Shown here: piece after piece, positions 1 through 20,000 of the stretch
How positions within the stretch are numbered: position 1 is the stretch's first letter
How the letters are laid out: each line of letters begins with the position of its first letter
Source: an uncultured virus (IMG/VR IMGVR_UViG_3300037420_001751)
Lineage: Duplodnaviria; Heunggongvirae; Uroviricota; Caudoviricetes
Direction: 5' to 3' (one strand)
Virus record (IMG/VR): IMGVR_UViG_3300037420_001751
Length of the DNA: 20,000 nt
The notes under the pieces: generated by a model
Told to the model about the DNA's origin: nothing
The model's input: the letters and a program-made list of their open reading frames with translations, nothing else
The model's database searches: none
Made by a program: the position numbers and the translations under genes

Positions 1-12
1 GTTTCAATAGGG

Positions 13-789
13 TTAGTCGACGACTTGGATCTTGGTCGCGTCATTTCCGGCTTTTTCCAACGCTGCGCGGTAGAGTGCCGGCTGAACTGCTTCCTGCCTC
101 GTCAGTTTCACGGTCGCGACTTGGCCGCCCCCGCCATTTCCGTTTCCACCTTGCCCGCGGTCGCTGCTCGAGCCACCGCCGGATGCTGCCGGCGCCTTAA
201 ACGCAGGAGCGTATTTCTTATCGGCTTTCGCTTCGCCCACCAGTTCGGTGATCGTCATCGCTTCACCGGTTTTGGCTGAAACACGAGCTTTGCCGTCCTT
301 CCCTACCACTTGTACCACAAAGTCACCATCTTTTTCAACGATCTTCAGGTTGGATCGGAGATGGGGGGTCACCAGGAACTCATCGCCTTCCTGGGCGACG
401 ATCTCTTTGATGAGCACATTGTCGATGAGTTCTTTCTCCAGGCGCCCTTTCATGCGGCCTTCCGCATCACGCGCGGTGGAAACTTCGCGGTCGCGCGTCT
501 TGTTGTTTTCCTGCACAGCCTGCGCGATGCGTTGGAGGACTTGCTGTTCGCGCTGATCGCCCTCTTCCATCTCTTTCAGCGCCTTCTGGATCGTGGCCGC
601 GTCGACCTTATCGCCGAGTCCGACAAACTTGTCGTACACCGTTTTGTATTTCGAATTGTTGGTCAGCAATTCCTGGTGCTTCTGCAGCAGCGGAGCCGCA
701 TCGACGACCCAAACCTCACCCTCCTGTACTGCTTTCTCCCGTACATTCTCGGGGATTTCGTCTTTGGTTGCGTACACGATCTTCGGCAT
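13..789 (-). CDS. Phage head scaffolding protein (putative)
   Basis: 258 aa directly downstream of the portal gene; charged coiled-coil middle and Gly/Ser-rich C-terminal linker (ASGGGSSSDRGQGGNGNGGGG); purine-rich RBS AAAAGGAAAAACAG before ATG. Confidence 0.75.
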   Translation of the reverse strand: MPKIVYATKDEIPENVREKAVQEGEVWVVDAAPLLQKHQELLTNNSKYKTVYDKFVGLGDKVDAATIQKALKEMEEGDQREQQVLQRIAQAVQENNKTRDREVSTARDAEGRMKGRLEKELIDNVLIKEIVAQEGDEFLVTPHLRSNLKIVEKDGDFVVQVVGKDGKARVSAKTGEAMTITELVGEAKADKKYAPAFKAPAASGGGSSSDRGQGGNGNGGGGQVATVKLTRQEAVQPALYRAALEKAGNDATKIQVVD

Positions 790-806
790 CTGTTTTTCCT
801 TTTATA

Positions 807-852
807 GGGCTTAGCCCGATTTCCAGCTTAGCTGGCTGGTAGGATTACCCTA
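807..852 (-). promoter_or_regulatory. Three short hairpins with UAA loops in the scaffold 5' leader
   Basis: Minus strand TAGGG-TAA-TCCTA (852-840), CCAGC-TAA-GCTGG (835-823), GGGC-TAA-GCCC (817-807); loops exactly 17 nt apart. Confidence 0.55.
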
Positions 853-866
853 AACGATGCCCGGGG

Positions 867-2390
867 TTAAGCGCCAGCGCCGGACTTGTTTTGGATAGTC
901 GGCTGGCCGTCGGGGCCCGGAGCGGGCTTGTTCGGATCAATGAAGGGGCCTTCTGCCTTGGCAGCGGACAACTCCTTATTGATATCCGTGTGCGGGGCCA
1001 GCACACCGCGGCGCTTTAGCTCGGCGAGGTACGTCAAATGCGAAATCTGACCCTTCAGTCGGCTTTCCAGCAACGACTGGAGATCAGCGGCGTCCTGAGC
1101 GGTAAGTCCGAAGTCCGTGCTAATAGTGATGAGCTTACCTTTCGGCGCTTCCTGCCCTTCCCACGCATACATGAAGCCCAGCGCCGCCGTGATGCCGTCC
1201 TCGGTAGCCTTCACCATTGCGCCGAGGTCGGAATCCTCCGCCTTGTTGCTATGGGACTCCTCCGTCGCCGTCGTTTCCGTCTTGCCACGCCGCTGAAGCA
1301 GTTCCGCACCCGCAACAGCCATTCGCGCTTCAATGTCCTGGAGGTCTTTACGACCCGCTTCAATGGCAGCACCCGTATGCTCGATGATCTTCATGTCCGC
1401 ATCCGGACTGGAGAGCCGCACCATACGGTCGGGGCCGATGATGATCTTATCCTTTGGGGCGCCGTTCTCGTCCAGAGTTGGTTGCCACCCCTTCAAGAAC
1501 CAAATGGGCACACGCGCCACGTGCAAAATGTTTCGCTGATCACTTGACGACTGCCAATGCTCAATGTTCAACCACGCTAGGTCTTCCAACGGGGGCTTGG
1601 CCAGCATGTAGCCGATGCGCTCCCCAAAGTACATGGTGACAAGCGGAATTTCCGGAAGGGTGATTTCCCCCTCATCCACGATGACCCACATCTTCTCGCC
1701 ACGGTCGTTCTTCACCGCCTCGAACAAGCGGAAGCCCACAACGCGCACGCCGTCCACTACGATGCGCTCAAACACACGCACACGCTCGCGGCATTCCTCT
1801 CCCCACGCGCCAACTTGTACTACTACGTGCTCAAGGATACGGAGCTGGGTCAGGACAGGACGGCCGTTTTCCATCACGTACTGCCAGCCAATCACGTTGT
1901 CGGGTTCCAGAACTACGAAGTACGGGCGAATGTTCTGGGCGGTTTTGTCCTGTAGCGTGATGCGGTTTTTGACGCTGGGGTATTCCATCAGCAAGTGGAC
2001 GATACCCTTTTTCACGCCTACTGCGAAACACTGCCGGGTGACATTGTGCAAGTCGTTCCCGAGCAAGTCCGCGTCAGTCAGGTACTCGCGGAACTCATCC
2101 TTAATCGCTTCCGAGATAGTGATGTCTTCGGAAAACGGCTTGCCCACCAGCGTGCGCACGCTGCGCGACATCCCGTTGAACAAGAAAGTCTTGTTCAAGC
2201 GATGGTTGTACCCTTGCTGCGATTCCGCGGCTTCCATCGGAAGATATTTCTGCGCTTCATCGCGCATTGCTTGAGTACCGCCCATGAGGGAGTTGATCAT
2301 ATCCCAGACGGGTTGCATCATCCTATAGGCGCGGTTAGGAGTGGAGACATCCGCCTTGGACGGGTCAATTTGCGTGATAGGCAGAATCAT
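867..2390 (-). CDS. Phage portal protein (DUF4055-like)
   Basis: 507 aa immediately after terL (4-nt overlap); motifs GGT.AMR...YLP....ES...Y..RL and PPL.DLA.LNI.HWQS.SD...ILH.A.VP typical of this portal family. Confidence 0.9.
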   Translation of the reverse strand: MILPITQIDPSKADVSTPNRAYRMMQPVWDMINSLMGGTQAMRDEAQKYLPMEAAESQQGYNHRLNKTFLFNGMSRSVRTLVGKPFSEDITISEAIKDEFREYLTDADLLGNDLHNVTRQCFAVGVKKGIVHLLMEYPSVKNRITLQDKTAQNIRPYFVVLEPDNVIGWQYVMENGRPVLTQLRILEHVVVQVGAWGEECRERVRVFERIVVDGVRVVGFRLFEAVKNDRGEKMWVIVDEGEITLPEIPLVTMYFGERIGYMLAKPPLEDLAWLNIEHWQSSSDQRNILHVARVPIWFLKGWQPTLDENGAPKDKIIIGPDRMVRLSSPDADMKIIEHTGAAIEAGRKDLQDIEARMAVAGAELLQRRGKTETTATEESHSNKAEDSDLGAMVKATEDGITAALGFMYAWEGQEAPKGKLITISTDFGLTAQDAADLQSLLESRLKGQISHLTYLAELKRRGVLAPHTDINKELSAAKAEGPFIDPNKPAPGPDGQPTIQNKSGAGA

Positions 2391-3646
2391 ACCCTAAACT
2401 CCTGGGTGCTCATTACGCCGCCGCGAAGGTCCGGAGCAACTCCAAGGACAAGATAAGCTGAGTTGTCTGTCCAGTGGTCAAGTCCGCCCTTTTTGTCCGG
2501 CAATCGAGTCCCCTCTTTGAAGCACAGTCCGTCAAATGCTTTGATGGTGTTCGGACAACCCTTGGGGTCGAAGAATAAATGCCGCTCACCGTTGGCACTC
2601 TTAAGCATAGCATTGACTGTGTTGTGCTTGTCGGTGTTAAGGTACGGCCGACCCGGATCGTACAGTTCAAATCCATGTCGGCGGATGATTGTGTAGTCCG
2701 TTTGTCCAACAACGCCTTTTGTGCTGCGGCTGTTTCCAGCCGGGTCCGGGAAGCAGACAATCGTTTTGCCGGGGAAACGGCGCTTCGTTTCCTGACACAT
2801 TTCCTCAGTATTGGAGTTGCGGATGCCGATCTCAGCGAAGAAATTGATATCGCGACCGCGCTTCTGCGCAAAGCTCGCAGTCATCGGGTCGACGTTAAAG
2901 TCCAAGCCCATTAAGATGACGCCATCTACGTATGTGTACTCGCGAAGATTACCCGTACCAATGTTGCGATCGAAGGAATCGTAAACGCGGCCAGTAAGAT
3001 TTTCAAAACTTGCGTGCCACTCTTGCTTGAACTGCCTTTCAGTGATGGTAGGATCATTCTTCGCCGTATCATACTCCGCTTGTGGGATGTAACCGCCTTC
3101 CATTGCGGTGAAATGATACGCGCCATAGTATTCAGGCGTAGCTTGCGCAGCCATGTATAGCTCATAGAAATGATCGTATCCCTTAGGAGTTCCGATAAAC
3201 AGTACACGTCCTTGGGTTGTCGCCAACATGGGACGGATAACTTCGCCCCATACATTCAGATCCATATCGGCGTACTCGTCCATCACGCAGTAATCCAGGG
3301 CCACACCGCGGAGGCTGTCCGGATTATCCGCGCCCTTGAGGGCGATCTCACTGCCGTTCTTTAGGACAATAGTGAGTTCCTGCTCGTTGATGGAGGTGCG
3401 GGCTTCCTCCGGCACGTAGCTCTTAAGAATCTTCCAGGCGATCATCTTCGCCTGTTTATAGGTAGGTGCTACATACCACGATGTCGAGCCAGGTTTTTGA
3501 GTCGCGGTTTCAATGAGCTTAGCCACCGCGAGATAAGTCTTTCCAAAACGACGCCCCGCAACCACAACCACAAAACGACGCCGATCATTGTAAATCCGCC
3601 ACTGGTTCTTTTTTAAACGGATTAGTGTGGAGCTAGGGTGAATCAC
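2387..3646 (-). CDS. terL: Terminase large subunit
   Basis: Walker A AGRRFGKT, YVAPT, Walker B YCVMDEY, coupling motif IGTP, RNase H-like nuclease acidic motifs GLDFN, DPAG, DHWTD. Confidence 0.96.
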   Translation of the reverse strand: MIHPSSTLIRLKKNQWRIYNDRRRFVVVVAGRRFGKTYLAVAKLIETATQKPGSTSWYVAPTYKQAKMIAWKILKSYVPEEARTSINEQELTIVLKNGSEIALKGADNPDSLRGVALDYCVMDEYADMDLNVWGEVIRPMLATTQGRVLFIGTPKGYDHFYELYMAAQATPEYYGAYHFTAMEGGYIPQAEYDTAKNDPTITERQFKQEWHASFENLTGRVYDSFDRNIGTGNLREYTYVDGVILMGLDFNVDPMTASFAQKRGRDINFFAEIGIRNSNTEEMCQETKRRFPGKTIVCFPDPAGNSRSTKGVVGQTDYTIIRRHGFELYDPGRPYLNTDKHNTVNAMLKSANGERHLFFDPKGCPNTIKAFDGLCFKEGTRLPDKKGGLDHWTDNSAYLVLGVAPDLRGGVMSTQEFRV

Positions 3647-3947
3647 GCCACACCCCGTTCAAAATTTGAAATTTGGCTCCGCATGCGCACTGTAGTTTAG
3701 TTTTGATCGTCAAAGGTATTTGCGAGTCCAATTGTACACTGCCAGGTATTCCGTACTTATCACCGCAGCGCATACACCTAAAGATGATGGAGGGAACGAG
3801 CCGCCACGCATCCGGGAGGAAGCAACCTTTTCCGTGATGCTTTCCTTCTGCATCACACGCGCGGCATTTGGTGATCAGGCAATAGTCGCCTTTGTGTATC
3901 ACAAGCTGAGGGCTTGGGCGACTTGTCACTTGGTGAGTGTAAAACAA
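3633..3947 (-). CDS. Small Cys-rich, probably Zn-binding protein (start uncertain, likely downstream of 3947)
   Basis: CRAC, CMRC, CACG motifs; overlaps the terL start. Confidence 0.55.
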   Translation of the reverse strand: MFYTHQVTSRPSPQLVIHKGDYCLITKCRACDAEGKHHGKGCFLPDAWRLVPSIIFRCMRCGDKYGIPGSVQLDSQIPLTIKTKLQCACGAKFQILNGVWRDSP

Positions 3948-3969
3948 AACCCCGCCACACGGGCGGGGT
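3941..3969 (-). terminator. Rho-independent terminator
   Basis: ACCCCGCC-CGTGT-GGCGGGGT followed by TTTGTTTT on the minus strand. Confidence 0.8.
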
Positions 3970-3988
3970 CATGAACTGCGGGCCTTGC

Positions 3989-4438
3989 TTACTGCCGGAC
4001 GAAAAACAAATATGTTTCCGACGCGGTAGGCGTGATCGGTGACGCGGTGTTGTTGCAGAAGTTGATCCCAACCTGGTTCGCCGCGGATGCTCGAACGTTC
4101 GGAACGCTGAGCCCGGCTTGCGCCGAGGGTTTGTTTACATCCACCACATCGCCGGTTGCCACACCGGTAACGGTGAACGTTTGCTCCGCGCAGGTGTTGG
4201 CCGCGACCTGAGCGGGGGAAATGGTGGCGGTAAGCTTTCCGAGACGGGTCACGGATGCGGCTCCGCCGGTCAGCGAAAGCGATCCACCGTCCAACTTGCC
4301 GGTTACTTCGATGAAACCATCCTGCCGGCCGACAGGGCTATTTTCGATCCAACCTTTTCCGCCGCGGCTTTGCGAAAACGCAATCACCGCGAACAGGGCC
4401 AGGCCCAAGAAGATGAGAAAACCACGTGACTTGCTCAT
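3989..4438 (-). CDS. Signal-peptide-bearing protein with a virion decoration-like beta-sandwich C-terminal domain
   Basis: Start MSKSRG after AAGGAG RBS; hydrophobic N-terminus ending AFS-Q; C-terminal pattern ISPAQVAANTCAEQTFTVTGVATGDVV...AANQVGINFCN resembles phage head/tail accessory domains (recalled, not searched). Confidence 0.55.
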   Translation of the reverse strand: MSKSRGFLIFLGLALFAVIAFSQSRGGKGWIENSPVGRQDGFIEVTGKLDGGSLSLTGGAASVTRLGKLTATISPAQVAANTCAEQTFTVTGVATGDVVDVNKPSAQAGLSVPNVRASAANQVGINFCNNTASPITPTASETYLFFVRQ

Positions 4439-4470
4439 AAGGGTGCACTCCTTACCCTTAATTATCAGCC

Positions 4471-4500
4471 AAAACAAAAAGCGCCCACAAGGAGCGCTTT
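4471..4500 (-). terminator. Rho-independent terminator
   Basis: AAAGCGCTC-CTTGT-GGGCGCTTT then TTGTTTT on the minus strand. Confidence 0.75.
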
Positions 4501-4521
4501 ATGATCCTGACGGGGCTCGAT

Positions 4522-4896
4522 TTAGAGCCGCAGCGGTGATCGGTTCTGCCAGATGTACTGGTCTGGTTCTGCGTTGACGTTGAAAAACGGATCGGACACC
4601 GTACATCGTCTGGTGACCTTTGCCTCCGTGTTCATGTATCTGCCGAGGATCGCGTGCGTACGATCCATGACTTCCTGATCGGCGCCGGCCGTGAAATGTT
4701 CGGCGGCTGCCGGTTCCTGCATGATCGACTGCTCTTTGCTATAAATAACATTCATGGCCGGAGCCACGGCTACAGGCGGCGATGCACGCATGGCCGTCAC
4801 AGCCTCTTGGTGGTGGGTGCTCGTCGGCACCGCGCTAGCGGAGACGGCGAAAACGCCCAGGAGCAGGACAAGCGTGAGTACAAGCAACGTTCTCAT
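4522..4896 (-). CDS. Hypothetical exported protein
   Basis: Start MRTLLVLTLVLLLGVFAVSASA, a Sec-type signal peptide; preceded by TTGTGC-17-TAAGCT with ATG 8 nt after the -10. Confidence 0.65.
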   Translation of the reverse strand: MRTLLVLTLVLLLGVFAVSASAVPTSTHHQEAVTAMRASPPVAVAPAMNVIYSKEQSIMQEPAAAEHFTAGADQEVMDRTHAILGRYMNTEAKVTRRCTVSDPFFNVNAEPDQYIWQNRSPLRL

Positions 4897-4937
4897 ATAG
4901 GAAAAGCTTACGCGGGGGAGGAGGGTTGCACAAGGCA

Positions 4938-4966
4938 AATTAAAAGCGGGGATTGCTCCCCGCTCT
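4938..4966 (-). terminator. Rho-independent terminator ending the ncRNA cassette
   Basis: AGCGGGGA-GCAA-TCCCCGCT followed by TTTAATTT. Confidence 0.85.
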
Positions 4967-5357
4967 CGACTCTTCTGTTGCTAGGCGTATGAGTCCCGGC
5001 CCCGCGTACCTATTTCTAGGCCGCAGCCGCCATTGCCATTGCCTTTTTAGGGGCGAACGGAACGACGTTGGATACAGTGGTTTTGCCAGCTATATCGATT
5101 GTGTGTCGACTACGTGCGCCACACCACCCGGCACGAAACAGTTCCGTCGAAGCCGTGACGCCCCCACCGTGAGCGACTCGTCATTGCTGAGCAGGGAGCT
5201 GTTAATCGCTTGTCAGGCCCAAAGAACGAGTGACAACGCGCCCGGCTATCTTGACTCCTCAATAGCCAGCATCCCTCGAATCGCGCACGGTGGAGGCGGC
5301 GGGAGTTGAACCCGCGTCCGAAACTGCGTTGACGTGCGTAGCGGAGAACAGGGTGAA
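4945..5357 (-). ncRNA. ssrA: Circularly permuted (two-piece) tmRNA gene
   Basis: Acceptor piece first (~5357-5291, ends GGACGCGGGTTCAACTCCCGCCGCCTCCA); intervening segment 5290-5166; coding piece starts at 5165 GGGGGCGTCACGGCTTCGACGG; 7-bp stem GGGGGCG/CGCCTCC with G3-U70; inter-piece helix CGGAACTGT/GCAGTTTCG; tag ORF 5087-5016. Confidence 0.95.
5016..5087 (-). other. tmRNA tag reading frame (A)GKTTVSNVVPFAPKKAMAMAAAA*
   Basis: Resume context ATAGCT|GGC AAA; 23 codons then TAG; hydrophobic Ala-Ala C-terminus typical of ssrA degrons. Confidence 0.9.
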
Positions 5358-5361
5358 CAAA

Positions 5362-5726
5362 AAGGCTCAACTCATCCCCCGAATCCAACCGCCGTACTTC
5401 CCGCCACGGCTCGTGGCGATATGTTTACGTGGCGCGTCCGCCCAAGGTGGAACGTATTTCCTGTCCTCTTTGTCATAAAGTGCGGTTGTATGCCTACGAC
5501 CACACCCGGCCTATCAGAGGTCAGGGGCCCTTTACACCGTCGGGGCCAGCGCGGTGGTCCGCCCTGTTCCCCGCTACGTACATCAAATGGCCGTCTCTCC
5601 GACCTGTCATACGGATTCTCTTAGGAGTGCTAGCGTATTTAGAACCGTATATTAACGTGCTCTCATTCCGGTCTCCCATTCGGGCTAGGACCTACCCAGA
5701 CATGTCCTTCGCAGTGATCGAGCCTT
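5362..5726 (-). ncRNA. Large structured ncRNA, possibly a compact ROOL-like RNA
   Basis: Closing helix AAGGCTCGA/TTGAGCCTT (extendable); internal helices ATACGGTTCT/AGAATCCGTAT, AGGTCGG/CTGACCT, GGCCC/GGGCC, GTGTGGTCGTA/TACAACCGCAC, CGCCACG/CGTGGCG; no credible ORF. Family assignment is from recall only. Confidence 0.6.
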
Positions 5727-5735
5727 AGGTACCAG

Positions 5736-5853
5736 GCTGGTCTAGTCACAAAGATCAAAATTTGGTATACGGTGGTGAGTTTTTGGTTCACCGTATCTTT
5801 CCAGCACTCCCGAAAGGTGTATCCAGCTTCGACCATTGAACCCACAGGCCAGC
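5736..5853 (-). ncRNA. Rod-like structured RNA of unknown type
   Basis: Nested pairings GCTGG/CCAGC, GGTCGAAG/TTTTGATC, TGG-ATAC/GTAT-A-CCA, apical GGTGA/TCACC; lies between two other ncRNA domains. Confidence 0.4.
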
Positions 5854-5865
5854 AGTCGGGGTGCA

Positions 5866-6067
5866 GGCTGTAATTTGAGAGCCCCACCGCTCCGATTCGA
5901 ACGGAGAGTACCGGCATTGGATAACCCAGTATCCGATGCGCTGGTGACAACGAGGATGCCTCCTCCGCCACTCCCTATTGCGTACCGCGTCACGCTAAAC
6001 GTGACAGCGGGTAGGTCACTCCAGGCACACGCAATGCGCCACCTTGTGGGGCTCTCAAATTACAGCC
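5866..6067 (-). ncRNA. Oversized tRNA-like RNA closed by a perfect 22-bp inverted repeat
   Basis: GGCTGTAATTTGAGAGCCCCAC at 5866-5887 and its reverse complement at 6046-6067; T-arm CTCCG-TTCGAAT-CGGAG (5906-5890) next to the closing stem; three further arms. Confidence 0.65.
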
Positions 6068-6108
6068 AGTCAAAAGCAGGATTGCCCGCCAACCCTGCTC
6101 TTGACTGG
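6066..6108 (-). other. 19-bp RNA hairpin
   Basis: CCAGTCAAGAGCAGGGTTG-GCGGG-CAATCCTGCTTTTGACTGG; fully paired on the minus strand using two G-U pairs. Confidence 0.7.
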
Positions 6109-6209
6109 ATGGACCGGGGTATGTCAGCCACGGTCGTCCAGTGTGCGGAGGCGCCAGAGCATAGCGGCCTCACAGCTCCGCGGGGCACAGGTCCCGCATC
6201 ACTAAGTAC

Positions 6210-6238
6210 ATGCTAGCAGCGCATGTTTGTACGTACAA
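6210..6238 (-). promoter_or_regulatory. Sigma70-type promoter for the ncRNA cassette
   Basis: TTGTAC-17 nt-TAGCAT with extended -10 TG, preceded by ACC as in other promoters of this window. Confidence 0.7.
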
Positions 6239-6245
6239 GGTATTC

Positions 6246-6458
6246 TCAATCCCTCTTCTTGGGCGGAACGATACGCAGTATCTCTTGCACTAGTTCCGTG
6301 TGCTCCGAATTCATCAAGCGCATCACATCCGCGCTGATTTCTTCGATCTTGGGTAGCCGCAAGGGCAGCGGCAAAACCGCAAACTTGCCGGCAAGGATGT
6401 TGATTTGCATGTTTGCATGGTACAGCTTTTTGAAGAGCTTGAATTCCTTTTCCGTCAC
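6246..6458 (-). CDS. Hypothetical protein
   Basis: 70 aa ORF with 4-nt overlap to the upstream gene. Confidence 0.55.
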   Translation of the reverse strand: MTEKEFKLFKKLYHANMQINILAGKFAVLPLPLRLPKIEEISADVMRLMNSEHTELVQEILRIVPPKKRD

Positions 6459-6730
6459 GGTTTCCCCACAAAGGCAGAACTACGATAGTAGTCGTCGTGA
6501 TGCGCTTGGTCATATCGGTGCCCTTCTGAAACTTCGTGAGCACGGTAACCCCACCATTTCTTGTAGTAGTCACCGAAATCACTGTCCAAACAGAGTTTGA
6601 CCAGCTTAGGACGGGGGTCGTATCCGGTCCCCAAGCAGCGGTAACACGTATACATCCGTACCTCCCCTCCGCCGCTTTGAACCGTCACCATCCCATCGCC
6701 CTCACAGCTCCGACAGGCGTTTGATTCCAT
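6455..6730 (-). CDS. Small protein with DnaJ-type CxxCxGxG zinc finger
   Basis: CRSCEGDG and CYRCLGTG; ATG 6 nt after a TAGCAT -10. Confidence 0.65.
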   Translation of the reverse strand: MESNACRSCEGDGMVTVQSGGGEVRMYTCYRCLGTGYDPRPKLVKLCLDSDFGDYYKKWWGYRAHEVSEGHRYDQAHHDDYYRSSAFVGKP

Positions 6731-6739
6731 GTGTGTATG

Positions 6740-7201
6740 CTATTTGGGTGGATTGCGCTGCGCTAGGTGCAATCGGCGCTTGAAAGAACGCCGATAATCG
6801 ATGATTTTCGTGTGTTTTTTCGAGTTGCAGAGGGCGCAGAGGGGCTGGATATTGCGGATACCGTTGCTCCCGCCCTTGATAAGCGGTACCACATGGTCGG
6901 GAGTGAGTTTCTTGTTACCACACAAGCACGAGACGCAGCGGAACTGATATTTCGCCTTTAGGGCTTCCCATTCGGTTGCGGTATAGTGCTCGCCACCCTG
7001 CACTAATCGCCATCGTCGCCGAGATTGGTACGCGTTGTACTGATTTTGATTCCTTTTCCGGTGATTGTGCTGAGTTTCGTAGTTGCGGGCTGAGTTTTTC
7101 CTGCGCCAGGCACGCTGATAAGCAGCCCAATGAACCGCGCAGTAGGCGCGATTCATAGGCCGATCTTGGCGGCAACGCGGATGGCAGCACTTGGGGTGCA
7201 A
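6740..7201 (-). CDS. HNH endonuclease (start TTG 7201 or ATG 7156)
   Basis: CVSC...LTPDHVVPLIKGGSNGIRNIQPLCALCNSKKH; N-terminal C-x-C-x-CxxH cluster and Arg-rich helix. Confidence 0.9.
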   Translation of the reverse strand: MHPKCCHPRCRQDRPMNRAYCAVHWAAYQRAWRRKNSARNYETQHNHRKRNQNQYNAYQSRRRWRLVQGGEHYTATEWEALKAKYQFRCVSCLCGNKKLTPDHVVPLIKGGSNGIRNIQPLCALCNSKKHTKIIDYRRSFKRRLHLAQRNPPK

Positions 7202-7619
7202 TGAGGGTAGTATCGTGCACCCGCTGCTGGGTGGCAATGATGAACCGCACGAAATCCGGGTTGCGCAAGAGAAAATCCGCCCATTCCACACCCGCAAAGT
7301 AGATACCAGGGTGCGTTCTGTTCGTAGGGGACACGTTGTTGTAGACGGAATCACCACCTTTGTCACAGGCGATGGCATGAAACAGCTCATGCGTGAGCAG
7401 CGTGAACGTATCTCTCTCCTCTTGGTTGTTCAAAATGAAGATTTCATGCTGGGCGCAACGGGTGAGCGCAAGAAAATCCGGCTCTCCAGACATTTCCTGC
7501 ATCTTTTTCTTGTTGGTATAGCTGATTTTCCAATTTTCGCCGCGAATTTTCACAGGAGTGGGGAGGGAAAGGGCGTGCGCGGCAATGACAAAGAGGAAAA
7601 CCGTGAGGAGGTACCGCAT
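6915..7619 (-). CDS. HEXXH zinc metallopeptidase-like protein with signal peptide
   Basis: TLLTHELFHAI motif; hydrophobic N-terminus MRYLLTVFLFVIAAHA; C-terminal tail overlaps the HNH gene. Confidence 0.75.
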   Translation of the reverse strand: MRYLLTVFLFVIAAHALSLPTPVKIRGENWKISYTNKKKMQEMSGEPDFLALTRCAQHEIFILNNQEERDTFTLLTHELFHAIACDKGGDSVYNNVSPTNRTHPGIYFAGVEWADFLLRNPDFVRFIIATQQRVHDTTLIAPQVLPSALPPRSAYESRLLRGSLGCLSACLAQEKLSPQLRNSAQSPEKESKSVQRVPISATMAISAGWRALYRNRMGSPKGEISVPLRLVLVW

Positions 7620-7759
7620 GGGTGCATTGTCGGAGGCCCAAAATGTAAAAGCCAGCAGGTGAAACATGAGGTGACCCGCTGGCTCTTAACGACGGCAAAC
7701 CTTCCTTAGCAAAACATCGTCTTTTAGGAGAATTTCCTTTCTTATAACTTTGAAGTCGG

Positions 7760-7800
7760 AAACTTAAAGCGGCCCAACCACTTTCGTCAGTTAGGCCGCT
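7760..7800 (-). terminator. Probable terminator hairpin
   Basis: AGCGGCCTAACT...GAAA...GGTTGGGCCGCT followed by TTAAGTTT. Confidence 0.55.
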
Positions 7801-7818
7801 CGCGGTCCTCCGCTACAG

Positions 7819-7968
7819 CTATTTTACTGCGCGGGTGCGCTTGCGGCGCGGCGTTTTACGTGCGAGCGCCGCCTTCCAAGCTATGTACTGCTGCTTCGTG
7901 AGCACGCGGCGGAGGAACGCCTCGTTCAAGCGTGACAGCGGGGGCGGGAACTGGATAAGTGTGCCCAC
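7819..7968 (-). CDS. Small basic hypothetical protein
   Basis: GTG start 7 nt after extended -10 TG-C-TACACT; Arg/Lys-rich C-terminus. Confidence 0.5.
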   Translation of the reverse strand: MGTLIQFPPPLSRLNEAFLRRVLTKQQYIAWKAALARKTPRRKRTRAVK

Positions 7969-7984
7969 GCTGGCAAGTGTAGCA

Positions 7985-8863
7985 TCAACTTCCGTACGAG
8001 TAGTCCAAATCGTCAAACGCCACGCTGAAAGGTTGACCCTTCGCGTTGGTACCGATCTGGAGCTGCATGTGGAGGCCCTCGGACCAGCTAGTCATCGTCG
8101 GGGATTGGCTTGTGAACTTTCCCGCTGGAATCGGATAGCGGACTCCGTTCAGCGTTAACGCGACGTATCCAAAATCCGCGCTCTTGGTGTTGAAGCGATA
8201 CTCCCACTGGAACACGTTCCACTGGTTTGAGATGAGCTTAGGAACCGAAATCACGTCCTGCCAGCCCTTGTTTCCGGAAGCGTCGTTCACCAACTGCAGC
8301 ATGCCGCCCTTCGCGTAGTTGATCTGGGACGAAAGGTTGTACTTGTATCCTGCCTTGGTCAGCAGGGTATCGAACTCCAGCGCTTGCATCCCGGCCGCGG
8401 CTCGGTCGTCGTGGAAGATTCGACCCGTCCAAACCAGCCTTCCGCCCTCCCGCTCCACCGGGCGGCGATGCAGGTGGACAAGGAAACCTGAGTAGTCGCC
8501 CGCTAGCGATTTATCAAAGTAAAGCACCAACGCGCGGTCACTGCCTCCGACCTTCTGCATCTGGCGGAAACCGTAATCCATCCCTTGAACCAGCTTGGGG
8601 TTGAGCGGCGCAATATCCGGTCCCACGCCAATCAAAAGATCCACGTGCAAGTGACAGTCGTGCATTCCGGAAACTGGGGTGAGTTGTTGGTCCAGCCTTT
8701 GCTGGAGATTTAGGTTCAACGCGGCCGCGGTGTCGACGGCTTGTTGCAGTTCGTTGATCTGGGTGGTGGCGTCCTGTGCGAGAACATCAATTTTGTCTGT
8801 GATCGGTTTGAGAAAGTCAGCAACTGTTTGCTTAGCGGAATCGTACGTTCCTTGGATTGACAT
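7985..8863 (-). CDS. Hypothetical protein: N-terminal coiled coil plus probable beta-sandwich (lectin/lyase-like) domain
   Basis: 292 aa; Gln/Leu heptads in the first ~60 aa; aromatic beta-rich C-terminus (NQWNVFQWEYRF...LTLNG...FDDLDY). Confidence 0.7.
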   Translation of the reverse strand: MSIQGTYDSAKQTVADFLKPITDKIDVLAQDATTQINELQQAVDTAAALNLNLQQRLDQQLTPVSGMHDCHLHVDLLIGVGPDIAPLNPKLVQGMDYGFRQMQKVGGSDRALVLYFDKSLAGDYSGFLVHLHRRPVEREGGRLVWTGRIFHDDRAAAGMQALEFDTLLTKAGYKYNLSSQINYAKGGMLQLVNDASGNKGWQDVISVPKLISNQWNVFQWEYRFNTKSADFGYVALTLNGVRYPIPAGKFTSQSPTMTSWSEGLHMQLQIGTNAKGQPFSVAFDDLDYSYGS

Positions 8864-8871
8864 GCTGCGAG

Positions 8872-9138
8872 TATAGCAGCTTCTAAGGTCGCATGCTAGG
8901 TTCTTTTCTTTCCACGACCACTACATTCATCCCGGACATGTATGGGAGGAAACTTTCTACTGTCGCGGCGACACGCGGCATGAATCCGTGTATCCAGCGT
9001 AAGCACTCGTCCACCAGCGTGACGTCGGTTCGTTCGGGAGCGTATATCTCAATACAGTACTCGGCCACCTTGACCATGGGGAACCATCCTTTGCTCGGGG
9101 CCCTCTTGATACATGAAGCATTATAGCAGCTTCTAAGG
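8872..9138 (-). repeat. 17-bp direct repeat at two extended -10 promoters (8872-8888, 9122-9138)
   Basis: CCTTAGAAGCTGCTATA occurs twice on the minus strand, continuing as TATACT and TATAAT. Confidence 0.75.
8883..9077 (-). CDS. Hypothetical protein
   Basis: 64 aa ORF between the two repeated promoters; AAGGA upstream. Confidence 0.5.
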   Translation of the reverse strand: MVKVAEYCIEIYAPERTDVTLVDECLRWIHGFMPRVAATVESFLPYMSGMNVVVVERKEPSMRP

Positions 9139-9210
9139 AACTCTAGCGTTATGAAAATTTTTCCATATAGTGAGATTCTTGGTGTGGGGGCCGTGGCTCA
9201 ACGATCGATC

Positions 9211-9242
9211 AAAAAAGCGGGGGTACCCCATGAGTTACCCCC
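9211..9242 (-). terminator. Rho-independent terminator
   Basis: GGGGGTA...TACCCCC then GCTTTTTT. Confidence 0.65.
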
Positions 9243-9253
9243 TAACCTTCGCG

Positions 9254-9409
9254 TTAGTCGAGCTTGGTGTTCCGCAAGAGAGCCCAGTAGCAGCGTATCT
9301 GATAGATGCACTCACGCACCTCAGGCGCTGCGTTAAGAAAGGCAAACTCCAAGAACCCTATCTCTGCGATAGGTCGCTCCGCTTCTGTGTCCATCCACGC
9401 CAGTGACAT
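9254..9409 (-). CDS. Hypothetical protein (51 aa)
   Basis: GGAGG RBS before ATG at 9409; followed by a terminator. Confidence 0.5.
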   Translation of the reverse strand: MSLAWMDTEAERPIAEIGFLEFAFLNAAPEVRECIYQIRCYWALLRNTKLD

Positions 9410-9468
9410 ACTTGCCTCCACCAAACACCAGCTAACGCTGGGGTTAGGTGGGGACAAGCCCCACCCTG

Positions 9469-9768
9469 CTACTTGGCCATATACGTGACGTGACGTCCCT
9501 CGCGCTTCTTGCTGATGGCAAAGTCGCGCTCATCGGGGAGCCGGCTCAGCTGCGCACGCACCGTGATTTGCATGCCCTCGCGCTTGCGGTCGGGGAACTG
9601 CTTCTGCAGCGTGTCGAGGATGCCCGCGACCGTGACCGGCTTTTTCTTTGCCTTCGCCTCGGTCAGCTGCGTGATGATGCTGGCGATAATGCCCGGCTGC
9701 GCGGTCGTCGTTGCGTTGGCTTTGGCTGTAACTGCTTGCTGGGGAGCTGCTGCTTTGTGCTTTGACAT
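9469..9768 (-). CDS. Small basic putative DNA-binding (winged-helix-like) protein, paralog 1
   Basis: Shares QPGIIA.I...L..AK...KPVT...ILD.L.K.FPDR...GM.ITVRAQLSRLP...REGR.VTY with 10108-10431; own promoter TAGACA-17-TACATT (9855-9827). Confidence 0.75.
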   Translation of the reverse strand: MSKHKAAAPQQAVTAKANATTTAQPGIIASIITQLTEAKAKKKPVTVAGILDTLQKQFPDRKREGMQITVRAQLSRLPDERDFAISKKREGRHVTYMAK

Positions 9769-10052
9769 ACTGTGTTTGTCCTGTGCTTTAGCTAACTGCG
9801 CGTTGTGCGCTTGTTGCTATGTGTCCAATGTACGCTTACCCGGATAAGTTGTCTACCTGGTACTTGCATGTCGTTAGTACCATACTGCCGGAGGTCCTTG
9901 AGTACCATGCGAGCCGGTGATTCAGCTGATACCTCACGTGACTTCACAAGTAGTTACTGATCGGCTGACATATCACGAGACGAACCAACCAGCAGATGAG
10001 TCACAAGAATCGTCGTGTAGCGCGTACCACCGGAAATATCAGAGCTAAAGGC

Positions 10053-10083
10053 AAAAAGAACCCGCCGGCTTTCACCAGCGGGT
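10053..10083 (-). terminator. Rho-independent terminator
   Basis: ACCCGCTGG-TGAAAG-CCGGCGGGT then TCTTTTT. Confidence 0.8.
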
Positions 10084-10107
10084 GCGGCACAGGACGTACC
10101 GGTCTTT

Positions 10108-10431
10108 TTAGGCGGCCGCGTAGGTGACCACGCGCCCTTCGCGATGCTTCTTGATCTTCAGGTCCTTCTCGCGCGGCAGACGCGAGAGCTGGGCGCGGAC
10201 GGTGATCATCATTCCCGACGCTTCGCGGTCAGGGAACTTCTTCGCCAGGTGATCGAGGATCTGCTTCGAAGTGACCGGCTTGCCGTTCTCCTTGGCCTTC
10301 TTCAGCGTGGTGACGATCTCGGCGATGATACCAGGCTGCGCCGTGGTCTCCGCGTTCTGCTTGCTGTTCGCCGCGACTGCTTCCGCTGCCTTGGTGCTAT
10401 TCTTTTTGGCCTTCACTGCTTTGGTGGACAT
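10108..10431 (-). CDS. Small basic putative DNA-binding protein, paralog 2
   Basis: Lys/Ala-rich N-tail and the same core as 9469-9768; promoter TTGTAG-17-TAGGAT (10532-10504); RBS CACAGGAG. Confidence 0.8.
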   Translation of the reverse strand: MSTKAVKAKKNSTKAAEAVAANSKQNAETTAQPGIIAEIVTTLKKAKENGKPVTSKQILDHLAKKFPDREASGMMITVRAQLSRLPREKDLKIKKHREGRVVTYAAA

Positions 10432-10661
10432 ACTGTGTTCTCCTGTGCTGTTTGGCTAGGGTGCGCGGTAGCGTTGCCCCGCGTCCCTGCTAGCAATGTG
10501 TACATCCTAATATGGGCAACGCTACCCTACAAGGTAAATCGAAAAATATTTTGGGGTCGAAAGGTTCCAGGTAATTTGACCGCGGCTAGAGGTCAGCTGA
10601 CGAATCGGCTGAATCGTCATTTTTGGATTAGTAACCACCTGACGAATCATTCGCTATCGAT

Positions 10662-10690
10662 AAAAAGAGGCCGGGTGACAAACCCGGCCT
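10662..10690 (-). terminator. Rho-independent terminator
   Basis: AGGCCGGGT-TTGTC-ACCCGGCCT then CTTTTT. Confidence 0.8.
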
Positions 10691-10697
10691 GTTTGCA

Positions 10698-11006
10698 TCA
10701 GTTGATATAGTCGCAAGACCCATTGTGCCCTTGCTTCTTGGTGCAGTACAGCTTTCCGTCACCGGGCGAATCAAACAACTTCGCGCAGATGGTATAACCA
10801 TACGCGTCGTTCAACTCGCCAACGAGACGCTGCGAGATCTTTTCAGGGGACTCATCCAGTTCAGCGACCTGTAAGTACAGGATGAAGTCTTGTACCAAGC
10901 TCTCGTCAGTCATCTTTTCGTCAGCAAAATCATCATTTTCCCCAGCCTCGTCGCAGTACTCATCGACGAGGCTCAGCAGATACTTCCTCGCTTGTTTCTC
11001 GGTCAT
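10698..11006 (-). CDS. Acidic hypothetical protein with C-terminal Cys/His cluster
   Basis: 102 aa; AAGGA RBS; C..C.KKQGH.G.C tail. Confidence 0.65.
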   Translation of the reverse strand: MTEKQARKYLLSLVDEYCDEAGENDDFADEKMTDESLVQDFILYLQVAELDESPEKISQRLVGELNDAYGYTICAKLFDSPGDGKLYCTKKQGHNGSCDYIN

Positions 11007-11188
11007 TTGCTAAATCCTTTCACCGCGCAGCGCCGTTTCGGGTGACGTGCCTGCACGCGTTGGTCCTCGGGTGTAATGAACATCTTCCAAGCAGCTAGCG
11101 TTGTAGCTGCCAGAAGACACATCAATGCAAGACCCGTGCACGTGTACACGGCATCAAACACTGCTTGTGACATACTTTGATCTACCAT
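11003..11188 (-). CDS. Small membrane protein
   Basis: One hydrophobic segment; CACAGGAGCACAGGAC RBS. Confidence 0.55.
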   Translation of the reverse strand: MVDQSMSQAVFDAVYTCTGLALMCLLAATTLAAWKMFITPEDQRVQARHPKRRCAVKGFSK

Positions 11189-11206
11189 TGTCCTGTGCTC
11201 CTGTGT

Positions 11207-11395
11207 TTAGTTGACCTGTACGCCCGCGTACAACCAGCAGTTGACCACGTTCGCTGCTTCGTCCCACTCGGTAAACGTCCGCGTGCAGAGTTTGACACCG
11301 TCCGCGTCAATCAAGTCAAACTCAAAAACTTCGACATCTGCGGTCCCGATGCGCTGCACGCTTGTGGTGACGATTACTTTGCGTTTGTTAGGCAT
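11207..11395 (-). CDS. Hypothetical protein (start MPNKRK)
   Basis: CACAGGAG RBS and promoter TTGTGT-17-TATGCT (11458-11430). Confidence 0.6.
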   Translation of the reverse strand: MPNKRKVIVTTSVQRIGTADVEVFEFDLIDADGVKLCTRTFTEWDEAANVVNCWLYAGVQVN

Positions 11396-11460
11396 TTGCT
11401 GTGCTCCTGTGCTTTGAACTACTGTGCGCAGCATAGTCCGTCTACGCTGCGCACACAAGG

Positions 11461-11808
11461 TTAAGCTGCCGCTGCTAGTTTGTCCGCGAGCGCTTGCGTT
11501 TTGACCATAAACGGTTCGAGCTTCGTAGTGTAGTCTGAGATGACATCGTAGCCATCGTTTCCGTAGACAAGTCGCACCCAGCCTCCGCCCTCTTTCTTGT
11601 AGGCATAGAGGAAATCTTGGTCCGTGTTCATCAGCGCGTCCAGAATAGCTTTCCGGTCGGCGGACGCAGTGGGCAGCACCAGGCCATCACCATCGTCCAC
11701 GTTAAGCAGGAAGCTATGCTCCAACAGTTCGTCCACGAGCTGCGTGATAATACGCTGCTCCATTTGCTGCCGCGCCTTCACCTTGGGGTCCGTTGCTCCT
11801 AGATACAT
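11461..11808 (-). CDS. Hypothetical phage protein
   Basis: CACAGGAGG RBS; promoter TTGTGT-17-TATGTT (11860-11832); motif GWVRLVYGNDGYDVISDY; ends KLAAAA. Confidence 0.75.
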   Translation of the reverse strand: MYLGATDPKVKARQQMEQRIITQLVDELLEHSFLLNVDDGDGLVLPTASADRKAILDALMNTDQDFLYAYKKEGGGWVRLVYGNDGYDVISDYTTKLEPFMVKTQALADKLAAAA

Positions 11809-12009
11809 ACGCACCTCCTGTGCATGCTTCCAACATATATGTTAGAGGCTGCGCACACAAGGTTATGGTTCGTTTGCCGGAGACCCGCCTCAGCTGACTT
11901 TTCAGCTGACATCTCATCAACACACTCGGCTGACAAATCAGAGGCGTGTGTACATGGGGGTGTAGCAGCAGAACTATCAGCAGATATACCCTGTCGTACC
12001 ACAGGAGAT

Positions 12010-12495
12010 TTAATCTGAAGGCAATTCAGCCGATGAATCTTCTGATTTACCCTCAGCTTCTATCGTTTCGTTCAGCACATCCAACACCGGCCCCGGAGGA
12101 AGAGGAACTAAACACTCTTCTTCAGCGCCGGGCAGGGGTTCACTGTCCTGGGCCACACCAAAGAGGATGGGGGCCCCGTCAGTTCCGGAGAGCTCGATGG
12201 CCTTACGTTTCGGATACATGTAGGACAACAACTCCGCGGCGGCCTTAACCCGGTCACAGGCTTCGGGCTGCGGCTGAAGGACGATTGTTGTTCCATCCTC
12301 ATTCAGTTTGCGGCCGGAGGCAATCTCCATCAGCACCTGAATGGGGTCGCAATCCAGGCCTTTCAGCTGAAGTTCTTCCACGCGGTTAAAGAAAAGCTGC
12401 GTTGCCTGGGAGCGGTTAATGCCTTTCTTAGCGGTCAGCGCTTTGCGGAATTCGATCTGGTGGCGGGTGATTTTATCGTTCAGATTCACTGACAT
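12010..12495 (-). CDS. terS: Terminase small subunit (putative)
   Basis: DPIQVLMEIA and RVKAAAELLSYMYPKRKAIELSGTDGAPI resemble TerS C-terminal motifs; GGAGG RBS before ATG 12495; first gene of the arm that leads to terL. Confidence 0.7.
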   Translation of the reverse strand: MSVNLNDKITRHQIEFRKALTAKKGINRSQATQLFFNRVEELQLKGLDCDPIQVLMEIASGRKLNEDGTTIVLQPQPEACDRVKAAAELLSYMYPKRKAIELSGTDGAPILFGVAQDSEPLPGAEEECLVPLPPGPVLDVLNETIEAEGKSEDSSAELPSD

Positions 12496-12549
12496 GGGCC
12501 TTGGGCCTCCGGCGAAAAACAGTGTATTACCGGCGGAATTTGTCCGCAA

Positions 12550-13115
12550 ATGAGTCCATTGTTCTTGGTCAATGGTCGGAGGTCAATTTTGGATTAGTAA
12601 CCACTTTTGGATAATTTCGACCTGAAGAAATGTCATCTGGTATAGCGGATGGTAAACCAGATGGTGAACCAGTGGTTTTTGCACTCTCCGGAAAACAACG
12701 GTGTATGCGGTGTCATGTAGGTATAGCAAGTTTTTGAAGTACTGGGTCGTGGATTGAAGGACGGGGGAAACATTGTCATGAGACCTGTAGGTTTCCACCG
12801 TCCATTAGTGTCAGGTGCTGACACCGTACTAAAAGCTGTACTGTCTATGGTTTACCCTGTTTTGGTGTCAGCGTGTCAGCACTTTTGGGATTTTATTCAA
12901 TCCACGACTCGCTATTTTTAAAAGTTGCATAGTAAGCGCCCGCTGGCACCTCCGGCCTCCAGCCTCCGCCTAACTCACTCATACCAAAGTCATTACCACC
13001 AAAAACATCCACTAACAGCCGTGTCTACCATTTTTGGTAATGTACACCCAAGACACCAAAAGGCACCCGTTCTCGGGCAAATTTACATTTAAAAATAATT
13101 GAGTTAATTTTAATA
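12550..13115. promoter_or_regulatory. Divergent non-coding control region with repeats (candidate packaging site, genome end or origin)
   Basis: No credible ORF; lower GC; GATGGTRAACCA x2 (12648-12671); GTGTCAG-N3-CTGACAC (12808-12824); GTGTCAGC x2 (12865-12880). Confidence 0.5.
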
Positions 13116-13118
13116 CCT

Positions 13119-13403
13119 ATGGGCAGACATCAACTAAGGACGACCTTCCTCCCCACACAGTACCGCGCGTTTGTGGACCGGCGCATGGGGTGGAAGCGCC
13201 AATTTGCCATGGAGAAGCTCAAGATCCTTGGCAAGATCTCCACGCAAGACTTTTACCGGATTTTGAAATCCGAACCCGCTCGCCCCGACGAAGTGAGCTT
13301 GATCGCCTTTGCTATCTGGGAGTACGCGTCCACGTTGCCGGAGAGCATCCTCTCCAAGGCGGATCGCGCTGAACTCGACCCCAATTTGCAGGGCATCCGA
13401 TGA
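13119..13403 (+). CDS. Hypothetical protein
   Basis: First ORF of the right arm; 4-nt overlap with the next gene. Confidence 0.65.
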   Translation: MGRHQLRTTFLPTQYRAFVDRRMGWKRQFAMEKLKILGKISTQDFYRILKSEPARPDEVSLIAFAIWEYASTLPESILSKADRAELDPNLQGIR

Positions 13404-13858
13404 GTAAGAAACTCGGCTTTACCGGAACCCGCAGCGGTATGACGGATGAGCAAGAATCCGCCTTCGAGCGGATTCTTAATCATCACCGCCCCAGCGAAGC
13501 GCATCACGGCGACTGTGTGGGCGCTGACCACGATTTTTATCTTCTGCTCCTCGCCTTGCGCACCGAAGGAGACTCCGAAGTCATGTCCTGGTCTCGGAAC
13601 TGCAAGCTCGTGCTGCACCCACCAGATAAAAAATACAACCGCGCCTTCTGCGGCTGGGATGAATGTCGGCCTCCAGCCCCGTATCTCGTGCGGGACCACG
13701 AGATGGTGGATGAAATCGACGTCCTTCTCGCCTGTCCCAAGAACGATCAGGAACAACTGCGTTCTGGAACGTGGGCGACGGTACGTTACGCTCGCCAGCA
13801 ACGCAAGCACATCATTATCGTCTGGCCCGACGGCACGGTGCAGGAGGAACACCCATGA
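13400..13858 (+). CDS. SLOG superfamily (DprA/YspA-like) nucleotide-binding protein
   Basis: GFTGTR, HHGDCVGAD, RDHEMVD, RSGTWATVRYA motifs. Confidence 0.8.
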   Translation: MSKKLGFTGTRSGMTDEQESAFERILNHHRPSEAHHGDCVGADHDFYLLLLALRTEGDSEVMSWSRNCKLVLHPPDKKYNRAFCGWDECRPPAPYLVRDHEMVDEIDVLLACPKNDQEQLRSGTWATVRYARQQRKHIIIVWPDGTVQEEHP

Positions 13859-14220
13859 ACTTCGGTGAAAGAATCATGGACTGGATATGCGACCACTTAT
13901 TACCGTGGTTCATAATCCTGTGCATTGTGGCAATATTCGTTATGGTGGGGGTCGGGGTCTATGCCGGCTATCAGGACCTGGTGAACAACGATCCCATCAC
14001 CGAAGGGGTGGTCGTGGATAAGCAGTACTACCCACCGTCCACGTCCTACATCCAATCCGGCAAGGTAATGGTTCCCATTACTATGCCAGAACGATACGTT
14101 GTCACCCTGCAGGGCATCACGAAGAACAAACACGTGCTCACCCGCCACGACTACACCCTAACCCGCGACCAGTGGGAGCAAACCCCACTCGGCGCAACGC
14201 TACCAGTGGAGGAAAAATGA
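13855..14220 (+). CDS. Membrane-anchored hypothetical protein
   Basis: GGAGG RBS; N-terminal TM helix; EGVVVDKQYYP beta-rich domain. Confidence 0.7.
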   Translation: MNFGERIMDWICDHLLPWFIILCIVAIFVMVGVGVYAGYQDLVNNDPITEGVVVDKQYYPPSTSYIQSGKVMVPITMPERYVVTLQGITKNKHVLTRHDYTLTRDQWEQTPLGATLPVEEK

Positions 14221-14894
14221 CCCGCACAACCTGGTTTATCCTGACACTCACTGCGCTCGCAGTTGCCTTCGTGTCCCAGCAAGACATCCTCGCGCTCATC
14301 CTGCTGGGCGCCGTCATCCCCATCATGGTCGAGTGGATCCTCGAACCCCGCCGCCGAACCCAAAGCCGTATGTCACCGTACAGCGACGTAGACAGCAACC
14401 AACTGGAAATCCACTACAAGGGCAAATATGTGCTCCTGCATCTGGACCCGGCGGACCTCCGGCAGACGGGGGAAGCTTTCTACGAACGTTTCCTGTACCC
14501 CGCGCTGATGCAACTGGAACTGCCTACCTCTTTCCATGTCGCCCAAAACACACATGACGAATTTGGCAACCCCATCAACCCGCCGTTGTTCTCCTACCTG
14601 CAGCCCGCCCCCGAGGACAAACCCATCGTGGAAGGTTGGGAGCAGCACGAAATCATTGTCGCGGAGAGCCAGTCGGATATCTACAATCCTTTAAGGGCTT
14701 TGTCGCTTGATAACAAGCGCAAAACCCTTTCCCGCTGGTCTTTTTCACGTGAAGAACGTCTCGCTATTTACCACGGCGCTGACCTGTGGCTCTGCCTGAT
14801 GAATTTCCGTCAGCCGCTGCAACCCGTCCAACTCTTCATCAGCAACCCGGCCCCGAACGTGACGGGCATGGAGGCCAACGAATGGCACCGCTAA
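14217..14894 (+). CDS. Hypothetical membrane protein
   Basis: GGAGG RBS; two N-terminal hydrophobic segments; C-terminal SRWSFSREERLAI...DLWL...PLQPV domain. Confidence 0.65.
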   Translation: MTRTTWFILTLTALAVAFVSQQDILALILLGAVIPIMVEWILEPRRRTQSRMSPYSDVDSNQLEIHYKGKYVLLHLDPADLRQTGEAFYERFLYPALMQLELPTSFHVAQNTHDEFGNPINPPLFSYLQPAPEDKPIVEGWEQHEIIVAESQSDIYNPLRALSLDNKRKTLSRWSFSREERLAIYHGADLWLCLMNFRQPLQPVQLFISNPAPNVTGMEANEWHR

Positions 14895-15241
14895 CTAACC
14901 CCTCCCTCGCCTTTCACAAGGATGCTTTCTCCCAACACGGCATTGTTTTCCGTCGCCACTTGCAAGAGGGCGACATTGTCGTGCTTCCTCCGGAAGCACG
15001 ATGGTGGCACCCGATCGACTTGTGGTGGCGCACGCTGAAACACCGTTTCCGCTATGACTTCACGGGTGCGATCGAACCAAAACCGTTGCCGCAAGGCTAT
15101 TACTACATTGGCAAATGCACGAGCGTAGACATTCAGTTTGGGGCTGGTACCATTGGACGCGTCGCGGGTTTCACGTGCATCTGCAAGTGCGGCAATCCGG
15201 ACTGCGCGGAAACTGGCGGGGAGCATGATGACAGACTTTAA
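14882..15241 (+). CDS. Hypothetical protein
   Basis: GGAGG RBS; C-terminal CICKCGNPDC cluster. Confidence 0.5.
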   Translation: MAPLTNPSLAFHKDAFSQHGIVFRRHLQEGDIVVLPPEARWWHPIDLWWRTLKHRFRYDFTGAIEPKPLPQGYYYIGKCTSVDIQFGAGTIGRVAGFTCICKCGNPDCAETGGEHDDRL

Positions 15242-15367
15242 GATTGGACAAGACATTCAAATCCCAACCACAGACGGTTACACACTGCACTGTCGTATCA
15301 TCAACATCCTTGCACCGGTACCCGCCTTCTTGTTACCACAACCGCGATTCAAAAAGAAAGGTTGCAC

Positions 15368-16000
15368 ATGGAATACCACAAAATCGAAACACTCTTCGAA
15401 CGCGACGAGCAAACGTTCAAAGTCAAACCGGGCGTCTTCAAAAACCGCACCTACTCGCTCCTCAAAAGCTGGGTCTGGACGGAAAAGATCGACGGGACGA
15501 ATATCCGACTGATCTACGAACCGCAAGTTCCGGGCATTACCGGGAGCCTCCGCATTGCGGGTAAGACGGATAAAGCCTCCGTCCCCGCGCAACTGGTGAA
15601 ATGGGCCTCCGACCCCGATCTGCTGAAACTGCTCGTCGTCACATTCCCCGATGCGCCGGTGGTCCTGTACGGCGAAGGCTACGGCGCCGGCATCCAGAAA
15701 GGCGGGGTCTACGCACAGCAACAAGGCTTTATCTTGTTTGATGTGCTCGTGGCTGGGAAGTGGTGGCTGAGTGACGAGAACATGCGCAACGTCGCATCCA
15801 AGCTCGCCCTCAAGGCAGTGCCGCTCGTGGGCACAATGTCTTTGGAACAGGCTACAGAAATGGTTCACCAGGGATTCGCGAGCCAGGTCGGTCAAGGTGC
15901 TCCAGCGGAGGGCTTAGTCGGCCGTCCCGCCGAGACGCTGTTTGACAAGAAAGGCGCCCGCCTCATCACCAAGCTGAAGACGAAGGACTTTGCCCGGTGA
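15368..16000 (+). CDS. ATP-dependent RNA ligase (Rnl2-like adenylyltransferase domain)
   Basis: Motif I TEKIDGTN, III LYGEGYG, IIIa FILFDV, IV EGLVGRP, V ITKLKTKDF; N-terminal YHKIETLF; no OB-fold domain. Confidence 0.85.
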   Translation: MEYHKIETLFERDEQTFKVKPGVFKNRTYSLLKSWVWTEKIDGTNIRLIYEPQVPGITGSLRIAGKTDKASVPAQLVKWASDPDLLKLLVVTFPDAPVVLYGEGYGAGIQKGGVYAQQQGFILFDVLVAGKWWLSDENMRNVASKLALKAVPLVGTMSLEQATEMVHQGFASQVGQGAPAEGLVGRPAETLFDKKGARLITKLKTKDFAR

Positions 16001-16140
16001 CGAAAGGGCAGTTCATCTTCATCGCGGCTCTAGTCCTATTGCAGCTAGGCGCGGCATGCGCGTACCTAGCTGCTAAGGATTACAAACGTGCCTTGTATTG
16101 GACGCTGGGCGCTGCGATTACTATTGTAGTTTCACTCTAA
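15997..16140 (+). CDS. Small two-TM membrane protein (47 aa, below the ORF-track cutoff)
   Basis: GTGA overlap with the ligase stop; MTKGQFIFIAALVLLQLGAACAYLAAKDYKRALYWTLGAAITIVVSL. Confidence 0.65.
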   Translation: MTKGQFIFIAALVLLQLGAACAYLAAKDYKRALYWTLGAAITIVVSL

Positions 16141-16155
16141 GCACAGGAGCACACA

Positions 16156-16446
16156 GTGAAAGTTGAAGTCACATTCTTCGCCGAAACCGAAGCGGACGAA
16201 GCGCACATCCAAACTGTCCGTTTAGCTCTCTCGTTGGCCTCCAACCTCGGGCTGAAACATTCCGCCGTTCGCGGCGAGGAAAACAAAGCGTTGACCATCA
16301 GCTACGCTCCCGATGTCATTCCGTCGGACTTCCTGTGCGGTTCTCTGGACTGTTTCACCCATCACTGTGGCGTGTGCCGGCAGCCCCGCACTGATGATCA
16401 TGAAAAGAATCCCTGCGTCCTCAAACCCAAACCCCTCACCCTTTAA
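16156..16446 (+). CDS. Hypothetical Cys/His-rich protein
   Basis: CACAGGAG RBS, GTG start. Confidence 0.6.
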   Translation: MKVEVTFFAETEADEAHIQTVRLALSLASNLGLKHSAVRGEENKALTISYAPDVIPSDFLCGSLDCFTHHCGVCRQPRTDDHEKNPCVLKPKPLTL

Positions 16447-16454
16447 GGAGCAAT

Positions 16455-16718
16455 ATGAACCTGTGGATTGCTGTACCCCTCTTCGTAGTTGTCGCTGCGC
16501 TGATTTTGCGCTGGAAGAAATTACGTGAAGAAGAGCTGTTAGTCTTCACGGCATTAGAAAATGCTGTCAAAAATGAGTACGACGTCTTCGTCAAATCCGC
16601 ACGTGAGGAAGCCTACGACCTTTATGATCAGGTTGCCGGCGCGGAGAACGTTGGCATCGATCGTCTGGAAGCACTGGTGGAAAAATGGCGCCTACAGAAG
16701 CGCGAGGACAGCGAATGA
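16455..16718 (+). CDS. Membrane-anchored hypothetical protein
   Basis: AAGGAG RBS; N-terminal TM segment. Confidence 0.65.
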   Translation: MNLWIAVPLFVVVAALILRWKKLREEELLVFTALENAVKNEYDVFVKSAREEAYDLYDQVAGAENVGIDRLEALVEKWRLQKREDSE

Positions 16719-17071
16719 GTGTAGTCACAAACGTAATCCTGTGCGCCGGAGCCGCTGAAGACGGTTATAAACCACTCCCCGAGACGGACGGCATCAAGTT
16801 CGTAAACGACTGGTTGCGGGACCTCCGGCCTGACGTCTCGCACAACGCTTTAGTCAACATCGAAGCACCGGACAACGGCAACTGGTACGGCGGAACAAAG
16901 CGTCTGGAGTGCTCCATTTGGGTCGGCGCCTTTAACTATCTGCCCGTAGAAGAATTCGTTGAAAGGGTAAAGGCTGCGCCCTGGCGAGATAAGGAATCAG
17001 TTCAACTCTTCATTAAGGAAGACGATGATCAACTCTTTCGCGAAAGGGTAGGAACGGGCGGACCTTTTTAG
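16715..17071 (+). CDS. Hypothetical protein
   Basis: ATGA overlap; GGTKRLECSIWVGAFNYL motif. Confidence 0.7.
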   Translation: MSVVTNVILCAGAAEDGYKPLPETDGIKFVNDWLRDLRPDVSHNALVNIEAPDNGNWYGGTKRLECSIWVGAFNYLPVEEFVERVKAAPWRDKESVQLFIKEDDDQLFRERVGTGGPF

Positions 17072-17113
17072 GCCGCCCCCGCCCACGCTAGTCTACACAT
17101 AGGAGAACAAGTT

Positions 17114-17302
17114 ATGCCGAAACAAACTAAACGAACCGGCCGTCCATCCAAAGCACAGGTTACCGCTCGCGAGGCGAAAGAAGCGGCGAGCAAGCATAAA
17201 TGGTATGTTAAGAAGGCGCAGCTCATCGCCCACTACGTGGACGAATATCCCCAGCTCGCTTCCGCCGCTAATATCCTCCAACTACTCACACGAAAAGACT
17301 AA
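17114..17302 (+). CDS. Small basic protein with AT-hook-like motif
   Basis: AGGAG RBS; KRTGRPSK. Confidence 0.55.
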   Translation: MPKQTKRTGRPSKAQVTAREAKEAASKHKWYVKKAQLIAHYVDEYPQLASAANILQLLTRKD

Positions 17303-17320
17303 TGTGCTAGAATCGCAGCG

Positions 17321-17581
17321 ATGAAATACCACAACCGCTACCGGACAATCGAGTGCATTCGGCAGACACTAGCCTTTGCATTTGAAAAGGAGGGTGCGAA
17401 CTGCCTTTTGTACACCGCTCAACGTCCGTATACGCTGGGGATGGTGCGCTTGTTCCTCCGCTGCGCAAAGGTTGCATACTACGAGGATTCGGATAACGCG
17501 TTTCTGTTCCCCAACGGCTCCGTTGTCCACGTTACCGAACCTCAGCCCCCTCCGCCGATGGTTCCGTTCTATGAGCAGTAG
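17321..17581 (+). CDS. Hypothetical protein (probably leaderless)
   Basis: TG-C-TAGAAT 7 nt before ATG. Confidence 0.55.
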   Translation: MKYHNRYRTIECIRQTLAFAFEKEGANCLLYTAQRPYTLGMVRLFLRCAKVAYYEDSDNAFLFPNGSVVHVTEPQPPPPMVPFYEQ

Positions 17582-17586
17582 TAACC

Positions 17587-17615
17587 TTACGAACAAAAAT
17601 TTTTGTTGTTAGTGT
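17587..17615 (+). promoter_or_regulatory. Promoter with palindromic operator-like site
   Basis: TTACGA-17-TAGTGT with CAAAAATTTTTG (17594-17605) in the spacer; same layout at 19085-19113. Confidence 0.6.
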
Positions 17616-17639
17616 AAGCACATCACAGGAGCGCACAGT

Positions 17640-18017
17640 ATGACCATCCTTGTCATGGGGTTGTCCCGCACGATTAATCAGCTAGACGTGTATGAACGCT
17701 TGTACAAGGAAATGCCTACGCTGATTGTCGGGATCGGCGCACGGCACGGCGCTGAAGTGTACGCCAAGCAGTGGGCCGCAACTAATCAGGTCCGATATGA
17801 AGTAGTAATGCCGCCTTATCAAATGCCCCACGGCATTTACGCGCTGGGTTGGGCCAAGCTGCATGAAAAGTATCCACCAGATCTTGTCCTTATTTTCCAC
17901 CCCCATTTTCCTGACGCGAATAAAGCAACGCGCTATTACGCGCAAAAGGCTCTCGAAAACAATATCAAAGTGGAGCTATACACCCATGGTATCTGGCTCG
18001 ATGTACAAACCGTCTGA
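17640..18017 (+). CDS. SLOG family (DUF2493/YspA-like) protein
   Basis: ILVMG, LIVGIGARHGAEVYAKQWA, PDLVLIFH...ATRYYAQKALENNIKV. Confidence 0.6.
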   Translation: MTILVMGLSRTINQLDVYERLYKEMPTLIVGIGARHGAEVYAKQWAATNQVRYEVVMPPYQMPHGIYALGWAKLHEKYPPDLVLIFHPHFPDANKATRYYAQKALENNIKVELYTHGIWLDVQTV

Positions 18018-18336
18018 AATCCTGCAAGCGGGCTTGAACCGCATGGACAGCGGTCGACGCTGGTCAAACAATGTCAAAGTCGAAGGCGACAAGTGCGAGT
18101 GCGTCTGGACGAGTTTCCACCGCTTCTCTAAGAGCGAGGAAACCCTCAGCTCCGCCGAGCGGTACGTTGTCGAAGCGATCTCGGAAACCGGTTACAAGTG
18201 GAAATGGAAAACTTACGAGCCGGCTCGCCTTTCCTACTGGATTTGGCAATGGAACGACCAAGCTTTCCGCACGTGGGCGCACGTGCAAGAAATGATGAAC
18301 CGCGCCATCCGGCTCGCGCAAAAGGACGGCAACTAA
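18001..18336 (+). CDS. Hypothetical phage protein (WND...RT motif)
   Basis: IWQWNDQAFRTWAHVQEMMNRAIRLA, a pattern seen in phage accessory proteins. Confidence 0.65.
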   Translation: MYKPSEILQAGLNRMDSGRRWSNNVKVEGDKCECVWTSFHRFSKSEETLSSAERYVVEAISETGYKWKWKTYEPARLSYWIWQWNDQAFRTWAHVQEMMNRAIRLAQKDGN

Positions 18337-18827
18337 TGTCCCGGCCCTATCGCTACGAAATCGATGACCGGAGCAACCCCAATGCGCCGTTCCGTATAGA
18401 CACCGGGGCGAACACGCACTGGATCAATGTGACACATCCCGAAACGATCAAGTTGATGACCAATTTGATCGATGAAGCGAACGAGCTGCGTCGGTACCGC
18501 AACTCTACAACGTGGCATACTACGTGCTTGTCGTGCCCCGACTTGTTGGATAAGAATTATGCGCAGTATGTCCAACTCGAGGCTATCAAGCTCGCCGTAG
18601 CCAAGGTCCGTCAGGCAAAGACCTGGGGCGAAGTGGACGATGCCGTGAGATTGTTCGACAAGGCCTACGAAGTCAGTAAAGTAGTCGCGATTGCGCCGAC
18701 GGAGGATGATCTCAATCGGCTCTCCCATATGGCCCTCGATAAACCCTTTGAGGAACTGTGCGAAAGCGCCCGCACAGTCCTACGTTTCCTATCACGCTAC
18801 ACGCACCGCCTCTGGAAGGATCGCTGA
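18336..18827 (+). CDS. Hypothetical protein
   Basis: TAATG coupling; AAGGA RBS. Confidence 0.65.
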   Translation: MSRPYRYEIDDRSNPNAPFRIDTGANTHWINVTHPETIKLMTNLIDEANELRRYRNSTTWHTTCLSCPDLLDKNYAQYVQLEAIKLAVAKVRQAKTWGEVDDAVRLFDKAYEVSKVVAIAPTEDDLNRLSHMALDKPFEELCESARTVLRFLSRYTHRLWKDR

Positions 18828-19069
18828 TGCATTGGCACTGTGACATTCTCGGGTACGGCTTTGCTTGGCAATGCTGGACTATTGACCTGTGCAACAGCCG
18901 GCGCACCCTTGCTCGGGTTGTCTTGCTGAATCGCAAGACGCCATTCCCCTGGCGCAGTTGGGGCTGGTTTTGGACAGCGGAGCAGGGCATTGGCTGTCTG
19001 ACGTATGAAACATTTCACGAAGGCAAAATGACGGGATGGCGTTTGCGCGGCCCGGTGGAGCGATTCTAA
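18827..19069 (+). CDS. Trp-rich hypothetical protein
   Basis: TGATG coupling; GAAGGA RBS. Confidence 0.5.
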   Translation: MHWHCDILGYGFAWQCWTIDLCNSRRTLARVVLLNRKTPFPWRSWGWFWTAEQGIGCLTYETFHEGKMTGWRLRGPVERF

Positions 19070-19084
19070 GGAGCAGGCTACACC

Positions 19085-19113
19085 TTAAGTTCAAAAATTT
19101 TTGCTGTTATATT
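19085..19113 (+). promoter_or_regulatory. Promoter with palindromic operator-like site
   Basis: TTAAGT-17-TATATT, extended TG, CAAAAATTTTTG at 19092-19103. Confidence 0.65.
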
Positions 19114-19139
19114 TGTCCTAGTAAACACAGGAGACCACA

Positions 19140-19352
19140 GTGCTGAAGCTTACCGATGTAGTAGACCCTCGCGCGTTGCAGTCATTCATTCAAAACGAGT
19201 GCCAGGAAAATTCGATCGATGAGCAGGAAGGCGAGGAAGCGCGAAAGGAAGCCTCCGACATCCTTTCCGCCGTCACCGTCCATTGCTGCCCATGCACGGA
19301 GCAAATGCTCACCCTCCTTGCTCTGTTCCTGCGCAAGCAAAAGGTCAATTAA
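19140..19352 (+). CDS. Hypothetical protein
   Basis: CACAGGAG RBS, GTG start. Confidence 0.6.
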   Translation: MLKLTDVVDPRALQSFIQNECQENSIDEQEGEEARKEASDILSAVTVHCCPCTEQMLTLLALFLRKQKVN

Positions 19353-19364
19353 GGAGGAGGCCGC

Positions 19365-20000
19365 ATGAAGCCAGCTACCCAGTTACCCGCCCCGCTCCGA
19401 GATTCGATTCTGGCGATATTGCCCCTTGAACCCTCGCAAGTCATAGAGAGACTTCGCGGGAAGTTTGAGGCTCACGCGATCCGTGAAGCCCTGTCACAGT
19501 TATTGGCGACTAAGCAGATTCAGATGGACGACGCGCAAGTTCTCGCTGCCGCCCCTACCCAGTTACCCGCCGTAGCGACCGCCCGACCGCACCAAGAAAC
19601 GGCGAAGGATCGTTTCGTTCTCGAGAGTCACGTCGGTCCTTGCGTATGGATGGCTGATTGTAAGAACAACGGCACGCATCACTGTGTTCTGGAAGGCGAC
19701 CACACAGAACATCGCTGTAACGAATACTGCGGATTTACATGGCAGAGCGCCCCATCCCCCGCCCGACAGCAGGAAGCGCCCGCCGCCAATTTCATTCAGC
19801 AGCTACCGGGCGGATTCTGTCTCGCGCACGGACGGTATGACAGCGGTACGCAATGCCCGAAGTGGCCAGCGTGTATCACCGATCCGCAGCCGTTCAAAGA
19901 GGAGGCCACCGGGGGCCGCGAGCGGGAGATCGCGGAGCGACTCAAGCGAATCACGCCGGGAACGTGGCTCTACAACTCTTACAACCTCGTCGCGACCATC
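19365..20000 (+). CDS. Mosaic phage accessory protein, truncated at the window edge
   Basis: AAGGAGGAGG RBS; open to 20000 (MKPATQLPAP...); two Cys/His clusters and an Ead/Ea22-like LKRITPGTW motif near the end. Confidence 0.65.
   Translation, partial: MKPATQLPAPLRDSILAILPLEPSQVIERLRGKFEAHAIREALSQLLATKQIQMDDAQVLAAAPTQLPAVATARPHQETAKDRFVLESHVGPCVWMADCKNNGTHHCVLEGDHTEHRCNEYCGFTWQSAPSPARQQEAPAANFIQQLPGGFCLAHGRYDSGTQCPKWPACITDPQPFKEEATGGREREIAERLKRITPGTWLYNSYNLVATI

Follow-up and report, generated by a model that had tools for sequence, protein, structure and literature searches.

A two-piece tmRNA gene preceded by three long RNA stems in a non-coding region of a soil phage genome

The locus and its tmRNA gene

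The window analyzed here, a stretch of 20,000 nucleotides, derives from a phage of soil and rhizosphere. Positions 6245-4940 on the minus strand are non-coding, and the 3' third of this region is a circularly permuted tmRNA gene (Table 1), preceded by approximately 0.8-0.9 kb of non-coding sequence in which three long RNA stems are the only firm features. The flanking genes, from 12798 to 13, all lie on the same strand as the tmRNA and include those for an HNH endonuclease and a small zinc-ribbon protein upstream of the locus and for the large terminase, portal, and scaffold proteins downstream of it. The large terminase has a T4-type N-terminal domain (Pfam Terminase_6N) and the portal protein is of the DUF4055 type. 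An RNA ligase is encoded elsewhere in the window (15362-16000). A 91-residue protein encoded upstream matched phrog_6060 and phrog_127 ('Q-like') across its CxxCxGxG zinc ribbon only (E 8.6e-6 over 41 residues and E 1.3e-3, respectively), and its best matches among solved structures were DnaJ zinc fingers, at E 0.15 or worse. None of the 34 ORFs scanned in the window encodes an SmpB domain, and no lysis genes were recognized.

The original prediction held that this stretch contains no credible protein gene, a claim upheld by codon use, by Pfam and PHROGs, and by protein-database searches. The 12 in-region ORFs of 43-127 codons had codon-use scores of at most 0.015 (11 of them negative) and flat GC1/2/3 values, while 13 of 15 training genes scored positive. 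Pfam and PHROGs profiles reached a best E of only 0.06 on the region, and three in-region ORFs queried against protein databases, a search that would also catch mis-called ORFs in relatives, found no relative. ORF 5663-5971 gave two matches as a protein query, both to long repeat proteins; the best E (1.6e-7) is the sum of nine weak repeats of ~25 bits each and was therefore judged a repeat-summing artefact. Small proteins encoded in 5380-6245 were likewise considered and rejected, since the CACAGGAG-type ribosome site usual in this phage is missing from all ORFs of at least 20 codons in that interval, three of which have weak SD-like motifs only.

A permuted tmRNA had been placed here from the sequence, and both ARAGORN and Rfam found it. 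At default settings, it was the sole ARAGORN call in the window (5380-4925, minus strand; reported as 'Permuted'), and Rfam model RF04321 matched from end to end (model 1-213 of 213; 5337-5046, minus strand; 66.3 bits against a cut-off of 47; E 4.6e-11), with none of the clade models RF01849, RF01850, or RF01851 above its gathering score in the window. The order of the pieces is permuted, the 3' tRNA domain of the ARAGORN model (5326-5289) lying upstream of the 5' tRNA domain (5165-5139). The 7-bp acceptor stem joins GGGGGCG to CGCCUCC and thereby forms the alanine identity pair G3:U70; in the precursor, the ends of the intervening segment lengthen this stem to 13 bp (5298-5286 with 5171-5159). 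The T arm (GCGGG-UUCAACU-CCCGC) has a canonical T loop. The tag reading frame encodes GKTTVSNVVPFAPKKAMAMAAAA, followed by a stop, a long and lysine-containing tag with AAAA at its end, in keeping with the hydrophobic ..AA degradation signal of tmRNA tags. Since ARAGORN lists the tag as 'Tag not identified' in its library, the resume codon could be either GCU or GGC. At E<=10, Rfam matches in 4800-6400 comprised tmRNA models plus two noise matches, with no riboswitch, HEARO, or other large RNA; among the tmRNA models, RF00023 (standard tmRNA) gave a sub-threshold match to the 5' end at GGCGGUUGGAUUCG (5393-5380; 41.6 bits against a cut-off of 47). Membership in this family suggests function with SmpB, charging with alanine, and tagging.

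Integration into ssrA is common among phages, which then carry the 3' part of that gene. The tmRNA copy could likewise be an integration module, comprising attP and the gene portion that restores a permuted ssrA of the host, and not be used in infection. The blastn matches in enterobacterial phages described below are exactly such fragments of the 3' part of ssrA, and an element entering a permuted acceptor piece would presumably have to bring everything downstream of the crossover. However, the copy is complete (model 1 to 213) and includes the part upstream of the T arm, no integrase is encoded within the 20 kb, and the locus lies between the HNH/zinc-ribbon block and the terminase gene rather than by a lysogeny module. 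Complete two-piece tmRNAs are, moreover, known in lytic phages according to a published survey (PMC9004378), and the integration reading is judged very improbable.

Table 1. Features of the non-coding region (positions in the window; all on the minus strand)
Feature	Position	Strand	Details and basis
Candidate promoter TTGTAC-17-TAGCAT, TG before it	6210..6238	-	Sequence reading; statistically unsupported
19-bp hairpin with two G.U pairs	6066..6108	-	Terminator scan, folding against shuffles, stem ranking
Unit closed by a perfect 22-bp stem	5866..6067	-	6067-6046 with 5887-5866; 158-nt interior; inverted repeat I3, 100% complementary
T-arm-like hairpin CUCCG-UUCGAAU-CGGAG	5890..5906	-	2 nt upstream of the 22-bp stem's 3' arm
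Linker of ~280 nt, no significant excess structure	5586..5865	-	z -1.06; 31 of 200 shuffles fold as well
Unit closed by a 17-bp stem (one G.U) plus 6 bp	5330..5585	-	5578-5562 with 5353-5337, and 5585-5580 with 5335-5330; whole-region fold, stem ranking, shuffles
tmRNA acceptor piece	5289..5337	-	P2 5' strand; T arm 5315-5299; acceptor 3' strand 5298-5292; ACC 5291-5289 (Rfam alignment, ARAGORN)
Intervening segment between the two pieces, lost during maturation	5166..5288	-	ARAGORN, Rfam, stem search
tmRNA coding piece	4942..5165	-	Acceptor 5' strand 5165-5159; tag frame 5087-5016; terminator hairpin 4967-4942 (ARAGORN, Rfam, terminator scan)

Stems, folds, and signals upstream of the tmRNA

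The three long stems contain 22, 17, and 16 Watson-Crick pairs per contiguous stem, the maximum in 400 dinucleotide shuffles of 6245-4935 being 14, and they are the longest in the whole 20 kb on either strand (span up to 500). Only three pairs within them are not Watson-Crick, each of them a G.U when read on the minus strand; on the plus strand, the same positions would give A.C. Approximately two turns of near-perfect duplex, the form of stem associated with RNase III, are present in the 22-bp stem, in the 19-bp stem, and in the 17-bp stem taken together with its 6-bp extension. RNase III may cleave at these long duplexes, though such sites cannot be predicted from sequence. The 19-bp hairpin had been noticed in the original prediction and folds far better than chance (-32.4 kcal/mol, z -8.7, with 0 of 200 shuffles as good). 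UUUU follows its inner, G+C-rich stem of 9 bp, and the hairpin is terminator-like, or possibly an attenuator or stabilizer.

The adjacent unit had been described as tRNA-like. Its perfect closing stem stands (z -7.7), whereas its tRNA-like character does not, the interior alone folding at z -1.5 (15 of 200 shuffles as good) and matching no tRNA: ARAGORN called none here at default settings and only implausible intron-containing models at lowered thresholds. The unit is a candidate for an excised RNA, or its closing helix may merely be a processing stem. Both strands of the 20 kb together contain only two T-arm-like hairpins (0.40 per window in shuffles), one in the tmRNA T arm and the other within this unit, where ViennaRNA favors a shifted register for it. 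The 158-nt loop with this hairpin may represent a second small stable RNA.

The helix closest to the tmRNA had not been noted in the original prediction. It encloses 208 nt and adjoins the tmRNA, with one A.C mismatch between its 17-bp and 6-bp parts. The unit that it closes folds at z -5.3 (none of 200 shuffles as good), its interior alone at z -0.95, and, in a fold of the entire 6245-4935 stretch, competing tmRNA pairing included, the pair probability in both parts of the helix stays at 0.8 or more. The 3' arm of the 17-bp helix extends as far as 5337, the nucleotide aligned with position 1 of the Rfam tmRNA model, and the 3' arm of the whole unit overlaps the first bases of the acceptor piece; this helix is a proposed processing stem, from which the 5' end of the acceptor piece would arise. 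The scan recognized no promoter directly upstream of that piece, in agreement with the original prediction, and the coincidence of the helix border with position 1 of the model lends indirect support to the accompanying idea that processing generates the 5' end of the piece.

Other folds claimed upstream are less distinct. The folding energy of the leader hairpins placed at 6200-6107 is what shuffled sequence would give (z -0.49; 63 of 200 shuffles fold as well), and a rod at 5853-5736 is marginal (z -2.3; 5 of 200). For a large domain at 5726-5362, marginal folding energy remains (z -3.2), while the 10-bp stem said to close it is at chance level. The linker in Table 1 spans the rod and the first part of this large domain. 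Sliding windows across 5501-5900 gave z-scores of -0.26 to -0.41, and, by sliding 200-nt z-scores, the region does not stand out against coding DNA. Neither the linker nor the interior of either closed unit folds better than shuffles, which speaks against 'ornate' RNAs but does not explain the spacer. Rfam families (tRNA, YrlA-like, 6S, SRP, RNase P, GOLLD, ROOL, and the rest) had no match in 5380-6110 at E<=10. Additional identities were considered and rejected: a second tmRNA (no G3:U70, no tag frame), a retron (no reverse transcriptase, and an interior that is not one long hairpin), and a miniature transposable element (a single copy in the window, and none elsewhere in species genomes).

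The signals at the borders of the region give a mixed picture. The candidate promoter, which overlaps a 12-bp palindrome (TTGTACGTACAA, 6238-6227), agrees with the consensus at 7 of 12 positions (3/6 + 4/6), under the scan threshold, and the claim that a promoter lies there is not sustained. No promoter-like site was called in 4500-6700 (shuffle mean 0.9). Terminator-like sites in the same interval number five, compared to 1.6 +/- 1.1 in shuffles. One, at 4967-4942(-), corresponds to the terminator predicted at the end of the region, and another is the 19-bp hairpin at 6108-6066(-), which lies inside the proposed operon and contradicts the claim of one terminator. By shape (a G+C-rich hairpin plus a U run), both are terminator-like. 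With such a hairpin 100-170 nt behind an unsupported promoter, the stretch is not bracketed by one promoter and one terminator.

These results bear on the proposal that the region is one promoter-to-terminator operon of at least four functional RNAs (tRNA-like, rod, large ornate, and tmRNA) acting on translation or as decoys against tRNA-cleaving defences. A non-coding stretch of this kind is unusual in a compact phage genome and shares its strand with a real tmRNA, one of the two T-arm-like hairpins in the window lies within the 22-bp-closed unit, the large domain does have some excess folding energy, and the RNA ligase gene brings RNA repair within the repertoire of the phage. Yet chance could wholly or nearly account for three of the five folds claimed upstream (the leader, the rod, and the interior of the tRNA-like unit), and the domain borders originally drawn do not match the significant helices. 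The silence of Rfam, the low-threshold tRNA models, the lack of homologs in the collections searched, hence of covariation, the internal terminator-like hairpin, and the unsupported promoter likewise speak against it. Such a four-RNA toolkit is mostly unproven, and we consider it distinctly unlikely.

The inverted repeats might instead act in DNA. Invertible promoters are typically marked by inverted repeats of 17-22 bp flanking 150-210 bp, and invertible segments in general by repeats flanking 100-750 bp, a site-specific recombinase, and both orientations in a population. The repeats found here match in size and spacing; the 158-bp and 208-bp segments could be invertible (phase-variable), or the repeats could be targets of proteins or recombination and not RNA stems. 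The perfect 22-bp repeat, having no G.U, is equally compatible with a DNA-level feature, and the interiors are not unusually structured as RNA. However, no recombinase is encoded among the 34 ORFs scanned in the window, neither segment contains a promoter-like site on either strand, and wherever the 19-bp and 17-bp helices depart from Watson-Crick pairing, the transcribed strand has a G.U pair. Further, all three metagenome contigs that cross an arm (X4 record 7 at the 22-bp arm; X5 record 13 and X6 record 22 at the 17-bp arm) are in the reference orientation with no joints reported, although these are few, of low depth, and contigs only. Inversion or another role in DNA is quite improbable on this evidence.

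Related loci and known RNAs

Homologs of the upstream sequence were not encountered in any search. Among 50,697 phage records, 30 matched by blastn, solely over the 35-37-nt T-arm/acceptor stretch of the tmRNA (fragments of the 3' part of ssrA in the case of enterobacterial phages), and 35 plasmid records matched only over this same stretch; 5380-6245 alone matched nothing in the phage records at E<=1. Relatives of the large terminase were collected from 32 loci in viral contigs (up to 43% identity) and from metagenome contigs, of which the best 80 of 382 were taken (up to 50% identity). These 112 loci contained no tmRNA, and ARAGORN found three tRNAs in them; compared to the upstream region, they gave five chance-level blastn matches of 19-30 nt (E 0.02-0.08) and none by nhmmer, with the closer terminase relatives P0001, P0002, P0006, and P0013 (64-68% identity) lying outside this DNA comparison. 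No relatives of the portal protein were found in species genomes, nor of the HNH and zinc-ribbon proteins in viral contigs. As exact patterns, a 22-mer of the 22-bp stem was absent from viral contigs and species genomes and a 23-mer across the T-arm-like hairpin from viral contigs. Of 140 viral loci with the tmRNA T-arm pattern, ARAGORN called 57 standard and 33 permuted, and none resembled the upstream region at blastn E<=0.1. Sequences from four metagenome runs (low-depth DNA contigs) are identical to the window and therefore provide neither variants nor covariation; bins 5732-5885 have zero cover in all four, and no RNA run contains the stretch.

A stretch that is an orphan in every search could be an inert spacer. 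The upstream 0.8 kb would then be captured DNA or remnants of rearrangement, the stems by-products of local duplication or inversion, the tmRNA would have a promoter of its own that escapes recognition, and the 19-bp hairpin would end an upstream operon. The chance-level folding of linker and interiors is consistent with this, promoters of the soil host are not reliably recognizable, and the sub-threshold RF00023 match at GGCGGUUGGAUUCG could be debris of the duplication that permuted the gene. Against it, phage genomes rarely keep 0.8 kb of junk, decay would erode perfect repeats, three independent long helices would be unexpected, and the end of one helix coincides exactly with the tmRNA model border. 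Overall, an inert spacer seems unlikely.

Several known systems resemble parts of the locus. Leaders of lambdoid late promoters carry RNA genes, as in the pR'-tR' arrangement of Shiga-toxin phages, where tRNA genes precede the lysis genes. The order seen here is similar, with a small putative regulator gene, a short leader, a terminator-like hairpin, a stable RNA, and late genes on one strand. In contrast to those leaders, however, the cargo is a tmRNA and not tRNAs, lysis genes were not recognized, and the promoter is unsupported; a 'late leader' reading also leans on a weak label, as the putative regulator is 'Q-like' through its zinc ribbon only. GOLLD and ROOL are large ornate RNAs of phages and prophages, often found beside tRNA genes. 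The likeness to them is one of context only, a non-coding phage stretch of several hundred nucleotides by a translation-related RNA gene, whereas the region has no Rfam match at E<=10 to either and no excess folding energy outside the three stems. RNase III stems flank stable RNAs in long precursors, as in the 16S and 23S rRNA stems and at sites in phages T7 and lambda. The stems here share with these a duplex of about two turns (17-22 bp), formed from arms hundreds of nucleotides apart and situated by a stable RNA in a longer transcript, but they enclose spacer-like sequence and not the stable RNA, and their cleavage is a proposal. A literature search found no paper describing RNase III in pre-tmRNA maturation.

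Bacterial two-piece tmRNA genes typically stand alone with their own promoter, while the gene studied here has no recognizable promoter of its own. The architecture of the tRNA-like domain is otherwise alike, and, as in the Caulobacter type, whose models RF01849, RF01850, and RF01851 are merged as RF04321 (PMC11915505, PMC3985003), maturation is expected via RNase P and 3' trimming. Two-piece tmRNAs of phages have been published from OM43 phage Melnitz, pelagimyophages, and cyanophages (PMC9004378). That survey counts tmRNA genes in 402 of 18,146 phage genomes (~2%), 133 of them unique and 53 two-piece by ARAGORN, 50 of the latter from marine or aquatic phages (PMC9004378). The present tmRNA is phage-borne like these, was found by the same means (ARAGORN/RF04321), and has the acceptor piece before the coding piece, the G3:U70 domain, and a tag frame of its own. 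Compared to those loci, it comes from soil and rhizosphere and not from water, and from a phage with a Terminase_6N large terminase and a DUF4055-type portal. The gene further differs in lying in a long untranslated leader with no recognizable promoter of its own, in the 17(+6)-bp helix adjoining the acceptor piece, and in its long, lysine-containing tag ending in AAAA, and it has no riboswitch. A soil example thus widens the picture of a tmRNA form that is reported almost only from aquatic phages (PMC9004378). The 22-bp-closed unit, with a long stem formed from its two ends and a T-arm-like hairpin, recalls YrlA and other Y RNAs (PMC4201824). YrlA has a GNCGAA(N0-1)G motif near its 5' end, the order T, acceptor-like stem, D, and a position beside rsr, whereas the 5' arm region of the unit, read by eye, has no such motif, no further element lies between its T-arm-like hairpin and the 3' strand, and no TROVE/Ro60 (Rsr) domain is encoded in the window.

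A proposed path from leader to tmRNA

The best explanation, which we regard as about equally apt to be right or wrong, is that a two-piece tmRNA precursor is embedded in a leader, terminated or attenuated at the first hairpin, and cut in the manner of RNase III at the long duplexes. The region would then be the untranslated leader of the rightmost (structural/late) block of minus-strand genes, with one identifiable RNA gene in it. From the sequence, we infer transcription, co-transcription, and each cleavage. First, minus-strand transcription would take place with, or just ahead of, the packaging genes, as their co-orientation suggests. Second, the 19-bp hairpin would, judging by its shape, terminate or attenuate transcripts arriving from upstream. 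Third, RNA that reads through would form the 22-bp (6067-5866) and 17+6-bp (5585-5330) duplexes, stems far beyond chance, and a double-strand-specific nuclease of the RNase III type may cut both. Fourth, the cut in the second duplex would release the 5' end of the acceptor piece, presumably beyond any tRNA-processing enzyme. Since the 5' end of this piece in two-piece tmRNAs is beyond RNase P, a gene in a long leader with no promoter of its own needs another route. Fifth, RNase P would cleave before G5165, the intervening segment (5288-5166) would be trimmed back, and a 3' A would be added to the encoded ACC; these events are established for two-piece tmRNAs generally. Sixth, pairing of the two pieces would yield a tRNA-like domain that accepts alanine and has G3:U70 along with a canonical T arm, as the model match indicates. 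Finally, as expected of the family, the tmRNA may act with host SmpB to rescue stalled ribosomes in the infected cell, adding the tag (A)GKTTVSNVVPFAPKKAMAMAAAA. Sequence outside the tmRNA, the stems, and the 158-nt loop would best be treated as spacer. The 17(+6)-bp helix constitutes a testable proposal, in which a double-strand nuclease cuts and the pairing changes from that of the precursor to the mature pairing between the pieces.

More could be released from such a leader than the tmRNA. If the leader is a precursor of several RNAs, RNase III would excise the tmRNA along with an undescribed T-loop RNA of ~160-200 nt (6067-5866) serving translation or the tRNA machinery, and stem-guided excision would be a recurrent means by which phages place a two-piece tmRNA within an mRNA leader, the stems at two other permuted-tmRNA loci (L246 and L123) being similar; we hold this to be rather unlikely. 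Should the 22-bp-closed T-loop unit turn out to be a stable RNA, ribosome rescue in phages would gain a new small RNA associated with it; otherwise, what is left is one more ordinary member of a known family together with an orphan spacer.

Permuted tmRNAs at 30 other distinct phage loci were compared. A contiguous 17-bp stem ends 41-47 nt before the T-arm anchor in two of them (L195 and L246), the stem at L195 enclosing a small ORF and a direct repeat, and at L123 an inverted repeat of 24 nt (88%) ends just upstream of the acceptor piece. A comparable stem near the acceptor piece is absent in the other 27 of the 30, and such a stem is therefore not a general rule. At three loci, a promoter was seen directly before the acceptor piece, by eye and not by promoter scan: L143 and L146 (TTGACT-17-TTTAAAT) and L122 (TATAAATA).

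A permuted tmRNA gene in a soil phage

ARAGORN makes a single call across the window, a permuted tmRNA at 4925-5380(-), and the Rfam tmRNA_permuted model matches end to end over 5337-5046 with a score of 66.3 bits versus a gathering score of 47. The tmRNA of the original prediction is therefore real. Since two-piece tmRNAs of phages have already been published, the gene securely adds a new soil-phage member to a known family, and what sets it apart is chiefly its source in soil and an unusual tag. Among 18,146 phage genomes surveyed in one study, tmRNA genes are reported from 402, with 133 unique; 53 of these 133 are two-piece according to ARAGORN, and 50 of the 53 are from aquatic phages (PMC9004378). 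The merged Rfam tmRNA model used here has been described in a report that also mentions a mini tmRNA without a coding frame in mycobacteriophage DS6A (PMC11915505). An origin of the tmRNA as a copy of a host gene in an integration module is very unlikely, given the completeness of the gene and the lack of an integrase nearby.

Features of the tmRNA, the long stems and the neighbouring genes
Feature	Coordinates	Strand	Remark
HNH endonuclease	7390-6740	-	
Zinc-ribbon protein, 91 aa	6730-6455	-	
70-aa protein	6458-6246	-	directly before the non-coding stretch
19-bp stem, two G.U	6108-6090 with 6084-6066	-	
22-bp stem, no G.U	6067-6046 with 5887-5866	-	
6-bp continuation of the 17-bp stem	5585-5580 with 5335-5330	-	beyond one A.C mismatch
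17-bp stem, one G.U	5578-5562 with 5353-5337	-	
tmRNA T arm, GCGGG-UUCAACU-CCCGC	5315-5299	-	Rfam alignment read against the sequence
tmRNA acceptor 3' strand, CGCCUCC, then ACC	5298-5292	-	
tmRNA intervening segment	5288-5166	-	
tmRNA acceptor 5' strand, GGGGGCG	5165-5159	-	yields the alanine identity pair G3:U70
tmRNA tag frame, GKTTVSNVVPFAPKKAMAMAAAA, then stop	5087-5016	-	
Terminator-like hairpin ending the tmRNA gene	4967-4942	-	
124-aa protein with signal peptide	4896-4522	-	after the non-coding stretch
Two further small proteins	between the 124-aa protein and the large terminase	-	
Large terminase	3646-2387	-	
Portal	2390-867	-	
Scaffold	789-13	-	

Another viral contig, gathered via the tmRNA T-arm motif, encodes a permuted tmRNA (L160:945-1292, -) with a 24-residue tag, ASANKTAKVIAFPASASMAFAAAA, which equals the window tag in length and shares its ...MA(M/F)AAAA ending. 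The two RNAs align poorly outside the tRNA-like domain, and the two phages possibly have related hosts. Just 5' of the acceptor piece in the window, GGCGGUUGGAUUCG (5380-5393, -) looks like the 5' end of a one-piece tmRNA of the standard kind; combined with the real T arm, it matches RF00023 below threshold (5288-5393; 41.6 bits versus a cut-off of 47). This segment could be debris of a gene-permuting duplication, or chance.

Coding potential and folding of the upstream stretch

The stretch 6245-4940 (-), whose 3' third is the tmRNA, is non-coding, which upholds the earlier view that it holds no credible protein gene. Codon-use scores did not exceed 0.015 in any of the 12 in-region ORFs scored (43-127 codons) and were negative in 11, with flat GC1/2/3, whereas 13 of 15 training genes scored positive with the usual GC2 dip. 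Comparison of nine in-region ORFs with Pfam and of 12 with PHROGs gave a single match each (E 0.06 and 0.074, respectively) and none better. Additionally, a ribosome-site context, CACAGGAG(C/A)ACA, is common to several phage genes, and the CACAGGAG-type site is absent before all ORFs of at least 20 codons in 5380-6245. Two in-region ORFs had no match among 5.8 billion proteins. A third, compared with 1.84 billion representatives, matched two long repeat proteins (best E 1.6e-7, a value that sums nine repeats of ~25 bits each); this match is read as an artefact, yet it is the sole result pointing towards coding.

The fold strength of each RNA unit claimed upstream of the tmRNA was measured against dinucleotide shuffles. 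The 19-bp hairpin (6108-6066) stands out clearly (z -8.7; 0/200 shuffles equally good), and the leader hairpins (6200-6107) do not (z -0.49; 63/200). The rod (5853-5736; z -2.3; 5/200) and the large domain (5726-5362; z -3.2; 0/100) are marginal. For the tRNA-like unit, folded as 6075-5860, a strong signal was recovered (z -7.7). Nearly all of it is due to the closing stem: folded by itself, the 158-nt interior reaches z -1.5, and 15/200 shuffles are equally good. In sliding 200-nt folding windows, the region is not distinct from coding DNA. At E<=10, Rfam returned tmRNA models, two noise matches and nothing else over 4800-6400 and zero matches over 5380-6110, so that an identity of the latter segment as tRNA, 6S, SRP, RNase P, GOLLD, ROOL, HEARO or riboswitch is not detectable. 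When ARAGORN was run at lower thresholds and permitted introns, it gave only implausible tRNA models for the upstream region. A toolkit of four RNAs, as first proposed, is thus without support and is considered quite unlikely.

The unit closed by the 22-bp stem does contain a hairpin of T-arm form, CUCCG-UUCGAAU-CGGAG (5906-5890, -). It is one of two T-arm-like hairpins on both strands of the window, the other being the T arm of the tmRNA itself, versus an expectation from shuffles of 0.40 per window and about 0.01 for this stretch on this strand. The hairpin and the closing stem are 2 nt apart, and the register preferred by ViennaRNA is a shifted one, so that the term 'tRNA-like' should be limited to this hairpin and not extended to 6067-5866 as a whole.

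Three long helices and a proposed tmRNA precursor

The whole 1.3 kb was folded, helices with a pair probability of at least 0.8 were listed, and contiguous stems were then enumerated. Three stems contain 22, 17 and 16 Watson-Crick pairs, compared with a maximum of 14 in 400 dinucleotide shuffles, and on either strand of the full 20 kb no other stem outranks them. The 17(+6)-bp stem, which was absent from the first reading, encloses a 208-nt loop; folding gives z -5.3 for the entire closed unit and z -0.95 for its interior alone. The 3' arm of the 17-bp stem stops at 5337, which is position 1 of the Rfam tmRNA model, and the mature tmRNA has the bases of the 6-bp extension paired to the coding piece. 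All three non-Watson-Crick pairs inside the stems are G.U on the minus strand, which mildly favours an RNA-level role of the stems on the transcribed strand, although the count is biased by a stem search that allowed G.U and excluded A.C.

An inert spacer with accidental repeats would fit the unstructured interiors and the orphan status of the upstream 0.86 kb (5380-6245), for which no relatives were found in the collections searched, but three helices of such length and their exact abutment on the tmRNA would be left unexplained, making this account rather unlikely. Inversion of the 158- and 208-bp segments as DNA would suit the perfect repeats around them; however, the window holds no recombinase, there is no internal promoter, and the arm-crossing contigs (3/3, at a depth too low to be decisive) are in the reference orientation. 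Inversion is considered unlikely.

The stems and the tmRNA features are established from the sequence. The best reading of the stretch is a leader-embedded tmRNA precursor, for which we infer the following course of transcription, termination and cleavage and the following role during infection. Upstream-derived transcripts would reach the 19-bp hairpin and be terminated or attenuated there, and RNA that continues would fold into two duplexes, one of 22 bp and one of 17(+6) bp, each of ~two helical turns. RNase III classically acts on duplexes of about this length, and cleavage in the second duplex (17(+6) bp) would create the 5' end of the acceptor piece. This end cannot be made by RNase P or by 3' trimming, which are the activities proposed to process two-piece tmRNA precursors (PMC3985003). 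Maturation would then proceed as in the tmRNA family, with an RNase P cut at G5165, removal of the intervening segment and completion of the CCA end, after which the two pieces would pair, be charged with alanine and act in ribosome rescue with host SmpB. The literature covered, which took in only a minority of subscription-journal papers, yielded no account of RNase III acting in the maturation of pre-tmRNA. The point of interest is the architecture of this precursor: of three outlier helices, one sits exactly where a processing site would be required, and a unit closed by a stem contains a T-loop hairpin. A rather doubtful extension of this reading is a precursor of several RNAs, processed with the stems as guides, from which a second and so far undescribed stable RNA would also be released. 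Overall, what was originally observed is confirmed in part, and its interpretation is partly supported.

The proposed promoter matches 7/12 consensus positions, and no promoter-like site was called in 4500-6700. Its -10 region, GCTAGCAT, resembles the alphaproteobacterial housekeeping -10 motif, which serves as a lead only. The claim of one terminator for the 'operon' fails, because the 19-bp hairpin inside it was also called terminator-like in the scan of 4500-6700. To label this hairpin a Q-controlled late terminator would be weak, since the match of the 91-aa protein to 'Q-like' PHROGs is confined to a CxxCxGxG zinc ribbon; the best solved-structure matches of this protein are DnaJ zinc fingers (E 0.15 or worse). 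A perfect 12-bp palindrome, TTGTACGTACAA (6227-6238, -), coincides in part with the proposed -35 element, and the proposed -10 element lies within the span of a 6-bp inverted repeat, ACATGC/GCATGT (6208-6226, -); both repeats are possible protein-binding sites.

Other phage tmRNA loci and the gene neighbourhood

Collection by the tmRNA T-arm motif gave 140 viral loci, 33 of them called permuted by ARAGORN, and dropping L150, for which standard and permuted calls overlap, together with two loci that exactly duplicate others, left 30 distinct permuted loci. A 17-bp contiguous stem ends 41-47 nt before the T-arm anchor in 2/30 (L195 and L246), and L123 has an inverted repeat (24 nt, 88%) just 5' of its acceptor piece; a long stem beside the acceptor piece is thus an occasional and not a general feature of phage permuted tmRNA genes. 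The stem upstream of the L195 tmRNA (720-1230, +) may be a different thing from that in the window, because inside it lies a small ORF that has a strong ribosome site and is flanked on either side by one copy of a ~40-nt direct repeat. Read by eye, the promoter-like sequence just before the acceptor piece is TTGACT-17-TTTAAAT in L143 and L146 and TATAAATA in L122. The nearest terminase relatives with DNA compared are at most 50% identical and none has a tmRNA; closer relatives (64-68% identity) are known as proteins.

Identical copies of the stretch occur in low-depth contigs from several soil, rhizosphere and plant metagenome runs, and gene content indicates that the source is a tailed phage. 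Genes are in minus-strand orientation throughout 12798 -> 13, and an early-looking plus-strand block starts at ~13.1 kb. This block includes an RNA ligase family protein (15362-16000, +; PF09414, E 2.4e-18; phrog_548), so that RNA repair may be a further ability of the phage. Between tmRNA and terminase, the expected slot for lysis genes or morons, lie two small proteins (4522-4896 and 3989-4438, both -) that carry a signal or membrane segment at the N terminus and match no family. An 86-nt direct repeat (71%; 9632-9717 and 10271-10356) is shared by the small minus-strand ORFs 9469-9768 and 10108-10431, which suggests that these are paralogous genes.

The divergent intergenic region between the two blocks contains a 33-nt inverted repeat (79%; 12726-12758 / 12896-12928) with 16 contiguous pairs on the plus strand, and the region around 12726-12928 is likely an early regulatory region. 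A 23-nt motif, GTCA(T/A)TTTTGGATTAGTAACCAC, occurs in three intergenic copies (10616-10638, 12582-12604 and 19106-19128, +) that are 74-96% alike, and a second repeat pair (17573-17611 and 19071-19109) contains the palindrome AAAAATTTTT; the motif copies and the palindrome pair are possible phage promoters, operators or terminators.

Follow-up and report, generated by a model that had tools for sequence, protein, structure and literature searches.

A stalk-closed domain upstream of a two-piece tmRNA gene in a soil phage: a possible processing leader

Directly upstream of a two-piece tmRNA gene in an uncultured soil phage lies a 258-nt domain (5586-5329, minus strand) that is closed by a long-range helix of 27-28 bp, the 3' strand of which extends into the sequence of the tmRNA itself. 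This helix, hereafter the stalk, is statistically real, and the reading preferred here, albeit tentatively, is that the stretch originally flagged as a 365-nt structured RNA (5362-5726) forms part of a long untranslated pre-tmRNA leader with a stalk for processing by a double-strand nuclease. The flagged 365 nt are not a natural unit, because their first 140 nt fold like shuffled sequence and their terminal helix depends upon a cut at 5362.

The tmRNA gene and the stalk that abuts it

The window, meaning the whole 20,000-nt stretch of DNA that was analyzed, is phage DNA with a G+C content of 54.6%, in which comparison with Pfam and PHROGs identified the following genes:

13-789, minus strand: head scaffold protein
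867-2390, minus strand: portal
2387-3646, minus strand: large terminase (TerL)
6455-6730, minus strand: Q-like antiterminator, a weak match (E 8.6e-6)
6740-7390, minus strand: HNH nuclease
15362-16000: RNA ligase

Every gene from 13 to 8863 is carried by the minus strand, and the tmRNA gene is located on this same strand between the possible antiterminator and the packaging genes, which lie downstream. A search of 4400-6700 found no sigma-70-like promoter. Together, the lack of a recognizable promoter of its own and this one-strand setting suggest that the tmRNA would need to be freed from a long transcript. The stretch is present in eight DNA runs from eight studies of soil, rhizosphere and plant metagenomes, all listed holders being DNA, and the run pieces that match it beyond short matches (four runs) are all identical to the window, with zero variation. 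Cultured phages with the nearest portal proteins (36-39% identity) display a different gene layout.

The tmRNA gene itself is complete and circularly permuted, matching the Rfam family tmRNA_permuted (RF04321) at 5337-5046 with 66.3 bits against a cut-off of 47. In addition to this score, membership of the family is evident from an acceptor stem with G3-U70, in which GGGGGCG pairs with CGCCUCC, and from a tag frame ending in Ala-Ala followed by a stop; as read by ARAGORN the tag is ...APKKAMAMAAAA-stop, ending ...AMAMAAAA-stop. ARAGORN places the tRNA-like domains at 5326-5289 and 5165-5139, its gene start at 5380 being padding, such that the tRNA-like part begins at 5326 (ARAGORN) or 5337 (Rfam). 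The T-arm, GCGGG-UUCAACU-CCCGC, is contiguous and its T-loop is intact. The flagged stretch lies outside the RF04321 model, positions 1-9 of which are overlapped by the 3' strand of the stalk. The features of the gene and of the region upstream of it are, in the order of transcription:

5866-6067, minus strand: second stalk-closed domain, 202 nt, a perfect 22-bp stalk around 158 nt (inverted repeat and fold; second in the duplex scan)
5587-5726, minus strand: 5' 140 nt of the flagged stretch, non-coding, structure at chance level (z +0.07, 96/200 shuffles as good)
5557-5586, minus strand: 5' strand of the stalk (A), from a 30-nt inverted repeat with 83% Watson-Crick pairs, 28/30 positions pairing when G-U is counted
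5359-5556, minus strand: 198-nt interior of the 258-nt domain (minimum-energy and centroid folds), comprising an irregular long hairpin (5553-5433, GGCA tip), a hairpin (5429-5393), and a hairpin (5390-5364) followed by a five-U run (5363-5359)
5329-5358, minus strand: 3' strand of the stalk (A'), outside the flagged stretch and overlapping the first 9 nt of the tmRNA_permuted match (inverted repeat, fold, Rfam alignment)
5289-5337, minus strand: tmRNA acceptor piece with a P2 strand, the T-arm (5315-5299) and the acceptor 3' strand (5298-5292), then ACC (RF04321, ARAGORN)
5166-5288, minus strand: intervening segment of the permuted gene, 123 nt, its closing helix being an extension of the acceptor stem to about 21 bp (5298-5277 with 5159-5180; Rfam, inverted-repeat search, fold)
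4942-5165, minus strand: tmRNA coding piece with the acceptor 5' strand GGGGGCG (G3-U70) and the tag frame (5087-5016 by ARAGORN; Rfam, ARAGORN)
4967-4942, minus strand: terminator closing the tmRNA gene, -19.3 kcal/mol, z -4.9 (fold against shuffles)

Several lines of evidence set the stalk apart from the background of the window. Firstly, the minimum-energy fold contains 27 of its pairs, arranged as 6+17+4, and the two strands (5586-5557 and 5358-5329) pair with a probability of 0.91 in four sequence contexts, i.e. in every context that includes both. Secondly, the three-hairpin domain as a whole reaches -121.9 kcal/mol (z -5.46, with 0/200 shuffles as good). Thirdly, when the stretch was compared with its surroundings, the local complement score was 35, as against 18.7 +/- 2.2 for shuffled sequences (maximum 30; 0/200 reach 35), and this was the sole relation between stretch and neighborhood to beat shuffles, the five other comparisons having 41 to 200 of 200 shuffles as good. 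Similarly, pairing of the acceptor flank with the 400 nt upstream of it reached -50.1 kcal/mol, a z of -5.55 relative to 100 shuffled flanks. Finally, in a duplex scan of the 20-kb window, in which about 1950 30-nt segments of the minus strand were each set against the sequence 100-430 nt downstream, the three strongest helices were the acceptor/intervening-segment stalk (-48.5 kcal/mol), the 22-bp stalk of the 202-nt domain (-45.4 kcal/mol) and the stalk of 5586-5329 (-44.6 kcal/mol). All three lie in tandem within 6067-5159, the best helix elsewhere in the window reaching -41.6 kcal/mol. Imperfect repeats of similar length do occur elsewhere in the window at long range, and the plus strand of the 258-nt domain folds as well as the minus strand (z -5.82).

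The position of the stalk relative to the tmRNA is of particular consequence. It covers 5337-5329, including the GCACG that constitutes the 5' strand of the first helix in the Rfam tmRNA model and that is the partner of the coding piece. Since both structures use this GCACG strand near 5337, the stalk and the first tmRNA helix are mutually exclusive. The pseudoknot ring is largely lost in two-piece tmRNAs, and one alternative holds that the domain takes its place in the mature molecule: the acceptor piece would begin at 5586 or before, with the stalk as a distal P2 in cis and the 198-nt interior in place of the ring or, in a variant of this proposal, with the domain as the decayed first copy of the tandem duplication that permuted the gene. 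The resulting topology of a long helix, a ring of roughly 200 nt, a T-arm and an acceptor strand resembles that of a one-piece tmRNA, and the coding piece offers 5358-5338 weak partners (-22.5 kcal/mol, within its 3' tail). Nevertheless, this alternative appears quite unlikely given that neither an acceptor 5' strand nor a D-loop analogue is seen upstream of 5586, that the domain has no direct similarity to tmRNA (41/200 shuffles as good), that the GGCGGUUGGAUUCG motif within it adds nothing to the score of the standard tmRNA model RF00023, and that the stalk competes with a helix that Rfam models.

Related candidates were also tried and rejected. A relic 5' half of a standard tmRNA marked by the GGCGGUUGGAUUCG motif finds no place, RF00023 scoring 41.6 bits both with the motif (match 5393-5288) and without it (5280-5345 alone), and as a relic acceptor 5' strand GGCGGUUGGAUUCG could form just 4/7 acceptor pairs. 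Nor did the similarity of the stretch to the tmRNA or the upstream domain, as would be expected of paralogues, exceed that of shuffles.

The 202-nt domain (6067-5866) is more strongly structured than the flagged stretch, at -108.5 kcal/mol and z -7.95 with 0/200 shuffles as good; it has no Rfam match, and an exact search with its arm found no copy in IMG/VR. A hairpin reminiscent of a T-arm, CUCCG-UUCGAAU-CGGAG, adjoins the 3' strand of its stalk. Abutting the 22-bp stalk is a 19-bp hairpin (6066-6108, minus strand; -34.3 kcal/mol, z -6.4) that resembles a terminator and has no proper U-run; situated downstream of the weak Q-like antiterminator match, it could be a terminator that a late antiterminator overrides. 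Repeats were also observed further from the tmRNA gene. A 23-nt motif, GTCATTTTTGGATTAGTAACCAC, occurs between genes in three copies (10616-10638, 12582-12604 and 19106-19128; 74-100% identity) and is a candidate phage promoter or regulator site. A 33-nt inverted repeat (12726-12758 with 12896-12928, 79% complementary) surrounds 137 nt with few ORFs and is possibly a further element closed by a stalk. Two exact copies of a 17-nt direct repeat are found at 8872-8888 and 9122-9138, 250 nt apart, and an 86-nt repeat at 9632-9717 and 10271-10356 (71% identity, 639 nt apart) probably derives from paralogous small genes.

Borders, coding potential and known RNA families

The original prediction described a highly paired RNA of 365 nt, closed by a terminal helix around at least six internal ones and separated from the tmRNA acceptor piece by a few U-rich bases. 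Folded in isolation, the 365 nt do form more than six internal helices (minimum-energy fold, -142.3 kcal/mol) and are more strongly paired than expected (z -3.19, 0/100 shuffles as good), yet this strength does not extend to the first 140 nt, and the plus strand folds almost equally well (z -2.87). When 365-nt segments across this phage are regressed on GC, the stretch has a residual of about -1.2 sd by arithmetic from the regression coefficients, the outliers of that regression being 5825-6189 and 5734-6098. The terminal helix, in which AAGGCUCGA (5726-5718) pairs with UUGAGCCUU (5370-5362) on the minus strand, exists on condition that the RNA ends at 5362: its mean pair probability is 0.93 with that end and 0.00 in all four longer contexts, i.e. 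those extended to 5320 or further (42 more bases), and its duplex energy is -14.2 kcal/mol versus -47.1 kcal/mol for the stalk. The description of the gap before the acceptor piece proved inexact, as this contains both the five-U run and the 3' strand of a strong helix. The ncRNA half of the original prediction holds up in a modified form: the stretch is non-coding, and a strongly folded domain takes in its 3' two thirds, with borders that differ from those predicted and that enter the 5' flank of the tmRNA.

The five-U run is pertinent to a second alternative, namely that one or two independent structured small RNAs with a job of their own, either the 258-nt domain or a 365-nt unit ending at the U-run, are made beside the tmRNA, much as ROOL and GOLLD are made beside phage tRNAs. 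Were transcription to stop at the U-run, the 365-nt terminal helix would form, and the non-coding nature of the stretch, the strength of the domain and the presence of a second, still stronger stalk-closed domain upstream are each consistent with such RNAs. The hairpin before the U-run is however weak (-11.4 kcal/mol, z +0.5), the 5' 140 nt of the 365-nt unit have no structure beyond chance, the 3' strand of the stalk is tmRNA sequence, and no relatives were found in the collections searched, where a covariance model of the domain matches only itself; an independent RNA is accordingly judged rather unlikely.

The flagged stretch is non-coding, and lies within a region from about 4897 to at least 6201 in which no credible gene was found. 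All ten ORFs tested in 4953-6216 score negative in codon use (-0.001 to -0.18), as compared with positive scores for 10/12 training genes in leave-one-out tests. No Pfam or PHROG family was found for the ORFs of the stretch. A 99-aa ORF that covers most of it has no credible relative and no cluster of its own among 1.84 billion representatives; its lone marginal match (E 2.7e-4) involves 35 residues of a 762-aa protein with five matched stretches. A small protein gene, whether the 99-aa ORF, a 96-aa plus-strand ORF or a minus-strand ORF, is therefore very improbable: ORFs of 52-102 aa do overlap the stretch, but codon use, the lack of families and the isolation of the 99-aa ORF all speak against their translation, and the plus-strand ORFs run against every neighboring gene. 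A 126-aa ORF further upstream (6202-6582, minus strand; GC3 0.39) also has a negative codon-use score and no family, so that the leader free of genes may extend to about 6454. This possible extension contains a 25-nt imperfect inverted repeat (6302-6326 with 6497-6521).

The suggestion that the stretch is a compact ROOL variant did not survive comparison with covariance models. With Rfam 15 at gathering scores, the whole window contains tmRNA_permuted only. Three further searches of decreasing size at E<=10 were likewise negative: models of ROOL, GOLLD, OLE, RNase P and group I/II introns gave no match in 4800-6400, and no Rfam family, ribozymes included, matched in 5320-5760. The original prediction had itself named the lack of a ROOL hit as grounds for abandoning the family guess, and the likeness to ROOL that it ascribed to certain sequence segments is supported by no tool. 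The setting does agree with that of ROOL in that the genes are those of a phage and a tRNA-like gene, the tmRNA, adjoins directly downstream, a feature that is unspecific to ROOL. The intron form of tmRNA, in which a group I intron splits the T-loop, is further contradicted by the intact T-loop, the site of all known tmRNA introns according to PMC11915505. Taken together, these data leave a negligible probability that the stretch is an RNase P RNA, an intron of group I or group II, or a compact form of ROOL or GOLLD. Relics of tRNA genes were sought and rejected as well: at 75% thresholds ARAGORN made 47 calls in 20 kb, 4 of them in the 1.7-kb non-coding stretch, as many as chance would give.

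The search for relatives

No homologue of the stretch was found in any collection searched. When 4900-6250 was compared by blastn with 50,697 phage records, one 37-nt match to the T-arm resulted, and none was obtained with plasmids. TerL relatives, none exceeding 48% identity, were located at 32 IMG/VR loci and at 31 loci of JGI metagenomes, and none of these loci has a tRNA or tmRNA gene or any likeness to the leader. Exact pattern searches of IMG/VR gave 0 matches for a 23-mer of the stretch, 0 for the 22-bp stalk arm, and 2 chance matches for a 17-mer of the stalk; a 31-mer of the T-arm was found at 12 loci with likeness confined to the T-arm, and a degenerate T-arm pattern at at least 115 loci, where, among the matches listed, just one 23-nt match fell outside the T-arm, at the start of the coding piece in L202. 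In a scan of about 800 sampled Pseudomonadota genomes, 19/401 genomes of the class of an alphaproteobacterial MAG and 207/401 of its phylum were matched; among the matches listed, these consisted of the T-arm alone or of short chance matches. Likewise, a covariance model of 5586-5329 had its own sequence as the sole match in 193 sources, and it gave no match in 20 whole viral records with permuted tmRNAs. As judged from these sequence collections, the lack of homologues leaves the second of the originally proposed options, a new large ncRNA class, neither shown nor refuted.

The tag of the tmRNA does have counterparts. Unusual Ala/Met-rich tags ending in AAAA or AHA were observed in the two-piece tmRNAs of three unrelated phage contigs, namely the window (...KKAMAMAAAA, 5016-5087), L211 (G404; ...SASMAFAAAA) and L212 (G405; ANAPKAMAAHA). 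The two contigs other than the window, a 47.7-kb contig (...AFPASASMAFAAAA) and a 332-kb phage (ANAPKAMAAHA), are unrelated viral contigs with short, plain spacers upstream of their tmRNAs, and have neither a TerL relative nor any likeness to the leader; in the 332-kb phage, the first 23 nt of the coding piece are identical to those of the window. In one scan of genome contigs for the tag-coding pattern, no host tmRNA with such an Ala/Met-rich tag was found, the 4 matches being due to chance and all lacking a tmRNA.

Pairing between the acceptor flank and its upstream region was compared across 21 distinct permuted-tmRNA loci of viral contigs, leaving out L072 (identical to L066), L073 (called twice by ARAGORN) and L188 (a duplicate flank), and using L211 and L212 instead of the shorter L185 and L202. 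Such pairing is strong in the window alone; of the other 20 loci, 18 lie above z -0.5, and the remaining two reach z -2.1 and, with large loops, z -3.3. The idea that phage two-piece tmRNA genes generally have an upstream stalk is thereby rejected: strong at 1/21 loci, the stalk is a private feature of this phage and not a rule of phage tmRNA genes. Two observations on individual loci deserve mention in their own right. L067, a T4-like viral contig, carries an inverted repeat of roughly 20 bp (UUGGCCCCCCUUAAAGAGCA with UGCUUUUUAAAGGGGGCCAA) around about 55 nt directly before its two-piece tmRNA, about 60-140 nt upstream of the acceptor piece. In L075, the first 95 nt of the ARAGORN span form a tRNA-like domain in standard order (GGGGGCG, D-loop analogue, short helix, T-arm, acceptor strand) with no tag frame between the parts, identifying this locus as a mini-tmRNA that ARAGORN mislabelled as permuted.

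The restriction of the stalk to a single lineage is also relevant to a further alternative, in which the region has no function as RNA and is a spacer whose inverted repeats act on DNA, as a protein site or a recombination scar, or arose by chance or local duplication. Both strands of the 258-nt domain and of the upstream 202-nt domain fold equally well, relatives of the tmRNA exist without a stalk, and other long imperfect repeats are present in the window, all of which speak for such a spacer. Against it stands the finding that the three strongest local helices of 20 kb occur in a row, free of ORFs and on the transcribed side of a stable-RNA gene, and that one arm of the stalk overlaps conserved tmRNA sequence; the identical copies in eight runs from eight studies show spread, not selection. 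On balance a purely DNA-level or accidental origin is regarded as rather improbable.

A putative processing stalk in comparison with known systems

Under the preferred reading, that of a pre-tmRNA leader with a processing stalk, the working part would be the 258-nt domain 5586-5329 rather than the 365-nt unit, the 3' strand of the stalk being the immediate 5' flank of the acceptor piece. Leader and tmRNA would be co-transcribed as one RNA, within which the stalk would serve processing in a manner akin to the leader-trailer stalks of stable-RNA precursors. Firstly, a double-strand-specific nuclease of the RNase III type would cut the stalk. Secondly, the acceptor piece would by this cut have its 5' end detached from the transcript upstream, and the 198-nt interior would be discarded or released. 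Thirdly, RNase P and the enzymes of tRNA 3'-end maturation would excise the intervening segment, just as in two-piece tmRNAs elsewhere. Before the cut, the stalk would mask the strand that is due to pair with the coding piece.

A helix of such length is a usual substrate of RNase III, and the stalk has the length and location that processing by an enzyme of this type would call for: a long-range helix of about 20 bp or more that adjoins a mature RNA, here of 27-28 bp and -47.1 kcal/mol and one of the three strongest of the window. The clustering of the three stalks, one of which (that of the intervening segment) is an excision structure already known from permuted tmRNA genes (PMC3985003, PMC11915505), also supports the processing-stalk reading. 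In E. coli, cleavage of pre-tmRNA on its 3' side has been attributed to RNase III or RNase E (PMC3968760), and according to PMC3985003, RNase P and tRNase Z probably complete the maturation of two-piece tmRNAs.

Despite this support, several findings count against the processing-stalk reading. No homologue of the domain was found in the collections searched, and hence no covariation that would attest selection of the helix at the RNA level; the fold of the plus strand is as good as that of the minus strand; and the stalk encloses a spacer-like domain and not a mature RNA, unlike the stalks of rRNA. In addition, an upstream stalk is strong in 1/21 phage two-piece loci, the spacers of the two phage tmRNAs closest in tag are short and plain, and other parts of the window contain imperfect repeats comparable in length. 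Finally, a separate RNA could terminate at the weak hairpin with its five U (5390-5359), ahead of the synthesis of the 3' strand of the stalk.

A bolder extension of the same reading is that the late-operon leader encodes two new stalk-closed RNAs, of 202 nt and 258 nt, that are cut from the tmRNA precursor, the second being a pro-sequence whose stalk would hold the acceptor pairing strand until a double-strand nuclease cuts it, such that the tmRNA would be timed and self-masked. This extension is considered unlikely. Should the stalk prove to be a real processing site, it would reveal the means by which a phage releases its two-piece tmRNA from a long late transcript, and would demonstrate that a tmRNA can stay masked in its precursor. 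At present, the main value of the analysis, which concerns a single orphan sequence, is that of a correction, in that the stretch is not ROOL and has other borders, together with a helix that can be tested.

Comparison with known systems places the neighboring gene on familiar ground. Phage two-piece tmRNAs have already been described: in the survey of PMC9004378, 53/133 unique phage tmRNAs were called two-piece, 50/53 of them from marine or aquatic phages. The gene in the window is of this same known kind, and differs from those reported there in its soil phage origin, its tag ending in AMAMAAAA and its strong upstream stalk. A literature search on tmRNA found no description of a masked, stalk-bound leader before a phage two-piece tmRNA.

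ROOL is near 600 nt in length. With ROOL (RF03087) and GOLLD (RF01998) the stretch shares a phage-borne, non-coding, multi-helix character and a location beside a tRNA-like gene; it is however much shorter, matches neither covariance model at E<=10 and belongs to no conserved family. GOLLD is often >800 nt (bioRxiv 10.1101/2024.12.08.627333).

The precursors of rRNA and other stable RNAs contain leader-trailer stalks that are cut by RNase III. The present stalk is similarly a long-range helix of >20 bp, would likewise lie in a stable-RNA precursor, and is thermodynamically dominant within a tandem set. It differs in that it surrounds a spacer-like domain and merely abuts the mature RNA, in that no boxA-type signal was recognized, and in that its cut is predicted.

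A final parallel is offered by the intervening segment and protruding ends of permuted tmRNA genes (Keiler, 2000; Sharkady and Williams, 2004; as cited in PMC3985003 and PMC11915505). The domain differs from an intervening segment in lying upstream of the acceptor piece and not between the pieces, in its length of 258 nt versus 123 nt here, and in showing no evident tRNA-type end for RNase P or RNase Z. Both are nonetheless untranslated, folded and closed by a helix in continuation of a functional tmRNA helix; both would belong to the same precursor and presumably be cut away; and the window's own intervening segment possesses a stalk of just this sort.
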